Both the position numbers and the translations under genes were made by a program. A stretch of DNA of 64,000 nucleotides. Origin: a virus. Taxonomy: Duplodnaviria; Caudoviricetes. The notes under the pieces are model-generated. The model did no database searches. It was not told the DNA's origin and saw nothing but the letters and a program-made list of their open reading frames with translations. Of this stretch, positions 1 through 64,000 are shown in pieces (positions within the stretch are counted from its first letter, which is position 1; the number at the start of each line of letters is the position of its first letter). The DNA lies in IMG/VR virus record IMGVR_UViG_3300005077_000014, positions 21,375 to 85,374 of that record. The stretch is one strand, 5' to 3'.

Positions 1-58
1 TCCGCCTAATGGATATCATATTCGAGTTTCCGAACAGACTGCTCAGTCTCATTATCTA

Positions 59-1480
59 ATGTCCGGATTCGGTGTTCCTTACTATATGACAAGCGTTGAT
101 AATGCACAGAAGCCGTATCCGTGGGAAACTGGAACAGGCGACGAAGTGCTTCAGAAATCTGCTTGGTTTGGCGACCCAGCTATTACCCTAGATTCTGTTC
201 AAGAAGCAGATTACAAGTTGAGGAATCTTTTTTGGTATCCTTTCGACACCTCAGACACTACTAATTTTAAGCTGACAAGGATGCCTAAATACAATTGCAC
301 TGCTGAAGAAGAGTTCACTGACGGGCAAGTGCTCAAGATGGACTCGGTGCATGTTGAAATCAGCATCTATCTAATACCGAGACCGCTTCATGCGTTAATG
401 CGCTTCTCTGAAGGAACGACAGACGATGTTTTTGGTATTTGGAGTCCGTGCCCGCGTGATTACATGCTGCCTGCGCCGCGAACTACTGGAGCATGGGAGT
501 TGGGTGCTGGCGCTCCTGGATCTATTTGGATCAACCCGCCACTCAGTCAGGAGATCGTCTACACCGGCGGCGAATCAGGAATAGTTTGGACTCCAGAAGC
601 AGATACAGCATTAGACAATGGGCTTTATTTACTTCACACAATACCCAATACAAGAGCAATTTATCGAAGACCTACAGAGACTATCTATTACGATGAAGCG
701 CCATTTGCCAATGTTTATGATCAGCTTCAGTTTGATCAGGAAATAAGAAGCTATCAAGATCCTGTTTCTGGCGAATGGATTGATTATATGGCGACTTGGT
801 ACGAGTCGTTTACATGGTTATACGGCCAATTCCAGAAAGACGCTGATGGCTTTTTCTTTTCATCATTTGATTCGTTGCACTGTTGGAATTGGGCTGATTT
901 AGATGTTGGAAGACTTCCTCCTGGTGCGGTAGTTTGTGAAGAAGACGGTCTAACATGGACTCTAGGCGGCAGACTCTGCCACAATCACTTTGAATGTTTC
1001 TGGGGTAGTGCTCCTGATGGCAAGATTCCTGCAATGCTGCTAAAGCAGATACCTAGTGGATCGGGACCATGCGACAACACGCAGACGCTTACGAAGAATG
1101 CCCTCATTTATGATCCTGATAACTATGAGGATGACTCCATAGACAGTGTATTAGCTGCTGGATTTCTTTCTAACAGCATTTGTGGGGGCAGATCGTATTC
1201 GACTATGGATTCGCTTCTTCTTTCGATAGGAGAAGCAAAAGAGGGCGATTTAGTGGGCATGATTCTTACACGCCAAGGGCCAATCTATGTTTGGCGACGA
1301 ACTGACGAGAATCTAAATAGAGAGGTTCCAGAAGATTGCCCGGATTCAACGCTGCTCTTGGGTTCTAACTGGCAGTGGAATCACTTCGAGTCCTACAGAA
1401 GAGTCGCTGCTGTTCCTTGTCCAGAGATCTATAACGTAGTTCCTAATACTTGGGAACCCGAACAAGTTGAGGCAGGATAG
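59..1480 (+). CDS. hypothetical protein, probable virion structural protein
   Basis: 473-aa ORF heading a tightly packed + strand run of tail-like genes; no motif recognised. Confidence 0.45.
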   Translation: MSGFGVPYYMTSVDNAQKPYPWETGTGDEVLQKSAWFGDPAITLDSVQEADYKLRNLFWYPFDTSDTTNFKLTRMPKYNCTAEEEFTDGQVLKMDSVHVEISIYLIPRPLHALMRFSEGTTDDVFGIWSPCPRDYMLPAPRTTGAWELGAGAPGSIWINPPLSQEIVYTGGESGIVWTPEADTALDNGLYLLHTIPNTRAIYRRPTETIYYDEAPFANVYDQLQFDQEIRSYQDPVSGEWIDYMATWYESFTWLYGQFQKDADGFFFSSFDSLHCWNWADLDVGRLPPGAVVCEEDGLTWTLGGRLCHNHFECFWGSAPDGKIPAMLLKQIPSGSGPCDNTQTLTKNALIYDPDNYEDDSIDSVLAAGFLSNSICGGRSYSTMDSLLLSIGEAKEGDLVGMILTRQGPIYVWRRTDENLNREVPEDCPDSTLLLGSNWQWNHFESYRRVAAVPCPEIYNVVPNTWEPEQVEAG

Positions 1481-1866
1481 TGAAGATTCAAGACGAACCT
1501 ATCGACATCTATCGAGTAGAAGGCGGGAACTTCTTCGGTCATGTTGAGTTGCCAGAAGTTACTCGACTAGCAGCAGATCCCCCAGAGATTGCGCTGAAAC
1601 TGCAATTCGACAAATGGGGCCGTTGGATAGAATATCCGCACGAAGTAGAGAGGACGTTCTCCATTTCAGATGACGTTCATTATAACGGCACTCTTGGGAG
1701 ATTCACTTATGATAATCAGCCAGAAGCGCCAACAACTGCATTTCACGAAGCAGCTATCGATTTAGGCAGAAACGTTCATCCCATTATATACAGAAATCGC
1801 TCTCCGAGAGCATTCTTCGAGCGTTTCAATCATCAGATTCCTTGTGGTTACACTTCAATCAGGTAG
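1480..1866 (+). CDS. hypothetical protein
   Basis: 128-aa ORF, GTG start overlaps the upstream stop (translational coupling). Confidence 0.5.
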   Translation: MKIQDEPIDIYRVEGGNFFGHVELPEVTRLAADPPEIALKLQFDKWGRWIEYPHEVERTFSISDDVHYNGTLGRFTYDNQPEAPTTAFHEAAIDLGRNVHPIIYRNRSPRAFFERFNHQIPCGYTSIR

Positions 1867-1873
1867 GTAACAA

Positions 1874-3835
1874 ATGACTATTGCAGCAACATATATCAAT
1901 TCCGCGCAGTTTTCAGTTGAAGGAGATCAGTTAAACTTCTTGAACATGAATCAGAAGATCATTTTGGTTCAGACTCCAGACGATGATCTCTATACTAAAA
2001 TTTTGGCTATTCTTTACGATGCTGGGACAGACAAAACCATAGCTACAGTCTACACGACTGAAGAAGAATTCATCACCTCAAACCTATCTGAAGTGTTACG
2101 CGGCCCTACTTTTAATAACACTACTACAGGCCGAACTAATCAGGCAGACCACTTCCATCCTGACGAAGCTTTTGGTCTGATAACTGATGATGATGTAGCC
2201 ACTAGACTCAATTCTATGGGGGCCGTAGGCGCTTCGGTTGCGGACTTCATTCAGTGTATCAATTCGCTTGGAACTGATGTCGAAAAACGAGAATTGCTCG
2301 GGACTTCCGATCAAATTACGATTACGTTTGCAGAGGGCACAATCACCCTTTCTCTGCCTCAGAGCATAGCTACAGACTCGACTCCAGAGTTCTCGAATGC
2401 GATCCTTTCTTCGCTTCAAGGTATAGTGACTGCCGGAAGCGACGGGACTCTTGCTGCCATTAATCCATCAGCGAATCAGATAGTCAGAAAGAATGTTGCA
2501 GGGACTGCTCTTGAAGCCGCTGATCTTTCACTTCAGAATCTTAAAGATGTTTACGGCACTCCGTCAGCAGAAGGACAGGTGCCCACATGGTCTGTTTCTG
2601 GAGATAGATTTGAGTATTCGATACCCGCTGGTGGGACAGGCGGTGGGGGCGCTTCTCTTCCTTTGATCTACTCAATTGCTACTATGCTAAAAGGGTCTGG
2701 AGGGGGAACGTCAACAGTCAGCATCTCAAGTCTTGACGGCGACAAGCTTGTTATTGATTGGGAACCTGCAAACTACACTCCCACAGACGTTGATGAGACT
2801 GAGCTTACTACAGAGCTTGCAGCGCATTTGAAAGGTGTAGACTTAGCTCTTCTTTCTCCTGATTTATATTCGTATTGTCCCAAGCCTGTTCTCTTCAAAT
2901 CAGACAGCCAGTTAACACTCCAGGCAGGCGACTACTACGCTCTTGGATATCGACACAGAGGAGAATACGAACGTCATTCGACAACAAAAATCACCGTAGC
3001 ATCAAATACTGATGTTACGATCTCTTCTGCTATTTCTGGAGGCAAACCGAACGACTCCTGGTTTTCTGTGTTTCTAAGAAATCCGTCGAGTCCTGGGCTT
3101 CTGATTTTGCCTTATATTCATGTGAAGGCTTCTTCTTACGTGAGCGGCAGCACTCGTGTCGAAATAGGTAGCCACCTAGATCATGAGGTTGCGAATGATG
3201 ACTTTCTTACTGCGGCGGACCAGTGGAATTCATATAGGCTGATGAAAATCAGCTATGATGCTTACGATGGTTACACGTATGACATAGCGACTTCGGTCAC
3301 TACATCAGGTGATTATGTGACTATCGTAGGCGACAAAACGACAGAAATTCTAGCTGGCGATTGGCTGGCAATGATTCCAGATTCGACTGATGATTTCGTG
3401 TATCTCGGTGTAATCTACATAAACACTGGTTGGAATCTAGAGCATCAGATGCGTCAGCCAGGAACGTGGGATTATCCGAGAAAACACATAGATGCTCCAT
3501 GGATTGCCGGAAATTCAAGCGACGAAGCAGACAACACAAGTTTGATAGAAGCAGTTTCACCTAATGCCCACGAAGCTCAAATGGCTGTTACCCTGATGTC
3601 TGGCTCGACAGATGTTACTGGCCTTGAAGTGACGCTCTATGGCGGAGCCTCGTTAGAGGTTTGTTTACACGATTTCGTAACTGCCGGGGCCGAAGCAGTG
3701 ATGAGCAATTCGCATCCAGTGAGATGGTTTTTTTCGCATCCCGCAACCGTGAGAAATTCTATGATTCAAGAGGTTGAGGGCGAATGGGAAGGCGTTTCTG
3801 AGGGATATTTTGAAGTTTACTCTTACAGTGAATAA
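1874..3835 (+). CDS. tail fibre-like virion protein
   Basis: G/S/T-rich 653 aa; N-terminus (ATYINSAQFSVEGD) and an internal segment (GTSDQITITFAEGTITLSLPQ...ILSSL) are paralogous to ORF 4250-5524. Confidence 0.6.
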   Translation: MTIAATYINSAQFSVEGDQLNFLNMNQKIILVQTPDDDLYTKILAILYDAGTDKTIATVYTTEEEFITSNLSEVLRGPTFNNTTTGRTNQADHFHPDEAFGLITDDDVATRLNSMGAVGASVADFIQCINSLGTDVEKRELLGTSDQITITFAEGTITLSLPQSIATDSTPEFSNAILSSLQGIVTAGSDGTLAAINPSANQIVRKNVAGTALEAADLSLQNLKDVYGTPSAEGQVPTWSVSGDRFEYSIPAGGTGGGGASLPLIYSIATMLKGSGGGTSTVSISSLDGDKLVIDWEPANYTPTDVDETELTTELAAHLKGVDLALLSPDLYSYCPKPVLFKSDSQLTLQAGDYYALGYRHRGEYERHSTTKITVASNTDVTISSAISGGKPNDSWFSVFLRNPSSPGLLILPYIHVKASSYVSGSTRVEIGSHLDHEVANDDFLTAADQWNSYRLMKISYDAYDGYTYDIATSVTTSGDYVTIVGDKTTEILAGDWLAMIPDSTDDFVYLGVIYINTGWNLEHQMRQPGTWDYPRKHIDAPWIAGNSSDEADNTSLIEAVSPNAHEAQMAVTLMSGSTDVTGLEVTLYGGASLEVCLHDFVTAGAEAVMSNSHPVRWFFSHPATVRNSMIQEVEGEWEGVSEGYFEVYSYSE

Positions 3836-3850
3836 TAGGAGATAAGAAAA

Positions 3851-4210
3851 ATGGCTGATGCAGTTTCAGATTATGGTTTGTTGAGAGATGAAGCCTCGTT
3901 AGATGCGGGCGCTTCTGAAGAGATATCAATCATAGCTGCCGCTGGGCAGGACATAAGAGTATCAGAAGTCACGGCATCGATGGCCTTCGTTTTGATGGGC
4001 TTGGCTGTTCTAGTCTCAAACAGCAGCACCTTTGTTCCTGTTTCAGTAGGTTGTGATAGTGCAAGCGAGTCTTGGACTACTCTATACACTGTTCCTGAAG
4101 GCTACACTTTCATGGGAACGTTGAAATGTTTAAATGTCGGCTCGTCTTCTGGAACTTACTCATTCGGCGTGACTGTAACTGAAGTAGAAGGCGAATCTCC
4201 TGGAGCATAA
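3851..4210 (+). CDS. small beta-rich virion protein (putative)
   Basis: AGGAG RBS, 119 aa, located between fibre-like genes. Confidence 0.45.
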   Translation: MADAVSDYGLLRDEASLDAGASEEISIIAAAGQDIRVSEVTASMAFVLMGLAVLVSNSSTFVPVSVGCDSASESWTTLYTVPEGYTFMGTLKCLNVGSSSGTYSFGVTVTEVEGESPGA

Positions 4211-4249
4211 ACGTTTACAACTTCTCAAGCAAATGCTAGGTGAACTATC

Positions 4250-5524
4250 ATGATAATGGCAAGCTACGTTTCGACAACGACATTCAAGGTTTCAGGCGAT
4301 AAAACTCCCAACTACAAAAAGGGACAGAGAATAACGTGTATAATGACCTCGGGTAGCTGCGAGGCGACCGTAGTTTCTGCTGAAGTCGATGTAAATAATA
4401 CCGTCGTGACGATCACTCCAGACAGTGGGGCTTCGCTCAATGCCACGCTTTACAGGGTTACGCTCGGAAACACTTATTCAGACACAGACAATGAATCTGG
4501 AAACCTAGCAGAGCATGAGCATAAGAATCCGTGGAGCGGCAAATACATTCCGGCGGCGATGCTTTCAGAAGCAGAGAAAGACAATCTTCAGACGATTGAT
4601 ATTCCTGTTTCTGGAGATGCTGGCAAGCTGCTTGCTGTCGCTCCTACGTTTTCAAACGGATATCAATTGAAGACGCTTGCTGGAACGACAAACAGAATTA
4701 CAGTCACTATTACTGACGGCTTGATCACGCTCAACTTGCCACAGGATTTTCATACTGCTGCTTCGATTCAGCTTGCGCAATTGATTCTTTCTTCGCTGCT
4801 TGTCGGAACAGAACGAACGACTCCTGGAGATAATGCACCGACAGGCACCCGAAGATTTTACCCAAAAACAACGGGCTGGGTCGATCAAGATGACGCTGGG
4901 GTGGAGACTGCTTTCTCTATGGATGGGCATTCTCATGCTCACTCGGCAATAACAGGAAAAGACACTGACGGTCATCCAGCAAGCGTAATTGCTCCAGTGA
5001 CGACAAACTTTGACGGAATCTTGAGTTCGTCTGACGACACTGTTCAAAAGGCACTGGACACAATAGACGATTTCACACTGGCCGTTGCCGATTTATCTGA
5101 CTGGCCCACCGATGTCTCCACAACTGAGGTTGGGTATCTTAATGGAGTGACAGGCGCTATCCAAACACAAATTGGCGCAAAAGAGTCCAGTGACAGTCTC
5201 AAGCTGAAAAAAACCATTACAACACTGACAGATGCGGCCACAGTTACGCCTGACTTTTCAGCTTCAAACAATTTCACAATCACTCTTGGCGGCGACAGGA
5301 CATTCGCGAATCCAACTGGTGCATCTGCCGGCTACGATGGAATCATTTATTTTGTCCAGGGCACAGGCGGGAGTCACGAGCCGACATTTGAATATGCCTA
5401 TCGCTTTGTTGCCGCGCCTGTTTGGTCAACGGCTGAAGGCGCTGTTGATGCGATAAAATATTGGGTGCGAAGCGCCGACAATATTGTGTGTGAGTTTCTA
5501 AAGGGAATCGGGCTGACGAGTTAA
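4250..5524 (+). CDS. tail fibre-like virion protein
   Basis: Paralogous segments to 1874-3835; C-terminal TLTDAATVTPDF...ITLGGDRT...QGTGG domain shared with 6207-8270. Confidence 0.6.
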   Translation: MIMASYVSTTTFKVSGDKTPNYKKGQRITCIMTSGSCEATVVSAEVDVNNTVVTITPDSGASLNATLYRVTLGNTYSDTDNESGNLAEHEHKNPWSGKYIPAAMLSEAEKDNLQTIDIPVSGDAGKLLAVAPTFSNGYQLKTLAGTTNRITVTITDGLITLNLPQDFHTAASIQLAQLILSSLLVGTERTTPGDNAPTGTRRFYPKTTGWVDQDDAGVETAFSMDGHSHAHSAITGKDTDGHPASVIAPVTTNFDGILSSSDDTVQKALDTIDDFTLAVADLSDWPTDVSTTEVGYLNGVTGAIQTQIGAKESSDSLKLKKTITTLTDAATVTPDFSASNNFTITLGGDRTFANPTGASAGYDGIIYFVQGTGGSHEPTFEYAYRFVAAPVWSTAEGAVDAIKYWVRSADNIVCEFLKGIGLTS

Positions 5525-5564
5525 GAGACGACAAGGGTTATTGTTTTCTTGTCGTCTCTTTTTT
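5523..5564 (+). terminator. intrinsic terminator
   Basis: AAGAGACGACAAG / CTTGTCGTCTCTT 13-bp inverted repeat running into a T tract, at the stop of 4250-5524. Confidence 0.8.
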
Positions 5565-5609
5565 GCCTTTCGAGCTAACCTGATTGATAAACAACTTCTC
5601 ATTTTCGCC

Positions 5610-5638
5610 TTGACATTTACCTATTTGGTAATTACAAA
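5610..5638 (+). promoter_or_regulatory. sigma70-like promoter with internal palindrome
   Basis: TTGACA-17 nt-TACAAA; spacer holds TTACC-N5-GGTAA. Confidence 0.6.
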
Positions 5639-5668
5639 GGCCCAAATAATTGATTATGGGGTGTAATT

Positions 5669-6109
5669 ATGCCCACAGTAAGAAATGATGGAACTAAGCC
5701 GGTTGTAATTGGAAGCGAGATTGTGGGGCCTGGAATTGGGCCGGTTGCAGTCAAAAAATATCCGCATCCTGACCAGACTGATGTTGTGTTGGTGAGTGAT
5801 GAGCCACGAACAAATACACCTGTATTGTTGTTCGGTGACACATTGCCGTCTGGGACAATAGATGGGCTGGCAGCGTATCGGTATCTGGATGTTTACAACA
5901 AGAGTGGCAACGACATCACAATTGTCTATAACGGCGATACAGACAACGCTGACATCTGGCCCAACGGCACCCGTTTTGTTCGGACAAACTTTCAAGACTA
6001 TCACTCAATGACAATTACTGGCGACGGGACGACAAACGTTTATGTGTGGGGCACCAAAGCGTCTGCTGATGACAATGTGGGTTTGCCGATATTAAGCAGA
6101 GTGGCTTAG
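5669..6109 (+). CDS. hypothetical virion-associated protein
   Basis: 146-aa beta-rich ORF directly after the promoter. Confidence 0.5.
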   Translation: MPTVRNDGTKPVVIGSEIVGPGIGPVAVKKYPHPDQTDVVLVSDEPRTNTPVLLFGDTLPSGTIDGLAAYRYLDVYNKSGNDITIVYNGDTDNADIWPNGTRFVRTNFQDYHSMTITGDGTTNVYVWGTKASADDNVGLPILSRVA

Positions 6110-6136
6110 GCATAATTTGATTTAGACAAAACAGCT

Positions 6137-6187
6137 CAGCAATTACGACATAACCAGCAATTACGACACAACCAGCAATTGCGACCC
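6137..6187. repeat. 18-bp tandem repeat (about 2.8 copies)
   Basis: CAGCAATTACGACATAAC / CAGCAATTACGACACAAC / CAGCAATTGCGACCC, intergenic. Confidence 0.8.
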
Positions 6188-6206
6188 TTTCGCCTGGAGA
6201 ATTAAT

Positions 6207-8270
6207 ATGAGCAATATTGACATTCTTATACCCCCAGGGACCACACAATCTGAGCCTGGTTCAAGCATGCCTTCTGCTACTGAAGAGGGCTCGATACCTG
6301 TTTACACCGGGGAAGCATGGGAAGCCGGAGTAGATAAAGATATAAAAGCGAAGAGCGTTGAGGCTTCTGACGCCGTTGTTTCTGGAGATCTTGTCAGCGG
6401 CGCTCAGATGGATGCCGAGGTGTTGGCTGGTTCTAATACAGAAACCGGGAACGCTTACGAGATTAACCCTGATGATGGCTTAATCTTTAACGACGCCGAA
6501 GTTACTCCTGCAATGCTCAAAAGTTTGATGGCGGGGATCTTTCATCCTACTCACTATACTGCAAGTAGCGTTTGGGCAGCAAAAACAGTTACTACAGCAG
6601 CAGACAGATACACACTTGAAGGGCCAGAGGGAGGAAATGTTCGTGTAGGGGACATGAACCTTTCATGGACAGAAGCCCCTTCTCTTGATCTTTCCGTTGC
6701 TGCAAATTGGGACACACAGACACCTACAGATTATACGGTTGCTGCTGCTCGTGCTGGTATGAATGGCTATGTTTACGCTTGTCAACCAGCGAGCGGGAAT
6801 ACCCCTGTCTGGAAGGTATCTGCTAATTCTACAGTGCCAGACGGTTACACTGCTGATACAAGCAGAAAAGTCGCAGGATGGCATTGTGAATGTTGCGATA
6901 TCGGGACTATAGCGAGTCATCCACTCACAGGATATCTAGCTGGCGACATCATTCCTACCTCTGTTTGGGATCTGACTTTCAGGGCAGATGGGCAGCAAGA
7001 AGGCATGGCTTATGTTGCGCCAAAACGCAGATGGGTAGCTATTTATCCTCCGTCTGGCACTGGCGCAAATACTGCGAGTGCATATAACGCGGTGATTTCA
7101 GATACACGGTCATGGCTTGACTTTAATGATGATTTCTCAGCGATTAAATGCCAGATGTTGAGAGATCATGAGTTTCAAGAAGCCGCTGAAGGATCGAATC
7201 AGCAGACAAATATCTATGGTTCCCAAGATCCCGTCCGCACAGGCATGATCGGAACACTGCTTTTCACCGGCGCGGGCCTGAACGACATGGCTGTATCGGC
7301 GGCTGGCCTCACCGCTAATAATGTTGAAATTGAGATTGAGATTGATGCCGAAGGAACGCCTGATACCTTTAAGTGGAGATCTAAAGTCTTCGGGGGCTCT
7401 TTCGGGGGTTACACCACAGGCGTTGCGATCACAGGTTCCGCTCAGACAATCGTGAATGGGGTGACAGTTACATTCACCGCCACCACAGGCCACACAGCTA
7501 CGAATAAATGGAATGTCTATGCGATGAAAGCTGGCTACGACACAGCAGCGCGCAGGATGGTCAGCAATTACGGCCACGAGATGATGTGTGGAGTGATGTG
7601 GCAGTGGTTGGATGAACAATCTTATCGTTTTGATGGAGCGGCGAACCATACGCATCAAATTGTTGTAAGCGGAGAACCCGAAACAGTGACCAGCGGCAAC
7701 CCAAGCGGAGATGTTGGCCCAGGGTGGTCTTGGCACGCAGTAGGAAGTAATAAAGGAGCAATAAATAAACAAGGAACTTATGGAGATGTTAAGCAATCAG
7801 CGGGTGGTATTTACAGTTATGGGTCACTTTGTGGATCGCGATCTCGTGATGAGAGTTTTTATCGCTGGATTACAAACGCAATCGGTTCCTCCCGCGCCTG
7901 TTCGCCCCCTAGAATTGTGGCACAGATGTCTGGTGGTGGAAGTGCTGCACCATCAGCGGCGCAGATTGTGACACTTGAAGACTCCGCAAATATTACTCCG
8001 AATCTCTCAGCAGGGACGAACTTTCAGGTGACGCTCGGTGGCAATAGGGCATTAGCAGCGCCTATCAATGCAACCGTAGGTCAGTCAGGTTTCATCAGAA
8101 TAATTCAGGATGGTACGGGAAGCAGATCGCTATCCTTTGATTCAGTCTACAAATTTACGGCTGGAGTTGATCCTGAGCTTACGACTACGGCCAGCGCAGT
8201 TGATTCGCTCAAATACATCGTGCATTCATCGACGTTTATTGAGTGTTCGTTAAGCACGAATCTGGCATAG
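6207..8270 (+). CDS. Mtd-like receptor-binding protein (FGE-sulfatase/C-type lectin fold) with an extra C-terminal fibre domain
   Basis: DTAARRMVSNYGHEMMCGVMWQW and AGG.YS.GSLCGSRSR...YRW...SR motifs typical of CLec-fold DGR target proteins. Confidence 0.7.
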   Translation: MSNIDILIPPGTTQSEPGSSMPSATEEGSIPVYTGEAWEAGVDKDIKAKSVEASDAVVSGDLVSGAQMDAEVLAGSNTETGNAYEINPDDGLIFNDAEVTPAMLKSLMAGIFHPTHYTASSVWAAKTVTTAADRYTLEGPEGGNVRVGDMNLSWTEAPSLDLSVAANWDTQTPTDYTVAAARAGMNGYVYACQPASGNTPVWKVSANSTVPDGYTADTSRKVAGWHCECCDIGTIASHPLTGYLAGDIIPTSVWDLTFRADGQQEGMAYVAPKRRWVAIYPPSGTGANTASAYNAVISDTRSWLDFNDDFSAIKCQMLRDHEFQEAAEGSNQQTNIYGSQDPVRTGMIGTLLFTGAGLNDMAVSAAGLTANNVEIEIEIDAEGTPDTFKWRSKVFGGSFGGYTTGVAITGSAQTIVNGVTVTFTATTGHTATNKWNVYAMKAGYDTAARRMVSNYGHEMMCGVMWQWLDEQSYRFDGAANHTHQIVVSGEPETVTSGNPSGDVGPGWSWHAVGSNKGAINKQGTYGDVKQSAGGIYSYGSLCGSRSRDESFYRWITNAIGSSRACSPPRIVAQMSGGGSAAPSAAQIVTLEDSANITPNLSAGTNFQVTLGGNRALAAPINATVGQSGFIRIIQDGTGSRSLSFDSVYKFTAGVDPELTTTASAVDSLKYIVHSSTFIECSLSTNLA

Positions 8271-8279
8271 GAGGGGATC

Positions 8280-8999
8280 ATGGCGATTATACTACATGAA
8301 CCATTTTCTCCTTTAATGATTCCTGGCTGCGCTCTGTGGCTTGAAGCAGACCGGGAAGTAGATACGGTCGATGGAAAAGTGAGTCTATGGAAAGACCAGA
8401 GTGGCAACGGGAGACATGCAAGTCAGAGTGAAGCTGCGAAGAGGCCACCTTATAATGTTACTCAAATAAATTCAAGGCCCACGCTAGAACACGTAGACGG
8501 AACGGCCCAATATCTATCAAACGCAAGTATTTCCGGTCTTGATGCGTTGACAAAATGTTCCCTTTTCTTTGTGGGTCAGTTCAGACAATTCAACGATGAA
8601 AGACATACTTTATGGATAACATCCTACGCTATGTCATTAGGAACTTTTTCTGCTGCTGGTCAGAGTAAACTGTTTATACCGTCTAGCAGCAGTTCTTGGT
8701 TGGCGTGGGACTATACAAGCACGGCCCCTATGGTTCTTATTGCGGTTTATGACGGATCTCTTAGCGCAAACAACCGTATGAAAGTCTGGATAAATGGTGC
8801 TGCAATTTCTGGGGCAATAAATAGTACGATACCGACAAGTCTCCCCAATATAACTAATATGACGATATTACCTACATACACAAACGCATCCCAAGTTATT
8901 GCTACGCTTGGGCTTCACACAGTAGCTTACTCTGACTCAGAACGTCAACGCCTACAGTATTCTTACTCCCACAAATACGGCATCGCATTGGCGGCATAG
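8280..8999 (+). CDS. LamG/concanavalin A-like domain virion protein
   Basis: LWLEAD...VSLWKDQSGNGRHASQ N-terminal motif common in phage LamG-type proteins. Confidence 0.6.
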   Translation: MAIILHEPFSPLMIPGCALWLEADREVDTVDGKVSLWKDQSGNGRHASQSEAAKRPPYNVTQINSRPTLEHVDGTAQYLSNASISGLDALTKCSLFFVGQFRQFNDERHTLWITSYAMSLGTFSAAGQSKLFIPSSSSSWLAWDYTSTAPMVLIAVYDGSLSANNRMKVWINGAAISGAINSTIPTSLPNITNMTILPTYTNASQVIATLGLHTVAYSDSERQRLQYSYSHKYGIALAA

Positions 9000-9009
9000 G
9001 AGATATATA

Positions 9010-9459
9010 ATGAGAGGATTTCCGAAATTCCTGAATACGAAAGCAGATTACGACAATATACAAGCCCTGTTCCCAAACGACCCCAAAACCGAGGCAGCTT
9101 TCAAAGGCTTGCTAGATACGCAGTATTATTGGGAGCAGACACCGCACAAGATCGAACCTTCCAAAGCTTCTGAACTCGCAGAATTGGTCGATCCCATCCC
9201 CTCCCTGGAGATCAGGGAAGTCGCAACAGACAAACCAGACACCACAGAGAAGTATCTGTTTGAGAGATTTGAAGATGAAAACTGCAAGTTGAAAGCTCTT
9301 GGATTCAAGATTGAAGATGTGGCTGCGCTTGCCAAGTGTGAAGTCGAAAAAGTCGATTCCAAAACAATTGACGCTGCAAAAGCAATCAAAACTGCGGTTG
9401 TGGATATTGCAGCGGGTAAAGAAGTAGATTTGAAGTCAATTGGAGTAATTAAGAAATAG
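9010..9459 (+). CDS. hypothetical protein, possible fibre assembly chaperone
   Basis: MRGFPKFLNTKADYDNI start; charged 149-aa ORF among fibre genes; role inferred from context. Confidence 0.45.
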   Translation: MRGFPKFLNTKADYDNIQALFPNDPKTEAAFKGLLDTQYYWEQTPHKIEPSKASELAELVDPIPSLEIREVATDKPDTTEKYLFERFEDENCKLKALGFKIEDVAALAKCEVEKVDSKTIDAAKAIKTAVVDIAAGKEVDLKSIGVIKK

Positions 9460-9492
9460 AGGTCTGGCGACTGAAAAAGGTGGAGTCTAGGC

Positions 9493-10071
9493 ATGGCGAA
9501 TTTAAGCGTTCACACAAGATACGACACATTAGCCGCGATGAAAGCGGCAACTGGTTCAGAAGAGACGCATGTATATTGCGTTGAAACTGACCAGTGGTAT
9601 CGCTATGAAGCAGATGGAGGAGCATATACTCCTGACGATCTCTCGATATGCATCACGGGAAATGCTGGTAATACTCGCTGGCTTGCTGCTGGTTCTAGGG
9701 TCTCGAATTCTGCAATCAGAAAAACATTCACGCAAGCAGATCACGGCTTTGCTGTTGGGGATGTTCTCAAGAGGACTTCCGGATCTTTTGCTAAAGCGCA
9801 AGCGGATTCGGCAGATAACGCAGAGGTCTACGGTATAGTTTCCTCTGTTCCGGATACGTCTACAATCGTGATAACTTTGTTTGGCCATGTCAGCGGATTA
9901 ACAGGACTCACTGATGGGACTGTTTATTTTCTTTCTGATGCTACTGCCGGAGCGTTGACGGATACAGATCCTCATACTGCTACTCCAACATCTGTATCTA
10001 AGCCGTTATTGATTGCAGACTCAACGACATCAGGTCTGTTCTGTAATATGCGCGGGTTGCTTTCTTCGTAG
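9493..10071 (+). CDS. tail fibre-associated virion protein
   Basis: HGFAVGDVL...AKAQADS...GIVSSV...GLTDGTVYFLS...AGALT segment resembling a recurrent phage virion domain. Confidence 0.55.
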   Translation: MANLSVHTRYDTLAAMKAATGSEETHVYCVETDQWYRYEADGGAYTPDDLSICITGNAGNTRWLAAGSRVSNSAIRKTFTQADHGFAVGDVLKRTSGSFAKAQADSADNAEVYGIVSSVPDTSTIVITLFGHVSGLTGLTDGTVYFLSDATAGALTDTDPHTATPTSVSKPLLIADSTTSGLFCNMRGLLSS

Positions 10072-10080
10072 GAGATAATC

Positions 10081-10845
10081 ATGGGAAGTTCTTTAGTTTT
10101 ACCAAGCAGTAACGGAGGCGGCGGAGTTTCTGCCGGGGCTTTCGCAAGCAGACCGGCAGCAGGGAACGCCGGTAGTCTGTTTCTTCCTACGAACGGCCCA
10201 ACTCCTGCATACGATACCGGAGCAGCATGGAAAGCGAATTTGTGGGGTTTTGAATGTACGAAACCTCCGGTGTTGAGTGAACTTACTCAGCATGGTGGTG
10301 GGGCAGAAACTACTCTAGCAGGCTACGGCGATGGAATCTCGTTTAAAGAGATGGGTATAGCTTCCACGGGCTTTGTAAACACTGCGATAGTCAAAGCACT
10401 CCCAGCAGGAAACTACACTGTGGAAATTGGTGTAGAAGTTGCTTTCCTTATCCCCCTTAACTATCAACAGATTGGAATTTGCCTCACTGATGGAACCAAA
10501 TTCGTAACCTTCATAATACAGTCCCAGACTACAGATAGAGGAGTAAACGTAGGATCTGCCAAGTGGAACACTATCGCATCCTATAGTGCTGGTTATACGA
10601 TCACCCAATCTGAGATATTTCTGAGTAGGTTTGCGTTTTTCAAGATTTATTTTGACGGAGAAACGCTGCACTTCTCATATTCAAGAGACGGTGTTTTGTG
10701 GCAGGAATATCAGACTACTTCGGTGACTGATTTCATTAATCCGGCACCTACGCACTACGGTTTTTGGTTCAGTCAGAGCGCAACTGCTATTGCTACCACG
10801 AGAATTGTAGTAGCAGGAAACGTCCTGCATTGGAAGGAGTCGTAA
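10081..10845 (+). CDS. putative receptor-binding beta-sandwich protein, paralog 1
   Basis: Shares ASRP.A...G.LFLP.NG..PAYD and YS.DG..W with the next ORF. Confidence 0.55.
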   Translation: MGSSLVLPSSNGGGGVSAGAFASRPAAGNAGSLFLPTNGPTPAYDTGAAWKANLWGFECTKPPVLSELTQHGGGAETTLAGYGDGISFKEMGIASTGFVNTAIVKALPAGNYTVEIGVEVAFLIPLNYQQIGICLTDGTKFVTFIIQSQTTDRGVNVGSAKWNTIASYSAGYTITQSEIFLSRFAFFKIYFDGETLHFSYSRDGVLWQEYQTTSVTDFINPAPTHYGFWFSQSATAIATTRIVVAGNVLHWKES

Positions 10846-11628
10846 ATGGGTAGCTCCTTTTTAATTCCAGGCGGCAGCGGCAGCGAAGAGTCTTCTGTTT
10901 TGTCGGATCTTCAGGCAAGCAGACCAGAGGCATCTAACTCAGGAAAGTTGTTTCTACCTCAAAATGGATATCTACCAGCTTACGATGGCGGGGCATGGAA
11001 TCCTTTGTTACCGGGATTTCAGTGTAGCAAACCAGGAGCAGCGGCGACGTTCAGTAAACTTAATGGCGGGGCTTCATCGACTCTCGTAGATCACGGTGAT
11101 GGTCTGTTGATGTCTGAGGGTGGTTATAATTCTACATCTGAGAGGGCCTGCATCTGGATAAAAGCTCTTCCGCAGACCAGCAACTACATCTGGACAGTAG
11201 GTTTTATAATAGATCACATCTTGCCCTTGTCTACTCAAAGGTTGGGGTTGACCCTCAATTATGGTTCGGGTCCGGGTCGTAATATATCGTTCATGTTGAT
11301 CTCCACCTCTGGCGACAGAGCCTTAGATCTCGTTTGCTATCGATACAACGATTCATTCTCTTACCACAGCGCATACACCATAAATCAGGCGGGAATCATA
11401 CTGTCCCCGGAACATTTACTTTTCTTGAGGATCACTGATAACGGCACCAATAGAATATATTCCTACTCACTCGATGGTATCGTTTGGATAGATGCTGTGA
11501 CGGTATCTAGGACAGACTGGACTGAGCCAGCGTATTTCGGACTCAGAACCGCTCAAGGTGGAACAGCGATAAACACAACAAGAATGGCTGTTCGCGCCAA
11601 GGTCATTCATTGGGGTTTTGAGGTTTAA
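10846..11628 (+). CDS. putative receptor-binding beta-sandwich protein, paralog 2
   Basis: Tandem paralog of 10081-10845. Confidence 0.55.
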   Translation: MGSSFLIPGGSGSEESSVLSDLQASRPEASNSGKLFLPQNGYLPAYDGGAWNPLLPGFQCSKPGAAATFSKLNGGASSTLVDHGDGLLMSEGGYNSTSERACIWIKALPQTSNYIWTVGFIIDHILPLSTQRLGLTLNYGSGPGRNISFMLISTSGDRALDLVCYRYNDSFSYHSAYTINQAGIILSPEHLLFLRITDNGTNRIYSYSLDGIVWIDAVTVSRTDWTEPAYFGLRTAQGGTAINTTRMAVRAKVIHWGFEV

Positions 11629-11749
11629 TGGAGTTTCTATGCAATGGTTACCGGACACACACTCACTTGTAAAGGATCTCGGGTGGCCTCTTGCGGGAGA
11701 GCAATTGCTAATTTAGACCATCAAAATTCATTAAAAAGGACCAATTAAT

Positions 11750-12121
11750 ATGGCCGGTCCATATCCAATTGACCCAAATGCGTCTCCGAACGATTCTTCT
11801 TTAGTCTCTCAGTTGTTGACTGAAGTCCGGGTGCTTGCGACTCGGGTTGAGATTGTTTTGGAGAATCAGGCTAAGTTTGAAAAAGCGCTGAATGCTTTTG
11901 ATTGTTTCTGCCGTGACACCAGGATAAAGCACGAGGACAGAATTACGGCAGTGGAGACATGGAAGGCCACAAAGAATGGCGTTGAAGCTGAGCGGCAAAG
12001 GCAAAGCGAAACAGAGGCCATCAATAAACCACAGTGGCATCAGGCCGCTGGCATCTATTTGGCGATACCCATTGGCATAATTTCGTTGATTATCGCACTT
12101 ATTTCCTATTTTAAGGGCTGA
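11750..12121 (+). CDS. coiled-coil protein with C-terminal TM helix (lysis-cassette, XhlA-like)
   Basis: Coiled-coil N-part, hydrophobic C-terminus IYLAIPIGIISLIIALISYF. Confidence 0.5.
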   Translation: MAGPYPIDPNASPNDSSLVSQLLTEVRVLATRVEIVLENQAKFEKALNAFDCFCRDTRIKHEDRITAVETWKATKNGVEAERQRQSETEAINKPQWHQAAGIYLAIPIGIISLIIALISYFKG

Positions 12122-12134
12122 AAGGAATAATCCT

Positions 12135-12464
12135 ATGGCTTGGGATTCTGGCGAGAAGAAAATGACGGGCCGGTTGATTAAGGCCTCTGTTGTGGGCTGC
12201 ATTGTTATTGTGGCGTTGACGTTCATTAGCACACTTGCTTTCCCTGAGATTGACAATCTTGCAGCGCTCAGAAAGTTGTGTGTGGGCTCAATTATGGCGC
12301 TCGCTGGCGTCATTATTCTTGGGTGGGCCGTCAACTTCTTTGAATATATTACAGAGAAGAATTGGTTTCAAATCATCGAGGAGAAAGCGCCTTATGGCCC
12401 GGTCATCATTTACGGCATCATTTTGTATATCATTGGCAATCTGCTGTCTGGTCGGCTGTTTTAG
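12135..12464 (+). CDS. putative holin
   Basis: 109 aa, three hydrophobic segments, precedes a cell-wall hydrolase candidate. Confidence 0.5.
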   Translation: MAWDSGEKKMTGRLIKASVVGCIVIVALTFISTLAFPEIDNLAALRKLCVGSIMALAGVIILGWAVNFFEYITEKNWFQIIEEKAPYGPVIIYGIILYIIGNLLSGRLF

Positions 12465-13014
12465 TGGGCTTGTTCCGGTCAACACTGCTTTAGCTTTGCA
12501 CCCACAATATGAAGCCGCGTTACACACAGCACTGCTCGACATTTATTATGCGCACCCTGCATACATTAGCCCTTTACGAGTTAATAAAGATGGCACTGTT
12601 GGCGCAATGGTTGACGATGACGATGAGGTTGATTGCTCATTGTTGTTTGACCGGGCCGCTGAACAGGGTGGCATTCCAAAAAAGAAATTGCAGCGACGCT
12701 CCACGGCTTCTGGAATTTATAAGGGCGAAAACGATTGGCAAAGTAAAGCGATTGCCGACTATGGCAAAGACAATCGCAAATGCGACCTGATTTTTCAGCA
12801 CATCCCGACAAGCAAGGGTGGACTAAAGAAAAAAGTAGATGCGAAAGACCCGTATGGCGTGAATCACATCCTCGGTGTGGTCGAATGGAAAGGTGCTTTT
12901 GCCATTATCCATGCAAGTTCAAGCGCTCGAAGCGTTGTCATTATTCCGTTCCAAGAGTGGATTGCAAAATACATGGTGCCAAACGGATATCGACGGCTGA
13001 TTTATGGGGATTAA
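12394..13014 (+). CDS. NlpC/P60-like papain-fold peptidase, probable endolysin with signal peptide/lipobox
   Basis: DCS nucleophile motif and downstream NHI; start re-called to ATG 12394 (GAGGAG RBS) giving MARSSFTASFCISLAICCLVGC. Confidence 0.55.
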   Translation: MARSSFTASFCISLAICCLVGCFSGLVPVNTALALHPQYEAALHTALLDIYYAHPAYISPLRVNKDGTVGAMVDDDDEVDCSLLFDRAAEQGGIPKKKLQRRSTASGIYKGENDWQSKAIADYGKDNRKCDLIFQHIPTSKGGLKKKVDAKDPYGVNHILGVVEWKGAFAIIHASSSARSVVIIPFQEWIAKYMVPNGYRRLIYGD

Positions 13015-13040
13015 AGGCAACATGTTTTTTACGGCCACCC

Positions 13041-13069
13041 TTGAAAAATAGACAATCGCAAAATAAAGT
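13041..13069 (+). promoter_or_regulatory. sigma70-like promoter for the glycosyltransferase cluster
   Basis: TTGAAA-17 nt-TAAAGT just upstream of ATG 13084. Confidence 0.5.
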
Positions 13070-13083
13070 ATCACTTACACATC

Positions 13084-13992
13084 ATGAAACAACTCAACAT
13101 ACTTGTCCAGGCACATCTGAATTATTCCTATATGGACGCCACAATAGTCCAGGGATTGCGTAATCTCGGGCATTTCGTTTGTGGCGTTAACGATAATCAG
13201 GCAAATTATTTGATGCCATACGAAGATAGGCAGTGGCATTTGTTCATTCAGTGTCTTTGTGGGGCTGGTCCATTACGAGACTCACGCTTCCCAAACGTTC
13301 CATCCATTATGGTCTATGGGCTTGATAATCACGACAAGTTTTTTGCTGAATTGAGCCGTGGATTCGACCATATATTTCTGAGAGATTATCTCGGAGATTA
13401 TGGCGATTATCACAACACCGTGCATCCCATGAATTTCGCCATTGAAGACAGGTATTACGCTCAAGCAGGGTTGAACAGCAAGCAACTTAAGCCATTGAAA
13501 GACAGGCCGATAGACATTTCGTTTCTTGGGAATCTGTATCCAAACAGAAAAAGAATTCTCGATAGGCTTGAGTCTGATTTCAAAAACAAAACGCTTGTCT
13601 TCGGTGGCCGACTGTTCAATGAGCCAGATGCCGTTTGGTCAAAACATACTCTGCCTTATTGCGCACATGATCCTAGATATTTCGATGTATTGGCGAACTC
13701 AAAAATATGCTTGTCTCTCGTGGGGGCTGGCCCAGATTGTGCGCGCCATTGGGAAGTCATGGCGTCTGGTGGAATACCGTTGATTGAATTAATGCCGACA
13801 AGAATGGTCGAGCCTACGCCGATGACAATGTGGTTTGATGATTATGAAGAGTTGAAAGAGAATATCCAGACGTTGTTAATCAAACCAGGTGCATGTCAAC
13901 CCTTCGTCATTGAATCTTTCGTCTTCAACAAAACAAATCACTCAACTGCTGCGCGAGCTCAATACGTGCTGGATACAATAGGGCTTGGATAG
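13084..13992 (+). CDS. glycosyltransferase, GT-B fold (CgeB/YkvP-like)
   Basis: DISFLGN.Y..R, YFDVLANSKICLS..GAG.DC.RHWEVMASG motifs. Confidence 0.75.
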   Translation: MKQLNILVQAHLNYSYMDATIVQGLRNLGHFVCGVNDNQANYLMPYEDRQWHLFIQCLCGAGPLRDSRFPNVPSIMVYGLDNHDKFFAELSRGFDHIFLRDYLGDYGDYHNTVHPMNFAIEDRYYAQAGLNSKQLKPLKDRPIDISFLGNLYPNRKRILDRLESDFKNKTLVFGGRLFNEPDAVWSKHTLPYCAHDPRYFDVLANSKICLSLVGAGPDCARHWEVMASGGIPLIELMPTRMVEPTPMTMWFDDYEELKENIQTLLIKPGACQPFVIESFVFNKTNHSTAARAQYVLDTIGLG

Positions 13993-15292
13993 AGAACAAC
14001 CCGAGATAGACTCTATGAAAATAGCAATCCTGACAAACTTTCGTTCATTCAACGACGCTTACAGCCTGACTCATGTAGTGCGTAATCAAGTCATTGCCAT
14101 GTTGCGCTATGGTCATGACGTGACGTTGTTTGTGAGAGAGGATTGTGACACGTCCTGGAGTTTGGAAGCGCCGTATGCACAAGCTCTTGAAGACTCGTTT
14201 GTGATTCGTAATGTTATACCCAAGTTCGACCCCAAGCCTTATGTGACGCAGACCGACTTGTCAGAAGAGCATCAAAAATTTGCTGAGTCCTTGTCAGAAT
14301 TGCTTTTGGCAACGCTCTCTGAATTTGATGTGATATTCACCCATGATTGGATTCTCACGAGTCCAAACATGCCACTAGCTGAAGCGCTAAGGCTTTACTC
14401 ACAAGACGCTATTAGACGCCCTTGTCTCCACTGGATACACTCTATCCCGGTCATACCGTTTGACTGGTGGGACATTAAGCGTTATGGCCCGAACCATAAA
14501 GTCATCTATCCGAATAGGACAGACAGAGACAAAGTGTCTGTGCTTTTTGGTGGAGATAACAGCGATGTCCGGGTAATTCCCCACATTATCGACTTGCGAA
14601 CACATTTTGATTTCTTGCCTGAAACATGGGCGATTGTCGATTCACTGCCAGCGTTGAATACAGCATCATTCGTTCAAATCTATCCCGCCGCGGCTGAAAG
14701 ACTATCTGACAAAGGCGTCAAGCAGCTTCTTTACACGTTCAAATCAATCAAAAAGAAGGGCTTCTCTGTATGTTGCTTAATTGTGGATTCTTGGGCTGGT
14801 TGGGGCTCCCGCGAGGATTCGGACCAATATATGAGAATTGCGGAACGCAATGGACTGAGCGAGCAAGAGTTTTCATTCATGAGCCGTATAGCTCCACTCT
14901 TCACGAATGCCACCCCCCGTAGGGTTGTGAGAGAGTTGATGCAGTATTCGTCTCTGTTCGCTTACCCGACACAGGGAGAAGCTTTTGGCTTGACCTTTCC
15001 CGAAGCGAGTCTGGCTGGAAATGCTCTCCCTGTGTTGAATCGTTCCCTTCCAATGATGGCTGAGATTGCTGGCAACAATGGGCTTGCATGTAACTTTGGC
15101 TCTGGCGAAAGGCCACTCAAACCAGCAAATGAACGTGAGCACTATAGCCTGATTGCTCGAATGATTGTGAGTAGAGCTCGCGAAGACACCACTTGGCAAG
15201 TGAGAAATCACATCAGGCAAAATTACAATATGGATACGATTTATCGAGAACACTATGAGCCAGTGCTGAGTGAAAGTAGGTTGTGGAAGTGA
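13985..15292 (+). CDS. glycosyltransferase, GT4-like
   Basis: DVIFTHD, KGVKQLL, FAYPTQGEAFGLTFPEASLAG (EX7E) motifs. Confidence 0.8.
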   Translation: MDREQPEIDSMKIAILTNFRSFNDAYSLTHVVRNQVIAMLRYGHDVTLFVREDCDTSWSLEAPYAQALEDSFVIRNVIPKFDPKPYVTQTDLSEEHQKFAESLSELLLATLSEFDVIFTHDWILTSPNMPLAEALRLYSQDAIRRPCLHWIHSIPVIPFDWWDIKRYGPNHKVIYPNRTDRDKVSVLFGGDNSDVRVIPHIIDLRTHFDFLPETWAIVDSLPALNTASFVQIYPAAAERLSDKGVKQLLYTFKSIKKKGFSVCCLIVDSWAGWGSREDSDQYMRIAERNGLSEQEFSFMSRIAPLFTNATPRRVVRELMQYSSLFAYPTQGEAFGLTFPEASLAGNALPVLNRSLPMMAEIAGNNGLACNFGSGERPLKPANEREHYSLIARMIVSRAREDTTWQVRNHIRQNYNMDTIYREHYEPVLSESRLWK

Positions 15293-15331
15293 AGCAATAA
15301 GGTTGTGAAAGTGAAGGAATAAGGCATCAAT

Positions 15332-16045
15332 ATGGACCCAAAATCAATTCCCGTCATAATCAACTCCAGGGACAGGGCAGCGTCTCTCTGTGAACTTGTC
15401 ACTTGGCTATACGAGCGAGACTATCGCAACCTCATTATCCTGGACAACGCCTCCACATATCCGCCCTTGCTCGAATACTATGAGCAATTGGAAGGAATAG
15501 CGGAAGTCGTTTATTTGCGCAAGAATCTTGGGTCAAAAGCCCTTTGGTGTTGGTCTGAATCAGGAAACATGATTCATGCTCCATTTGTCTATACGGACCC
15601 TGATGTTGTGCCGTCTGCCGAATGTCCGGACAATGTTGTTGAGTTTCTTTTGGGGGTGGCTGACTATCTGGGATGTCCGCATAAAATTGGCCTCGGGTTG
15701 AAAATTGACGATATTCCTGACCACTATGCCGCTGCTCCAATGGTCCGTGAGTGGGAGTCTCAATTCTGGAATCGACCAATTGGAAAGCTTGATGGGGTGC
15801 CAATTTACAGCGCAGCAGTTGACACTACGTTTGCGCTTTATACGTCTTTTTCTCACTTTTCGCTTCATGGGGTCCGGACAGGTGCGCCGTATGTGGCAAG
15901 GCATATGCCCTGGTATGTTCAAAGCGAATTTCCGAGTGAAGAAGATATCTATTACGAGCAACACGCGTCAAAAGCGTTTCACAATTGGGGGCTAAAATCA
16001 TGCTCAAGTCAAGCCGTGCGCAACAAGTGCAAAGATTTAGTATGA
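15332..16045 (+). CDS. glycosyltransferase family 2-like protein
   Basis: IPVIINSRDR, IILDNASTYP, VYTDPD (DXD) motifs. Confidence 0.75.
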   Translation: MDPKSIPVIINSRDRAASLCELVTWLYERDYRNLIILDNASTYPPLLEYYEQLEGIAEVVYLRKNLGSKALWCWSESGNMIHAPFVYTDPDVVPSAECPDNVVEFLLGVADYLGCPHKIGLGLKIDDIPDHYAAAPMVREWESQFWNRPIGKLDGVPIYSAAVDTTFALYTSFSHFSLHGVRTGAPYVARHMPWYVQSEFPSEEDIYYEQHASKAFHNWGLKSCSSQAVRNKCKDLV

Positions 16046-17352
16046 GCGAGAGAGATTGGTTAGCCTTGCCACATGCTGTTGACATGGCGTGTTATGCTTT
16101 TTTTTACCAAGATATTATCCACCATCGCCTTGAGGTGAACAGGGCTCGCAACACTCAAACCCTTGTTGTTGAGGCTGGCGTTCGATATGGCTGTTCCGCT
16201 CGCATCTTTATGGACACGTTGAAGAATTATCAAAATTGGCGTCTCCACTTGATTGACCCGTTCCCGAAGAATGAAGCGCTGGTGCTCACAAAGAAAGACC
16301 AGCACGTTAAATTCCATCAAGCAAAGGCTGAAGTTGCAGCAAAGAAGTTCGAGAATTGTTCAATTGACATCCTCCATATTGATGGTGATTGCGATGGCAC
16401 GCACCCATACGAGTTAACGTTCCTTGTGCTCCTGGCGTTTTGGAGCAAACTGAAGGCTGATGCTCAAGTGATTTTTCACGACGCGACAGAAGCGTTTCCG
16501 GGCGTTTTGAGAGTCATCCAAGACATGGCTCTGTCTGGCTTGTGGAAAGTGGATTATGCGACACCACAGGCGGCATGTCCGATAAGCGCCCCAGCAGTTG
16601 CAAGTCGGGTCAACATGGTCGTTGAACACGACGGCATGGATTCTGGAATGTCTGTGGTCATCCCGGTCATCAAAGACAAATGGCTCGGGCAATTGCTTGA
16701 AAAAATCCAAATGAACATCACTAAGCCAACTGAAATTATTGTGATCGATAATAGCGAGACAGATGTTTGCAAGCCCATTTGTGAACGATTCAGCGATGCC
16801 TTGAATATTCGCTATTTGCCGCAAAAGAAAAACTTAGGTGTCAACGCTTCATGGAACTTGGGCATCAAACTCGCTCAAAACGAATTCGTCTCGGTGTTAA
16901 ACGACGACATCATTATCCATGATGAATTTTTCGAGATGATTCTACAGACATTCGAGGCATTTCCTTCATGCGGGCTTGTGGTCCCGAACACGATATTGAA
17001 TCCAAAACTTGTGCAGCCTCCAACAGATGCGCCAAAAGTATCGTTTCTGCCAATGCGAGAAGGGTGGGCGTTCACAATCAGGAGAAGCTTGGTTGTTGAC
17101 TCTCCAATTCCTGAAGAATTCTTCACATTCTGTGGAGACGACTGGCTTTATCACAAGGTCATCGAGAAGGGATTCTGGCCGTTTAAAATCACAAACAACA
17201 ACATATTCCATCATGTCGGCATAAGCCAGAATCTTGACGAACGGGCAAGGTTGAAACTTCCACCATTTATTCAAGAACGAACAGCGTGGCTCGCCATGCA
17301 AGGGAAAGATGCACAAGGAAGGCCGTTAAAAAAAGCGGCAAGGTCAAATTGA
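15985..17352 (+). CDS. class I SAM methyltransferase (Methyltransf_24-like) fused to a GT2 glycosyltransferase
   Basis: N-part VEAGVRYGCS, ILHIDGD, VIFHD; C-part SVVIPV, IIVIDNS, NLGVNASWNLG, VLNDD; true start probably ATG about 16042. Confidence 0.8.
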   Translation: MGAKIMLKSSRAQQVQRFSMSERDWLALPHAVDMACYAFFYQDIIHHRLEVNRARNTQTLVVEAGVRYGCSARIFMDTLKNYQNWRLHLIDPFPKNEALVLTKKDQHVKFHQAKAEVAAKKFENCSIDILHIDGDCDGTHPYELTFLVLLAFWSKLKADAQVIFHDATEAFPGVLRVIQDMALSGLWKVDYATPQAACPISAPAVASRVNMVVEHDGMDSGMSVVIPVIKDKWLGQLLEKIQMNITKPTEIIVIDNSETDVCKPICERFSDALNIRYLPQKKNLGVNASWNLGIKLAQNEFVSVLNDDIIIHDEFFEMILQTFEAFPSCGLVVPNTILNPKLVQPPTDAPKVSFLPMREGWAFTIRRSLVVDSPIPEEFFTFCGDDWLYHKVIEKGFWPFKITNNNIFHHVGISQNLDERARLKLPPFIQERTAWLAMQGKDAQGRPLKKAARSN

Positions 17353-17371
17353 AAAAAGGTGTGGTCGTTAA

Positions 17372-17578
17372 TTGAAAGAATTCATCGTCGTAAACAATAC
17401 GCTCATGGTTCGAGAGGTGACTTTCACATCTAACGGCTTTTCGCCAACTGGTGAAAGCTTGGGTAAAAGCACTGCTGTTACCATGCGACCAGCGACCGAA
17501 GACGAAGTGAAAGAGTATCAAGAGAATAAGGCAAGCCCACAAAACTCAACGAATGAACAGGCAAAGGCTAACAACTAA
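17372..17578 (+). CDS. small hypothetical protein
   Basis: 68-aa ORF filling the gap, abuts the next start. Confidence 0.4.
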   Translation: MKEFIVVNNTLMVREVTFTSNGFSPTGESLGKSTAVTMRPATEDEVKEYQENKASPQNSTNEQAKANN

Positions 17579-18358
17579 ATGCCAGACATAATCACAGAAT
17601 TGAATGCTGAAGACTATCAGAATTTGTTGACCATGGCCCAGGGGCGCAATCCATTGTGGAACTTTCAATCGCTCCACAAGTGCGCAAATGTTGGGCTTGT
17701 GAATAGAAAAGGCACGTTTCTGACACGAGAGGGCCGACGTAAAGCACAAAGGCTATTGGATTCTGTCAACCGCTTACAAACAGGATTGCCTCTTAATTCA
17801 CGACCTATCAACAGGGCATCAGAGTTATCAACAGTCTCTTGGAAACGAGGACTGTGGGGCAATAAGCATATATGGTTCAATGGGCATGTCTTGTTCAATG
17901 GATGGGTGCCAGAGACATTTTTCTCTGTCCGGGTTGATGCCAGCGGACCAGAATACGCATGGGTTGACAGAGAGATTAAGCTTGCTATTCAAACCAAGCC
18001 GACACAACTTGCCAAACTCACACCGATTGCCGTTCAAATAGACCAAGTTGGAGGGCTTGAAGTCGTCTGTTTCAAGCTCCCCAACACTCGAAGCTTTCGC
18101 CTTCGCTGGCTAAGAATGCAGACCAAGTATTTCGACTTTATCAATGAGACATGGAAAGCCGTGACTTTCTGGTGTCATCCACACAGGCCACAAAGTCCGA
18201 TTATGGTCAAAAACTCATTCGGTAATGGCTTCAACAATAAAATTCAAGCGCTCGTTTTGCCAGTAACAGGCAATTGGCCGGTTCCCAAAATTGATGATTC
18301 TCGAATTGATACAGAGGGGTATGAAGATGTCCAAGAAAAGGAAGAAAAAGAATGGTAA
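17579..18358 (+). CDS. hypothetical protein
   Basis: 259-aa ORF overlapping the portal start. Confidence 0.55.
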   Translation: MPDIITELNAEDYQNLLTMAQGRNPLWNFQSLHKCANVGLVNRKGTFLTREGRRKAQRLLDSVNRLQTGLPLNSRPINRASELSTVSWKRGLWGNKHIWFNGHVLFNGWVPETFFSVRVDASGPEYAWVDREIKLAIQTKPTQLAKLTPIAVQIDQVGGLEVVCFKLPNTRSFRLRWLRMQTKYFDFINETWKAVTFWCHPHRPQSPIMVKNSFGNGFNNKIQALVLPVTGNWPVPKIDDSRIDTEGYEDVQEKEEKEW

Positions 18359-20198
18359 TGCTGTGACTGTTTCCAAGGCAGTCAACAGTCAAAAAAGCGA
18401 AACGTTAACAGATATTGTTGCCGTTGAGCGTGCATATTTCTCAGCCCCTCGCCTGCGCAGCTTTGCAGTTTCGTCGTCTCAAAAAGCCGATAATGGGTTG
18501 GCAACGTCTGCGCTATTGTCTCGCCGTGGCTCTGACGAAGACGAAGACGCTTTTTCTCGCTATTATGGCCCAAACGGTCTGCTTGTTGAGCCTCCATTCC
18601 CATTTGAATGGCTTTGGAGTTTGTATCAGGAGTGCGACACGTTAAATCTGTGCTGTCATTCCATGGTGGATAATTGCGAGAATCTGATTGATTTTGTGTG
18701 GGAAGGTGAAAAGGGGGAAGATTCTGGAGACACGCAAAAAGCACAGCGCATCATGCTGCGAGACTTCTTTAGCCGGGTTAACGAAAAAGACTCATTTCTT
18801 GACTTGAGAAAAAAGATTCGTCTTGACCGGGAAGTCACAGGCAATGCTTTTGTCGAGGTGATTCGGGATAAGAATTTAGAGAAAGACGTTCAGGGTAATT
18901 GGGCGCTAAAGCCAAAACCCGAGCGCCTTTATTACATTCCATCAACGCACATGCGAGTCACTTACCTTCAAGACGCTTACCCTGTCACTGTCATGTTGCC
19001 ACGGGCCGGCAAGATGATTCCAGTAACCATTGCTCAACGTTTCAGGAAGTTCGCACGCAAGAACCCACACACGAATGAAATTATCTGGTTCAAAGAATTC
19101 GGGGATCCGCGAGTCATGGATTCCACGAACGGCGAGTATGTAGACAGTATTGAAAAAACGAATTCTCCCGCAACAGAAATCTGGTGGTTCAGAGACAATT
19201 ACGCTGGAAGCGTTTACGGCATTCCAAAGTGGCTCGCGGTCGTCTGGGATGTTTCCGCACGCTATCAGGCCAAGTGGATTAATTTTGACCATCTGGACCA
19301 GGGCGCAATCCCGCCTGGATTCTTTGCGACAGAAGGTGGCAAGCTCACCACTGCAAGCAAACAGGCCCTCGACCATATCCTTGAAGAAATCAGAGACCCG
19401 AAATATTTCAATCGATTCATTCACTTGGAAGTGACGCCTGATTTATCGTTAGACTTCAATGCAAACAGTAGCTCAACCCCAAAACTGAAATACTTCAAGC
19501 TTCGAGACCCCCAACATGAAGATTTGATGAATAAAGAATTTCTCAAGACCACAAAAGAAGACATCCGAGAGGTGTTTCGCATCCCGCCAGTGCTCGCTGG
19601 CGTCGCTGGTAATGACACCTTTGCAAGTGCCTATGTGAGCATGGAGGTAGCAGAGTCTCAGGTGTTTGAGCCGCAAAAAGAAGCCTTTGACGGCAAGGTC
19701 ACAACCGAACTGATTCAAAATGAATTCGGTATTTATCAATGGCGCATCAAGACGCGTCAATCCAAAATCGGAGACAAAGAGACTTTCTATAAGGCCGTTG
19801 GCGCTTTGACCCGTGCTGGTCTGCTCACAATCAACGATGGACGCGAGCTCGCCAACCAATTGCTCGGGACTTCACTGCCAGCGTTCGATGGCTCCGAGGT
19901 CTATAAAGAGCCAATGGGCCTTGTGAATCGGCTTGTTGATGCTGGTCTAGTGACGTTTGACGAGGGCACAGAAGCACTCCAATTCACAGAGCCGATGCTT
20001 GAGGTTGCCGCTGCAATTAAGAGTATGAAGAGTGAGAAAGGCAAAAAGAGCGAAGGTAAAGTTTCACGAGGGAATAACCGCAAAACGACCGACGCTTTAG
20101 CTCAACAACTCATCAAGGCTCTTGTGGAAATCGAGAATCAAATTGAAAAGGGCGAATACAGCCCCCCAGAAATAGACGAACAGGATTATGTGTTGTAA
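18321..20198 (+). CDS. phage portal protein
   Basis: TGNAFVEVIR, YGIPKW, N....DQGAIPPGF, DIREVFRIPPVLAG..GNDTFASA motifs; start moved to ATG 18321 (GAGGGG RBS). Confidence 0.85.
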   Translation: MKMSKKRKKKNGNAVTVSKAVNSQKSETLTDIVAVERAYFSAPRLRSFAVSSSQKADNGLATSALLSRRGSDEDEDAFSRYYGPNGLLVEPPFPFEWLWSLYQECDTLNLCCHSMVDNCENLIDFVWEGEKGEDSGDTQKAQRIMLRDFFSRVNEKDSFLDLRKKIRLDREVTGNAFVEVIRDKNLEKDVQGNWALKPKPERLYYIPSTHMRVTYLQDAYPVTVMLPRAGKMIPVTIAQRFRKFARKNPHTNEIIWFKEFGDPRVMDSTNGEYVDSIEKTNSPATEIWWFRDNYAGSVYGIPKWLAVVWDVSARYQAKWINFDHLDQGAIPPGFFATEGGKLTTASKQALDHILEEIRDPKYFNRFIHLEVTPDLSLDFNANSSSTPKLKYFKLRDPQHEDLMNKEFLKTTKEDIREVFRIPPVLAGVAGNDTFASAYVSMEVAESQVFEPQKEAFDGKVTTELIQNEFGIYQWRIKTRQSKIGDKETFYKAVGALTRAGLLTINDGRELANQLLGTSLPAFDGSEVYKEPMGLVNRLVDAGLVTFDEGTEALQFTEPMLEVAAAIKSMKSEKGKKSEGKVSRGNNRKTTDALAQQLIKALVEIENQIEKGEYSPPEIDEQDYVL

Positions 20199-20250
20199 TG
20201 CGTAAAACGCAATAGCAAAGAAACGTAATAACCAAAGAAACGTAAACGTA

Positions 20251-21159
20251 ATGACACAACAAAGCACGACTCTTTCGCACCTTGTCTTTCGTCTTCGCAA
20301 CAAACTTGCTTGCTCATGCAAAGCGGACACTCCTGGTCCATGGTATCAAGACGCTAAAACACTTGAGTTATTACTACGTGGCGCATGGGATGAAGTAAGT
20401 AAAGACTTTCTCGAAGAGATGCGCTCGCGGCTTGAAAATCTTGACCCTGATGGCATGGAGGCGCTGTTAAACACAGCTAATTCTCTTGGCGTCGAGATGT
20501 CAAAGATTATCGGAGACAAGGCTGAAGCGATATTGACAACATTGCAGACCAAGGCAAATGCAGCGTGGATTTTACATGCCGAAGACATGTTGAATGGCGA
20601 AACAGTCAAGACCCTTGACGAACAGTATCAAAAATACTTGTCTCAGATGACGGCCACTCAGATCAAGAAATTCTCTGAAGAATTCCCCAAGCGCATCTTG
20701 CACCCTGAAGTCAACCGGCAAATCCAATATCTCAGAGACTCAGACCTGACACGCTCAATCGACCTGGACACACTAAACGAACGGCTGACTCGATTCGTCA
20801 AGCAAGAACGATACTGGGAGAATTTGTCAGACGTTCAAGTTGCCCGTCAGTGGCACGCAAACGGCATTTTACTCGGGCAAGAAAACGGCATCAAGACAGG
20901 TCAAATCACAGGGCCAGACGATGAAAAGACTTGTCCAGTCTGTGACAGAATGCTCGGGATGAAAGTTGATATCGCCGACGCTGCCGCAAAAATTAAAAGA
21001 GATATTAGTATCGCGGACCCAGAGAAATATGTGGAAGCGTGGCCATTCCCCAGAATACTCCAAATTGACAACGAGAGTCGAGAATCAATCGAATCAATGC
21101 TCTTGCTCCCCCCGTATCATGGGAGATGTAGACATACGGTTGTCTGGCTCTCTCGCTAA
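20251..21159 (+). CDS. head morphogenesis protein (Mu gpF / SPP1 gp7-like)
   Basis: DEKTCPVC and PPYHGRCR motifs; follows portal. Confidence 0.8.
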   Translation: MTQQSTTLSHLVFRLRNKLACSCKADTPGPWYQDAKTLELLLRGAWDEVSKDFLEEMRSRLENLDPDGMEALLNTANSLGVEMSKIIGDKAEAILTTLQTKANAAWILHAEDMLNGETVKTLDEQYQKYLSQMTATQIKKFSEEFPKRILHPEVNRQIQYLRDSDLTRSIDLDTLNERLTRFVKQERYWENLSDVQVARQWHANGILLGQENGIKTGQITGPDDEKTCPVCDRMLGMKVDIADAAAKIKRDISIADPEKYVEAWPFPRILQIDNESRESIESMLLLPPYHGRCRHTVVWLSR

Positions 21160-21173
21160 CAAAAGGACATTTC

Positions 21174-22100
21174 ATGTCTCAAACAATACCAGCACACATT
21201 AACTTAGAAGAGTTCGCAAGGCTGTCTCAAGAGCTAAGCGCTGAGGAGTTGGCAAAACGATATCAGCGAGGGGCCAGAACCATAAGATATTGGAAGGCTA
21301 TTCTAAAGAATCACACAAGCTTCACTGTGCAGGCCCCCCAAAAAGGCACCCTCGCTTTTCCAGAGCCACTTGGCAAAACCTATGACGATTATATCACAAT
21401 TGATGCGGACAGAGCGCTTATCCTGGGTGACGCTGAAATCCCGAATCACGACCCGGCAATATTCGACACAGCTTGCTCTATCGCCAAACAATTCAATATT
21501 GAGACATTAATTCTCAATGGGGATTTCGTGGCCCTGGATTGCTTTTCCACCTGGGCGCGAACAGCAGTCTATAAATTAGCTTTCGAGGAAGAGTTGGACG
21601 TTGCAGAAGAGGCTCTGAAAGTGTTTTTGCAACAATTCAAGCAAATAGTGTGGGTGACAGGAAATCATGAGCGCCGGCTGGCCTATCGCGTTGACGGCCA
21701 TATTACCATCGGCAAATTCCTTGAGAAATTCTCCAAAGGACTCACAATCTCTGAATATGCCTACTGTCTCTTGAATTCTGGCGGGAACACAATCATGGTT
21801 GTGCATCCAAAAAACTATAGCAGAATCCCGCTGTCAACTGCCAGAGAGCTTGCAGCTGTCAAGCTGACTTGTATCGTTGCTGGCCATAATCATCATCAGA
21901 GTTTCGGGTATGACCGAAGCGGCCAGCACTGGATTGTTGATGGGGGCTGTTGTCGTGACTCTTCAAAGACTCGATACAAGTCTGTTGAATGCTCGACACA
22001 TCCAGCCTGGAATGAAGGATTCACAATGATTATCGATGGTGAGCCCTACTTGATCAATAAACGAAACGCTGACTTCTGGAAAAAGGTAAAAATCGATTGA
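21174..22100 (+). CDS. calcineurin-like metallophosphoesterase with N-terminal HTH
   Basis: GDAE, LNGDF, GNHE, GHNH motifs; N-terminal LSAEELAKRYQRGARTIRYW. Confidence 0.8.
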   Translation: MSQTIPAHINLEEFARLSQELSAEELAKRYQRGARTIRYWKAILKNHTSFTVQAPQKGTLAFPEPLGKTYDDYITIDADRALILGDAEIPNHDPAIFDTACSIAKQFNIETLILNGDFVALDCFSTWARTAVYKLAFEEELDVAEEALKVFLQQFKQIVWVTGNHERRLAYRVDGHITIGKFLEKFSKGLTISEYAYCLLNSGGNTIMVVHPKNYSRIPLSTARELAAVKLTCIVAGHNHHQSFGYDRSGQHWIVDGGCCRDSSKTRYKSVECSTHPAWNEGFTMIIDGEPYLINKRNADFWKKVKID

Positions 22101-22534
22101 TCTTCACGAACTCCATTGCTCGATTCTCGTTATTTCTGGTATATCTCGCTTTTTTTGCGCTGAACTTTACTCTCGTGGTCTGGTCGTGGTCAAACTGGTA
22201 TATAAACACAGACTCCATGGTGGACCTGTTAAAAGAGCTTGTTGCGCTCTATTCCACCCAGTTCAGTGTGATTCTTGCTGGAATATTTGGAAGCCAAGAT
22301 GGGTGTGATACTAAGCTTAAAGCAATCATTCCATATATTGCCGGCCTGTTGCTTGTCTTGTTGTGGTGCTCCAATACAGCGTGGCCGTTGTTATATCTGT
22401 TCTGGAAGGCTGGGCCACAGGGAATGAATCTCGGGTGGGCATTGGATTACTGGAAAACGGCCCCGGTAATGACGGGCTTTCTTTGCAACGCAGCAATCAC
22501 GTTTTGGTTTTTAAAGGCGAATGGACAAGAGTAG
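22097..22534 (+). CDS. membrane protein
   Basis: 145 aa, 3-4 hydrophobic segments, start overlaps the upstream stop. Confidence 0.5.
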   Translation: MIFTNSIARFSLFLVYLAFFALNFTLVVWSWSNWYINTDSMVDLLKELVALYSTQFSVILAGIFGSQDGCDTKLKAIIPYIAGLLLVLLWCSNTAWPLLYLFWKAGPQGMNLGWALDYWKTAPVMTGFLCNAAITFWFLKANGQE

Positions 22535-22567
22535 GGTGGGTATGGCCTTACGTTTACGCTGACTCCC

Positions 22568-22939
22568 TCATTTCTTCTCTTCACAGTGGATCACATCATC
22601 TTCTGCGCTGAAATGCCTGTTCGGGTGCTTCGAGTGCCTGAACTCCACAAGCGCCAAGTTTGCCACATCAACCAAGTGTTCTAAGTTTCCCGTTTTCTGA
22701 TACAGCCTAAGTCTTTGAATCATGCTGCAAATATGGTCGTAATCGCCTTTGTTGGGGTCATCCATTCTGCCATAACGAAAACGACCAACGAGAAGCCTGT
22801 TGCGCATCAATTGCTCGAACTCCGGACACCACTCAGATTGACGCAGTGAGTCTAAAGATTCGGCTTTGTCTCCAACGGAGCCATTATTGATATGCTCTGT
22901 TATGCGCTTGCGCAGATATTCAGTGTTGGTCAGTCTCAA
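22568..22939 (-). CDS. hypothetical protein, possibly all-alpha NTP pyrophosphohydrolase-like
   Basis: RLLVGRFRYG and EHLVDVANLALVEF resemble dATP/dGTP diphosphohydrolase-type helices; tentative. Confidence 0.4.
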   Translation of the reverse strand: MRLTNTEYLRKRITEHINNGSVGDKAESLDSLRQSEWCPEFEQLMRNRLLVGRFRYGRMDDPNKGDYDHICSMIQRLRLYQKTGNLEHLVDVANLALVEFRHSKHPNRHFSAEDDVIHCEEKK

Positions 22940-23291
22940 TGTCTATTCCTTCGCGTGCTGTCTCGTGCCTGGCTTCGCTCTCTGTCTCATTCTCTTCGCC
23001 ATCATCATCCTTCTCAACCCCATGGCTCATGACGGTCCTATCGTGAAACGAGATGAGATTGCTGCTTCTGATACTCCAATCTGAACACTGATAATCACCA
23101 CTCACGTATAGCTCGTGGCAATAACACCAGCCTGAATCGAAAAAGCCGAACCAAAACACACAAGTCTTGCAGCGAGTGTCTGTGCCGGCGGGAATAAGAT
23201 GTCTCGGCATCAGAGAAAGACGTTCAATTTCAATGTCAATCCCGACTCTTGCATCTGCCGGCTCTTCGTATATTTTTACCATCTGCGCCAC
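22920..23291 (-). CDS. hypothetical Cys-rich protein
   Basis: CKTC...CYCH...C cluster; overlaps both neighbours in the - operon. Confidence 0.4.
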   Translation of the reverse strand: MAQMVKIYEEPADARVGIDIEIERLSLMPRHLIPAGTDTRCKTCVFWFGFFDSGWCYCHELYVSGDYQCSDWSIRSSNLISFHDRTVMSHGVEKDDDGEENETESEARHETAREGIDIETDQH

Positions 23292-25405
23292 CTTCCCTGA
23301 TTCCTATTGTCAATGGTCATGGTGCGAGCATGTGGATGTGATGTGGATGAATTGTTGTTTGGGTTTTGGGTTGCATTGTCATGTTCGTCGGCTTCCTCTT
23401 GTCTCACAATTCGCATCCGGCTTGTTCGTTTGAGAATAGAAACAACGCCAGCCAAGGCATCTGCACAATCCTTTGATTTTCCTGGAGCGTGGTCAATTTT
23501 AACTGAGCCCATTTTGCTAAGGCGTTTGAGTCCCTTTAATTCTTCCTCAAGAATCTTGATTGCTGGAAACAATATCCTTCCGTCTTTAATTGCGTGTTTA
23601 ACCTCGAAATATGCCTCTGGGGATTTGTCAACAGACAATTTGCCACTGACAATTTTGTTGTCTCGCCAAGCCTGAAGCATCGATGTTGATTCAATCCAGT
23701 CAGCCGTTGCCCAACAGATATTGAGATGCTTTTTCAGATGTAGAATCAGGTCTCGAATGAGGTTCAAGTCAATCTGTGCGCCACTGGGGGCCAATACCCT
23801 GAGTGCTCCATCGATGATATAAAGCGGCAATTCAACATTGTGAAATTCTTTTACTTCCTGCGTTTTCAGGTCGTAAAAGTGGCCACTGTCAATGATTTTG
23901 GTGTCAATGACTCGGCCAACAGCCAATCCAAGCGCATCATTACGACCAAGCGAGGTATCCACATGGACAGCCCATTTGTGCTCACCCTCGATGTTGAGCT
24001 GTTCAAGGTATGTGCCGTTGATAAGCTCTTCCCATGCAATGCCCTTTTGCAGTTTGATTTCTTCGAGATTGAAAAGGTGTTGATTGCCTGTTCGTTCGTT
24101 GAACTTGTCTTGAGCCGCCTTAATCTCTTCAGTAAACGGCAAGAATCGACCCGAAGATCGAGACGGCACCCCAGCTTTATCTTTTAACGCTTCCTCGATA
24201 TCTTTCTCGAAATCTTTTCGATATCTCTCTGGCACCTTGATGACATTGAGCGCTTCTAGCAAATAGTCATCGTCAAGGCGTTGTGCCATGTCAAAGTCAG
24301 ATGAAAAGTCGTCGGCATCTTCAAGTGACCCGAGAATCCGCGGAGGCTTGTAATCTGAGCCAAGCTGGACATAAAACCATTTTGTCTTGTGCAACGGAAA
24401 CTCATGGCGTCTGGCACCCCATAACGAACGCTCTATAACCAGAATCGTCGGGTCAATCTTGGCCTCTTCAATCTTCGAGTCCGTGAAATCGCCAACATGA
24501 GACCTGGCTGAATCGATAATGCCTCGACCGATGAAATCGCCACGCTCAATGAATTTGGAGAATCGGTTTCTCGAACGATTATACAGCGTCAAATACATCG
24601 ACTCGCCAACGTCAAACACGTCTTTGTCTGAATGTTCCAGCCGCACGCTCGTTTTGTGAACCGGCATGAAATTGATTTCAGTGATGACATATTCAATGAC
24701 ATTCAAAGAGATTGCAGCATCAACGGCCCCAGTAACAGGCTTAACTTTGACGAAGTGTGGAAATATCAACTCAGAGTTGATTTTCTTGTCACGCAGAAAA
24801 TGCTCGCTGAAATAGGGAGAGCCGTCAACCATGCGCTGAACACGATTAAAAAGCGCCTCTTCAGCTGTGGAAAGCCGCATTGACTGGAGAATCAGAAAAA
24901 TATCGTCAGTCGGTATCATCTCCAGTTCGAGCTGTGGATTCCATAGGGTTGACAAGAGATAAATAGTATATGCCGTGGAGATCGCGCTTTTTGTGCTCTT
25001 TGCTGTTCCAGCCGCGCCACCCAAAACAACTTCAAATGGTGCCGGTTGAACATGCCAGATGCGCCACAAATCCTCTTTGACTGTGGGCCAGAGGCTTCCT
25101 TTCAGGTTGCAATACTGTTTCGACTCTGCGAATTCGATAATATCAATAATCTTGTCAATCTTATAGCCGCGACGCTGCTCAAGAAACGAAGCGTCTTTTT
25201 CCTGAATGGCTTTCTGAAGATTTGAGAGATGCCCGACAAGCTTGTCAAGCCTGATTCCATGTTCGCAATCTTCTGGAATTGCGAGAATACAGGACTCGAT
25301 GACTTGCTTCTCTGTGGCACTCAGACCGGCCTCAACTGCAAGCCGAACACCTAAGTCAAGCGCTTTTTGCTGAGTTACCCACTGCTGAGCATAATTAGCT
25401 TTCAT
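23276..25405 (-). CDS. terL: terminase large subunit
   Basis: Walker A GGAAGTAKS, ITEIN Walker B-like, RNase H-like HVDTSL...DALG and C-terminal KIDHAPGKSKDCADALAG; start re-called to ATG 25405. Confidence 0.85.
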   Translation of the reverse strand: MKANYAQQWVTQQKALDLGVRLAVEAGLSATEKQVIESCILAIPEDCEHGIRLDKLVGHLSNLQKAIQEKDASFLEQRRGYKIDKIIDIIEFAESKQYCNLKGSLWPTVKEDLWRIWHVQPAPFEVVLGGAAGTAKSTKSAISTAYTIYLLSTLWNPQLELEMIPTDDIFLILQSMRLSTAEEALFNRVQRMVDGSPYFSEHFLRDKKINSELIFPHFVKVKPVTGAVDAAISLNVIEYVITEINFMPVHKTSVRLEHSDKDVFDVGESMYLTLYNRSRNRFSKFIERGDFIGRGIIDSARSHVGDFTDSKIEEAKIDPTILVIERSLWGARRHEFPLHKTKWFYVQLGSDYKPPRILGSLEDADDFSSDFDMAQRLDDDYLLEALNVIKVPERYRKDFEKDIEEALKDKAGVPSRSSGRFLPFTEEIKAAQDKFNERTGNQHLFNLEEIKLQKGIAWEELINGTYLEQLNIEGEHKWAVHVDTSLGRNDALGLAVGRVIDTKIIDSGHFYDLKTQEVKEFHNVELPLYIIDGALRVLAPSGAQIDLNLIRDLILHLKKHLNICWATADWIESTSMLQAWRDNKIVSGKLSVDKSPEAYFEVKHAIKDGRILFPAIKILEEELKGLKRLSKMGSVKIDHAPGKSKDCADALAGVVSILKRTSRMRIVRQEEADEHDNATQNPNNNSSTSHPHARTMTIDNRNQGRWRRW

Positions 25406-26339
25406 TCTGTGTGTCTGGCGATTGTGATTTTGGTGATTGTGCGCTTGTAATTGCGGGCCGTGTGGCAATGGTTTCAAGCTGTGTCGTCAAGTCAGAAAGA
25501 ACGCTCCCCACTTTGTCACTGTTAGAGACAGCCTTTTCAAATATGACCTGCATATTCTCAATGTGCGTTGAAGGCGCACCATCTCCAACCACTCCATTTG
25601 AGCTTGTCGGCGGCTTCAACTTCTGATGCATGTCAAAAATATCTTTAATCGTCTTGCCGATAGTCTCAAGGTATTTCACGACCACGGGGCTAGGCTGTTC
25701 GTCGGCCCGACTCTTCAGGCTCCAATATTCAAACTCATTCCAAAGCTTGTCGAGAAGCTTTTCCTGTTCAGTAATTGGATTGATTGTTGGGCCAGTGTCG
25801 TCAGTCGGTTTAAGTTGAATCCCGTCGGCTGCCTGTATCTCTTCTGGAGACATAGACAACGAGATTTTCATGGGTGTGTCTGTTGCTTTCGCTGTTTGTG
25901 GGGCTGGTCCACACAACCTGGAGCCGTCATCTGGTAGCGCAAAAACAAAAGGCTTTTTGGCAGCTCTGGCCTTTGCCTTTTTCTTCTTGTCCCACTTTTT
26001 AACAATCTTCTGTTCGCCATGGACATGAGCAAAATAGCGCTTGACTATTCGGTCAATACACTTCCATAAAGGCTTTCTGGGTTTATCTCGAAAGATTCGC
26101 CAATCGTCTTGAATCTTACAGGTCAGAATGGCAGAAATGTCAGCCGTTCCTTCAAGCACTTTAACGAACTTCAATAGGTCAATGGTTTGCTCGGGAGATA
26201 GTTTCCGAAGCGTGCTTGAGCCAATTGCAAGCCGAAAAGCGTCAATCTCTTTTGTTGTGGGCTCAATTGATGGTAAAGTGGTCATGTGGTGTAATGTAAT
26301 TTTGCGCTTTAATTTTACATAATGAGGCAACCGGGCCAA
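25395..26339 (-). CDS. putative terminase small subunit
   Basis: Directly upstream of and overlapping terL; helical and basic; position only. Confidence 0.45.
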   Translation of the reverse strand: MARLPHYVKLKRKITLHHMTTLPSIEPTTKEIDAFRLAIGSSTLRKLSPEQTIDLLKFVKVLEGTADISAILTCKIQDDWRIFRDKPRKPLWKCIDRIVKRYFAHVHGEQKIVKKWDKKKKAKARAAKKPFVFALPDDGSRLCGPAPQTAKATDTPMKISLSMSPEEIQAADGIQLKPTDDTGPTINPITEQEKLLDKLWNEFEYWSLKSRADEQPSPVVVKYLETIGKTIKDIFDMHQKLKPPTSSNGVVGDGAPSTHIENMQVIFEKAVSNSDKVGSVLSDLTTQLETIATRPAITSAQSPKSQSPDTQNES

Positions 26340-26428
26340 ATTGAAAAAATCACAAAGCTGTATTCCGATGCCTGCGTTTATGGCCCGGATGTCTCAAGCT
26401 GAAAATGGCTAAATGGGCAAGTGAAAGT

Positions 26429-26472
26429 GTTAATTGACAACCTTACGGCTGTTAATTGACAACCTTACGGCT
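26429..26472. repeat. 22-bp perfect tandem duplication
   Basis: GTTAATTGACAACCTTACGGCT x2, includes the stop of 26465-27244. Confidence 0.85.
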
Positions 26473-27244
26473 GATTCTTCTCAACGTCCCCCATCAGGGG
26501 GCCAAGAACATTTTTTAAAATCCAGGCACAAGCCACCTGCTCTTTGACCGTCACTTGAACATGGCCAAAGGGAAGCTGGGCTGTTACAATGGCAACCTGA
26601 GTGTCGTGATTCGTGTCCAGCTTCGGGGCTTCCAGGTGTCCATCTCCAGGCTCATACTTGCTGGCATCTGTGGCGCTTACATTGACAACTGGCGCAACAA
26701 TTGCGCTCTCTTCGTTTACGCTCTCTTCCTTTTCGTTCATTGCGACAATCTCCCTTTCTGTAGTAATTGTGGCTGGCTCAGCCAAATCTGAAGACGTGAC
26801 AATTGATTCGGGTGTCGTTAAAGGCCATGTCTCTGATTTTGTTAAAGCGTGGGACTCTTGTTGCACAGAAGACTCAATTAGCTGGGCGTCCAACTGAACA
26901 TCGGCCCGGTTTTCTTCTGTTGGCTCGCCATGCACAGGCATTGGTTCAGATTCAACGGGCTCAAGTTCAACGGGACTAGGTTCAACAGGCTCGGCAGGCT
27001 CAACCGTTTCGATTTCGATTGCTTCGGTTGTCTCAACCGTTTCAAGCTCCACTAGCGTTTCTTGGGCCACTAGCTCAAGTGGCAAGTCCGCTGGTTCAGC
27101 AAGTGGTTCTGGTGGGACTGGTTCACTCAGCGTATCTACTGGCTCAGTCAATGTGTCCACTGGCTCGCCAACAACATCAATTTCACCGTTCGCTTGCACG
27201 CCACCATCATCAACGCCACCATCGCCGTCCACTTTCCTAAACAT
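26465..27244 (-). CDS. acidic, Glu/Pro/Val-rich low-complexity protein
   Basis: 259 aa with EPV/EPA repeats. Confidence 0.55.
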   Translation of the reverse strand: MFRKVDGDGGVDDGGVQANGEIDVVGEPVDTLTEPVDTLSEPVPPEPLAEPADLPLELVAQETLVELETVETTEAIEIETVEPAEPVEPSPVELEPVESEPMPVHGEPTEENRADVQLDAQLIESSVQQESHALTKSETWPLTTPESIVTSSDLAEPATITTEREIVAMNEKEESVNEESAIVAPVVNVSATDASKYEPGDGHLEAPKLDTNHDTQVAIVTAQLPFGHVQVTVKEQVACAWILKNVLGPLMGDVEKNQP

Positions 27245-27245
27245 T

Positions 27246-27671
27246 TCACTTCCCCCTCAATTTCGCCATGGCAAGTTCAAACAGAAGCCGGCCAGCATGT
27301 TCAGGCAAATCAGGGAACAGCCCCTTGAATTGAGCAATGATGCTGTTGCGTGCCGTCTCGTCACAAATCAACAACTCAAACGATTTACCGGCAAGCAACG
27401 ATTCCATTCTGTCAAGGTGCTCTGCCCTAATACCAAGCTTGTTCAAGACAACCCCAGCCTCCAACAAAATCCGACACAACCAATCGGGAACGTTAATCCC
27501 CCACATTCCAAGGTTTCGCAACACGTAGTCACGCCTTGCAGCCTCACTGCCAAGACTGTTTGCCGAATCAACAACCTGTATCACGTCTCCAATGCGGTCC
27601 ACGATTTCAGAAAGCAACCTCGGCAACATCCACCAAAACAAACGCATAACCATTGGCACAAACCAAGTCAT
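27246..27671 (-). CDS. hypothetical protein with internal duplication, possibly holin-like
   Basis: Two similar halves (AARRDYVL...PDWLCRILLEAGV / TARNSII...PEHAGRLLFELAM). Confidence 0.45.
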   Translation of the reverse strand: MTWFVPMVMRLFWWMLPRLLSEIVDRIGDVIQVVDSANSLGSEAARRDYVLRNLGMWGINVPDWLCRILLEAGVVLNKLGIRAEHLDRMESLLAGKSFELLICDETARNSIIAQFKGLFPDLPEHAGRLLFELAMAKLRGK

Positions 27672-27970
27672 CTTAATACCCCCAGACGCGGCAACACTCG
27701 ATCACAGATAGCAAGTCCGGGCAGAGGCCCCAGGGAAGGAATGTGAGACTGGCAATTTGCAGTAAGCGCCTGGACAGGATTGAAGTTGCAGTAAAGATCA
27801 GACTCGCTATCAATTAAAAAACGAGGCGCTATGAGGATCGTTGATTTCATGAGGTTGCCGCGAAAAGTAATGAAACAGCCAAGCTGTAAACAGCGAAACA
27901 GTAACCAGTCAAAACAACACAAGAAAGTTTCATTTGTTAACCAAAACGTCAAATCAATTGCTTGCAACCC

Positions 27971-27999
27971 CTTCTAATTTACCAAAAAGGTAAAGTCAA
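27971..27999 (-). promoter_or_regulatory. promoter for the leftward packaging operon with palindrome
   Basis: TTGACT-17 nt-TAGAAG on -, spacer holds TTTACC-N5-GGTAAA; near copy of the 5610 promoter. Confidence 0.5.
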
Positions 28000-28077
28000 G
28001 GACAAATTTTGTTGACAGGAAGCCGGTTTTATGGTTTGCCTGAAAACCGACAAACCAAACCTAAATCCTTCCTCATG

Positions 28078-28105
28078 GCCCGTTCATAAATGACGGGCAT
28101 TTTTT
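28078..28105 (+). terminator. hairpin with T tract, possible terminator
   Basis: GCCCGTTCAT-AA-ATGACGGGC followed by ATTTTTT. Confidence 0.4.
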
Positions 28106-28174
28106 GCGTGGAGAATGGAGTGAGATATATGGGTGAGCGTGTGGGTGTTGATTAATTTGGTGGAGACGGCGGGT

Positions 28175-28372
28175 CTACTTATCGCCCCCCTCTTTGCGCT
28201 CCTCTTTCAGACAGACAACGCGTATCCACGAACTCACCGAGAGACCGGCGCTCTCGGCTGCATTTTTTACGCGCGCATATTCTTCGTCGGTTAAATAAAC
28301 AGACACATCATTCTTTTTTGCTTTTCGCCTTGACGTTGCACCATTAGTTGATTTTATTGGCATTATAATCAC
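28175..28372 (-). CDS. ribbon-helix-helix DNA-binding protein (CopG/MobC-like)
   Basis: VSVYLTDEEYARVKNAAESAGLSVSSWIR pattern. Confidence 0.75.
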   Translation of the reverse strand: MIIMPIKSTNGATSRRKAKKNDVSVYLTDEEYARVKNAAESAGLSVSSWIRVVCLKEERKEGGDK

Positions 28373-28410
28373 TTAGCCTTTACAGACAAACAAATCGAAC
28401 TCACACGCCC

Positions 28411-28483
28411 AAATTACCCCTAAAACAATATCATGTCAACCCCAAAATTAATTATTGACATAGGGGTATTTTGGGGGTATCTT
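28411..28483. promoter_or_regulatory. back-to-back divergent sigma70 promoters
   Basis: - strand TTGACA(28439-28434)-17-TAATTT; + strand TTGACA(28455-28460)-17-TATCTT; recurring GGGGTA motif. Confidence 0.7.
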
Positions 28484-28528
28484 GTAATTATAAAGGACAT
28501 GGAAAAGAGAAAGGGAAAGGGAAAGACA

Positions 28529-28780
28529 ATGAGCGCAACAACAAACAATACCCACACGAGCACACAAGCCCCTCATTACCTTCTCTCTGGCCCACAAATT
28601 CGCCAAATGGCAACCGACAAGGCCGATGTGCTCTATATCCTTTCCACATGCAACCCAAAATGGAAAGTGAGACTGTATGAGTATATCGAAGATAACGAGC
28701 AATTCCGGACAAGTGAAGCTGTGCCGGTCCTGAGAGCAGACACGACGGTTGAGAAACTGATGAAGATGTTGGAGAAATGA
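28529..28780 (+). CDS. small hypothetical protein
   Basis: First gene of the + early-type cluster; start re-called. Confidence 0.5.
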   Translation: MSATTNNTHTSTQAPHYLLSGPQIRQMATDKADVLYILSTCNPKWKVRLYEYIEDNEQFRTSEAVPVLRADTTVEKLMKMLEK

Positions 28781-28790
28781 GGGGAAACAA

Positions 28791-29000
28791 ATGAGTTGTT
28801 ATTGGTGGATGGACAACAAAGGGGATATACATCGAACTCGACCCAACGCCCCAGCCGCTCCACAAGAAGCGGTCGCCACATGGCGCTCTGGATGGGGAAG
28901 TGTTGCAACTGGACGCGCACCATGGAGACCGTGGTTATTGTCGGAGTGGCGAAAAGCAGCAAAAAAACAACTTAATGGAACAGCCCAAGTGGGCCAATAA
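28791..29000 (+). CDS. small Trp-rich hypothetical protein
   Basis: 69 aa, in operon spacing. Confidence 0.4.
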   Translation: MSCYWWMDNKGDIHRTRPNAPAAPQEAVATWRSGWGSVATGRAPWRPWLLSEWRKAAKKQLNGTAQVGQ

Positions 29001-29030
29001 TAGCTCACAAAAAAAGCGCGGAGCACTCCC

Positions 29031-29258
29031 ATGAACACACAGTTACCCCATAACCCTTTTACCGACGCCACTTTCACCCAAACGCAACAAGCGGCATACG
29101 CTCGTTATGTCCAGCTAATGAATCAGCGTCAACTCGGCATCACAACACCCGATGATGACTTTCACGACGACATGGCCCGCTGCTATTTCAGAGCCGCAGG
29201 AATACCCGACGAACTGAAAGAGAATGAAAAGTTTATGAGCTGGTGGAGGGAAGAATAG
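29031..29258 (+). CDS. small hypothetical protein
   Basis: 75 aa, GGAG RBS. Confidence 0.5.
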   Translation: MNTQLPHNPFTDATFTQTQQAAYARYVQLMNQRQLGITTPDDDFHDDMARCYFRAAGIPDELKENEKFMSWWREE

Positions 29259-29274
29259 AAAGAGGCGTGGAAAA

Positions 29275-29436
29275 ATGACAGCCAAAGAAATGGTCAAAAG
29301 AATACTCGCGCTTCCAGAAGAACAACAAAACCTTCCAGTGAAATACTATGATGAATATTACTGGAAAGATGTTGAGGCGATTTCTTTAGAAGACAAATGG
29401 GACGGCCACGAACCATTTATAGCAATAGACCGCTAA
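29275..29436 (+). CDS. small hypothetical protein (53 aa, not in ORF track)
   Basis: Hand-translated MTAKEMVKRILALPEEQQNLPV...; AGAGG RBS; fills the gap. Confidence 0.5.
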   Translation: MTAKEMVKRILALPEEQQNLPVKYYDEYYWKDVEAISLEDKWDGHEPFIAIDR

Positions 29437-29458
29437 CAACAGAAAGGAAGCGTCACCT

Positions 29459-30064
29459 ATGTCCATCACACATCCCCACATCTTCCAAATCCCATGGCAA
29501 TCGCTCGGCTCTGGCCGGCCAATCATTCCATATGCCCGCGTTTACATCGAGGCCATACTTGCGCTGAAAGGAAAAGAAAACCACAGCGACGACACCAACG
29601 CCATTGCCCCCATCCACATTCTCGAAATCGGCACATTCGACGGCTGCTCGGCCCGCATCATGTATGAGACACTTGACCGACACTTCTCATTCTTCAAACT
29701 AACACTCATTGAGCCAGAAATCAGAGAAGCGGCACTCGAACTCACCGACATGAAGCCATCCATTCAGTTCATCCAAGCTTACGCTGAAAACGTGGCGCAT
29801 CTCTTCCCAGACAACCATTTCGACCTGATGCACATCGACATGTCGCCCCACTCATTCGAGCAACATGTCACAGTCCACGACCTATACTGGCAGAAGCTCA
29901 AACCTAGACACTCCATGATTATCCACGATTACGACGCAACGTATGGCACATATCGATTCGTCAATGAAGTGCTCGGCAAAAGCAGCCAGTGGCACATCAT
30001 GCACATTGAGGCGAGACCTGAAAGCCCAACAACAAGGCCAGTGGTCGTGAGAAGGATGTATTAA
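29459..30064 (+). CDS. class I SAM methyltransferase (Methyltransf_24-like)
   Basis: LEIGTFDGCS, DLMHID, IIHDY motifs; resembles the N-domain of 15985-17352. Confidence 0.8.
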   Translation: MSITHPHIFQIPWQSLGSGRPIIPYARVYIEAILALKGKENHSDDTNAIAPIHILEIGTFDGCSARIMYETLDRHFSFFKLTLIEPEIREAALELTDMKPSIQFIQAYAENVAHLFPDNHFDLMHIDMSPHSFEQHVTVHDLYWQKLKPRHSMIIHDYDATYGTYRFVNEVLGKSSQWHIMHIEARPESPTTRPVVVRRMY

Positions 30065-30065
30065 A

Positions 30066-30560
30066 ATGGCAAGAAAACCAATAGACACCACAGAACGCAT
30101 CGCCATAGCAAACAGCGCCCTGCAAACATTCGCCCACTCGATTGAGCTCTATCGGGGGACACACGAGCTTAGAATCCGCTGGGATATTCGCCAAGAAAAA
30201 TGCGCTGACGACTATCCAGCTCGCCTACGCGGTGACGGGACATGGCCTAAATACGGTTACTACCGATACCCAACAGGCGGGACAGGCCAACAGGCAATCG
30301 CCCAGTTGATTCGCTACATCCGAGACCTTAACCGGTTGCCAATCGACACATGGAAATACTGGGCAAGTGACACAGTCAAGCTGTGCAATTCTCAAACAGT
30401 GGAAATCCTGCAAAACTCTGACTATGGGAACCCAAAGAAGACTCGCTGCGTGTTGTGTGGCTCAACAGAATTCAAGCCTGGACTCGATTGGTGGAGCCTT
30501 AATGGACTCACCGGCCCCTGTTGTTGGGGTGGAAAATGCAAGCACACAAAGGAACCATAA
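30066..30560 (+). CDS. hypothetical protein with C-terminal Cys cluster
   Basis: 164 aa, CVLCG...GPCC..GKC. Confidence 0.55.
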   Translation: MARKPIDTTERIAIANSALQTFAHSIELYRGTHELRIRWDIRQEKCADDYPARLRGDGTWPKYGYYRYPTGGTGQQAIAQLIRYIRDLNRLPIDTWKYWASDTVKLCNSQTVEILQNSDYGNPKKTRCVLCGSTEFKPGLDWWSLNGLTGPCCWGGKCKHTKEP

Positions 30561-30564
30561 CCCC

Positions 30565-30834
30565 ATGCCCCACTGGAAAAACAAACTCGACATCTCTCCC
30601 CATTGGCAAAAAGCAAAAGAGCGCACAATCTCCCCACAAGAGCTTGCCTCGTTCATTGCCGCCAAAATCACAAAGCTCCACCACTACACCACAAACGAAG
30701 AGCTGCAGACGGTCCACGACATATTCATCGGTCTCTCAGAAGACGAAGACGCCGACTGGAACGATATTGACATCGCCATGCAAGAGTTATACGACTGGGG
30801 AGATGTCGGTTATAGATGCTGGATAAAGACGTGA
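30565..30834 (+). CDS. small hypothetical protein
   Basis: Start re-called to ATG 30565 (MPHWKNKLD). Confidence 0.5.
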   Translation: MPHWKNKLDISPHWQKAKERTISPQELASFIAAKITKLHHYTTNEELQTVHDIFIGLSEDEDADWNDIDIAMQELYDWGDVGYRCWIKT

Positions 30835-30879
30835 CGTGGTAGATAAACGACAAACAGGAAGGCAAACAGGGACACCATC

Positions 30880-31236
30880 ATGATTCTCAACATCGCAGAC
30901 CTCGTGAACCCTGAAACCGGGAACACATACAGACAAGACAACATGGCCAAGAAACACACAATCCCCATTGGCTCATTAGTTGAAATTGTCCACAACCCAA
31001 TACCCGGCATAAAAGATGACCCTGAAGACCTTCTCGAAATCGGCATTCGCCTTCATGTTGTTGCCCACACAAGAGACTGCGACGGAACACCTCTTTATTC
31101 CCTTGGGATTTATGGGAATGAAGGCGACCTGTGTGTCATGGGTGACGTGACGCTGAAGGCTGGAAGATTCAGCCCGAGGATCCTTCAAACCTTCCATGGA
31201 TATGGCGAAGAGCAACTGAAACTTATTGAAAGGTAA
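30880..31236 (+). CDS. hypothetical protein
   Basis: 118 aa; HTIPIGSLVE...RDCDGTPLYSL. Confidence 0.55.
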   Translation: MILNIADLVNPETGNTYRQDNMAKKHTIPIGSLVEIVHNPIPGIKDDPEDLLEIGIRLHVVAHTRDCDGTPLYSLGIYGNEGDLCVMGDVTLKAGRFSPRILQTFHGYGEEQLKLIER

Positions 31237-31238
31237 AA

Positions 31239-31556
31239 ATGTCACTCCTCGAAGACATGATATCAGACTTCAAAAGCACGGTTGACGCAACAGTCAAAGT
31301 CCAAACTGCCAAAGTCGAACAACTTGAAGCCGACCTGTCCACAGCAACTCGCATCATCGCCCACCTTGCCCAACAAGCCGGCTGCTCGGTTGACATTCCA
31401 TCCAGCGTCATCAACACAACAGACAGCGACATCATCACCAACTCACACCACAACATCGAGAAAGATTGCATCACCATCACAGTGAAGAAACGGGGCGAGA
31501 CAACGGTGAGTTTTCGAGATATAATCAACAAAGACAGAGACAATAAAAAGGATTGA
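31239..31556 (+). CDS. hypothetical protein
   Basis: 105 aa, coupled spacing. Confidence 0.5.
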   Translation: MSLLEDMISDFKSTVDATVKVQTAKVEQLEADLSTATRIIAHLAQQAGCSVDIPSSVINTTDSDIITNSHHNIEKDCITITVKKRGETTVSFRDIINKDRDNKKD

Positions 31557-31559
31557 TCC

Positions 31560-31817
31560 ATGAAAGACTATTACTTCATATGCAAAGACTGCGGATATCC
31601 AAGCATTAATCCTGGATGGAAAATCGAAGGGAAGTGGCAATCCCCAGTCTGTAATAATTGTGGCGGCTATTCACTAGACAGGGTGTTTGAGGAAAACAAA
31701 GACAAACCCCCAACACACGACACACAGGAGACGTCGAGCGTTCCCCCACCAAAAAGGGAAGCGCCCCCATCAAAGAGAAGGGAACAACCGATAAAAGAAA
31801 GCGGAGACAAGCCATGA
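31560..31817 (+). CDS. small zinc-ribbon protein
   Basis: CKDC...CNNC. Confidence 0.5.
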   Translation: MKDYYFICKDCGYPSINPGWKIEGKWQSPVCNNCGGYSLDRVFEENKDKPPTHDTQETSSVPPPKREAPPSKRREQPIKESGDKP

Positions 31818-32206
31818 ACGAACACGAATCAAAACTCTACTCCCTACGCACCATGCCCTGTCGCCACACAATCAACTTCCCAACCTTCCCGCCAACCAGC
31901 TATGTCAACTGGAACACACTGCATCACGCTTGGCCACAAACCCACTGGTATCCAGAAGGCTATGGACTGATTGAGACAATAGATGCGCCACAAACACAAC
32001 TCAACCGCTTATTCCAACAAGCGCTCAACCAAATTGATGACCGACTCCCCGACAACGTGGTCATTCTGGGCAAGCCAACCGGCAGCCATTTCGTCATCGT
32101 CTATTTCATGGACAACCAACACGAAACGTTCAACGGGACCTACGAAGAGTTGGTTAAATATCTACAAAGGCAAAGACGAGAAAAGAAACTGAGGGTGGTG
32201 AAATGA
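31814..32206 (+). CDS. hypothetical protein
   Basis: 130 aa, overlaps both neighbours by 4 nt. Confidence 0.5.
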   Translation: MNEHESKLYSLRTMPCRHTINFPTFPPTSYVNWNTLHHAWPQTHWYPEGYGLIETIDAPQTQLNRLFQQALNQIDDRLPDNVVILGKPTGSHFVIVYFMDNQHETFNGTYEELVKYLQRQRREKKLRVVK

Positions 32207-32571
32207 TGCTTGAACCAGAAACAACAGACTATGTGCGGCTTCACTTTACATTCCAATCCATCCTTGCCAAAATCATTACATACGAAGACTGGCGCACCAC
32301 CACTATCCATCAAATGAAACTCGCAATGTTGCAACCCACACTACAACCCATCATCGACAAAATAAATCTCGACCTGGATATCGCCGGCAACGTCGTTATT
32401 TGTGGCGGGAGAATCCTGCCCCCAAACGAAATACGAGACAAACTAATGAGCAACAAAAAGTGGATACCCAAAACAACAAAGTCAACCGCAGACAACAAAA
32501 ACAAGGTTGGCTCGCCCCACAAAAAGCAACGAGCATTCCGAAAACAGAAAAACAGGAGCTTCTATTCATAA
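32203..32571 (+). CDS. hypothetical protein
   Basis: 122 aa, basic C-terminus. Confidence 0.45.
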   Translation: MMLEPETTDYVRLHFTFQSILAKIITYEDWRTTTIHQMKLAMLQPTLQPIIDKINLDLDIAGNVVICGGRILPPNEIRDKLMSNKKWIPKTTKSTADNKNKVGSPHKKQRAFRKQKNRSFYS

Positions 32572-32612
32572 ACATCCACACAACACAAAACGCCACACCA
32601 AAAGGACACCCC

Positions 32613-32903
32613 ATGAAATCCCGACAATCTCACCGTCGCAAAATCAATCGAAAGAAAACTCGCTCCTTCTTTAATCGCTGGCAATCAAAAATACCAAAGC
32701 GACTCACACCCGAGAACGTCAGACGAGCCATAGACAGCGCCACAGAGACAGACACACTGTGTCCCGAACTTGCCATTGTGCCCATGTCTCCCGATACCCA
32801 GCCCGACTTCGACATCAACGAAATAACCCGTCTCTCATCTCTCCCATACTGGCAACTCACAGGCTGGCCAAACAACGAGCGGGACGACGACACTCCCCAG
32901 TAA
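32613..32903 (+). CDS. hypothetical protein
   Basis: Start re-called to ATG 32613 (AAAGGA RBS). Confidence 0.4.
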   Translation: MKSRQSHRRKINRKKTRSFFNRWQSKIPKRLTPENVRRAIDSATETDTLCPELAIVPMSPDTQPDFDINEITRLSSLPYWQLTGWPNNERDDDTPQ

Positions 32904-33079
32904 CAAACCAAACGCCCCTGCTCACCCGGCCGCTCATCCCATCACACCCATCCATGCGATAAATGTGGGCAGATATGGTGAGATAGCTCAGCAACCCCTT
33001 ACTAGCCACATTTTGTCATCGCGTGCCTTGCAAAATGCAAGGTCAGTTTTCCTACATTTCGGTATGATTTGAAACTCAT

Positions 33080-33127
33080 AACCTACCATTATGTAGGAAT
33101 TGGTGATTCCATACATAATGGTAGGTT
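33080..33127. repeat. long inverted repeat (21-bp stem, one bulge)
   Basis: AACCTACCATTATGTA-GGAAT-TGGTG-ATTCC-A-TACATAATGGTAGGTT. Confidence 0.85.
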
Positions 33128-33163
33128 TGTGGGGGGATTACACCCGCGCTCATGCGCCCCCAG

Positions 33164-33204
33164 CTGTCAACTTTCTTTACACCTGTCAACTTTCTTTACA
33201 CCTG
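33164..33204. repeat. 19-bp tandem repeat
   Basis: CTGTCAACTTTCTTTACAC x2. Confidence 0.85.
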
Positions 33205-33253
33205 ATATGTCGTAAATTGGACACTCCTACCATTTGGTAGGTTTTTCATTTGA

Positions 33254-33291
33254 GCACTGCCCTTGTAATGCAGTGCTTGTGCTGGTATAAT
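33254..33291 (+). promoter_or_regulatory. sigma70-like promoter with operator palindrome and no downstream ORF
   Basis: TTGTAA(33263)-17-TATAAT(33286); GCACTGC...GCAGTGC inverted repeat brackets the -35. Confidence 0.6.
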
Positions 33292-33866
33292 TGCCATATT
33301 ATTATTCTTTTTCTTTTTCGTTCTCGTTGGCGTTAACGTTTCGTTAACATTGTGGCTGGTGTTCGAGGCATTGACTGGTTAACAGAAGCCAGCCCCTGAA
33401 ACATTGGGAGTCCCAGAATCCCAAACGACTGGACCACTGGCCGGGTCTTTGTAGCTGGTGGAAAATTTGTGAGACATTTTGGCGACATATCGTGTTTTTG
33501 TTCATTGATGGATGTGTGTTGTTTGACATTGAGACATGTGGCGACGTTCATTGAGACGATTGACGAGAGCCGTTGACGTGATTGCCTGCGCAGTTTTGTT
33601 GCTCCACACTTTCAGGCTTCGCCATTTGCCCATACAGCGATTTTTTTTGACGAGGAATAGGAAAGTGTGTTTTGTTTTTTGGAAAGCAGAAACACGCCTT
33701 TTTGTTCGTTTAGAGTTATGTGCGCGTGGGTTGTCTTTAATGAGTGTGAGTTGTCTTTAATGGCTGTGTGGTCTTTTGTCATTTTCCCATCGTCGGAGGG
33801 TGGTGGGCCTTTTTTGTTGGCAGTGGGAAATATCTAGGCTGTTGCTATTGTTGTTAAATTTGGCCA

Positions 33867-34075
33867 TTTTCCCACTTTTCCCACCTTTCCCACTCGAAAA
33901 GGGTAGACCTATATATAAAAAAATTTTTTTCGGTGTTTAAGGAAAAAATATTTTCTCTATACGTATACCCTGTTTAGGTGGTAAAGGTGGTAAAAGTGGT
34001 AAAATGAATATATTCTATAATGATAACAGGTAAATATTCGGTTACCACTGGTCAGCTTACTTTTCCCACTGGTGG
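33867..34075. other. putative replication origin
   Basis: Three tandem TTT(A/C)CCAC-type 9-mers on each side, in inverted orientation (33867-33893, 33977-34003), around an AT-rich core; just past the primase gene. Confidence 0.6.
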
Positions 34076-34077
34076 TG

Positions 34078-37000
34078 TTAATCATCTTGTGGCGTGACAT
34101 TATTATACTTTCTGTCAAGTCGTCTTAACGGTGACACAATATTCTCTTTTGTGCATAAAGTTTTCTCTTTGTTTTCAATAAGATGCAACTCTCGATTCGT
34201 TGCTGTGTAGTGCGTTGTTACTGTCGGGGGCTCCCCTCCCTGTATGTCCTCCCCTTCTAAACCCTGGGGTGCGGCGATTCCGAACAGCTCGCCATCGTGC
34301 GCGGCGTCAATGCCATAGCGAGTTATGGCGACTTTCTTTGTTCCTTGGTGGGTGCATGTGTTTCGCTTTCTATCTTTGTCTGTGTGAAGCCAGCCGTGTT
34401 GTTTCCATGCTTTGATTGCTGCGTTGCTGTCATAGTGGGAGTGTTCGAGTGCTTCTCGCAGGACGTGTGGATAAACGTATATGCGTTCCCAGTTGTCGCT
34501 TGGCTCCCAGTTGCCATAATTGGGGGTTGGTGTTTCGTCAATTTGGCGTTGGTTGCCCATTGAGTCGGTGGAGATTTTGAAGTGGCGCCCGACGAATTTG
34601 TTTTCATTGGCGTTGACCCATTCCCAGACATATTGGAGTGAGCGCTTGCCAATGTCGGCTTCTGCGGCGTCGTCTTCTATCTCGGGCCAGATGTCGATGA
34701 ATGGGTTTGTGAATGGGAATGGGAGTATGGCCCCTGCGGGGGGCTTTGTTTCGTGGAGAATGTGGGCGGCGACGACAATTGCGGCGTGTAGGTCTGCGAG
34801 TCTTGCTGCGGCTCCTGATGTGGTGAGTATTTTATTGGCTGTGTCTGTGAACATGGCTCGGTATTCGGGCCAGCGGTCATGGTTTGCTATTAGGTGGTCG
34901 ATGAATAGTGGTCCAATGTGGCCGTAGTTGAGGCAGACGATGTTGTTGAGTTCGGTGACGAGCTCGCGGGACTCTTGGTCTGTTTTCTCGAATGGATATC
35001 CTTCGATGGACAGGACGCGGACCTTTGCGCCTCCATCTGTTGCGTAGTCTGAAAGTGGAGCTTCGCCGGTTGACAGGGTGACGGTTCGCCAATAGCGGGT
35101 GACTTGGGTGCCAGCGATGGAGCCGCGAACCTTGCCGTGGCCTTCAGCCAGTCCATAGATGAAGTTTTTCAGTTGTTTCTGGTTGCCGGCTGTTTTTGTG
35201 TCGTCCAGGAATAGGGGCAGGTCTGTTTGGGTTGTGGCGATGCGTTCGAGTCCAACGTGTGATGCTCGCCATGAGTGGACAATGGAGTTCGGGTTTTTCT
35301 CGTTTGGGTTGCCCCAGGCCGAAGCGACGAAGCGGAGTGCAATGGACTTTCCTGACGATGTGCCGGCTGATATGTCGATAAAGAATGAGTTGAGGTTGAG
35401 GATGTGGAGCAGTGGTGCGACGAATGAGCCATAGAAGGGCACAGCGACCCTGGGGTAATAGGTCAGGATGTGTTCAGCTATTTCGAGCCACGCGGCGAGT
35501 GAGCCTGACTGTGTGGAGAATGAGCGGCCAGCTTGTTTGTCTCCGTCATCGGCACCAATGAATGAGACGGTGGTGTCGCCGTGGCAAATATCGCCATAAA
35601 TGAAAGAGGGCGAGGGTGTAGATATGTCTTGGTTGTCTGCGTGGAGATTCGCTTTGTTGCTTTTGCCATGAGCAGCATTTTTCTTGATTATCCATCCCAT
35701 TTGACTGGATGTGTCGGTTGTTTCATAGTGGAGCCGGTTCACTGTTTCGAGGTCGTAAAGGTATTCGGCAAGCTCTTTTGTGTTTTTGCCAACAGGGAAT
35801 CCTTTGTCGGCAAGGGCGATGATGCGCATTTTGTCGAATGCTATTTTTCGGGGGATTTCCAGTGTGCGCCATGAATAGTTTTCGGGTTGATAGTAGGCGA
35901 TTTGGAGCAGCATGTTGTTTGTGAAGACGTCTTGCATTCGTTGTGTGATGAATAGCGGGACTGAGCAGACGTGTTTTCGTTCGGTCTTTGAGTGAGATTC
36001 TTTTTTCAGGTGAATTCCATTGATGGTGATTTCGTATCCTGGGGGAAGTGAGAGGCTTTCACAGGACTCGGGCACTGGGATGTTGAGCGTTGAGAGTGCG
36101 TTGGATAGTGGCGTGGCTTCTCTTTTTTTGTTTTCAGTGAATTCGCAAGCGTCTGGCTTGGCTTTTTGCATGTTGATTATGGCGTCATTGATTTCCTTTT
36201 TGGAGAATTTGTTCTTTTCGAGCAGGGTTGTGATGCGTTTGTGGAGCGTGGCGTCAGTTTTATGGGCTTGAGATAGCGCCACGAGGAATGTGGTGTTGGT
36301 GAGAATTGACGGGTCTTTGGCCTGGATTTGGTCTTGAAAGTCATTGAGTATCATTTCGAGGCGCGATGGTGCGCTGTTAATGAGTGACTGGAAGTCTCTT
36401 GTTGAATGGGTCAAGAAATATGAGTTCAGGTCTTGTTTGGCGATTGATTTGAGCCGTCGATATTCTTCTTTGTCTTGTGTGGGGATAAGGTTTGACGCTT
36501 TTGTTACCTCTTTCATTGTGAGAGATGGGGTGATTTTCCATCGTTCAGCGATTGTGTCTGCGGCGGCTTGTTGCTCGTGTGAGTATGGCAGGGAAATGAT
36601 GCGCACAGGGATGTTTTCGGATTCGAGCCATTTTGATGTGTTGATGGCTCCAGTTTTGCCGGCCTGTGAGATTTCTGTGTCGAATGTGATGTAAACGGTT
36701 GTTGGTTGCTCTGGGGAATGGGATTTCAGTTTCCTTGCGATTCGGGGCTTATCGTCTTTTTTGATGTTCGTGGTGATGGGTGAGATGACATTGAATCCAT
36801 GGTCCATTGCCGAGATTGCGTCAGTCATGCCTTCGGCAAGAATTATGTGGTCTGGTCGTGAGGCGAGAATGTCTTCGTTCCAGATGACAGAGTTGGAGAT
36901 TAGTTTCGAGACTTTCTTGTGTTTCTTTTCGCTGTGAGTGGGCAGCTTTTTGTATTTTGAGCCGGTGTTCGAGAATTTGCGTTCATGTTCAGGGGTCCAT

Positions 37001-37758
37001 TGTGTTTCACGGCCAATGAGATAGACGACTCGGCCACGGTTCCAGTATGGAAAAATGAAACGGTTGTTGAAGATTGGTTCTGGTCTGTTTTGATAGTCTG
37101 ACTTGAAAGCGCCACAGACAATCAGGTCATCGTTTTCGTAGGTATGTCCGAAAAGGGCCATGTGGTCGTAGACTGTGGGAGAATTTGCGGGGTAATTATC
37201 TGAATATCCAATTTGCAATGTCTTAATTATCTCTTCAGACAGGCCATATTTTGAGCGGAGCGCAAGTAGGGCGTCCGGATTTGTCATGAGTTGACGGTGA
37301 TAATAAGCCGCCAATTTAGTTAAGATTCCAAAAACGTGATCTTCTTCAAGTCGATCTTGTTCATATTTTTTAATTTGTTCGGGGTCCATATTGAGTTTAG
37401 ATAGGGGTGGTAATCCTTTTTTTGCAGCAAGCCAATCCCTGGCCTGACGATGTGTTTCAGGCATTTCGCCACGGACACCTTTAGTTACGGTTGAGAATTT
37501 ACTGAACTCTACAAGCTGTATATTGCCTCCACCCTTGTTGCAACCAAAGCAATGCCAGCAATTGTTCACAAGGTCTATTATCAGGCTTGTTTTTGAGACT
37601 GAGTCATGCCCTGGGCAGTCGCAATGTAAGTAATGGCTTGTTTCCCTTGTAATTCGTCCCGCAAGCAATTCTCTTGCAATTTCCCCGATTGCCCCCGACT
37701 CTATTATTGCGTAATAGGTTTTATGGTCTGTGACGTGAGAAAGTTGGTTAGTTTTCAT
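34078..37758 (-). CDS. DNA primase-helicase-like replication protein (Zn finger + TOPRIM + DUF927)
   Basis: CDCPGH...CWHCFGC zinc finger; LAEGMTDAI and FDTE TOPRIM; AGTSSGKS P-loop, LFLDD, STGEAPL DUF927-type region. Confidence 0.85.
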   Translation of the reverse strand: MKTNQLSHVTDHKTYYAIIESGAIGEIARELLAGRITRETSHYLHCDCPGHDSVSKTSLIIDLVNNCWHCFGCNKGGGNIQLVEFSKFSTVTKGVRGEMPETHRQARDWLAAKKGLPPLSKLNMDPEQIKKYEQDRLEEDHVFGILTKLAAYYHRQLMTNPDALLALRSKYGLSEEIIKTLQIGYSDNYPANSPTVYDHMALFGHTYENDDLIVCGAFKSDYQNRPEPIFNNRFIFPYWNRGRVVYLIGRETQWTPEHERKFSNTGSKYKKLPTHSEKKHKKVSKLISNSVIWNEDILASRPDHIILAEGMTDAISAMDHGFNVISPITTNIKKDDKPRIARKLKSHSPEQPTTVYITFDTEISQAGKTGAINTSKWLESENIPVRIISLPYSHEQQAAADTIAERWKITPSLTMKEVTKASNLIPTQDKEEYRRLKSIAKQDLNSYFLTHSTRDFQSLINSAPSRLEMILNDFQDQIQAKDPSILTNTTFLVALSQAHKTDATLHKRITTLLEKNKFSKKEINDAIINMQKAKPDACEFTENKKREATPLSNALSTLNIPVPESCESLSLPPGYEITINGIHLKKESHSKTERKHVCSVPLFITQRMQDVFTNNMLLQIAYYQPENYSWRTLEIPRKIAFDKMRIIALADKGFPVGKNTKELAEYLYDLETVNRLHYETTDTSSQMGWIIKKNAAHGKSNKANLHADNQDISTPSPSFIYGDICHGDTTVSFIGADDGDKQAGRSFSTQSGSLAAWLEIAEHILTYYPRVAVPFYGSFVAPLLHILNLNSFFIDISAGTSSGKSIALRFVASAWGNPNEKNPNSIVHSWRASHVGLERIATTQTDLPLFLDDTKTAGNQKQLKNFIYGLAEGHGKVRGSIAGTQVTRYWRTVTLSTGEAPLSDYATDGGAKVRVLSIEGYPFEKTDQESRELVTELNNIVCLNYGHIGPLFIDHLIANHDRWPEYRAMFTDTANKILTTSGAAARLADLHAAIVVAAHILHETKPPAGAILPFPFTNPFIDIWPEIEDDAAEADIGKRSLQYVWEWVNANENKFVGRHFKISTDSMGNQRQIDETPTPNYGNWEPSDNWERIYVYPHVLREALEHSHYDSNAAIKAWKQHGWLHTDKDRKRNTCTHQGTKKVAITRYGIDAAHDGELFGIAAPQGLEGEDIQGGEPPTVTTHYTATNRELHLIENKEKTLCTKENIVSPLRRLDRKYNNVTPQDD

Positions 37759-38869
37759 CGTTTTTAACCTTGTGAATTGTGGTGATAAGGTCTTCAGGGT
37801 TGTTGGTCCCGCGAAGGTGGCTTGCGATTTTACGGATTACCCATTGACCTTTTGATGGGTCTGTTTTTGATCCTTTTCCTGTTAAATAAGAACGATAGTG
37901 TGCGGAGCAAACATGAGGACAGTGTTTTGTGTGTGATGGTGTGTTTGTTGTTGTGCTGTTAGTTTTTATTATAGAAGGAACGTCGTCTCCAAAGCGGTAA
38001 CTCAGGTGTCTGATGTTTATTTGTTTGTTACTTGTTGTTTTTTGTTTTTTGTTGTCTGCCGGTCTCTCTTTTTTGTTATATGTGTTGGTTATTGTTTGTG
38101 TTTTGTTTTTTTGTGAAACAAGAAACAATATAGTATTGATCATAAAGTAATATAGTGTTGCAAATGATGCTAGTTTCTCGGTTGGCACCTGTCCTAAATA
38201 TGCAGAACTTGAAACAGACTCCACAAGGTCTTCTTTATTGAGGTCAATTGGTAAAATTCCCTGCAATTCACAACTGTCTGGGGTTTGAATTGCGCCAGTC
38301 AAGGACGGAGTGAATTTGTCTGTTCCGTGTAGCCCAATTGTAATTATTAAAAATCGAAATGGGGACAATTGATATCCCCCTAGTGTAGCGTTTTGATGAC
38401 AAATAGCGAAAGACGTTTCTGGAAGGTCTTCCCAAAAGGACAAGGGGATTTTGTCTGGCCTAACGAACTGTTTTGATATTTGTTTTATGGAGCTGTCATC
38501 GAGCACATAAAGCTTTCTGTATTGTCGCCACGAAGACATGGCGAATGTTGTTACTAGTGCACTTACGTTGCTTTCTGGGGCTTCTGTTGTTTTATTATAA
38601 TAGGCTAAAAGTTGTTGCTTTATGATGTTCTTCTCTCTTAGACAAAAGGCGGTTTTTTCTTTTCTTAGGGTTTTGTGATAAGCATCAAGCAAGACTGTTC
38701 CTGGATAGCGCACAAGGGGGGACCACACAACACCAGAGTTAATTAGCTTTTCTCTGGCTATTTCGTTTCTTCGCCATATATTGGGCATGTTTTTTGCAAT
38801 TGTTGTTTCGTTACAAGAAAGACAGTCAACGACTTGCTCAAGGTGTGTTTTTTGAGTTTTTTTTTCCAT
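37748..38869 (-). CDS. hypothetical protein, AT-rich gene
   Basis: 373 aa; C-terminal PHVCSAHYRSYLTGKG resembles a degenerate PHxRRxHW motif. Confidence 0.55.
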   Translation of the reverse strand: MEKKTQKTHLEQVVDCLSCNETTIAKNMPNIWRRNEIAREKLINSGVVWSPLVRYPGTVLLDAYHKTLRKEKTAFCLREKNIIKQQLLAYYNKTTEAPESNVSALVTTFAMSSWRQYRKLYVLDDSSIKQISKQFVRPDKIPLSFWEDLPETSFAICHQNATLGGYQLSPFRFLIITIGLHGTDKFTPSLTGAIQTPDSCELQGILPIDLNKEDLVESVSSSAYLGQVPTEKLASFATLYYFMINTILFLVSQKNKTQTITNTYNKKERPADNKKQKTTSNKQINIRHLSYRFGDDVPSIIKTNSTTTNTPSHTKHCPHVCSAHYRSYLTGKGSKTDPSKGQWVIRKIASHLRGTNNPEDLITTIHKVKNDEN

Positions 38870-38943
38870 ACAGACCCTCCAGGGGACCGCGAAGTTAAAT
38901 GTTTACCCAGACAAAGGCAAGGCAAAAGGGCGCATGTTGATTG

Positions 38944-39234
38944 TTAGTGTGTTGTTTGGGTGTCGGGTGGCAACGCTTCGGTTTTCTGGTCTATGTCGTC
39001 AAGGTATTTTGTGGCTTGTGCAATGACGGCGTGAATGTCTCGTGATATTAGCGTCAAGACGACTTCTTTGACCTGTTCCTCTTCTGTGGGTGACATTATC
39101 GGCGCTGAGTCTGGGATTGTGACGTTGAATTGCGAGTTTTCGTTTGTTGGCTCTGTGAAATACCAGATAATGGCATCTCTGCGGATTGATGCGTGGATGG
39201 AGTGGGCAAGGCTATTGATTGCGTGGGGGGTCAT
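38944..39234 (-). CDS. hypothetical protein
   Basis: 96 aa, coupled to the upstream ORF. Confidence 0.5.
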   Translation of the reverse strand: MTPHAINSLAHSIHASIRRDAIIWYFTEPTNENSQFNVTIPDSAPIMSPTEEEQVKEVVLTLISRDIHAVIAQATKYLDDIDQKTEALPPDTQTTH

Positions 39235-39236
39235 GG

Positions 39237-39632
39237 TTAATCCTCTTCCTGTAAGTTTTCTAAAAGAGTCTTGGCTTTGTAGACAAGTGGCGGCGAGACC
39301 ACAACACCATAGAGTATTTCAGGCTCGATAGCGTCTTGAAGGGTAATGACTCCGTGTGTGACGGCAGCCCGAGAGTCTATTGCCTGTATTACAAGTTCCC
39401 TGACAGTCCAGTCTAGTATGTCTTTTTCGAGCTTTGACGTGTCGTTGATTTTGATGCCAAGCTTTGTGATTTTGACGCCACTATCCATCAGGTCTGTAAG
39501 CTGTTTTTTGTTTTTGATGTCGAACACCCTGGTTCGCATCTTCTTTTTGATTTCTTCAGCCTCCAGAGAAGCGTTTGCCATGTAGGTTGCCAGCATCATG
39601 CCAGCAATGAAGGCGAGAATTGAGGATATCAT
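39237..39632 (-). CDS. hypothetical protein with N-terminal hydrophobic helix
   Basis: MISSILAFIAGMMLATYMA. Confidence 0.5.
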   Translation of the reverse strand: MISSILAFIAGMMLATYMANASLEAEEIKKKMRTRVFDIKNKKQLTDLMDSGVKITKLGIKINDTSKLEKDILDWTVRELVIQAIDSRAAVTHGVITLQDAIEPEILYGVVVSPPLVYKAKTLLENLQEED

Positions 39633-39937
39633 GGGTGTTCTTCCCCCTCGAACTCTTTGAACAGTTTCTTTATTGCCGTGTATAGGGCCCGGCGCTGAGG
39701 TGGTAAGAGTTGACTGTAATATGTTGTTACAATCTCCCCTTTTTCTGATGCGATAAGGAAATCCAGCCTGATTCCTTTCATCTCCCTCTCTTCCTTCAGC
39801 GGCTCCAGTTCGTAGTCTTTGTCATCAAAAAACCTTTCCATGCAAACCATCGCCCCTTTGGAAAGCCAGTTAACCATTCCTACTTCTCTCCACCTTCTCC
39901 CTTTATCGATCTCGTCGAGGATGTCTTTTAGTTTCAT
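39629..39937 (-). CDS. hypothetical protein
   Basis: 102 aa, 4-nt overlap. Confidence 0.5.
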   Translation of the reverse strand: MKLKDILDEIDKGRRWREVGMVNWLSKGAMVCMERFFDDKDYELEPLKEEREMKGIRLDFLIASEKGEIVTTYYSQLLPPQRRALYTAIKKLFKEFEGEEHP

Positions 39938-39940
39938 CTT

Positions 39941-40396
39941 TCACGCTCCTATACTCGTCCAGTGTTTTGGGATGGGCGGATTTTCTTCTTTACTTATAAT
40001 CTCTTGGGCGTGGTGCCTCATCGTGTTTTGCGCGCCGGTCCATCCGAATGATTCATAAAGGTCTAGCATCTCTCCCACGGTCACATCTCTCGGGGAGCGG
40101 GGTTGTTTGGTTTCACTTTTCGGCCACAAGACAGCGCTGGTTACCTCGGATACAAACTCAGCATCGTTGCACCTGTCCCATCCTTTGCCGCCGTCGCGAG
40201 ATATCCAAACTTCTTTTGGCCCAGCAATTTTGATTTTGGCTGGTGCGTGTTTCTCCTTCATCTCTTCCAGGGCGCGGATGGCGAGGGCATATTGCTTTCT
40301 GAGAGGCCGATATCCTTCAGTTGCTTCTGCATACTGGAAGTGGTTTATTGCTTCATTAATTTCTGTCGTTGTCGGTTCGGTCATAGGTCTCTCCAT
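39941..40396 (-). CDS. hypothetical protein
   Basis: 151 aa. Confidence 0.5.
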   Translation of the reverse strand: MERPMTEPTTTEINEAINHFQYAEATEGYRPLRKQYALAIRALEEMKEKHAPAKIKIAGPKEVWISRDGGKGWDRCNDAEFVSEVTSAVLWPKSETKQPRSPRDVTVGEMLDLYESFGWTGAQNTMRHHAQEIISKEENPPIPKHWTSIGA

Positions 40397-40630
40397 TGCT
40401 CAGTGGTTTTACTTGTCTTTCCATTCACATTCATAACAAGGCCCGGATTTCACGTTTTTAAAAAGATTTGCTCTCAGGCTGGCGCATGTGATACCTGTGA
40501 TCGGTTTCAATACACTTGGCAGCGAACATTTTCTAAGATCTTGTCGTTTGTTGAAAAACTCTGAAACCATCTTTTGTGTTTCCGTTTCTTTAGGTTCTTG
40601 TGATTCCTCCAGAATCGCAATTCTTTCTTG

Positions 40631-40963
40631 TCAGTCGAGCTGTTTGGGTTTGCTGGAAGGTTTTTCCTTGTCTTCCCTCCAAATTTTCTTGTACCGTTTC
40701 ACTGAAGAGAGGTTCAAGGTTCGTTTGAACTTTTCGATGAATAACCGTAATGTCGTCCGGTTATCAACGTCGTCCTGAAAACATTTTATGAGAAAACTCA
40801 CTTGATTATCAGTGAGCGGTATTGATTTGTTGGGGATCTTTGGCATGTTTAACATACCGGCAGCGGCACGCATAAATACGTCAACAGCGCTTTGATCTTT
40901 GCTGACTGCCGCCACTTTGCCCATCGAAAGGATTAGTTCGTAGCGCTGTTCTTCGGTGAGCAT
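40631..40963 (-). CDS. hypothetical protein
   Basis: 110 aa. Confidence 0.5.
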   Translation of the reverse strand: MLTEEQRYELILSMGKVAAVSKDQSAVDVFMRAAAGMLNMPKIPNKSIPLTDNQVSFLIKCFQDDVDNRTTLRLFIEKFKRTLNLSSVKRYKKIWREDKEKPSSKPKQLD

Positions 40964-40968
40964 CTGAT

Positions 40969-41235
40969 TTATGCCTTTTCTCTTGCAGCCATCATGTCGA
41001 ACAACATGGCGGCTGGGTCTTGGTTTAGACTGAGCTTAACAATGGTGAAATGGAGCCCAGCTATTAATCCGAACAGGAATACGATTTTTTCGTCCGTGGT
41101 TTTGTATTGTTGAAGCTGTTCAAAGAAGTTTCTAAGTTGTTTGTCGATATCTTGCATTGCTTTCGACTTGCTAATGGCTTCTTTGAGTTGTTCGTCTGGG
41201 TTAATGGGGGTGACTGTTTCTTTTTGTTCGGTCAT
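40969..41235 (-). CDS. hypothetical helical protein
   Basis: 88 aa, AAAGGA RBS. Confidence 0.5.
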   Translation of the reverse strand: MTEQKETVTPINPDEQLKEAISKSKAMQDIDKQLRNFFEQLQQYKTTDEKIVFLFGLIAGLHFTIVKLSLNQDPAAMLFDMMAAREKA

Positions 41236-41371
41236 CTTTTAGCGTCCTTTTCCACTTTCATGAGCCATTCGTCCAGTTCGCGACACCTATCAATAGCGTT
41301 TTGCCTGTTTTTGGTCATTGGTGGATTGAGCTTCAACAGCTGGTCGCATATTGCATCGACAAGCCAGCGGA

Positions 41372-41683
41372 TTATGGGCGTGGTGTCTCACTTTCTTTTG
41401 GCAAACTAATCACCATCCATTCGTCATTAGCGAATTCACTGCCACTGACATCTATGAACGGAACTGTTTTTTGTTCGTGAGAGTCGATTGTTATCCAATT
41501 GCCATTGGTTGTGTTGTGGATTATGAACTTGATTACCTTGCCGTGGAAAATGTGAAACGCAGTGAATACTTCACAAGTAATCCAGTCGGCATGAGTAAAA
41601 ACTAGGCCGTGCGAGTTTCTGGTTTTCGATATGGCGTCTTCGATGAGCATTATTTGTTTCTCCACGCCAGCACACCAAGCCAC
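41372..41683 (-). CDS. hypothetical protein
   Basis: 103 aa. Confidence 0.4.
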   Translation of the reverse strand: MAWCAGVEKQIMLIEDAISKTRNSHGLVFTHADWITCEVFTAFHIFHGKVIKFIIHNTTNGNWITIDSHEQKTVPFIDVSGSEFANDEWMVISLPKESETPRP

Positions 41684-42016
41684 AGGAAGACTATTGCCAC
41701 GAAAACAATGCCGACAATATCCATTAGGTTAACAAAGACGGTCATTTTTGCGCTTCCTTTCTGTGAATCCAGTTATAGGCAACGGTGCGGATTGCTTGTT
41801 GGTCGGATATCATTAACCCTTTCCAATATGGGTCCTCTTTTCTGTCGGTTTTTAGGGCGAGTTTTGCCTTTTTGTATTGGAATATTAGCGAGCGGAGCGC
41901 TTTAATGATTGCTGCGTGTTCTGGGGTGCGCTTCATTTTGCCCCCCAAAACAGCCACTTGATAAACAGGCACTTGACGACAGTGCTGGCGATTAGAAGAT
42001 AAATTATTGTCACGGG

Positions 42017-42274
42017 TCAAAAATCCTTTCCAGTTTCAAGGAACGTAAGCACTTTGCCATAAACAGATGTTCCTGTTGTGTCTTTCACAAGGAACTGTTT
42101 TTCTTTCAGGGTTGCAATAAGCTGGTCGATACGTTCCAACGCTCTTATGGCGTGAGTGATAGCCTCGCGGTCTTCGTCATCAACCCAGAGGTCTGGAGAA
42201 TTGTGGCTGTCATCATGTAAGAGCCGCAAGGTCGTTATTGCTTTTTTATTTGTCATGGTTTCACCTTTTCTCAC
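42017..42274 (-). CDS. hypothetical protein
   Basis: 85 aa. Confidence 0.45.
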   Translation of the reverse strand: MRKGETMTNKKAITTLRLLHDDSHNSPDLWVDDEDREAITHAIRALERIDQLIATLKEKQFLVKDTTGTSVYGKVLTFLETGKDF

Positions 42275-42679
42275 CTACTGCCAGCACACACCGCCAGCAC
42301 AGTTCATTCGTTTCATTCTGTTTTTTTCTGACTTTTCCAGCTTGGTTATGCGTTCATTGAGCTTGTTGATTGCAGTGCCGATTTCGTCTATGGACTTGTT
42401 AACTTTGTTGGCGTGTTCGATTGTGCGGGTAAGCTCTGCTTGGGTGCTCGCGGACTCTGTGGACAGCCTCGCTATGGCTGAGTGGTGGTCCATTGAGAGC
42501 GCAGCCACCTCTTTTTGAAGTGAGCGTATTGTGGGGGATAGGATGTGAGCGCTTGTTTTGGGCTCGTTTTGCGTGCCGTTCACAAGAAGCGGTATTGTGA
42601 ATATCAGGATAAACATGCAAACAGCCACAGATAAAGCGCCAATCCAAAACCAAACAATAGAGTCTTGTAATTTTTCCAT
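42275..42679 (-). CDS. membrane-anchored coiled-coil protein
   Basis: TM helix then heptad pattern; start re-called to ATG 42679 (AAGGAG RBS). Confidence 0.5.
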   Translation of the reverse strand: MEKLQDSIVWFWIGALSVAVCMFILIFTIPLLVNGTQNEPKTSAHILSPTIRSLQKEVAALSMDHHSAIARLSTESASTQAELTRTIEHANKVNKSIDEIGTAINKLNERITKLEKSEKNRMKRMNCAGGVCWQ

Positions 42680-42827
42680 AATGACTCCTTTTAAATTTGG
42701 GGCCGCACGATGCGCCACTTGCCCTCACACTCACAGGATTATGGTTTGCCTCCGGCCCCTTAAGGCAGTTCCTCAACGAAAAAGAAACTGTTAGTAATCG
42801 CAACAGACAAGGTTGTTTTCCCGACTG

Positions 42828-43223
42828 CTATAGCGCAGCAGGGTTATTGGGCATCAATATGTCGAGTGTGGGACACGACGATGCCGCAATGGGGGTAAGT
42901 GTTGGCGTATTGGTTATGTGTCGAGCCCTTTTCTTGTGGCTTGCCACTCTTTGTCGAATTGTTGCACGAGATACGGGAACATTTTTCCAAGGGCCAAACA
43001 CTCGGGAAGCGCTGTGTCCTCGTGGTGAGCCGTTGTATCCGGTTGAGACTATCCGGTCATCGAGCACAATTACTGAGCCATAGTGCGACCGGAGACACGT
43101 TGAACGAAGCGAAACGACTGACGCTATGTGGAGATAGTATTCAAGTTTTGAGACACGGCGGTTTATGTGACTCACTTGACTCATGTGATTCATGTGATTC
43201 ATGTGGCTCATGTTTGATTCCAA
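42828..43223 (-). pseudogene. truncated dCMP deaminase-like gene
   Basis: LRSTCLRSHYGSVIVLDDRIVSTGYNGSPRG is a dCMP deaminase N-terminus; I found no HAE or PCxxC in any of the three - frames downstream. Confidence 0.6.
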
Positions 43224-43227
43224 TGGG

Positions 43228-43261
43228 AAAAAATGGGCCGCCGTTCCATCCTCGACGGCCC
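43228..43261 (-). terminator. intrinsic terminator
   Basis: GGGCCGTCG-loop-CGGCGGCCC-ATTTTTT on - strand. Confidence 0.7.
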
Positions 43262-43500
43262 GAACAGAATAGAATCCACTAATTTCTGCGTTTACGGTTT
43301 AAGCACACAGCGAACCCCCGCAGTGTGCCGCTCTCACGATTAAGTGTCAAAGAAAGGGGTGACACTCCCCTGTTTATATGCGTCACACTCCGGAGAGTGG
43401 AGAGGCCAAAAGTGTTAAATGGGGGCCTGAGTCATCTTGACCTTTTTTGATATCTCACCATTTGTCGCGGCCCCATGACGACAAAAACGAATCAATGTTG

Positions 43501-44019
43501 TTATCCGTGAGTCTGTAGGCTTATGGCGATTCCATCCAGGTACGCAAAGTCCTGGGTTAACAAGACGACGCTGCCCATTGAGTGTATGATTGAGCCGTTG
43601 GCGGCCTTTTCTTTGCATGTTTGACAGACACGGACTTTCTTTTTGTCTGGGCTCCAGAATTGATGTTTTGGGTATCCATGCCCCAAACAAAGGGTGAATC
43701 CTGGCTCTGGTGGCTCAAGGCCCAATGCTTTATATTCTGAGTCGGGCATGACATAGACATGTAAGTCGATTTCGTATTGGTTCGCGATGTGCTTACATTC
43801 TTTTGAACAGACACGGGTGTTGGGGGCTGCGTTTTTAGGCAAAGGGCCACGACAAACAGCGCAAAGGCCAGACTTGCTTGCGACTGAAACTTTGTCTTGT
43901 TGTCTACTTTGAAGCCTTTGCCTGTGAACACGCTTACACGCCAGTGACAGACAAGTTTGCTGGTTAGCGCTTCTTGCCTGGACGACCTTACCGCAAACTG
44001 TGCATTGAATTTGAACCAT
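43501..44019 (-). CDS. multi-zinc-finger hypothetical protein
   Basis: CTVCG...CLSLAC; CAVC...CSKEC; CQTC. Confidence 0.55.
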   Translation of the reverse strand: MVQIQCTVCGKVVQARSANQQTCLSLACKRVHRQRLQSRQQDKVSVASKSGLCAVCRGPLPKNAAPNTRVCSKECKHIANQYEIDLHVYVMPDSEYKALGLEPPEPGFTLCLGHGYPKHQFWSPDKKKVRVCQTCKEKAANGSIIHSMGSVVLLTQDFAYLDGIAISLQTHG

Positions 44020-44034
44020 GATGACAAACCAAAC

Positions 44035-44895
44035 CTAAGAGATAATGTGTTGAGTGTCTTTTTGTTGTTGGGCGTCAAACTCCATTATTCTTCTTCCGAT
44101 GAACTCTGCGACCTGGGGGACAACGGCATTTCCATATCCTTTAAGTTGAGCCAACCTTCCGGGAATCCCATCAACCAACAATTGAATGCCGGGTTTAATG
44201 CGCCTGACTTTGCCGTCCGCTCCAACGAGCAAATCTGACTCGTCCCAATAACCTGGTCTTCTAGTTTCCGTAATCCTCCGCCTTTTGACGAACGGGTCAT
44301 TTTGCCCCCCCCTGTTGGAGTTTTGGGTGTCATCCATAGTGCCCTGGCAACCTCGACCTCTAAGTTTGGGTGTAGGTCTGTTGCTCTCTTTGGGCTCGGG
44401 TTTCCTGTCTGGTTGCTCCTTGGTGTGGGCCACAACAAACACCCTTGATCTTTGGTGTGGGGCATTGACGGCACAAGCCGGAATAACAAGCGACCTTGTG
44501 GTGTAACCGATGGCCTCCAGGTCAGATAACACTCGGTCGAGTGCCATTCTGATGATTCCAGGAACATTCTCACCAATGACCCAAGTGGGTCTGACGGCTT
44601 TAATAACGCGGAGCATTTCCGGCCAGAGATAACGGTCATCTTTTTTGCCTCTTCGCTTCCCAGCAACACTGAATGGCTGGCAGGGGAATCCTCCGCAAAT
44701 AACATCAACTGGTTCAAGGTTGTCTCCGCATTCTCGGATGTCTCGGTATTTTGGGACATCGGGCCAGTGTTTCGTAAGGACTTTTTGACAAAACTCATCG
44801 ATCTCCACCTGCCATTTGCATTGCATTCCAGATCGTTCAAAACCTAAATCTAATCCACCTATACCCACGAATAAACTGCCGAAGGTTAGTGTCAT
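44035..44895 (-). CDS. dcm: C5 cytosine DNA methyltransferase, alpha polypeptide
   Basis: Motif I SLFVGIGG, IV GGFPCQPFS, VI ENVPG, VIII QRSRVFVV, X YGNAVVP; motif IX absent in this frame. Confidence 0.9.
   Translation of the reverse strand: MTLTFGSLFVGIGGLDLGFERSGMQCKWQVEIDEFCQKVLTKHWPDVPKYRDIRECGDNLEPVDVICGGFPCQPFSVAGKRRGKKDDRYLWPEMLRVIKAVRPTWVIGENVPGIIRMALDRVLSDLEAIGYTTRSLVIPACAVNAPHQRSRVFVVAHTKEQPDRKPEPKESNRPTPKLRGRGCQGTMDDTQNSNRGGQNDPFVKRRRITETRRPGYWDESDLLVGADGKVRRIKPGIQLLVDGIPGRLAQLKGYGNAVVPQVAEFIGRRIMEFDAQQQKDTQHIIS
44085..44840 (-). CDS. nested alternative-frame ORF carrying C5-MTase motif IX (beta polypeptide)
   Basis: 251-aa open frame inside dcm; LWPTP/LWMTP repeats and C-terminal LNPAFNCWLMGFPEGW resembling motif IX. 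Confidence 0.7.
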   Translation of the reverse strand: MNDLECNANGRWRSMSFVKKSLRNTGPMSQNTETSENAETTLNQLMLFAEDSPASHSVLLGSEEAKKMTVISGRKCSALLKPSDPLGSLVRMFLESSEWHSTECYLTWRPSVTPQGRLLFRLVPSMPHTKDQGCLLWPTPRSNQTGNPSPKRATDLHPNLEVEVARALWMTPKTPTGGGKMTRSSKGGGLRKLEDQVIGTSQICSLERTAKSGALNPAFNCWLMGFPEGWLNLKDMEMPLSPRSQSSSEEE

Positions 44896-44898
44896 TTT

Positions 44899-45795
44899 TT
44901 AAAACGCCACGCTTGCGCCGGCCCATGGCCCGTAATTTATCACTTTCAAGTCTCCAAACTTTATCTGTTCCCAGAAGCCACCAAGGAATCCGGACAGGCC
45001 AAAGAGCAATCGGCACGAATATTTACCTTCAGCCAGCAAGTATTGTGGGGAGCCGACAAACAGGGCTTCAACTTTTGTGCGGCCTGATGTGTAATCGATG
45101 TTCCCTCCGAGGCCCCATAAGACCCTGCGAAATGTCTCGCTTTCTTTTATGACCTTGCCGTCTCTTTCGCTGGTTGCCGTAAGTGTATATGTTGGTATTT
45201 TCAGGACTGCGCACGGTTTCAATGAGTAATTAATGAGGCCAGTAAAGGTTAGTTTGTGGTTTGTGGCTTCGGTCCATTCGAGTGATACAGGTTTCGGTGT
45301 CCCTGTTGATGTTCCGTTGCTGCCCTGGCCATTCGTTGTGCTAGTGACGCCAAAGTCAACTTGATTGACCACGAAGCTTTTTGTCGGTGTGATTATGTCT
45401 GTCACTGTCAGCGTTGGCACAAGCGAATATCTCACCCTGAGCCAATCAAGCAAATTGGCGCTCACCCCTACTTCGGTTCGGGTCTGAGAAAAAGCGCCGT
45501 TCCACTGGTCATTGCGGAAACTGATTGTCTCTTTCCAAAGGATTGGTTGCGCATGGAAAGCGAAGTCAATTGATGGTGGATTTGATGGAAAGAAAGTTGA
45601 TGTTTGTGGAGAGCCAAACATGCCCGGCACACTTGATATGCTTGGCAACGGTACGCTTGGTCCAAAAAATGATTGTGTCTCACGCGTGGGCTGGCTCGAA
45701 GAGAACCATGAAGTCCACGAGCCGAATGTTTGCGCAGTCATTGCGATTAACAGGAGACTGAAGACTAAGACGCCAATTGTTGTTCGTTTTAACAT
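44899..45795 (-). CDS. secreted protein, probable outer-membrane beta-barrel
   Basis: AAGGAG RBS, signal peptide MLKRTTIGVLVFSLLLIAMTA, amphipathic strands, C-terminal GPWAGASVAF ending in Phe. Confidence 0.6.
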   Translation of the reverse strand: MLKRTTIGVLVFSLLLIAMTAQTFGSWTSWFSSSQPTRETQSFFGPSVPLPSISSVPGMFGSPQTSTFFPSNPPSIDFAFHAQPILWKETISFRNDQWNGAFSQTRTEVGVSANLLDWLRVRYSLVPTLTVTDIITPTKSFVVNQVDFGVTSTTNGQGSNGTSTGTPKPVSLEWTEATNHKLTFTGLINYSLKPCAVLKIPTYTLTATSERDGKVIKESETFRRVLWGLGGNIDYTSGRTKVEALFVGSPQYLLAEGKYSCRLLFGLSGFLGGFWEQIKFGDLKVINYGPWAGASVAF

Positions 45796-45850
45796 TTTCC
45801 GACTCCTTGTTGATAAACAGGGCAAGCCCTGTGAAATGCGATAGTGAAAA

Positions 45851-46039
45851 TTACAATCTTGGCAACGCAGATGCGATGCGGGTTGCAACGTCATTCTCTA
45901 GTGTCCCCCTGGGGTCGTCCGGATGATTAATGTCACAGATTCTCGGTCTCAATAAGATTCGGCGTAATGCTGCTGTTTCGTCGGCGTTCATTTTCAACGT
46001 CAACGTCACAACCGAATCGACGCTCTGCTTTACTTCCAT
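45851..46039 (-). CDS. small hypothetical protein
   Basis: 62 aa, GGAG RBS. Confidence 0.45.
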   Translation of the reverse strand: MEVKQSVDSVVTLTLKMNADETAALRRILLRPRICDINHPDDPRGTLENDVATRIASALPRL

Positions 46040-46162
46040 CTTGCGAACTCCACAGTTTCTTTAATCCAGGTGCCTATTGACGAGGCGTTTTCAACAATCG
46101 TCATTGCCGTGTAAATTCCCAAAACTATACCTGCGGTCCAGCCAAAGGCTGTTAAGAATCCA

Positions 46163-46438
46163 TCAATCATTGGGTTTGTCTCCCTTTTTGTATCGTGTCT
46201 CAACGACGTATCTCACTTCTTGTCTGACAAAATACTCGTGATTACATCGTCGGCAGCGAAAACGATAAAATGTTCCCACTAAATCAAGTTTTCTGGTGGC
46301 TCCACAGAAAGGGCAGTGGACAAGATGCGGTTTCTTCCCTGTTTTGTCGCATGAGATATGGTGAGTCATGTGTGCCCTTTCTGTGAAATGGCGTGGTGTG
46401 GCGTGAATCGATGTGCCACACATCAAAAATCGAGTCAC
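46163..46438 (-). CDS. small zinc-ribbon protein
   Basis: CPFCG...CRRC. Confidence 0.5.
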   Translation of the reverse strand: MTRFLMCGTSIHATPRHFTERAHMTHHISCDKTGKKPHLVHCPFCGATRKLDLVGTFYRFRCRRCNHEYFVRQEVRYVVETRYKKGDKPND

Positions 46439-46863
46439 ATGTTCAGCGTCTTTAGCTCGTGGTGCGTGAAGTCATGTGATGCTGGATTCACGATTGCCTT
46501 GGAATAGGCGGCGTCGTGTCCAGAGTCTACAAGGGTGTCAATGGCTTCGTCTCGTTTGACGGCAAAGAATGTGCGTCTGCCGTTTGAGTATCCATATTTG
46601 TTTGCGAGTCGAAGCGCCTTATATGCCCTGCCTTCAGCTATCACACGCCCTTTCTTTCTCGAAAACTGGTCACATTCAGCACAAATAGAGATGCCTTTGG
46701 CGAGAATCCGGACGGGCTTACATACTTCGTTGCGCTCAACGAGCAAACAGGTTGTCACGTGAGCATTGTCTTTGTGATACCCAAAGAAAAGCGGTGCGAT
46801 TGTGTGTGGTGAACCGGTGATGTTTGGGGCTGAAGCTGTTTGTGAGTTGGCGTCAATACTCAT
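46435..46863 (-). CDS. hypothetical protein
   Basis: 142 aa; AKGISIC...DQFSRKKGRVIAEGRA. Confidence 0.55.
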   Translation of the reverse strand: MSIDANSQTASAPNITGSPHTIAPLFFGYHKDNAHVTTCLLVERNEVCKPVRILAKGISICAECDQFSRKKGRVIAEGRAYKALRLANKYGYSNGRRTFFAVKRDEAIDTLVDSGHDAAYSKAIVNPASHDFTHHELKTLNM

Positions 46864-47549
46864 GAATGTGTTTCCTTTCTTTTTGTTTTACTTGCCCTTT
46901 TCTTTTTCATTATCCAGTAAAGGCTCTCGCGAGCTCTAAAATGCTCCTGGTGTTCGGGTGTAATTGTCTCGCCCAATCCATTATCTTGACTGTCAACATC
47001 TGCTCCATTGCCAACTTGAATCATTCGGTCAATCACGTTAAACCCGAGGCTTTCTCCGTGCCTGAAGATATCAACCGAAAACCAATGCTTCTTTCCACTG
47101 CACACTTGGTCCTGGCACTTGATAACCAGAAGCCCCTTTGCCTTGAGAATACGTGAACATTCTCGCATTCCGGACGTGTAAAGCGCCCTGCATTCAGCAA
47201 CAGACATTGGCGGGATTTGATACCGCTCATTTATGCCCTGGTTGCGAGGTGCCGTTGACAGGTTCCCCCATGGCGGGTCAAGGAATACGCAATCGAATTG
47301 ACTGTTGCGATATGGCAGACAAGTGAAGTCAGCTCGAACCATTGCCGGTTGCACCCTGTCGGATGTGACAACGTGATATGGGGCGTCAAGGAATAGATTG
47401 TCTTGCGTCTCTTGCCCCTCCATTTTTCTCCAAAACACGCCCAGCCCATACGTGACATCAGCAATCAGTCCACCTTTGGGCAAATGGACTTCCAATATCT
47501 TCGGGATAATGGATGCTGAATTGGCTATGTATGCGGAGAAGATGGGCAT
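46860..47549 (-). CDS. amino (N6A/N4C) DNA methyltransferase-like protein
   Basis: DVTYGLG SAM motif followed by FDCVFLDPPW catalytic motif. Confidence 0.75.
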   Translation of the reverse strand: MPIFSAYIANSASIIPKILEVHLPKGGLIADVTYGLGVFWRKMEGQETQDNLFLDAPYHVVTSDRVQPAMVRADFTCLPYRNSQFDCVFLDPPWGNLSTAPRNQGINERYQIPPMSVAECRALYTSGMRECSRILKAKGLLVIKCQDQVCSGKKHWFSVDIFRHGESLGFNVIDRMIQVGNGADVDSQDNGLGETITPEHQEHFRARESLYWIMKKKRASKTKRKETHS

Positions 47550-47562
47550 AGGGGTTACACGC

Positions 47563-47814
47563 TCACCAATCTTTCACGATTTCTTTGAGTCTCTTCCATG
47601 TCGGGGACTCTTTTAGGACACTCTTTAAGTGCTCAGGGAGTTCGTTGTATGAATCAATGAAGTTTTGCACAACCAAAGAAGCGTAGTGTTTTCTAAGCCT
47701 TGCGTTTTCTGCCCGGAGATTGTTGTTTTCTTCTTGCAGTCTGGCTATTTCAACACTTGCGCTCCAGTCATACATGCTCAATATCTCCCTTCCACTTCTC
47801 CAGCCATTCTTCAA
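47563..47814 (-). CDS. small coiled-coil hypothetical protein
   Basis: 83 aa. Confidence 0.4.
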   Translation of the reverse strand: MKNGWRSGREILSMYDWSASVEIARLQEENNNLRAENARLRKHYASLVVQNFIDSYNELPEHLKSVLKESPTWKRLKEIVKDW

Positions 47815-48166
47815 CCAGCCCCTTGAAGCTCACTCCACACTCGCAAACATCTGGCCCGTCAACAATCTCCAGGTCTGAGAAGTCTGGCTCGCTCCATGCG
47901 GCACTCACTCGATTTGTTACTCGACCATTGTCGAAATAGCCTTTACCGTCACAGCTAAGACAGCCAGCGCCATGACACCTTGCGCAACCGCACCAGCAAT
48001 TATGAGAAAGGGAAACTTCAAATTGATAGGTGGGGCTATGTGCTTTGCACCCCTCTTTTTCGTAGTTGTGATACACATACTTGCACAGCATTATTGTCGG
48101 TTTCATTGTGGCGTCCTCAAGACATACAGGAACAGATAGAAGCCGATTAGCAGTTGAGCGGACCAA
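47768..48166 (-). CDS. Cys-rich hypothetical protein
   Basis: CWCGCARCHGAGCLSCDGKG; probable start about 48106. Confidence 0.45.
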   Translation of the reverse strand: MVRSTANRLLSVPVCLEDATMKPTIMLCKYVYHNYEKEGCKAHSPTYQFEVSLSHNCWCGCARCHGAGCLSCDGKGYFDNGRVTNRVSAAWSEPDFSDLEIVDGPDVCECGVSFKGLVEEWLEKWKGDIEHV

Positions 48167-48297
48167 TAGAAGGTGCCGAAGTAACGCCCGAATGCGTCTT
48201 GAACGTCTCCACGTTTCAAGATTGCTATCCAGAAGAAAATGAGAATACTGGAGAGCAACAGAGACGTGAATGAAGCAATCACGGCAATCATTTTCAT
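48103..48297 (-). CDS. small two-TM membrane protein
   Basis: 64 aa, two hydrophobic segments. Confidence 0.5.
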   Translation of the reverse strand: MKMIAVIASFTSLLLSSILIFFWIAILKRGDVQDAFGRYFGTFYWSAQLLIGFYLFLYVLRTPQ

Positions 48298-48830
48298 TGA
48301 TTCATCTCCATTTCTTCTCTCCTTTTTCTCTCTGCCTCTTCTTTCGCCATAACTTCAGAGAAAGATTTCCAATGGCGCTCAGTGAAGTGCCGTGTGTAAA
48401 CTTCATCTCTCGGGAGAATTGGCTGACCTTTCTCGTCAACAAACAGTCGATAGTGGCGCACATCAAGCCGTCTTGCTTCCTGAGAAGATGCGGGTTCAAC
48501 CCAGACAAAGCTTTTTGCACCAGCAAACAACAACTCCAGCCATTCGCCGGCCACCTTTTCATCATGTGGCTTCGGTTCAAAATATATGGGGTCTTTAAAA
48601 GACATGGACATGTGGAAACATCGCTCGTAATCGGGATTCTTCCACCAGCCTCCGGTATGATATCCAATGTCTCGGGTGAGTATGATTTCTGCGCAGTCTG
48701 GCACGTAAAAGAAGCAGCATTTTTTGAAATATTCGGTCAACGCCCTGCCGTTCCAAGTTCCAGACATCGCCTGTTCAACCATTATTTTTGCTGCGTTCGG
48801 TCTGAGCCAGTGTTTGTCAAAATGTCTCAT
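48294..48830 (-). CDS. hypothetical phage protein
   Basis: 178 aa; TRDIGYHTGGWWKNPDYERCFHMSMSF. Confidence 0.6.
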   Translation of the reverse strand: MRHFDKHWLRPNAAKIMVEQAMSGTWNGRALTEYFKKCCFFYVPDCAEIILTRDIGYHTGGWWKNPDYERCFHMSMSFKDPIYFEPKPHDEKVAGEWLELLFAGAKSFVWVEPASSQEARRLDVRHYRLFVDEKGQPILPRDEVYTRHFTERHWKSFSEVMAKEEAERKRREEMEMNQ

Positions 48831-49731
48831 TGCTTACCTCTTCACAGTCAAACCTTTCTTCGTCTGGCGCATCAACCTGGCTGGCAATGTCTACTCGGTA
48901 TTTGCGGATTTCGTTGATTATCAGCTTATAATCGCTGTCTGATAGCCAGTGTGGGCATGGAGTGAGAGTCTTCCCGTCTGTGTGGCCTTCGTGATACCCT
49001 GCGCAAGTCTTGAACCGGGCAGCCACAACATTCTTAAGTTTTCCTTCAACACTGAGTTTGGTGTGGCGTCGGTAGAGTCCACCAACCTGACGGACGATGC
49101 AGCCCATTTTTGAAAAACGCTTGACTCCAGGGATGACGCATTCTATCTGGTCGTATGAGAGCATTGCCTGAATGTGAGGCGCAAATTTATCACACAAGAG
49201 CCTGAGATACTGACTGACACGAAGGCTTTTTGATTTCTTCTTGTCGCTTTCCTCTTTCGCTATTTTTGCCGCAATAAAGTTTAGGTTTAAATGTCTTCTC
49301 GGGACATCCACATATAATTGCTCACTGGCTGACGAATTGAGCGCCACTTGAGGCGTGGTGGCTGGCCGAACATTAGCTTCGCCTCGTTTTACGCACCCTT
49401 TCGTTTTCCCCTTATTCTGTTCCCTTGCAACCTTTGCACGTTCGCGCGCCTTGCCCCTTGATGCAGTATCGTATGGGCCATTTCGTGTTCGAGGCTTTCG
49501 TTGTGCTATCTCGATGCCGCGCGCTCGTCTGAGCCTGATAACGTCTCGCATTATAGGCATGTATTCAGCGCCATATTCATTTTTAACGACTTCTCGAATC
49601 TGCTCAATCAACAAGCCCTTTTCATCCAAAGACGCAATCAACGCGTCTCTATCTGTCAGGACTGACGTATCGAGTGTTTCCTGTGTATTCCCCAACATGT
49701 AAGCCTCCAGGAGCAATGTTCGGTGAATCAA
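48817..49731 (-). CDS. hypothetical basic protein
   Basis: 304 aa. Confidence 0.5.
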   Translation of the reverse strand: MIHRTLLLEAYMLGNTQETLDTSVLTDRDALIASLDEKGLLIEQIREVVKNEYGAEYMPIMRDVIRLRRARGIEIAQRKPRTRNGPYDTASRGKARERAKVAREQNKGKTKGCVKRGEANVRPATTPQVALNSSASEQLYVDVPRRHLNLNFIAAKIAKEESDKKKSKSLRVSQYLRLLCDKFAPHIQAMLSYDQIECVIPGVKRFSKMGCIVRQVGGLYRRHTKLSVEGKLKNVVAARFKTCAGYHEGHTDGKTLTPCPHWLSDSDYKLIINEIRKYRVDIASQVDAPDEERFDCEEVSNETF

Positions 49732-49774
49732 AAGACGAAATTAAAATCAAGAGAAAAATGTAAAATAAGACACC

Positions 49775-50431
49775 TTAAAACGCTCTCACCGTCTTGCCGT
49801 CAGTTGTCGTTTGGTTTCCAGTGTGTTCTCCCCAAATGCCCTGGTAATCATCCACTTCGTCGGGTGTGATTTGCCGGAAAATCTTCTCAAACATGCCAAA
49901 CACTTCATCACTGATGAACAGCCCAAAGCTGGCCTGACAAAACTTGAATCCGCGCTGCATCTTTATGAAACCGTCTTCAGCGGTAATGTGAAATTCTCCG
50001 GTAAGCGTGCCTTTGAATCCCGGCGCAATGCGGGCCATCGACAAATCTCCCTGGGCCTTGAACTCAGATGTGCGCGGATCCAAAAAAGCACAAAGGAACA
50101 ATGGCATCGTGACGGTTTCTAGCGAAACGAGCTTGTAAGAGATTCCAGGGCGCAACAGCCAAGTCTCTGGCGTTCCAACCTCGCAAAGTGGCGCAAAGCT
50201 CAATGTGCCAGCCGGTGGAATCATTCGGTCATCTTTCCCGAGAAAAGGGATGTCTCGTGATTTTCTTTGAACCTCGATGGACTCCAGCGTGAACTCAAAA
50301 ACAGACCCCTCTAGTCGCTGGACACGTTTAACCAAATCGTCAATCTGAGCATCTGTCCCACCCACAACGTCAATCAGTGGCGGGTTATGGTCCAATATCA
50401 AGCGGCGAATTGTGCGTGCTGTGAGAAACAT
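49775..50431 (-). CDS. dCTP deaminase / trimeric dUTPase family protein
   Basis: SLETVTMP, PRTSEFK, IAPGFKGTLTGE, FCQASF motifs. Confidence 0.75.
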   Translation of the reverse strand: MFLTARTIRRLILDHNPPLIDVVGGTDAQIDDLVKRVQRLEGSVFEFTLESIEVQRKSRDIPFLGKDDRMIPPAGTLSFAPLCEVGTPETWLLRPGISYKLVSLETVTMPLFLCAFLDPRTSEFKAQGDLSMARIAPGFKGTLTGEFHITAEDGFIKMQRGFKFCQASFGLFISDEVFGMFEKIFRQITPDEVDDYQGIWGEHTGNQTTTDGKTVRAF

Positions 50432-50468
50432 GTGATATCTCTTTCGTTAGTGGTGTGTTGTCGTCTCG

Positions 50469-50642
50469 TTATTCGTGTTCAGCTTCAGCCAAGCCTCGCT
50501 CATATCCTTCAGAGTCGGCATCAGCCATGCATCGATCACAGGGTTCAATTTTCAAGTATCCTGTTGAGCTTTTGCGGGAGACTGTTAGTTCGTCTCCACA
50601 CTCATCACAAATCACAGTTACATCGACCAATATTTCAGCCAT
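50469..50642 (-). CDS. small zinc-ribbon protein (57 aa, not in ORF track)
   Basis: Hand-translated MAEILVDVTVICDECG...PCDRC. Confidence 0.5.
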   Translation of the reverse strand: MAEILVDVTVICDECGDELTVSRKSSTGYLKIEPCDRCMADADSEGYERGLAEAEHE

Positions 50643-50685
50643 CAGGATTATTCCTTTCTTTGTGGAGTTTTTCGTAAATATATTT

Positions 50686-51111
50686 TCAATCCCTCAGTGA
50701 GAAACTGCATTCGCTGTCTTCGCAAAGCGTCCTGGACAAGTCCCATTCAAGAAGTTCGTCAATCGACTCGAAGACGGGAAGGCCAAGCTCGCTTGCGATT
50801 TCAAGCTCTTTTTTAGTTCCCTTGGATGTCTCCCAGCCTGGAACAAGCAAAACGCAATCGGAGACCTTGAGCCAAGCGATAGAGTATGCGTAATATTCCT
50901 CAAGCGTTGTTTCGCCAATCAAAGAGAAAAGGTAATCCAGCCAAGGCGCAAACGGCGCAAATCCATGTTTCAATACCTGGTGCGACACCCTTAACCCTCG
51001 TCTCATGTTGTCCAAAATGGTAATCACGTCAGGCCCAGAATACGGACCAGCCACATAAACCCGAACCATGTCGGTCGTGTCTTCTGTTGTAGTCAGGCTA
51101 TTCTCTTTCAA
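50686..51111 (-). CDS. DUF4406-like / nucleoside deoxyribosyltransferase-like protein
   Basis: VYVAGPYSG...SDCVLLVPGWETSKGTKKELEIA..LGLPVF. Confidence 0.75.
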   Translation of the reverse strand: MKENSLTTTEDTTDMVRVYVAGPYSGPDVITILDNMRRGLRVSHQVLKHGFAPFAPWLDYLFSLIGETTLEEYYAYSIAWLKVSDCVLLVPGWETSKGTKKELEIASELGLPVFESIDELLEWDLSRTLCEDSECSFSLRD

Positions 51112-53423
51112 AATAACGTCTCCTGTGATGCGTTTTTCTCTGCTTCGCGCAGATTTTTGACGGCCATATTGAAATAGCTCGGTTTGAGTTCGCCTCCAAT
51201 GAACTGGCGATTAAATTTCAAAGAAACGACGCCTTCGCTTCCTATCCCGGCGAAAGGTGAATAAACAATGTCTCCAGGGTTTGACCAGAGTTTGACGCAT
51301 CGCTCGATGACTGATAACTGCAAAGGGCACAAGTGGCGCTCGTCTTGTTCGTCGCGAGCACATGCCACATTGAGCACATCACTCTCTCTGATTCCATCTG
51401 GATTGTCTTCTGAGTGCATGAGCCAAACAGGAGAAGCCCATTTAATCCATTCGACGTTGCTTATCCAGCCACCTGATGCGCCTTTGATGTGGTCTGCTTT
51501 GCCAGCTCGGATGGGCTCTGGGTTGTCTCCTGGTTTGCGAAATTGCAAAACGTAATCGGCCATGGCCATGCGAGATTTCGATGAATCAGTGGCAAGCGTC
51601 TTGAAAAGTAAGCCTTGGTCTTTGGTTCGGAGAGCTTTTAATTGCGGATTCTTTTCAATACAGACTTCTCCATAATAAATCCATCCTGCGTCTTCCATTA
51701 TCTCGATGACTTTTCCTCGAAAGTCTTTCAGTCCGACATAGCCATCAATACCCTTGAATGCGATACCTTGTGTCAGGTGGACAGCACAGATACGACCCAG
51801 CTTAGTGACTCGTAACAGGTCCGGGACTAGAAAGCGGTAGTGGTCAAGCATTTCGTCAAAGTTTTTCGTGTTTCCCATGTCGTGGGGGCTGTTAGAATAA
51901 CTATACATGCCTGGAAATGGAGGACTATATACAATCAACCCCACACTTTCATCCTCGATATTCTTAACCGTCTTGACCGAATCCCCTAGATACAGCGTCC
52001 AGCCCTTGCCATCGGCCACGCTTTCCACGTATTCCATTTCTTCTCGTTTAGCTTCAACGGTTTGAAACTCTTTCATGTGATTCAGCATCTCCTTAAACAT
52101 TTGGTCTGCCTGTTGCTCTTTGCGTTTGATGTTTGCGATTACGGAGCCTTCGGCCTCGGAAGTGATAATGTGGACATGAACCTCGTGTTTTTGACCGAAT
52201 CGCCAACAGCGGCGAATTGCTTGGTAGAAATATTCAAAGGAATGGCTTAGGCCAAGAAAGATAACGTTGTGACATGATTGGAAATTCATCCCATGGCCAC
52301 AGATTGAACTTTTGCTAACGAGCGTCTTGATTTCCCCATTGGCGAAGCCAATCATGCTCGATTCTTTATGCTCTGGCGAGTCACTTCCTTTGACTTCAAC
52401 TGCTCCATCGATTGCTTTTGTTGCGGCGGCACTTTCGTCATTCAGGTCGCACCACACAAGCCATTGGTCGTGTGAAGTATCGTTATTGATAAGGTCTGCG
52501 CAGAGCTTTACACGGTCAACTAAACTGCTTCGTCTGGCCTCTCTTTGCTCTTGCAATCCCTTTGCCTCAAGTGTGAACAGCATCCCGTTGTCAAACAGCT
52601 GATTGTCTGTGACATGGTGGTGCATGTGCATGGCCGGCAAAATGAAATCATGGTCATCAAACCCAAGGTCAGATGGGAGCCTGAAGGCACGAGCCCATGA
52701 CGCCAGCCATTTCCAGAAATCTTTTTGAGCGTGGCCCTTGAGTCTCCACTTGTGCGATGTGGCCTTGAAATCTTGAATGAAGAAAATGGCGAGGATTTCT
52801 TTACCCTGCATAACGCCAAGAAACTCAGCGTGATTTATCAGTTCAGACGTGTCATTTGGCGACGGCGTGGCCGTGCAAGCAAGACGATACGGTATTGTTT
52901 GGGCGAAGGATGTTAAGGCAATACGGGTTTTTGCGCCAATTCCCTTTAAAATTGAACTTTCATCAAGCACTATGCCACTCAGCCCCTTCGCCTCAAAATG
53001 ATGCAGCATCTCGTAATTGGCGATATTGACTCCAGGCTGAATGTCGGCTTGTTTGCGGCAAATGTGGACATTAACGCCAAACTTCTTTCCCTCTTCTCTC
53101 GTCTGTTTCGAGACTGCCAGTGGCGCAAATATCAGGACGGGTTGACCTGTGTGGCGTGTAACATGGTCGGCCCATGTGAGCTGCATAAAAGTTTTTCCCG
53201 TTCCGGTGTCTCCAAATATTGCGGCCCTTCCTCGTTTCAACGCCCAACGGACAATGACTCTCTGGAAATCGAACAGAAGCGGGTTGATTGAGTCGATATC
53301 CACGTCAAAGCCAGTGTCTATGTCAACGATTCGCTTGGACTGAATGAAATCGGTATAAGACTTTGCGTGGTCTGTGGTCGTGGTCGTTTCGTTATTTATG
53401 TTAGTGTTGGTGCTTGTTTTCAT
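51108..53423 (-). CDS. SNF2-like helicase fused to N4C/N6A DNA methyltransferase
   Basis: GDTGTGKT, LDESS, CGHGMNFQ, QAIRRCWRFGQ; then YSPPF and YSPFAGIGSEG. Confidence 0.9.
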   Translation of the reverse strand: MKTSTNTNINNETTTTTDHAKSYTDFIQSKRIVDIDTGFDVDIDSINPLLFDFQRVIVRWALKRGRAAIFGDTGTGKTFMQLTWADHVTRHTGQPVLIFAPLAVSKQTREEGKKFGVNVHICRKQADIQPGVNIANYEMLHHFEAKGLSGIVLDESSILKGIGAKTRIALTSFAQTIPYRLACTATPSPNDTSELINHAEFLGVMQGKEILAIFFIQDFKATSHKWRLKGHAQKDFWKWLASWARAFRLPSDLGFDDHDFILPAMHMHHHVTDNQLFDNGMLFTLEAKGLQEQREARRSSLVDRVKLCADLINNDTSHDQWLVWCDLNDESAAATKAIDGAVEVKGSDSPEHKESSMIGFANGEIKTLVSKSSICGHGMNFQSCHNVIFLGLSHSFEYFYQAIRRCWRFGQKHEVHVHIITSEAEGSVIANIKRKEQQADQMFKEMLNHMKEFQTVEAKREEMEYVESVADGKGWTLYLGDSVKTVKNIEDESVGLIVYSPPFPGMYSYSNSPHDMGNTKNFDEMLDHYRFLVPDLLRVTKLGRICAVHLTQGIAFKGIDGYVGLKDFRGKVIEIMEDAGWIYYGEVCIEKNPQLKALRTKDQGLLFKTLATDSSKSRMAMADYVLQFRKPGDNPEPIRAGKADHIKGASGGWISNVEWIKWASPVWLMHSEDNPDGIRESDVLNVACARDEQDERHLCPLQLSVIERCVKLWSNPGDIVYSPFAGIGSEGVVSLKFNRQFIGGELKPSYFNMAVKNLREAEKNASQETLF

Positions 53424-53820
53424 TGCTCTCACTCTTATTTTTCCTGTCTTTGCCTTTAACCTTCTCGCTATTCTCTTCAACTCCTGGCGCAACATACGTT
53501 TTCGGGTTGCACTGCTTCATGATTTGACTGAGCTTTTCTTTGCCCATGCGCTCTTCAGCGAAATCGACAATGAATGCGATTGAGTCCACCATGCGTTGAG
53601 CTTCCTCACGACTCACCTTTGACCCGTCAGCAGTTGCAATCCAAATGTCGAACCTGTGCCTCAGCCAAGCGTAATATGGCCCATCAAGGCGACGATAAGT
53701 GATGCCGTCGCGGGTTATGTCACGAGCAAGAGACGGGTGCCGCAACATGAAGAAATGGTGGAGCGACGTGGACACGTAGAGACAATCGGGGTGCATATTT
53801 TGTTGAGTCGATGTTGTCAT
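53401..53820 (-). CDS. hypothetical protein downstream of the pentamer arrays
   Basis: Up to 139 aa; YRRLDGPYYAWLRHR; true start uncertain. Confidence 0.5.
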   Translation of the reverse strand: MTTSTQQNMHPDCLYVSTSLHHFFMLRHPSLARDITRDGITYRRLDGPYYAWLRHRFDIWIATADGSKVSREEAQRMVDSIAFIVDFAEERMGKEKLSQIMKQCNPKTYVAPGVEENSEKVKGKDRKNKSESNENKHQH

Positions 53821-54138
53821 GTCGTGTCTCGTCCCGTCGCGTCTTGTCTTGTCTCGTCCCGTCGGGTCGCGTCACATCAAATATCACTGTTACTTGTTTA
53901 ACTGTCTAAAAATGCCTTTATGTATTTTTGTCATGTCTTGTTCGGTCGAGTCTTGTCTTGTTCAGTCTTGTCAGGTCATGTCCCGTCGGGTCAAGTCTCG
54001 TCGCGTATCATCATCCAAGAATGCCATTATGTATTCTTGTCATGTCTCGTCTGGTCTTGTCGCGTCTCGTCAAGTCCTGTCTCGGCCAGTCATGTCAAGT
54101 CAGGTTGAGTCCCGTCTCGTCGAATCTCGTCATGTCTC
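53816..54138 (-). ncRNA. pentamer-coded RNA array block A (3 tracts: 53816-53880, 53930-54004, 54039-54138)
   Basis: (NN-GAC)n on - strand, 13/15/20 units, separated by AAGAATACATAA.GGCATTCTT-type hairpin linkers. Confidence 0.8.
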
Positions 54139-54146
54139 AATCAACT

Positions 54147-54734
54147 TCATTCTTTATCACTCTTATTCTTCTTAAACGCTTCCAACGTCTTCATCCACGG
54201 CAGCTTGTTTGCTGTTTCTGTGACTGTTGTCTCGATGCGATCTATCTGTTTTTTGCTTCCGATTTGGCGAATTGCGCCAAGGATGCTAAGGCCGACGTTG
54301 TGTTTGATTTGGCTGTCTGCGGGTAGGTCTTGAAAGCTTTTTACAGCCATCATTTCGTTTGCTGCTCGGGTGGCTTTTCTTCTGATTGCACGTATTGCGG
54401 GCTGTCCAAGCTCGGTTTTTTCTTTGTCGGTGAGACACTTAAGCCCTTTGTCGGGGTGCTCTGCTGTGGGCTTGAAAACGAGCTGATGTGTCTTGAGCGC
54501 TCGCTTTCTGGCTGCGTCCAGGCAATGACGGGCATCTTCCTGAACGTTTCGGGCAAGCATTTTGTTCAGCGTTGCATACGGGATAAACGCTCCAGGCGCT
54601 TGCGTTATTAGATACTCATATAAAATTTGAGTATCAATCGAGTGCTGAAAGAGATTGCGTTTGTCGGTGGTCTGCTCAGAGTCAGTGCGAGCTAGGCTCT
54701 CAATTGCTTTTTGTCTCTGTTCTTCTGGCGTCAT
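54147..54734 (-). CDS. array-embedded accessory protein, possible winged helix
   Basis: 195 aa between blocks A and B, AGGAG RBS; helix-strand-HTH-wing-like N-half, basic C-half. Confidence 0.65.
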   Translation of the reverse strand: MTPEEQRQKAIESLARTDSEQTTDKRNLFQHSIDTQILYEYLITQAPGAFIPYATLNKMLARNVQEDARHCLDAARKRALKTHQLVFKPTAEHPDKGLKCLTDKEKTELGQPAIRAIRRKATRAANEMMAVKSFQDLPADSQIKHNVGLSILGAIRQIGSKKQIDRIETTVTETANKLPWMKTLEAFKKNKSDKE

Positions 54735-54758
54735 GGTCGTCTCCTGTAGTGGTAAGTT

Positions 54759-55124
54759 GTCGGGTCATGTCCCGTCTTGTCCAGTCTGGTCATGTTCAGT
54801 CGAGTCGCGTCGAGTATCACTGTTGTTTGTCTAACCGTCTCAATATACCGTTGTGTTATGTATTCTTGCCTTGTCACGTCTTGTTCTGTCATGTTGTGTC
54901 CCGTCATGTCCCGTCCCGTCACGTATCATCATCTAAGAATGCCATTATGTATTCTTGTCTTGTCTTGTCTTGTCGAGTCATGTAGCGTCGGGTCCAGTCT
55001 CGTCTCGTCTTGTCAGGTATCATTGTTGAATATGCCTTTATGTATTCTTGTCTTGTCTTGTCTTGTCGGGTCATGTCCCGTCTTGTCCAGTCTCGTCATG
55101 TTCAGTCGAGTCGCGTCGAGTATC
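54759..55124 (-). ncRNA. pentamer-coded RNA array block B (4 tracts: 54759-54813, 54868-54922, 54957-55016, 55050-55119)
   Basis: 11/11/12/14 NN-GAC units; each tract opens with GATAC and three end in the hairpin linker. Confidence 0.85.
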
Positions 55125-55136
55125 ACTAATTTCTTC

Positions 55137-55700
55137 CTACTCTTCTGTCCATTGTATATCTTGGAGTGAGAAGCGCCCGAAATAGCCTCGGTTTCTCACT
55201 CTTAACGCTCCGATTCCGATGAATTTTCCAGCGGCGACGATATGTTCTTCAAAGACGCTGGGCGTGAGAATTTCGTCAACCACGAAGTATGTTACGGTTC
55301 CTTCCCATTGCTGGATGACGGGGAAGCATTTTGAGACTCTTTTGCCGTCTCCAGGGACGCCAGATGCCGGGACAAGCAACCACATGCCTTCCAGGTCGTC
55401 TTTGAGTTGCGGGAGCACAATGCCTTCCATGCAGAAAAAACCAGCCTCAAAATGTTTCGTGTAGGTAGATTTCCCTTTGCCGGGTATCTGCTTACCCATG
55501 AATTTTGCTGCTTCCATGACGGTATTTCTCAAAGCCATTGGTGGGATTGTGACTCTTCCATCCGGCAGAGAATGAAACTTCTCTTTCCAGGTCCGCTTCT
55601 CATAATCTTCAGCAATCTCTCTCTCAAGTTTCGGCGTTTGATGATAACGGCCCCAAGATAAAGGGCTGTCACTCTTCAGGGTTACTCTTGCTACTTTCAT
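55137..55700 (-). CDS. stand-alone Cas7/RAMP-like RNA-binding protein (Vipr-like)
   Basis: RAMP hallmarks: beta1 RVTLKSDSPL, IPPMALRNTVMEAA, thumb-like LVPASGVPGDGKRVSKCFP, WEGTVTY, glycine loop AGKFIGIGALR...GYFGRF. Confidence 0.75.
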   Translation of the reverse strand: MKVARVTLKSDSPLSWGRYHQTPKLEREIAEDYEKRTWKEKFHSLPDGRVTIPPMALRNTVMEAAKFMGKQIPGKGKSTYTKHFEAGFFCMEGIVLPQLKDDLEGMWLLVPASGVPGDGKRVSKCFPVIQQWEGTVTYFVVDEILTPSVFEEHIVAAGKFIGIGALRVRNRGYFGRFSLQDIQWTEE

Positions 55701-55743
55701 GATTCATCTTCCTTTCTTGTGTTGTGTTGTTTTGAATTGGGTT

Positions 55744-55972
55744 GTCTTGTCTCGTCTAGTCTCGTCCTGTCTCGTCTAGTCTCGTCCTGTCTCGTCTAGT
55801 CTCGTCCTGTCACGTCATGTCCAGTCAAGTCTAGTCCAGTCGGGGCTAGTCAAGTATCATCGTTATTCGACTAAGTATCTCAAGATGCCATTATATATTC
55901 TCGTCTTGTCGCGTCTGGTCCCGTCCCGTCTGGTCTTGTCTCGTTGTGTCTCGTCGGGTCAGGTCGCGTCAC
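55744..55972 (-). ncRNA. pentamer-coded RNA array block C (2 tracts: 55744-55853, 55903-55972)
   Basis: 22 and 14 NN-GAC units with a variant hairpin linker, between the RecD2 stop and the RAMP gene RBS. Confidence 0.8.
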
Positions 55973-55990
55973 GCGTTAGCCTATTTGTCC

Positions 55991-58207
55991 CTACTCTCTC
56001 TTAATCAGCTCACTGAACCACGTTTTTCTCTTATCCACTTCCGTTTTACTGACGCAATTCCGGATTCCCCATGAATCGCCTAGCACAATGATTTTTTTCA
56101 TTGCCCGTGTTGCGCCGGTGTAAAAGATGCCTCTGTGGTGCATGAATGAGTGGTTTTTGTGGAGACAGAGCATAACGAAGGGGTATTGGCTGCCTTGTGT
56201 TTTGTGAACCGTCAGGCAGTATGCCAGTTCGATATTGATTCGTTTCTTTGTTGGTATGGCCGTGATTTCTTCGTAGTCTTCAAACTGGACAAGTAGAGTG
56301 CCGTTGTCTTCAATTGCGACAATCTCGCCAAGGGTGCCGTTCATGACATCGACTTCGTAATCGTTGTGGACTTGAATGATTTTGTCGTGGGGATAGAGCT
56401 TTGGCCGTTTCCCTTCTGGTGTGTCTTCGATGTCTACTCCCCATTTGACTCTTTGGGTGATTTTCTGAAGCGCAATGTTCAACGCATCGCAACCGAGAAT
56501 TCCTTTGCGTTGTGGCGATAGGATTTGAATGCCGGTGATAATGTTGGCGTTTGACCAGTTGACAAGAATTTGCTCATAGCCATTACATATTTCTTGTTTG
56601 CATTTTAGGGGGTCTGTCAGGTTGCTAACAACTTGCCACGGGATGTTGCCGTTTTCGGGCTTGCTTGTCTTTTCGAGTTTGCCTTCTAAAATTGCGCTGC
56701 AATTAGCTTTTAAAACGCCAGCTTGACGAACGATAGTGTCAAGGACTGTTGTTGGCACCACGTTTGATGCGATAAGGTCTCGTAACAGCGAGCCGGGGCC
56801 AACAGGTGGCAATTGATTATGGTCTCCGATAATTAAAACGCTGGTTGTGTCCCAATTAATGGCCCTGAAAAGATGATATGCGAGCAGATTATCAACCATT
56901 GAGAATTCGTCAATGATGACTAAATCACAAACTAACGGCTCGTATTCGTTGCGCTGAAAGCCGAATTGTGGGTTGTATTCAAGTAGTCTGTGAATAGTCT
57001 TTGCGTCATGGTTGGTTGTTTGTGCGAGTCTTCGAGCAGCTTTCCCTGTGGGAGCACACAAAGCAATGTTTTTGCCTATACCTTCCAAGTAATCAATGAT
57101 GCCCTTGACTAGATGTGTCTTGCCCGTTCCGGCGGCTCCAGTTGTGACCGAGACTTTGTATTTCAGCGCATTGTCAGTGGCGTTGCGCTGGTGTTCATTG
57201 AGAGAAGCCTGTCTCGGGGTGAGGGAGTCTTTATCGTTCCAATCAATAGGACTCGCTATGTGGCTTTGCTTCTTTGCAGCAAATGTCAAATTATCAGCTA
57301 GAAATCTTTCGATTCTTTCAATATGGGGCTCCATGATGACGGCAACACCAGCACTCGTCTTCCTTCCAACCAGGAATCCATCACCGATTAACAGGCCAAT
57401 TTTCTCTTCAATCTTCTGTTTGCTGTCCAGCCGGTCGAGACCCAGTAACCCATTTGCTTTTCTGATTAGCTCGCTTATTTCGATATACGTGCTTCCATCG
57501 TTGAGCACGTCTCGAACGCACCAGAGAATCCCTTGAGTGATTCTGCCCTCGTGGTCTTTCTTGATGCCCATCTTGAGCGCTATTTCATCGGCTTTCTTGA
57601 ATTGAACTCGTGGCACTTTGCCGATGATTTGATAGGGGTCTGATTGCAGGACGCCAAGGGTTGACTCGCCATATTCTTCGATTAGCTTGTCTATTTCGTT
57701 GATTGACAGGCCGAATTTAGCGAGCCACGTTATGAGCTTTGTATGATTGCGATGGTCTTTCCAGGTGGAAACGAGCAGAGCGAGTTGGTCGTCTGTGATA
57801 TTGACAAGAGCTTGAATCTTCTCCGGCTCTTTCATGATTACGTCATCAAAAGACGTGCCGAAAGCGTCAGCAATCTTTCTGGCTTTGCTTCTCCCTATCC
57901 CTTTAATCATCGTGTTTTTATCGAGCCAAACGGCGAGCCCTTCAGTGTCAAGTGTTTGGTCGTATTCACATGTGGCGGCCTGAAACTGCGTTCCATATTT
58001 CGGGTCTTTTGTCCATCGGCCCGTCATAATGACTCTGGCACCCTGGACAAGCATCACTGGCGCAGAGAATGAAACGAGTTGCACTCTGTCCTGAGACTCT
58101 AGTTTGCCAGCCGAAAACGTCGGGTAAGCGCAATGGAGACGTTCAACGGTTCCGCGGATAGTGTCGGCCATAATGTCGGCTTGTTTTTTAGTGGCTCGTT
58201 TGGTCAT
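55991..58207 (-). CDS. recD2: RecD2-like SF1B helicase
   Basis: N-terminal OB/HhH region (GIGRSKARKI), GAAGTGKT, IDEFSM, GDHNQLPPVGPG, AYCLTVHKTQGSQY, YTGATRA. Confidence 0.9.
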   Translation of the reverse strand: MTKRATKKQADIMADTIRGTVERLHCAYPTFSAGKLESQDRVQLVSFSAPVMLVQGARVIMTGRWTKDPKYGTQFQAATCEYDQTLDTEGLAVWLDKNTMIKGIGRSKARKIADAFGTSFDDVIMKEPEKIQALVNITDDQLALLVSTWKDHRNHTKLITWLAKFGLSINEIDKLIEEYGESTLGVLQSDPYQIIGKVPRVQFKKADEIALKMGIKKDHEGRITQGILWCVRDVLNDGSTYIEISELIRKANGLLGLDRLDSKQKIEEKIGLLIGDGFLVGRKTSAGVAVIMEPHIERIERFLADNLTFAAKKQSHIASPIDWNDKDSLTPRQASLNEHQRNATDNALKYKVSVTTGAAGTGKTHLVKGIIDYLEGIGKNIALCAPTGKAARRLAQTTNHDAKTIHRLLEYNPQFGFQRNEYEPLVCDLVIIDEFSMVDNLLAYHLFRAINWDTTSVLIIGDHNQLPPVGPGSLLRDLIASNVVPTTVLDTIVRQAGVLKANCSAILEGKLEKTSKPENGNIPWQVVSNLTDPLKCKQEICNGYEQILVNWSNANIITGIQILSPQRKGILGCDALNIALQKITQRVKWGVDIEDTPEGKRPKLYPHDKIIQVHNDYEVDVMNGTLGEIVAIEDNGTLLVQFEDYEEITAIPTKKRINIELAYCLTVHKTQGSQYPFVMLCLHKNHSFMHHRGIFYTGATRAMKKIIVLGDSWGIRNCVSKTEVDKRKTWFSELIKRE

Positions 58208-58680
58208 GGTATAACCGTTTCCTTTTCCACTTCCCCATCACTTGCACATTTCTTCCATGCCCATTCGAGCCATTTGTGGGCCATCCATTGCGCTATTTGG
58301 CGATTGCCCCACCAGTGAAACGAGATTCCATAATTCATTTCGAGCGATAGGATTGAGCCGATAATGCTGTTTGGATGGGCATCTGACGAATAGCGATGTT
58401 CCAAAATATCCTCAAGCTCGGCCTCAACCGCTACAATCTTAAATCGGTATGATTGCAGTCTGATAAGCTCTTTTGTGAAGCGTTTTCGTGAATGAATGAC
58501 AGTAGAAACGAGGTCGTCAATTGACTTTCTTTCGATACCTATCAGCGTTTCAAAGCCAAGCAGCGAATAGTCTGCGGCATGGAGACCGCATGAAACGGTC
58601 TCCACGTTGTCTGGAAAGGTCCATCCGAGCTGTTCGCGCGTGTCGATCACTACGCTATATGGCGCTTTCTTGGGTGCCAT
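58204..58680 (-). CDS. ERCC4/XPF-domain nuclease
   Basis: VIDTREQ...ADYS...IERKSIDDL motif. Confidence 0.85.
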   Translation of the reverse strand: MAPKKAPYSVVIDTREQLGWTFPDNVETVSCGLHAADYSLLGFETLIGIERKSIDDLVSTVIHSRKRFTKELIRLQSYRFKIVAVEAELEDILEHRYSSDAHPNSIIGSILSLEMNYGISFHWWGNRQIAQWMAHKWLEWAWKKCASDGEVEKETVIP

Positions 58681-58796
58681 CAGAATGTTACCTTTGTTTG
58701 TTGTGTTAGTTCGTCAAGTGTAAATGTGTCGGTGCCACACTTTATCAGTGGTGGTGTGGCGGTTTATCGAATCAAACGTTGCTGTTTTTCTGCACC

Positions 58797-59288
58797 CTAA
58801 AACGGGATATCGTCATCAGGCGGCGCATAGTTCGCCTGGGTTGCAGTGCCGTCATCTTCTGAGTAACCCCCCTCGATATCAGCCACCGAGATTTGTTTTT
58901 TGAGCCTGACGTTGCGGTCTGTTTCTCCTGGTCGTTTCTTGCTGGGCTTCACGACGACTTCAACGGCAATAAACAGGCCAAGGAACGAATCAAGCACGCC
59001 CGGTTCTTCGAGTCCCGAGGGCTTGCCCATGTATCCGAGCTTAATCAGGTCGGCCTTGTTGAAGCGCATGTTCATTTCTGCGCCAGTGAAAATCATGTTC
59101 CACCAGATTGCACCTTGATGCGGGCCGGAAAGAATCGTCAACTTGAATTTAAGCATGGGGTGGCCGGCGTCCTGGGTCTCAGCCAATTCCACCTCGTCAA
59201 TGCGGCACTGGTAATGTCCTTTTGGCACGCCTTCAGTGGCGGGCACGATATCGTCATATCCACCGTCTAATTCTGCGAGATTAACCAT
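58797..59288 (-). CDS. DUF669-like single-stranded DNA-binding protein
   Basis: VPKGHYQCRIDEVE...MLKFKLTIL; acidic C-terminal DDDIPF. Confidence 0.8.
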   Translation of the reverse strand: MVNLAELDGGYDDIVPATEGVPKGHYQCRIDEVELAETQDAGHPMLKFKLTILSGPHQGAIWWNMIFTGAEMNMRFNKADLIKLGYMGKPSGLEEPGVLDSFLGLFIAVEVVVKPSKKRPGETDRNVRLKKQISVADIEGGYSEDDGTATQANYAPPDDDIPF

Positions 59289-59318
59289 GTGTAAAGTCCT
59301 TTCAGTGTGATAGTGATA

Positions 59319-60443
59319 TTATTTTTTGGTGTCAGCCTTAGCTGCTTCGGGTTTTGTGGTGTCTGCTGCTCCTGGCTTGTTTTCCGGCTTTGATTCAACT
59401 TTGGTTTCAGCCTTTGTTTCTGATTTCTGCTCTGGCTTGGCATCAGTCTTTGAATCAGGCTTGATGCCATTTTTTGCTTCGGGCTTCGTGGCGTCGCTTT
59501 TTGGCTCGGGTTTGACGTTTTCTGGTTTGTCGGTTTCTGTTTTCGCTGGTGCGTTTTGCTCGGCCTTTGGTGTGTCAACAGCCTTTACTTCAGCCTTAGC
59601 GTCCGATTTCACATCTTCCTTCTCTTCTTTTTGCGGAAGCATACTTGCGCCAACATTACCTTCTCGACTCGCCTTCCCACCGAACGCCTTACTTGCTTCA
59701 ACGCCTTTCTTAAACTCTCTCAGGAATGCGGGATAGCTCAACGGGATTATGTCGGGGAGCACGCTGTATCCATCTTTAGCGTCCCAATACTTCGACCATT
59801 TAGTGCGCAATATGCGAGCTTCCTTGGTCATAGGCCGTTCGTTTTCATCAACCTTCTGGACTCCGTTTTCGTCATTGTCGGGCACATAAATTGTGTCTCC
59901 ATAGAGCACGAAGTCTGACAGGCTCATAACGACGCCCCTGGGGGTGTCAGGAAGGTCTGGGGCTTTGCGAGAATATTTCTCTGTCTTCGTCTTAACTTCA
60001 ACGTCACGGACATGAGCGGTCATAATCAGGCCATAAGGTAAGCCCGCGAATTTGCGAATGAGTCGATGAAACTCTCTGTTGATGCGTCCATAGCCTTCGC
60101 CGTGGCTCCCCATTTCGGTCTCGTGGTCAACGCCTTGTTTCTTCAGGACGTGCTCGGCGCAGAGCCGATATGCATCTGTCACGGTGTCGAGCGCCACAGC
60201 CGTATATGGATGATTGCCAGCCTTAAGCTCTTCGTAAACAGCTTCCAACTGACTCCATGTTTGGATAAATGGCGTCTTGGGTGCCTTGATGCCCTTCAGT
60301 CGTGGCTCTAGCTGGACAATAACAACCCCCTCGACACGAGAGCAAAACGTTGATTTTCCTGCGCCAGTGAACGTATAGACGCAAATCGTCAAGCGTCCTG
60401 GGTCAATAACTGGCTCTGATACAATGTCTGGTAATAGGCCCAA
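59319..60443 (-). CDS. AAA_24 (Sak4-like) ATPase with Lys/Pro/Glu-rich tail
   Basis: TGAGKST, VALDTVT, LIMTAH motifs; TTG start after GAAAGGAG. Confidence 0.8.
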   Translation of the reverse strand: MGLLPDIVSEPVIDPGRLTICVYTFTGAGKSTFCSRVEGVVIVQLEPRLKGIKAPKTPFIQTWSQLEAVYEELKAGNHPYTAVALDTVTDAYRLCAEHVLKKQGVDHETEMGSHGEGYGRINREFHRLIRKFAGLPYGLIMTAHVRDVEVKTKTEKYSRKAPDLPDTPRGVVMSLSDFVLYGDTIYVPDNDENGVQKVDENERPMTKEARILRTKWSKYWDAKDGYSVLPDIIPLSYPAFLREFKKGVEASKAFGGKASREGNVGASMLPQKEEKEDVKSDAKAEVKAVDTPKAEQNAPAKTETDKPENVKPEPKSDATKPEAKNGIKPDSKTDAKPEQKSETKAETKVESKPENKPGAADTTKPEAAKADTKK

Positions 60444-60504
60444 GTGAATCTCCTTTCGGTAAAGATGGTGTGGCAGAAATGTTGCTGAAAACTCTTTGTT
60501 TGCC

Positions 60505-61782
60505 CTAGAAGTCTCCCCACAAATCCACGTTGCCATTTTTTGCTTGTTCGTTCAGGAACGCCACTTCAGCGGCGTCATTGATTTCGGGTGTTGTGTCTGT
60601 TGGTTGAGTGTTTTCGGTGTCGGTTTGCCCTTCTGTGTTTGTCGCAACTGGCTCTGTCTCTGTTTCATCTGTCACGCCCAACACGCTTAACAGCTCTCTG
60701 TGTGGCTTCTCTTTCTTCAGAAACAGTTCGGCCATAGCCTCTACTTCATGTGGCTTTGCTGAACAGACCTCGTGATATCCACATTTGCGGTTCCAATTGA
60801 AACAAGCTTTTCTGTTGCGGGGCCATGAGCCCTGGCGTCTCAAATGAAGGTAGAGCTGCGCTATCTGCCATAGTTCGTTGCGCACTTCGTCATACTGTTG
60901 TTTGTCGATTAGGATTTCTTCGCGGTGTAACCGGGTATTGTCTTCGGTATACCAGCGGGCCAATCGCTCCTGAAAATCAGCGTCACTCTCAGCTATTTTC
61001 TGCTTTGCGCTACTCTTTCCACTCTTTGCATTACGGCAAGCTTCCTCATAGCGGGCCTGATACTCTTCGTCGGTTTCCCCTTTGGTCTGTTTGAGCCGTG
61101 GCTTTGTCAGGACGTTGTAAAGGACGCCAGAGATTTTGATGCCCTCTTGCTCTTCGAGATACAGCGAATACACGATTATCTGAAAATCGTTCCAGAGTTT
61201 GTCCAGGTATCCGTTGTTGATTTGGCTGGCTGTTTTGTGTTCCAGTAGGTAATATGAGCCATCTTTCATTTGGACAAGGCCATCAGCCTTTAGGCCAAAC
61301 GCGACAGCCCTTGCAGCGGCCCCTGTTTTTGGATTAAATATCGGGCCACAAGCTCCACGTTCAACATAAATGACCTTGAAGGGCTCGGCATCAGGTGGAT
61401 ACTTCGCCATGTAAGCTCGCATCATTGCCGTCGCATAATGCCAAAGCTCTTTCTGGTATTCGTCAACAAGCCGGTCGGCATACGTGGCGTTGATTAGGGC
61501 GAAGATGGATTGTTGTTTCCCCCTATCAATCATTCCCCCCATTTCGTCTGGTTCTATAGGCTCAATGGGCTCATGCCACCTTTCCAAGCACTCATGCACC
61601 AGCGAGCCAAACGACAGCACAACTTCCTTGTCGCTGATTGGCACAAGCCCCAACTCAAATCGAAACTGATGTTTTTTGAAGCACTCAAACAGATAACCGG
61701 TGCGAGTCTGCGTCAGTATCTCAACCCCATGCTTTGAGATTGCTTCAGCTATCGTGGACAGGTTGATGTTTTTCATGTTCAT
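60505..61782 (-). CDS. PD-(D/E)XK exonuclease (Cas4/RecB-like)
   Basis: FGSLVHECLE, KADGL..., LEHKT, QIIVYSLYL, C-terminal C..W..KC.Y..VC. Confidence 0.8.
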   Translation of the reverse strand: MNMKNINLSTIAEAISKHGVEILTQTRTGYLFECFKKHQFRFELGLVPISDKEVVLSFGSLVHECLERWHEPIEPIEPDEMGGMIDRGKQQSIFALINATYADRLVDEYQKELWHYATAMMRAYMAKYPPDAEPFKVIYVERGACGPIFNPKTGAAARAVAFGLKADGLVQMKDGSYYLLEHKTASQINNGYLDKLWNDFQIIVYSLYLEEQEGIKISGVLYNVLTKPRLKQTKGETDEEYQARYEEACRNAKSGKSSAKQKIAESDADFQERLARWYTEDNTRLHREEILIDKQQYDEVRNELWQIAQLYLHLRRQGSWPRNRKACFNWNRKCGYHEVCSAKPHEVEAMAELFLKKEKPHRELLSVLGVTDETETEPVATNTEGQTDTENTQPTDTTPEINDAAEVAFLNEQAKNGNVDLWGDF

Positions 61783-61868
61783 GGTGAAACTCGTTTGTTG
61801 GGCCGATGGCCCGTCCCGATTATGCTATGCGCCCTCGGGACCACGGGGATGGTGAGAGGTTGGTGGAG

Positions 61869-62246
61869 CTAAACACCCTGTTTTTCGTGGAAGTTGAGCA
61901 TGTCTTTGTATTGCTGCTTTTTCTGCTTTGCGACTGACTCCAGGTATTCGGTTTCTGCGGCAGTGACTTTGAGAATGTCGTCAACTGCTGATTCCTGTCG
62001 CACGGCGTATCCGGTAAGTGTTTCTCGAAGTCGTGTTCTCAGTGCGGGTATTCTGCCGGCCTCGGTCAGGAGTGATTGTTCTTGTGGCATGGTGTCCATT
62101 ATTTCTGGGGTCAAGATGTGGCCGTTTGTGCCATGGCCGTTTGTGCCGTTAGCCCTGTTAATGGTATTGCCATTTGTGCCGTTGGCCTTGTTGACTCCAT
62201 TCGTTCCGCTCGCACTGAAACTTTTAAAACGTTTGCTCCTGCTCAT
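61869..62246 (-). CDS. hypothetical protein with ANGTNG repeats
   Basis: 125 aa, AGAGGAG RBS. Confidence 0.5.
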   Translation of the reverse strand: MSRSKRFKSFSASGTNGVNKANGTNGNTINRANGTNGHGTNGHILTPEIMDTMPQEQSLLTEAGRIPALRTRLRETLTGYAVRQESAVDDILKVTAAETEYLESVAKQKKQQYKDMLNFHEKQGV

Positions 62247-62519
62247 GACTGATTGCTCCTCTCGATTAATAAGAATTCTATTTTTTTGTTTAGCCTTGAA
62301 ATTCGCCTATTAGTTATGTTTTGTGTGGGCAGCCAATCAATTGGCTGGATGACCGCTTACCCACAGGCAATTGGAAGAAAGAGACAAAAGGTTCACGGTG
62401 CCTCCGTGCAGTCTCCCAAGTGCGATAAAGTGTTTATGGGGTTGTGGGTGTTGATACTGAACTCTGCTCAGTTCGGCACCAACGCATCTGTTGCCTTTCG
62501 CCTTTCCTTGTTGTTTGTC

Positions 62520-62786
62520 TCACGCCCAGAAGTTGCGTGACTGTTTGAACGTGCATCGAGTCTTTTCTGCGATTTCAAGCTTCTCGCCATTCTGGGGATT
62601 GATGCCGGTTCGAGCGGCCCTTGTTGCGGGCTTGAACACTCCAAAGTCAGGGATGCGAATTTCATCGCCAGCCTTCACGACTTCTTTGATTGACTCAGCT
62701 ACCAAGTCGATTAGTGCTCTCGCTTTTGCATTGCTCGGGAGGTTACCTTTCTCGGCTACCTTTGCTACAAAATCAGGCATGTTCAT
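62520..62786 (-). CDS. HU family DNA-binding protein
   Basis: GDEIRIPDFGVFKP..RAARTGINPQNGEKLEI; start re-called to ATG 62786. Confidence 0.9.
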   Translation of the reverse strand: MNMPDFVAKVAEKGNLPSNAKARALIDLVAESIKEVVKAGDEIRIPDFGVFKPATRAARTGINPQNGEKLEIAEKTRCTFKQSRNFWA

Positions 62787-62961
62787 GTGTCGTTTCTCCT
62801 TTAGCGTCGTTTGTGTTGTTGTGGGTATTTGCACCCGACGGGCTCCACTTGAGAGACCGTATCTTTTTGCTGAAATGGGGAGAGTTGAGAGCGCCGAAAG
62901 AGCGCAACTTTGCCGATTTGTGAGTAGATTTGTTGCGATTTGCGCGACGGGACATAGAGTG

Positions 62962-63759
62962 TTAGCCCTTGTTGATGTTATTTTTCTTGATGTTTTGAGC
63001 AAGGAAACTAAGTGGAATTTTAGTGTCTGTCCCCTTGTTGTAAATTTCCTCCAACAGCCCCAAGTAGTCTTTCATGCTTACTTGGGGTTTGAGAGACGCT
63101 ACTTGCCATTGCAGTTTTGAGCGTAGCCTTGCTGTGTCAATATCCTCTATTAATAAAACTCTCGATATGGCGGCTACAAAACGATTGTCTTTTGCTTCTT
63201 TGAATCCTAGTGTTGCGCAAAACAAAATCATATCTCCAACATTGTTCGCGTGTTGGGCGGTTGTGATTTTGAAGCGTCCTCCCTTGTATGCCGCACTTGC
63301 TGACGCTGCAACATTTAGGTTGCCTGTCATTAAGGCTACACAAACCATCAAGCCTATTTTTGTCTTTCCGTGAAAGTTTTTGAGTGCAATGTATTCTGGA
63401 TTTTTTTGTTGAACATAGGCATAGAGATAATCGGGTGAACTCCACCTTGAGTGTGTTTTTTCCAGGTCATCTAAAGAGAGGTGGTCATTACATACTACAT
63501 ACTTGATTGGCAACCCAAGCTCTTGCGCAATTACAAAGCGATGATGCCCAGCCTTGATAAGTTTTTTTCCCCGCTCCTTGACCACATGTGCAGGGTAGGC
63601 GTCAAGCCAGCCATATTTTTTCATTGACGCCTTGAGTCTTGAGTTGTTGTGAATTGGTCGATTCAGTTGGCACAGCTCAAACGAATCGTAGTTGAAGTTT
63701 TCAAAGATTCTGCCAGCCATCCTTAATTTCCTCCCTTCTTTAATCTTTCTTGGCACCAC
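62962..63759 (-). CDS. ParB/Srx N-terminal domain protein
   Basis: NRPI...LKASMKKYGWL..YP..V....LIKAGHHRF..A..LG. Confidence 0.75.
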   Translation of the reverse strand: MVPRKIKEGRKLRMAGRIFENFNYDSFELCQLNRPIHNNSRLKASMKKYGWLDAYPAHVVKERGKKLIKAGHHRFVIAQELGLPIKYVVCNDHLSLDDLEKTHSRWSSPDYLYAYVQQKNPEYIALKNFHGKTKIGLMVCVALMTGNLNVAASASAAYKGGRFKITTAQHANNVGDMILFCATLGFKEAKDNRFVAAISRVLLIEDIDTARLRSKLQWQVASLKPQVSMKDYLGLLEEIYNKGTDTKIPLSFLAQNIKKNNINKG

Positions 63760-64000
63760 TTAATTACGTGAAGCAATGCATCTTTAGTGTTTGGGTCGTT
63801 GTCTTGAATTTTTTCTAACTCAGTGGTTGCAATGGTTGCGTGGAGCATTGCTCTACTGCATGGTAGGTGGTCGAGTTTGTCCCATGAGGGGGGCTCGTTT
63901 GTTCCGTTTAGCGTGACGCTTCCCTGTGTTTTCCCTAAAATTTGCTCAACAACAGCCCTGCGTTCTTTTGTGGGGAGTTCGACTATTCTTTTTTGCTCTT

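What the first reader, a model, noticed from the sequence alone, without database searches (positions are those of the whole stretch)
53816..55972. Constant triplet is GAC (rarely AAC), not GGY: a possible new code variant
Seen: the 14 non-GAC triplets on - are AAC x8, GCC x2, GAT x2, GGC x1 and TAC x1, so the consensus is RAC with the final C almost invariant. Inference: if the described systems use GGY, this is an orthogonal subfamily with a changed triplet-binding pocket, useful as an independent programmable tool.
Basis: partly seen in the sequence, partly recalled or inferred. Interest (0 to 1): 0.75.

Follow-up and report, generated by a model that had tools for sequence, protein, structure and literature searches.

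The report
Phage VIPR locus with GAC-type guides
This 85-kb phage carries a VIPR system (a small Cas7-like protein plus guide RNAs written in five-base steps) whose fixed triplet is GAC instead of GGY; the variant is real and goes with changed RNA-contact residues, but 2026 preprints already report it, so this is a clean new example and not a new kind.

Summary
On the minus strand of 53814-55970 there are nine period-5 tracts with 130 units: GAC 118, AAC 8, GCC 2, TAC 1, GAT 1. Shuffles of the contig give at most 4 units.

The tracts flank a 187-aa stand-alone Cas7-like protein. It is homologous to the experimentally studied SUSP1 Vipr (hhalign 98.4%). A conserved 195-aa partner gene lies next to it. 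This is a VIPR system.

- An October 2026 preprint already lists GAC/NN among non-canonical VIPR repeats. This scan has also met GAC-type VIPR on other DNA.
- GAC is not one orthogonal subfamily. In 134 related loci with callable arrays, the sense-strand triplet is GGC 67, GAC 26, CGC 21, CTC 9, GTC 4, GTT 3. The types are interleaved on the protein tree.
- The "changed pocket" idea is supported. G-loop residue 165 aligns with SUSP1 D177. It is Arg in 47/47 GGC-type proteins but only 3/24 GAC-type proteins.

Two guides spell conserved motifs of foreign genes with the skipped base at the wobble position: ELPGILNW of D5/P4-type primase-helicases (65 of 67 hits) and HINRDPSD of HNH endonucleases. 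A shuffled control gave 4 hits. The carrier phage has neither gene family.

The parts
55901..55970 (-). vrRNA tract 1, 14 GACNN units (one AAC)
   Evidence: sequence
55852..55900 (-). long tail after tract 1 (GAATATATAATGGCATCTT... ending GATGATAC); holds a promoter-like TTGAGA-16-GATGAT
55742..55851 (-). tract 2, 22 units, with an internal 20-nt repeat (3.7 copies). It has no hairpin tail and lies directly upstream of vipr
55137..55700 (-). vipr: 187-aa stand-alone Cas7-like RAMP
   Evidence: AF2 pLDDT 97.4; Foldseek top hits are type VII Cas7, Csm3 and gRAMP, E 1e-7; hhalign to SUSP1 Vipr 98.4%, E 5.7e-15
55048..55117 (-). tract 3, 14 units
55015..55047 (-). short tail after tract 3 (weak hairpin GAAUA/UAUUC, then GATAC)
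54955..55014 (-). tract 4, 12 units
54921..54954 (-). short tail after tract 4 (AAGAAU...AUUCUU hairpin, then GATGATGATAC)
54871..54920 (-). tract 5, 10 units (two AAC)
54812..54870 (-). long tail after tract 5
54757..54811 (-). tract 6, 11 units. Near copy of tract 3 (10 of 11 dinucleotides the same). It has no hairpin tail and lies directly upstream of vap
54147..54734 (-). vap: 195-aa accessory gene of this Vipr clade, function unknown
   Evidence: homologues in 97 related loci at E 1e-5 and 83 at E 1e-8, all on the vipr strand, 74 of them downstream of vipr. No Pfam or PHROG hit. Not homologous to SUSP1 Vap1. Weak MarR-like structural resemblance, TM about 0.4
54037..54136 (-). tract 7, 20 units. 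Units 3-10 read HINRDPSD on the antisense strand (HNH endonuclease core motif)
54003..54036 (-). short tail after tract 7 (AAGAAU...AUUCUU hairpin)
53928..54002 (-). tract 8, 15 units. Units 1-8 read E[L/F]PG[I/M]L[N/K][W/C], the ELPGILNW motif of D5/P4-type primase-helicases
53874..53927 (-). long tail after tract 8 (AAAAAU...AUUUUU stem, changed on both sides compared with AAGAAU/AUUCUU); holds a promoter-like TAGACA-17-GATATT
53814..53873 (-). tract 9, 12 units, all GAC. No hairpin tail. It runs into the start of a 139-aa ORF
53401..53820 (-). 139-aa ORF of unknown function. It is not a conserved neighbour, so whether it belongs to the system is uncertain
   Evidence: no homologue in 195 related loci

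Best explanation
This is a phage-encoded VIPR system (Viral Interference Programmable Repeat) of the GAC type.

Shown:
- A stand-alone Cas7-like Vipr gene and a clade-specific accessory gene lie on the minus strand.
- Nine same-strand tracts of 10-22 GACNN units are interleaved with these genes. Six tracts are followed by a conserved tail.

Inferred mechanism, by homology with SUSP1 and P. fulva VIPR:
- The tracts are transcribed with the genes and cut into vrRNAs.
- One Vipr protomer binds each unit and sequesters the fixed GAC with its G-loop, thumb and beta1-loop.
- The two variable bases of successive units pair with double-stranded DNA, skipping every third target base. The filament silences the target.

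The change of the middle base from G to A goes with loss of the G-loop arginine at residue 165. This position aligns with D177 of SUSP1 Vipr, a residue that contacts the triplet in the cryo-EM structure. In this phage residue 165 is Ala, and its neighbours are also changed: F166L, P168V, Y14L, Q16W, S17G. An Arg fits a carbonyl-bearing G or U at position 2 but not the amino group of A. This chemical reading is my inference.

The triplet is a labile specificity feature inside one Vipr clade (GGC, GAC, CGC, CTC, GTC, GTT). It probably lets co-infecting elements keep their Vipr proteins and guides from being used or hijacked by each other.

Likely natural targets are genes of competing mobile elements. 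One guide spells the ELPGILNW motif of D5/P4-type primase-helicases. Another spells the HINRDPSD core of HNH homing endonucleases. The skipped base falls on the wobble position in both.
For: Arrays.

Protein:
- The AF2 model has pLDDT 97.4.
- Foldseek top hits are Cas7, Csm3 and gRAMP.
- hhalign of the family profile against SUSP1 Vipr gives 98.4%, E 5.7e-15, over 168 columns. BLASTP also aligns the G-loop.
- 1121 homologues were found, and 951 representative proteins.

Family context:
- In 195 related loci the arrays sit next to the gene.
- The dominant triplet is always read on the gene's strand. No locus is dominated by GCC, GCG or GAG, the reverse complements of GGC, CGC and CTC.
- 67 loci carry canonical GGC, which ties the clade to published GGY VIPR.

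Pocket covariation:
- Residue 165 is Arg in 47/47 GGC, 17/18 CGC and 6/6 GTC or GTT proteins. It is Arg in only 3/24 GAC proteins; the others have F 12, S 4, V 3, A 1, T 1.
- Residue 15 is Ser in 47/47 GGC proteins and Gly in 11/24 GAC proteins.
- Of 15 edge-disjoint GAC versus non-GAC contrasts on the best tree, 12 lose Arg165 on the GAC side and none go the other way, p 0.0005.
- Tyr126 aligns with SUSP1 R138. It occurs only with C at triplet position 1: 8 contrasts for, 0 against, p 0.008.

Published support:
- GGY>GAY guides are dead in SUSP1.
- The contact residues H17, D177, R138, W178 and R179 are named in the cryo-EM paper.
- GAC/NN is listed as a non-canonical VIPR repeat.

Targets:
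- Units 1-8 of guide 8, with 1-nt skips, gave 67 IMG/VR hits. 65 lie in one sense-frame motif of D5_N/DUF5906/Pox_D5 proteins.
- Units 3-10 of guide 7 gave 26 hits. About 16-18 lie on the antisense of the HNH_3 core motif.
- The same units of guide 8 in shuffled order gave 4 scattered hits.
- There is no self-target at 1-nt skip.
- The carrier phage has no DUF5906 or HNH_3 gene.
Against: - No expression, processing or binding data exist for this locus or for any GAC-type system.
- The strand of the RNA is inferred, not measured. GAC reads GTC on the other strand.
- Three GAC-type proteins keep Arg165 (L065, L184, L097), so residue 165 is not the only determinant.
- With contrasts restricted to well-supported branches, only 4 remain (3 for, 0 against), which is not significant.
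- Both motif matches stop at exactly 8 units and do not extend into the rest of the guides.
- Two 10-unit patterns found nothing, and a third 8-unit pattern was inconclusive.
- The tail hairpins are thermodynamically weak, with z-scores not below shuffles except in one copy.
- The promoter and terminator scans are at chance level.
- The accessory protein is not homologous to SUSP1 Vap1, and its role is unknown.
Confidence: 0.85

Rival explanations
1. The RNAs are made from the plus strand, so the fixed triplet is GTC with a minor GTT (that is, GTY/NN). The hairpin element would then be a 5' handle and not a 3' tail.
For: GAC and GTC are reverse complements, so the array alone does not give its strand. 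The eight AAC exceptions would read GTT, giving a pyrimidine at position 3 as in GGY. Sense-strand GTC and GTT loci do exist in the family. DNA hairpins are strand-symmetric.
Against: - In every related locus whose triplet is not ambiguous in this way (67 GGC, 21 CGC, 9 CTC), the array reads in the sense of vipr, as in SUSP1.
- All genes around the window's arrays are on the minus strand.
- The conserved element follows each tract on the minus strand, as published tails do.
- Sense GTC and GTT loci keep Arg165 while GAC loci lose it. The two labels therefore go with different proteins and are not one type seen from two sides.
Confidence: 0.06
2. GAC-type VIPR is a single, anciently separated orthogonal subfamily. 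The scattered tree picture would then be an artefact of a poorly resolved tree or of recombination.
For: Only 34 of 152 inner branches of the tree are well supported. In the smaller 81-row tree, one origin of GAC was not excluded by the well-supported branches.
Against: - In the 155-protein tree, well-supported branches alone force at least 7 changes of the GAC label.
- GAC-type proteins carry at least three different pocket versions: S15G+R165F, Y14[I/L]+Q16[F/W]+R165[S/A], and R165V. This speaks for repeated, convergent changes.
- The nearest relatives of many GAC proteins are GGC or CGC proteins at short distances of 0.26-0.45.
Confidence: 0.07
3. The period-5 tracts act at the DNA level (protein-binding iterons, bent DNA or an origin) and are not guides. 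Alternatively, they are decoy guides for another element's protein.
For: Three tracts (2, 6, 9) lack the hairpin tail and sit in 5' leaders of genes. Tract 2 is internally repetitive. Decoy 'solo' vrRNAs are described in satellites of SUSP1.
Against: - The arrays co-occur with a Vipr homologue in 134 loci, and the triplet identity tracks that protein's G-loop.
- The variable dinucleotides of two tracts spell conserved foreign protein motifs in wobble-skipping phase, far above a shuffled control.
- There are no GAC tracts elsewhere in the contig.
Confidence: 0.02

Closest known systems
VIPR systems, reference type II of Escherichia phage SUSP1 and the Pseudomonas fulva prophage (bioRxiv 10.64898/2026.04.26.720920 and 10.64898/2026.04.26.720927)
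   Same: - Phage-borne.
- A lone Cas7-like Vipr of about 190 aa, homologous over its full length (hhalign 98.4%).
- The layout is array, vipr, accessory gene, arrays, all on one strand.
- 10-22 five-base units, each with three fixed and two hypervariable bases, followed by a conserved tail.
- Guides appear to read coding motifs with the skipped base at the wobble position.
   Different: - The fixed triplet is GAC, not GGY. The changed base is the second G, the one position that stays G in all repeat classes named in the discovery paper's Methods (YNNGG, NNNGG, YNNNG, NNNNG).
- The contact residues differ: SUSP1 R138, D177 and W178 align with F126, A165 and L166 here.
- The tail is a short A/U-rich hairpin, not the SUSP1 pseudoknot tail.
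- The accessory protein is unrelated to Vap1.
- Three tracts lack the hairpin tail.
Non-canonical VIPR arrays found with a genomic language model (bioRxiv 10.64898/2026.10.21.760802, section 2.3 and fig. S10)
   Same: The preprint names GAC/NN explicitly as a fixed-triplet variant next to Vipr-like folds. It counts 21 clusters with 6,318 sequences.
   Different: That report is computational only. In the text I could read, it gives no residue-level account of the pocket, no tree mapping and no targets. I could not check whether this locus is among its clusters, because the figures and tables are not held.
Cas7 backbone subunits of class 1 CRISPR effectors (type VII Cas7 8z4j, Csm3, gRAMP)
   Same: Same RRM, G-loop and thumb fold (Foldseek E 1e-7 to 1e-4, TM 0.5-0.6). 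One protomer binds per fixed RNA interval.
   Different: - There is no CRISPR array, no cas genes and no large or small subunits.
- The period is 5 nt, with three bases hidden, not 6 nt with one flipped base.
- The guide is a tandem repeat, not a spacer.

Membership tests
VIPR system | Stand-alone RAMP (Cas7-like RRM core, glycine-rich loop, thumb) homologous to Vipr | tested here: met
   AF2 pLDDT 97.4. Foldseek hits Cas7, Csm3 and gRAMP. hhalign to SUSP1 Vipr gives 98.4%, E 5.7e-15. The G-loop motif GxG..R.R...GRF is aligned.
VIPR system | Non-CRISPR, minimal locus: vipr plus an accessory (vap) gene, carried by a phage | tested here: met
   The record is an 85-kb virus record, 92% complete. 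The 195-aa neighbour is conserved on the vipr strand in 83 loci at E 1e-8 (97 at E 1e-5), downstream of vipr in 74 of them. There is no CRISPR repeat or Rfam hit.
VIPR system | Tandem 5-nt repeats with a fixed trinucleotide alternating with hypervariable NN, about 9-16 units, on the vipr strand | tested here: met
   Nine tracts of 10-22 units, with the NN positions near-uniform. Sense orientation is inferred from 97 unambiguous related loci.
VIPR system | The fixed trinucleotide is GGY (canonical definition) | tested here: not met
   GAC in 118 of 130 units and no GGY. The discovery paper allows 'a related consensus', and a later preprint lists GAC/NN. This therefore excludes the canonical subtype, not the family.
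VIPR system | Conserved 3' tail after the repeat tract | tested here: met
   Six of nine tracts are followed by GAATACATAA(T/A)GGCAT...GATAC, with a short stem that changes on both sides in one copy. Three tracts lack it. The fold energies are weak.
VIPR system | Targets read by NN pairs with one skipped base (1-nt skip rule) | tested here: inconclusive
   Two 8-unit windows spell conserved foreign protein motifs in wobble-skipping phase: 65 of 67 hits, and about 17 of 26 hits. A shuffled control gave 4 hits. The matches do not extend beyond the 8 units. Other skip lengths could not be scanned in the collection.
VIPR system | vrRNAs are expressed, processed and bound by Vipr; DNA silencing | not testable with these tools
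   Needs small-RNA sequencing, RNP purification and reporter assays.
VIPR type II (SUSP1-like) | Accessory gene vap1 | tested here: not met
   BLASTP E 50. hhalign of a 26-sequence vap profile against SUSP1 Vap1 gives 7.8%. The type assignment among I-VII cannot be made, because the type tables are not held.

The most novel reading that the evidence does not exclude
The fixed triplet of VIPR guides is a fast-evolving 'address label'. Inside a single Vipr clade it has switched repeatedly among GGC, GAC, CGC, CTC, GTC and GTT. Each switch is matched by one or two substitutions at G-loop residue 165 (with residue 15) and thumb residue 126. The switching is driven by the need to escape guide hijacking and decoy guides from co-infecting elements. 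If so, triplet specificity could be reprogrammed with single substitutions, giving a set of mutually orthogonal VIPR tools. The window's rare pocket version (SPLSWGR plus GALRVR) would be one more orthogonal channel.
Probability: 0.4. Interest if true: 0.65.

Novelty: new member of a known kind. Interest (0 to 1): 0.4.

Why it matters
The locus adds no new kind of system. It is useful in three ways:
- It is a clean, complete GAC-type VIPR with nine guides.
- The family comparison turns 'GAC versus GGY' into a testable residue-level hypothesis. Arg165, aligned with SUSP1 D177, would gate G or U against A at triplet position 2. Phe or Tyr at residue 126, aligned with SUSP1 R138, would go with G or C at position 1. 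If this holds, it gives a rational route to orthogonal VIPR channels.
- The decoded guides suggest what such phages fight: primase-helicases of satellites or rival phages, and HNH homing endonucleases. The guides would reach them through protein motifs, read independently of synonymous codon changes.

Tried and rejected
- A single-sequence AF2 fold was useless, pLDDT 32. I repeated it with an alignment.
- tblastn and megablast against GenBank phages found nothing, even at E 10.
- The wide alignment A1 was too diverse for the search for related loci.
- 10-unit exact patterns of guides 1 and 3 gave 0 hits.
- The tail-plus-last-unit pattern gave 0 hits in IMG/VR, so no close relative or solo guide with this tail was found.
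- Guide 3, units 1-8, gave 10 hits with loose clustering on P[F/L][Q/H]S[I/M][Q/H][D/E]A. This is inconclusive against a control of 4 hits.
- An all-against-all scan of 167 of the 270 unique guides from related loci against those loci, at skips 0-3, gave only a handful of low-complexity matches and no test of the rule.
- Mutual-information ranking of alignment columns was dominated by high-entropy columns. I replaced it with inspection of the segments that align with published contact residues.
- Sigma-70 promoter and terminator scans were at chance level.
- Rfam gave no hit.
- Profile searches of the accessory protein against the PDB gave only E>0.1.
Full report
**1. Observation**

The minus strand of window 53814-55970 holds nine tracts of strictly phased five-base units. 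The tracts have 14, 22, 14, 12, 10, 11, 20, 15 and 12 units. Of the 130 units, 118 begin with GAC, 8 with AAC, 2 with GCC, 1 with TAC and 1 with GAT.

The third base is C in 129 of 130 units. In the whole 85,374-bp contig such runs occur only here and only in this orientation. 200 shuffles of the contig gave at most 4 units in runs.

**2. What it is**

Two minus-strand genes lie between the tracts: 55137-55700 (187 aa) and 54147-54734 (195 aa).

*The 187-aa protein:*
- It has no Pfam hit and only a weak PHROG hit.
- It belongs to a large family: 1121 proteins at E<=1e-3 and 951 representative proteins.
- With an alignment, AlphaFold gives a confident model, pLDDT 97.4. Its best PDB matches are Cas7 of type VII CRISPR, Csm3 and gRAMP, E 1e-7 to 1e-4.
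- A profile of the family aligns with the experimentally studied Vipr of Escherichia phage SUSP1 (KT454805, 28474-29061, equal to YP_009199429) over 168 columns, with hhalign probability 98.4% and E 5.7e-15.

*The 195-aa protein:*
- It is a conserved same-strand neighbour of vipr in 83-97 related loci, depending on the cut-off. It lies downstream of vipr in 74 of the 83.
- It is unrelated to SUSP1 Vap1.
- Its closest look-alikes are viral hypothetical proteins. There is only a weak MarR-like structural resemblance.

*The tails:* six tracts are followed by a conserved tail, GAATACATAA(T/A)GGCAT..., with a short A/U-rich stem and ending in GATAC. In one copy the stem is changed on both sides, AAAAAU/AUUUUU against AAGAAU/AUUCUU. 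Tracts 2, 6 and 9 lack this tail and sit directly upstream of the three ORFs.

This is the anatomy of a VIPR system (bioRxiv 10.64898/2026.04.26.720920), and the layout matches SUSP1.

**3. Strand**

GAC reads GTC on the other strand, so the strand must be argued.
- In 195 related loci from IMG/VR, GTDB genomes and metagenomes, the arrays hug the vipr gene.
- The dominant triplet read on the gene's strand is GGC in 67 loci, GAC in 26, CGC in 21, CTC in 9, GTC in 4 and GTT in 3.
- No locus is dominated by GCC, GCG or GAG. The arrays of this clade are therefore always co-oriented with vipr, as in SUSP1.
- Sense-GTC and GTT loci keep Arg165, whereas GAC loci lose it. GAC and GTC are therefore different types, not one type seen from two sides.
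- Direct proof needs RNA sequencing.

**4. Is GAC new?**

No.
- The discovery paper says all seven types use GGY/NN 'or a related consensus'. Its Methods list NNNGG, YNNNG and NNNNG as alternatives. In all of these the second G is kept, and GAC changes exactly that base.
- bioRxiv 10.64898/2026.10.21.760802 (October 2026) reports 21 clusters with 6,318 sequences whose 5-mers are non-canonical, 'e.g. GAC/NN or CAC/NN', next to Vipr-like folds.
- This scan has also reported GAC or GAY-type VIPR on several other genomes.

**5. Is it one orthogonal subfamily with a changed pocket?**

*Subfamily: no.* On a tree of 155 distinct proteins the GAC label needs 17 changes. Well-supported branches force at least 7 of them. 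GAC proteins often have GGC or CGC proteins as nearest neighbours. The window's protein is a rather isolated lineage: its best identity to any relative is 57%, and in the 81-row tree its sister is L022, also GAC.

*Changed pocket: yes, by covariation.* The cryo-EM paper names the SUSP1 residues that hold the triplet: H17 and D177 for G1, R138 and W178 for G2, and R179 with helix 1 for Y3. In the alignment these correspond to window positions as follows:

| SUSP1 residue | Window position |
|---|---|
| next to H17 | W16/G17 |
| D177 | A165 |
| R138 | F126 |
| W178 | L166 |
| R179 | R167 |
| E71/M72 | M55/A56 |

Findings at these positions:
- The Y3 residues are conserved, in line with the retained C.
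- Residue 165 is Arg in 47/47 GGC, 17/18 CGC and 6/6 GTC or GTT proteins. It is Arg in only 3/24 GAC proteins; the others have F 12, S 4, V 3, A 1, T 1.
- Residue 15 is Ser in 47/47 GGC proteins and Gly in 11/24 GAC proteins.
- In 15 edge-disjoint GAC versus non-GAC contrasts on the best tree, Arg165 is lost on the GAC side in 12 and never the other way (p 0.0005).
- Tyr126 goes only with C at triplet position 1: 8 contrasts for, 0 against, p 0.008.
- With well-supported branches only, 4 contrasts remain (3 for, 0 against), which is not significant.
- GAC proteins use at least three pocket versions. The window shares the rarer one (SP[L/I]x[W/F]GR plus G[A/S]LRVR) with L022 and L091; L195 has the same beta1-loop version but an SFRPQ G-loop.
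- Arg tolerating G or U (carbonyl) but not A (amino) at position 2 is my chemical inference.
- SUSP1 guides mutated from GGY to GAY no longer silence, so cross-talk between GGY-type proteins and GAC guides is unlikely in at least that direction.

**6. Targets**

- No guide matches the carrier genome at a 1-nt skip.
- Units 1-8 of guide 8 (tract 54002-53928), written NNx, gave 67 exact IMG/VR hits. 65 lie in the sense frame of one motif, ELPGILNW, with the skipped base at the wobble position. An example protein carries the NrS-1 HBD, D5_N, DUF5906 and Pox_D5 domains, which makes it a primase-helicase.
- Units 3-10 of guide 7 (tract 54136-54037) gave 26 hits. About 16-18 lie on the antisense of DHINRDPSDNR, the HNH_3 core motif.
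- The units of guide 8 in shuffled order gave 4 scattered hits.
- The carrier phage has neither a DUF5906 nor an HNH_3 gene.
- Weak points: the matches end at the 8 units tested, two 10-unit patterns found nothing, a third 8-unit pattern was inconclusive, and other skip lengths could not be scanned.
- I read this as good but not decisive support that GAC-type guides follow the published wobble-skipping logic and aim at rival mobile elements.

**7. Verdict**

This is a genuine VIPR locus of the GAC type. The variant is already in the literature (computationally) and has been seen before in this scan. The locus is a new member of a known kind.

The added value here is threefold: the residue-level link between triplet and pocket, the evidence that the triplet switches repeatedly inside one clade, and two decoded candidate targets.

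Noticed in passing
window 55856-55883, 53880-53908 and about 54815-54845 (minus strand): The three long tails (after tracts 1, 5 and 8) contain a promoter-like T(T/A)GA(G/C)A, 16-17 nt, then GAT(G/A)(A/T)T. Two of these were called by the consensus scan. Each lies just upstream of a tail-less tract that leads into an ORF (vipr, vap, orf139). The tail-less tracts may be 5' leaders of the mRNAs. The overall number of promoter hits in the scan is at chance level.
   Followed up: partly
window 54757-54811 versus 55048-55117: Tract 6 is a near copy of the first 11 units of tract 3. 10 of 11 dinucleotides are the same; unit 5 is CA against GA. Tract 2 contains a 20-nt unit (AG GA TA GA) repeated about 3.7 times. 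Guides seem to arise by in-register duplication and slippage.
   Followed up: partly
window 54037-54136 and 53928-54002: The 8-unit motif matches are bounded by units with off-consensus triplets. In tract 7 these are GAT at unit 3 and GCC at unit 11. In tract 8 it is AAC at unit 9. Degenerate triplets might mark functional segment borders inside long tracts. This may also be coincidence, since AAC also occurs inside the tract 7 match.
   Followed up: no
related loci L071/L078, L073, L074, L080: CGC-type relatives carry very large arrays, up to 108 units in 8 tracts upstream of vipr. CGC and CTC types (C at triplet position 1) carry Tyr, not Phe, at the thumb residue that aligns with SUSP1 R138.
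   Followed up: partly
related loci L057, L060 (also L051, L067): A small clade with sense-strand GTC arrays has its own set of substitutions: K58A, N59V, H83N, E85D, N171C. This may be a further pocket solution.
   Followed up: no
window 55991-58680 and 50686-53495: The VIPR locus is embedded in a minus-strand DNA-metabolism module: an ERCC4-type nuclease, a RecD2-like helicase, an SNF2-helicase/N6_N4 DNA methylase fusion of 795 aa, and a nucleoside 2-deoxyribosyltransferase-like protein. None of these is a conserved neighbour of vipr in related loci.
   Followed up: partly
loci L082-L116 (genome contigs): Homologues of this Vipr clade occur in MAGs of many phyla (Cyanobacteria, Pseudomonadota, Planctomycetota, Acidobacteriota, Chloroflexota, Saccharibacteria, one Nanoarchaeia bin). 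They are presumably on prophages or binned phage contigs. The host of the window's phage remains unknown.
   Followed up: no

Follow-up and report, generated by a model that had tools for sequence, protein, structure and literature searches.

VIPR was first described in 2026 as a CRISPR-like RNA-guided DNA silencer, and in the characterised systems every tract of fixed-triplet/NN units carries on its 3' side an invariable, structured tail by which the RNA is capped (10.64898/2026.04.26.720920; 10.64898/2026.04.26.720927). A shared consensus tail has been taken as the feature that makes a vrRNA competent for the Vipr complex (10.64898/2026.10.15.759431). The canonical fixed triplet is GGY, and the VIPR papers permit "a related consensus"; in October 2026, GAC/NN, CAC/NN, and WGT/NN arrays beside Vipr-like folds were reported on the basis of entropy periodicity (10.64898/2026.10.21.760802). 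Since a related consensus is permitted and GAC/NN arrays have been reported, a GAC triplet is regarded as a variant and not as grounds for exclusion. Experimental work on VIPR spans two GGY-type clades, and the separation of guides in multi-guide arrays is known only for ribozyme-containing arrays. The system used for comparison in the present study was that of the Escherichia phage SUSP1, a Type II VIPR with Vipr (YP_009199429.1), vap1, and four vrRNAs, in which a conserved tail of ~40 nt follows each tract on the gene-sense strand and, as judged from its sequence, appears to end in a terminator-like hairpin.

Within the window, which is the whole stretch of 64,000 nucleotides of phage DNA analysed here, the region 53816-55972 is probably a phage VIPR locus, in which nine vrRNA guide tracts accompany a Vipr (Cas7-like) gene and a conserved accessory gene (Table 1). 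This assessment applies to the whole explanation, namely, the identity of the system, the anatomy of the tracts and linkers, and the role of the tail. The source record is an 85-kb single-contig virus that encodes portal, tail, and primase/helicase proteins, and the locus sits inside its replication and recombination module. The nine phased tracts, which read GTC-NN on the plus strand, lie in three intergenic regions as three blocks interleaved with three genes, and GTC-NN tracts were found nowhere else in the 85-kb genome. They keep a strict phase over 10-22 units with variable NN, VIPR tracts being described as 9-16 units of a triplet with hypervariable NN; the fixed triplet on the gene-sense strand is GAC, not the canonical GGY, with the variants AAC, GCC, GAU, and UAC.

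Table 1. Features of the locus, in order of position in the window (T, tract; L, linker).
Feature	Position	Strand	Description
ORF, 139 aa	53401-53820	-	Start codon inside the last units of tract T1
T1	53816-53875	-	12 units; runs into the ATG of the 139-aa ORF; no Block A tail
L1	53876-53929	-	54 nt; stem AAAAAU/AUUUUU, 53908-53913 with 53924-53929; 26-nt module common with L3
T2	53930-54004	-	15 units
L2	54005-54038	-	34 nt; stem arms 54017-54022 and 54033-54038
T3	54039-54138	-	20 units
Candidate vipr-accessory gene, 195 aa	54147-54734	-	Possibly a winged-helix DNA binder
T4	54759-54813	-	11 units; final GACAA lies 24 nt ahead of the 195-aa gene start; no Block A tail
L3	54814-54872	-	59 nt; Block A displaced by an extra unit GGCAA and diverged (GAAUACAUAAC...GGUAU); 26-nt module common with L1
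T5	54873-54922	-	10 units
L4	54923-54956	-	34 nt; stem arms 54935-54940 and 54951-54956
T6	54957-55016	-	12 units
L5	55017-55049	-	33 nt; Block A and a shifted 5-bp stem GAAUA/UAUUC, 55028-55032 with 55043-55047
T7	55050-55119	-	14 units; guide nearly identical to T4; starts 17 nt past the vipr stop
vipr-like gene, 187 aa	55137-55700	-	RAMP/Cas7-like; C-terminal glycine-rich loop GIGALRVRNRGYFGRF
T8	55744-55853	-	22 units; internal 20-nt repeat x3.7; ends GACAA GACAA, 43 nt before the vipr start; no Block A tail
L6	55854-55902	-	49 nt; Block A variant GAGAAUAUAUAAUGGCAU; right arm shortened, at most 4 pairs including one G-U
T9	55903-55972	-	14 units GAC-NN; closes with GACAA GACGA

The 187-aa protein is a minimal RAMP protein with a Cas7-like fold and a remote homologue of SUSP1 Vipr, the minimal RAMP of VIPR being defined by an RRM core, a thumb, and a glycine-rich loop. 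Its AF2 model (pLDDT 91.5) gave type VII and type III Cas7/Csm3 as the top matches in Foldseek (E 3e-7, probability 1.0), an HHalign comparison of its family profile with SUSP1 Vipr gave 96.6% and E 6e-10 over 150 columns, and a direct BLASTP alignment with SUSP1 Vipr ran across the G-loop (E 5e-4). A sequence search of the PDB returned nothing and tblastn of the 187-aa protein against 50,697 phage records gave no match; more than 1100 relatives of the protein were found. Members of the same family adjoin period-5 tracts in dozens of viral contigs, with the fixed triplet varying by clade and the architecture remaining constant. A local tblastn placed homologues of the 195-aa protein next to vipr in at least 66 of the loci that were fetched, a word-based homologue search having returned only the protein itself, and the gene adjoining vipr in locus L143 encodes a protein that is 37% identical (E 2e-27). 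Accessory (vap) genes of VIPR are described as having a DNA-interacting fold; the model of the 195-aa protein (AF2 pLDDT 89.5) bears a weak resemblance to winged-helix regulators, its fold matches being MarR/SarA-like and weak (E 0.03-0.2). Regarding the 139-aa ORF, we obtained no family, no relatives, and no usable atlas match.

The locus resembles the SUSP1 VIPR in being phage-borne, in its lone Cas7-like protein of ~190 aa with a C-terminal G-loop, in gene-sense tracts whose 5-nt units join a fixed triplet to a variable NN and which lie both upstream and downstream of vipr, in a constant sequence directly 3' of the tract, in a small accessory gene after vipr, and in the lack of self-targets, no guide having matched its own phage genome better than shuffled guides. 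It differs from SUSP1 in the triplet (GAC versus GGY), in the G-loop, where D177 and W178 of SUSP1 align with A and L, in an accessory protein that is unrelated in sequence to vap1 (no similarity by BLASTP), in the interleaving of its nine tracts with genes, and in the presence of three tracts without a tail. The linkers are also dissimilar: those described here measure 33-59 nt and possess a conserved core of 16 nt, any stem being no more than a weak one of 6 bp, whereas in SUSP1 a ~40-nt tail that contains a hairpin, pseudoknot, and U-run precedes a leader of ~35 nt, and this pseudoknot tail is absent from the present locus. The non-canonical arrays reported previously share with it GAC plus variable NN, about ten or more units, and a neighbouring Vipr-like fold; in its accessible part, that report is limited to the repeat pattern and the neighbouring fold, without tails, linkers, strand, or processing, and does not name the present phage (10.64898/2026.10.21.760802).

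In a preliminary description of this DNA, the linkers were proposed to punctuate the tracts in the manner of a CRISPR repeat. As in the crRNA handle or Cas6 hairpin of class 1 CRISPR, a constant element does punctuate variable guides, and Cas7-family subunits that coat a guide, each covering a set number of bases, are a further point of likeness. However, the GAC tracts and linkers are not a CRISPR. A CRISPR array alternates direct repeats of ~23-50 nt with unique, contiguous spacers, and no such repeat-spacer arrangement exists here; in place of "spacers" there are period-5 tracts built on a fixed triplet, the guides do not copy targets contiguously, and the constant element does not form a stable hairpin. 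No cas1/cas2 or other adaptation gene and no Cas6 was present among the neighbouring proteins scanned, and the lack of a Cas6 that had been noted was confirmed, the only RAMP being the Vipr-like protein. A search of Rfam at E values up to 1 over 53000-56500 detected no family, ribozyme, or CRISPR RNA match.

An extremely improbable explanation is that the locus is not RNA-guided and represents a DNA element, such as a replication origin, a set of T7-type primase sites (5'-GTC-3'), or a binding array for a TRAP-like ring protein. GTC is the recognition triplet of the T7 primase and TRAP binds triplets spaced by two bases, and the position within the replication and recombination module is also consistent with such an element. 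Nevertheless, primase sites would not require strict 5-nt phasing around a hypervariable NN, a Cas7-like Vipr homologue accompanies the arrays across unrelated phage backgrounds, and the triplet differs by clade under the same architecture. A TRAP-like array, T7-type primase sites or a replication origin, and a Rep-binding element were all dropped in view of the Cas7-like protein and the VIPR papers.

VIPR guides are expected to match competing elements under a rule of 1-nt skips, and targets were sought on this basis using exact patterns of 10-12 units only. The 10- to 12-unit patterns of T4/T7, T9, T1, and T2 (five guides) had no exact match in IMG/VR. The scan of GTDB genomes covered one pattern (T4/T7), and its single match, in a GMC oxidoreductase, was rejected because it was out of codon register and ~2 matches were expected by chance.

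Regarding the strand, the tracts appear to fit vrRNA guides on the minus, gene-sense strand, read GAC-NN, and the minus-strand reading of the linkers adopted in the preliminary description is favoured by the orientation of the genes, the GAC-AA ends, and the terminators of relatives. All of the flanking genes lie on the minus strand without a terminator in between, the vipr strand reads GAC in 28 of 31 loci with GTC tracts, and gene-sense terminators directly follow the arrays in relatives. In the tracts of relatives, NN is AA in the last unit of 71 out of 122, against ~5% of first units, and in the present phage eight of the nine tracts show this family-wide 3' signature on the minus strand, T9 ending in GACAA GACGA, and one shows it on the plus strand. 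Scans for sigma-70 promoters (3 sites versus 3.1 expected, none on the plus strand) and intrinsic terminators (4 sites versus 3.9 expected) showed no enrichment.

The opposite reading, in which the guides are antisense RNAs from the plus strand with GUC-NN units and a 3' tail GUAUCA...AAGAAUGC-CAUUAU-GUAUUCUU carrying an 8-bp hairpin, is quite improbable, even though this plus-strand hairpin is clearly the better fold of the two in L2 and L4 (8 bp including G-U, z -3.1 to -3.2, energy -6.0 to -6.1 kcal/mol) and L1 and L5 form it as well. On that strand, (G)TATCA comes after seven or eight of the nine tracts. Moreover, one clade of the same protein family (loci L040/L203 and L206) possesses gene-sense GUC-NN tracts with terminators. 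Plus-strand guides would, however, require an antisense promoter for each tract, which the promoter scan does not favour, the first plus-strand tract of each region would begin inside or at the start codon of a gene, and the vrRNAs of SUSP1 are gene-sense. The G-loop is also informative in this respect: the R residue of GIG-R-F-RPR is invariant in the GGC, CGC, GTC, and GTT clades and is replaced in seven of nine GAC-type proteins, that of the present phage included, and, thus, GTC-type and GAC-type proteins do not appear to be readers of one triplet from opposite strands.

On the minus-strand reading, six linkers (L1-L6) separate the nine phased tracts, as had been claimed, and the two near-identical 34-bp copies, L2 and L4, differ at one base. 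The division of linkers into a short and a long class stood, while its figures (about 29 and 44-49 nt) changed to 33-34 and 49-59 nt with redrawn boundaries; the sequence that two long linkers were said to share is AGACRGTTARACAANNAACAGTGATA, common to L1 and L3. The conserved block of the linkers is not due to chance: ATGCCWTTATRTATTCTT with up to three mismatches gave five matches, all within linkers, against 0.12 expected and a maximum of two in 100 shuffles, and a near-identical 18-mer recurs in five of the six linkers while the adjoining guides are unrelated. Block A, its 16-nt core (GAAUACAUAAWGGCAU), directly follows the fixed last unit GAC-AA, occurs after six of the nine tracts, and is found nowhere else in the phage. 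The leader before the next guide is short and ends in UGAUAC. Outside the phage, the exact 18-mer had 20 matches in IMG/VR, all by chance and none beside tracts, the tail-tract junction pattern had two chance matches in JGI metagenomes and none in GTDB genomes, and a covariance model built from the six linkers (R1) recovered, within the window, no sequence other than these six, and it gave no credible match across 1.58 Mb of related loci.

A hairpin within these linkers, conserved and marked by a compensatory base change, had been the central proposal of the preliminary description. The sequences cited for it are present: L2 and L4 read AAGAAT-ACATAATGGC-ATTCTT, L1 reads AAAAAT-ACATAAAGGC-ATTTTT, and the linker placed at 55022-55049 (L5) contains GAATA/TATTC, although in a shifted register. 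The paired bases also differ as stated, but compensation does not follow, because the varying pair is G-U in three copies, G-C in two, and A-U in one, such that no double change is needed and G-U intermediates suffice. The conservation of a hairpin was not upheld. The 6-bp stem may form on the minus strand; it consists mostly of A-U pairs with one G-C and has an energy of -2.4 kcal/mol at best, near zero for L1, with z-scores between -0.2 and -0.6 relative to shuffles. Only in L2, L4, and L5 does the minimum-energy fold contain it. The stem is intact in four of the six linkers and lost in L3 and L6, and when the register is fixed L3, L5, and L6 each lose two of the six pairs. Covariation across the six linkers was no better than with shuffled partners (338-362 of 500 shuffles reached the observed values), RNAalifold returned no consensus pair, and neither leader-tail pairing nor a pseudoknot between the loop and downstream sequence was found by eye. 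The hairpin accordingly exists as sequence; it is weak and its maintenance by selection is not well supported.

Block A takes in the left arm, the entire loop, and the right arm up to its second base. The remainder of the right arm varies (UCUU, AUUC, UUUU, CUUG, or AUUG), and the loop, ACAUAAUGGC, is more conserved than the right arm. The conserved feature therefore looks like a sequence of 16 nt and not like a pairing. That the AAGAAU/AUUCUU stem-loop is itself functional, as a handle or processing signal resembling a Cas6 repeat, is possible but doubtful. The ability of the stem to form in L1, L2, and L4, and in shifted form in L5, where five pairs are retained despite a different right arm, is consistent with this possibility, as is the finding that the paired fraction of cells is 83% in register and falls to 26-56% once the partner is slid; furthermore, the series G-C, G-U, and A-U is permitted on the minus-strand RNA only, tails are structured in the SUSP1 clade, and ~40% of the linkers of relatives carry strong hairpins. 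These observations are to be set against the energies, z-scores, losses, and covariation results described above and the greater conservation of the loop, and the two outer pairs of the stem would draw on the AA of the final repeat unit, bases that Vipr is expected to hold. Linkers of relatives vary widely, from unstructured stretches of 18 nt to hairpins of -27 kcal/mol. In the GAC-type relative L209, in which tracts end GACAT GACAA|GAAC... much as in the present phage, the linker is an unstructured 18-nt stretch, which also counts against the stem-loop. Because of this diversity, the role of the tail cannot be transferred from relatives to the present phage.

The linker may alternatively act as DNA, with a -10 promoter element (CATAAT/TATAAT) for each guide and the inverted repeat as an operator for the accessory protein. 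The loop of Block A on the minus strand does read CATAAT in L2 and L4 and TATAAT in L6, one sigma-70-like site with 9 of 12 positions was called at L4, the 6-bp arms lie 10 bp apart as in a dimer operator, and the adjoining 195-aa protein is weakly MarR/SarA-like. We regard this alternative as distinctly unlikely: the -10 box is missing its last T in L1, L3, and L5 and is accompanied by neither a TG extension nor a conserved -35, promoter-like sites are as numerous as expected, and Block A, being absent from the rest of the phage, is not a general phage promoter. In addition, an operator does not need a symmetric change in both arms, and the assignment of the accessory protein as winged-helix is weak (E 0.03 or worse).

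Taken together with the strand, the anatomy of the linkers is analogous to the constant 3' tails of SUSP1, and the earlier idea of a "3' handle" is broadly right in that the linkers form the constant part of the system and the tracts are guide-like; the hairpin as the handle is not well supported. In terms of the structured 3' tail of VIPR, the block is present after six tracts, its structure is weak or absent, it has no pseudoknot or terminator, and its placement at a 3' end follows from the strand reading. We infer the following sequence of events. Minus-strand transcription would take in the tracts and the genes together, the tracts reading (GAC-NN)n, with each linker providing the non-guide part: the fixed last unit GAC-AA, Block A as the tail core, and then a variable stretch with the UGAUAC leader. 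By analogy with SUSP1, Vipr subunits would coat the tract, one per five bases, and the tail would mark and cap the 3' end of each filament. As the tail breaks the 5-nt register, each guide would become its own particle, and since the tract would be coated and the A/U-rich linker uncoated, the linker would be the only place for host RNases to part the guides. Weighing against this account are the three tail-less tracts, the lack of a GGY triplet and of a SUSP1-type pseudoknot tail, the dissimilarity of the accessory protein to vap1, the better hairpin on the plus strand, and the variety of linkers among relatives.

The tail may be a 16-nt A/U-rich block without stable structure that sets the ends of guides in a polycistronic, mRNA-embedded array, and maturation could proceed by Vipr capping followed by host RNase trimming. 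If true, this maturation differs from the terminator-plus-pseudoknot tails of SUSP1 and from ribozyme-interspersed arrays, while the picture of what VIPR is remains unchanged by this locus. The tail-less tracts T1, T4, and T8 (three of nine) are each immediately upstream of a gene, ending 0-43 nt before the start codons of the 139-aa ORF, the accessory gene, and vipr, respectively. They may be leaders that couple the loading of guides to translational feedback on their own genes, and not ordinary guides. A minimal tail and tail-less tracts are outside the published descriptions of VIPR; as a joint reading, a minimal tail recognised by its sequence together with tail-less tracts as Vipr-binding leaders is tentative and rather unlikely. 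With its nine guides and a constant linker that is short and hardly structured, the locus offers a compact example of the GAC type. It also contrasts guides with a tail with those without, and both features make it a convenient test case for the minimal needs of the tail, the strand and ends that are used, and the G-loop residues that set the triplet.

Considering its sequence together with the predicted fold of its protein, the locus appears to be a guide array of the GAC type belonging to VIPR, a phage-borne, CRISPR-like RNA-guided silencer, with the linkers as the probable constant parts of the array. On the plus strand, region 53816-55972 holds nine tracts (T1-T9) of 10-22 GTC-NN pentamers in strict phase, including a few degenerate units (GTT, GGC, ATC, and GTA) that also keep the phase, and all nine are housed in three intergenic regions among co-directional minus-strand genes. 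Among plus-strand units in runs of at least four, GTC accounted for 95, GAC for 0, and any other triplet for at most 15, and every GTC run of the 85-kb genome was inside this region. The record itself is that of a phage and includes genes for portal, tail, and primase/helicase proteins. A TRAP-like RNA-binding array and a primase-site array were dropped as explanations when more than 120 stretches of eight GTC-NN units came up in an IMG/VR scan, many of them flanking a gene similar to the 187-aa ORF (Table).

In structural comparison, the 187-aa protein was closest to Cas7 subunits from CRISPR complexes of types VII and III (E 3e-7), and its family profile aligned over 150 columns with the characterised Vipr of phage SUSP1 (96.6% probability, E 6e-10), the triplet-reading loop of which aligns with a glycine-rich loop at the C terminus of the 187-aa protein. 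The neighbouring 195-aa protein (model pLDDT 89.5) showed a weak MarR/SarA winged-helix resemblance. VIPR consists of a lone phage-borne RAMP protein, an accessory gene, and guide RNAs (vrRNAs) of 9-16 units, each a fixed triplet plus NN, which carry an invariable structured 3' tail and read targets by a one-base-skip code (10.64898/2026.04.26.720920; 10.64898/2026.04.26.720927). One later report ascribes the competence of a vrRNA to form the Vipr complex to the shared consensus tail (10.64898/2026.10.15.759431), and another describes non-canonical arrays, GAC/NN among them, next to Vipr-like folds (10.64898/2026.10.21.760802). This kind of system was already described in 2026, and the present locus adds one more.

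Table. Positions of features at and beside the array
Feature	Coordinates	Strand	Remarks
vipr-like ORF, 187 aa	55137-55700	-	model pLDDT 91.5
G-loop of its product	residues ~161-168 of the 55137-55700 gene	-	GIGALRVR (AL at the variable site)
195-aa gene	54147-54734	-	conserved vipr neighbour in at least 66 fetched loci
T1, tail-less tract	53816-53875	-	0 nt before the start codon of the gene downstream
T4, tail-less tract	54759-54813	-	24 nt before the start codon of the gene downstream
T7, tract	55050-55119		
T8, tail-less tract	55744-55853	-	43 nt before the start codon of the gene downstream
T8, internal repeat	55744-55816		
Genes just downstream of the array	49775-53495		

Regarding the linkers, all six (L1-L6) were confirmed in the sequence where the preliminary description had placed them, L2 and L4 are 34 nt each with a single base difference, and its sequence statements on these elements were all correct. 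ATGCCWTTATRTATTCTT is present in five linkers (0.12 matches expected), and L3 has a diverged and displaced copy of the conserved block and shares an additional 26-nt module with L1. Read on the minus strand, tracts end in a fixed unit, GAC-AA, which is followed in six cases by a conserved 16-nt core, Block A (GAAUACAUAAWGGCAU), then by a variable stretch and by a leader with a RUGAUAC end that abuts the next tract. Five linkers (34, 54, 59, 34, and 49 nt) leave a remainder of 4 when their length is divided by 5, and L5 is 33 nt long, so the 5-nt register is broken at every linker. The long linkers equal a short linker plus 15, 20, or 25 nt, as if decayed repeat units were inside. The conserved feature of the linkers thus described appears to be a 16-nt sequence block beside the fixed last unit.

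The same segment had been proposed to form a conserved, covarying hairpin that acts as a processing signal, with a left arm made of the AA of the last unit and GAAU, the loop ACAUAAWGGC, and the right arm AUUCUU. On the minus strand, this stem was calculated at -2.4 kcal/mol for both L2 and L4 and at -0.8 for L5; L1, L3, and L6 have minimum-energy folds that lack it. The proposal was unsupported by fold z-scores against dinucleotide shuffles (-0.8 to +0.9 on this strand), by covariation, which was no better than with shuffled partners, or by RNAalifold, which predicted no consensus pair in the linkers. In the fixed register, 83% of cells pair, versus 26-56% for slid partners, a control that is biased toward a structure derived from the very sequences being compared. 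At the pair regarded as compensatory, three linkers have G-U, two have G-C, and one has A-U, and, therefore, single steps suffice. The left arm, the entire loop, and two right-arm bases are near-invariant and the remaining right arm changes freely, a lopsided conservation that is typical of a sequence element, not of a helix.

Linkers of relatives are clade-specific (31 distinct). Thirteen have folds of -8 kcal/mol or lower, of which many are terminator-like, and the gene-sense strand was the more stable in 16 cases versus 6. Another 13 of the 31 are essentially unstructured, including linkers of 18-25 nt and that of a GAC-type locus (L209) whose tracts end GACAT GACAA, followed by GAAC, much like the tracts in the window; a hairpin is, therefore, not a general requirement of the Vipr-like protein family. 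Exact-motif scans for relatives of the tail in IMG/VR, JGI metagenomes, and GTDB genomes gave chance matches only, and a search of 1.58 Mb of related loci with a covariance model built on the six linkers yielded no match. The suggestion of a CRISPR-repeat-like 3' handle was right in kind, by analogy with the published VIPR tails, and the more specific proposal of a conserved, covarying hairpin as the processing signal was unsupported by the statistics above. In SUSP1 (locus L145, minus strand, 27480-28040 and 29050-29520), the vrRNA tails finish with a short hairpin and then a U-run, which together look like a terminator.

We infer the strand of the guide RNA, its ends, and its cutting, and sequence context leads us to favour the minus, gene-sense strand. 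The motif alone does not decide because GAC and GUC are reverse complements. The tracts sit within a minus-strand gene operon without a terminator between genes, and minus-strand tract RNA would, therefore, be made upon operon transcription; plus-strand RNA would depend on separate promoters, none of which were predicted. A stronger hairpin on plus-strand RNA, in which a G-U pair extends the stem to 8 bp (-6.1 kcal/mol, z -3.2), points against the minus-strand reading and is recorded here as unexplained. The gene strand is GAC in 28 of the 31 GTC-tract loci with a vipr homologue. Across 80 relatives oriented by gene (loci L148-L227, one Vipr family of 48-62% identity), each clade has its own gene-sense triplet (GGC, CGC, GAC, CTC, GTT, or GTC), and gene-sense terminators directly follow the arrays; the few gene-sense GTC loci would thus represent a different triplet clade, not a flipped array. 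In one relative (L200), vipr is preceded by a GAG-NN tract (2778-2822) and followed by CTC-NN tracts (4090-5285), two orientations of the same triplet on one strand.

The last unit serves as a marker of polarity for array ends: NN is AA in 71 of 122 distinct tracts of relatives, in approximately 5% of first units, and in 15% of internal units. Eight of the nine window tracts have GAC-AA as their last minus-strand unit, and the other one finishes with GACAA GACGA; an AA end occurs in one of nine on the plus strand. SUSP1 likewise has its GGT-NN units and tails on the vipr strand, and its variant units mostly alter the first base (AGT and TGT), as does AAC, the commonest GAC variant here. The GGC, CGC, GTC, and GTT clades all keep the G-loop motif GIG-R-F-RPR unchanged, and seven of nine GAC-type proteins have F, S, V, or A in place of its R (counts uncorrected for shared ancestry); GAC-type and GTC-type proteins, therefore, do not resemble readers of the same triplet. 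This R position, which aligns with D177/W178 of SUSP1, may be what sets the fixed triplet.

T8, T4, and T1, each just upstream of a gene, also end in GAC-AA, and run into a ribosome-binding region or start codon in place of Block A; units GACAT GACAA of T1 make the ATG of a 139-aa ORF. In 22 of 72 distinct relatives, a tract likewise stops no more than 70 nt from the vipr start.

No guide matched the genome of the phage itself above shuffled guides, exact one-base-skip patterns from five guide windows had no target in IMG/VR, and exact patterns gave one match in GTDB genomes, at chance level. T4 and T7 have almost identical guides (one dinucleotide apart) and the same 5' flank, a segmental duplication inside the array. 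Within T8, a unit of 20 nt (four pentamers) recurs 3.7 times with 96% identity, which reflects either slippage or a guide whose target has a 12-nt period. Immediately downstream, the array is followed by a gene for a 795-aa fusion of a helicase and an N6/N4 DNA methylase and by genes resembling nucleoside 2-deoxyribosyltransferase and dCTP deaminase, which together hint at DNA modification in this phage.
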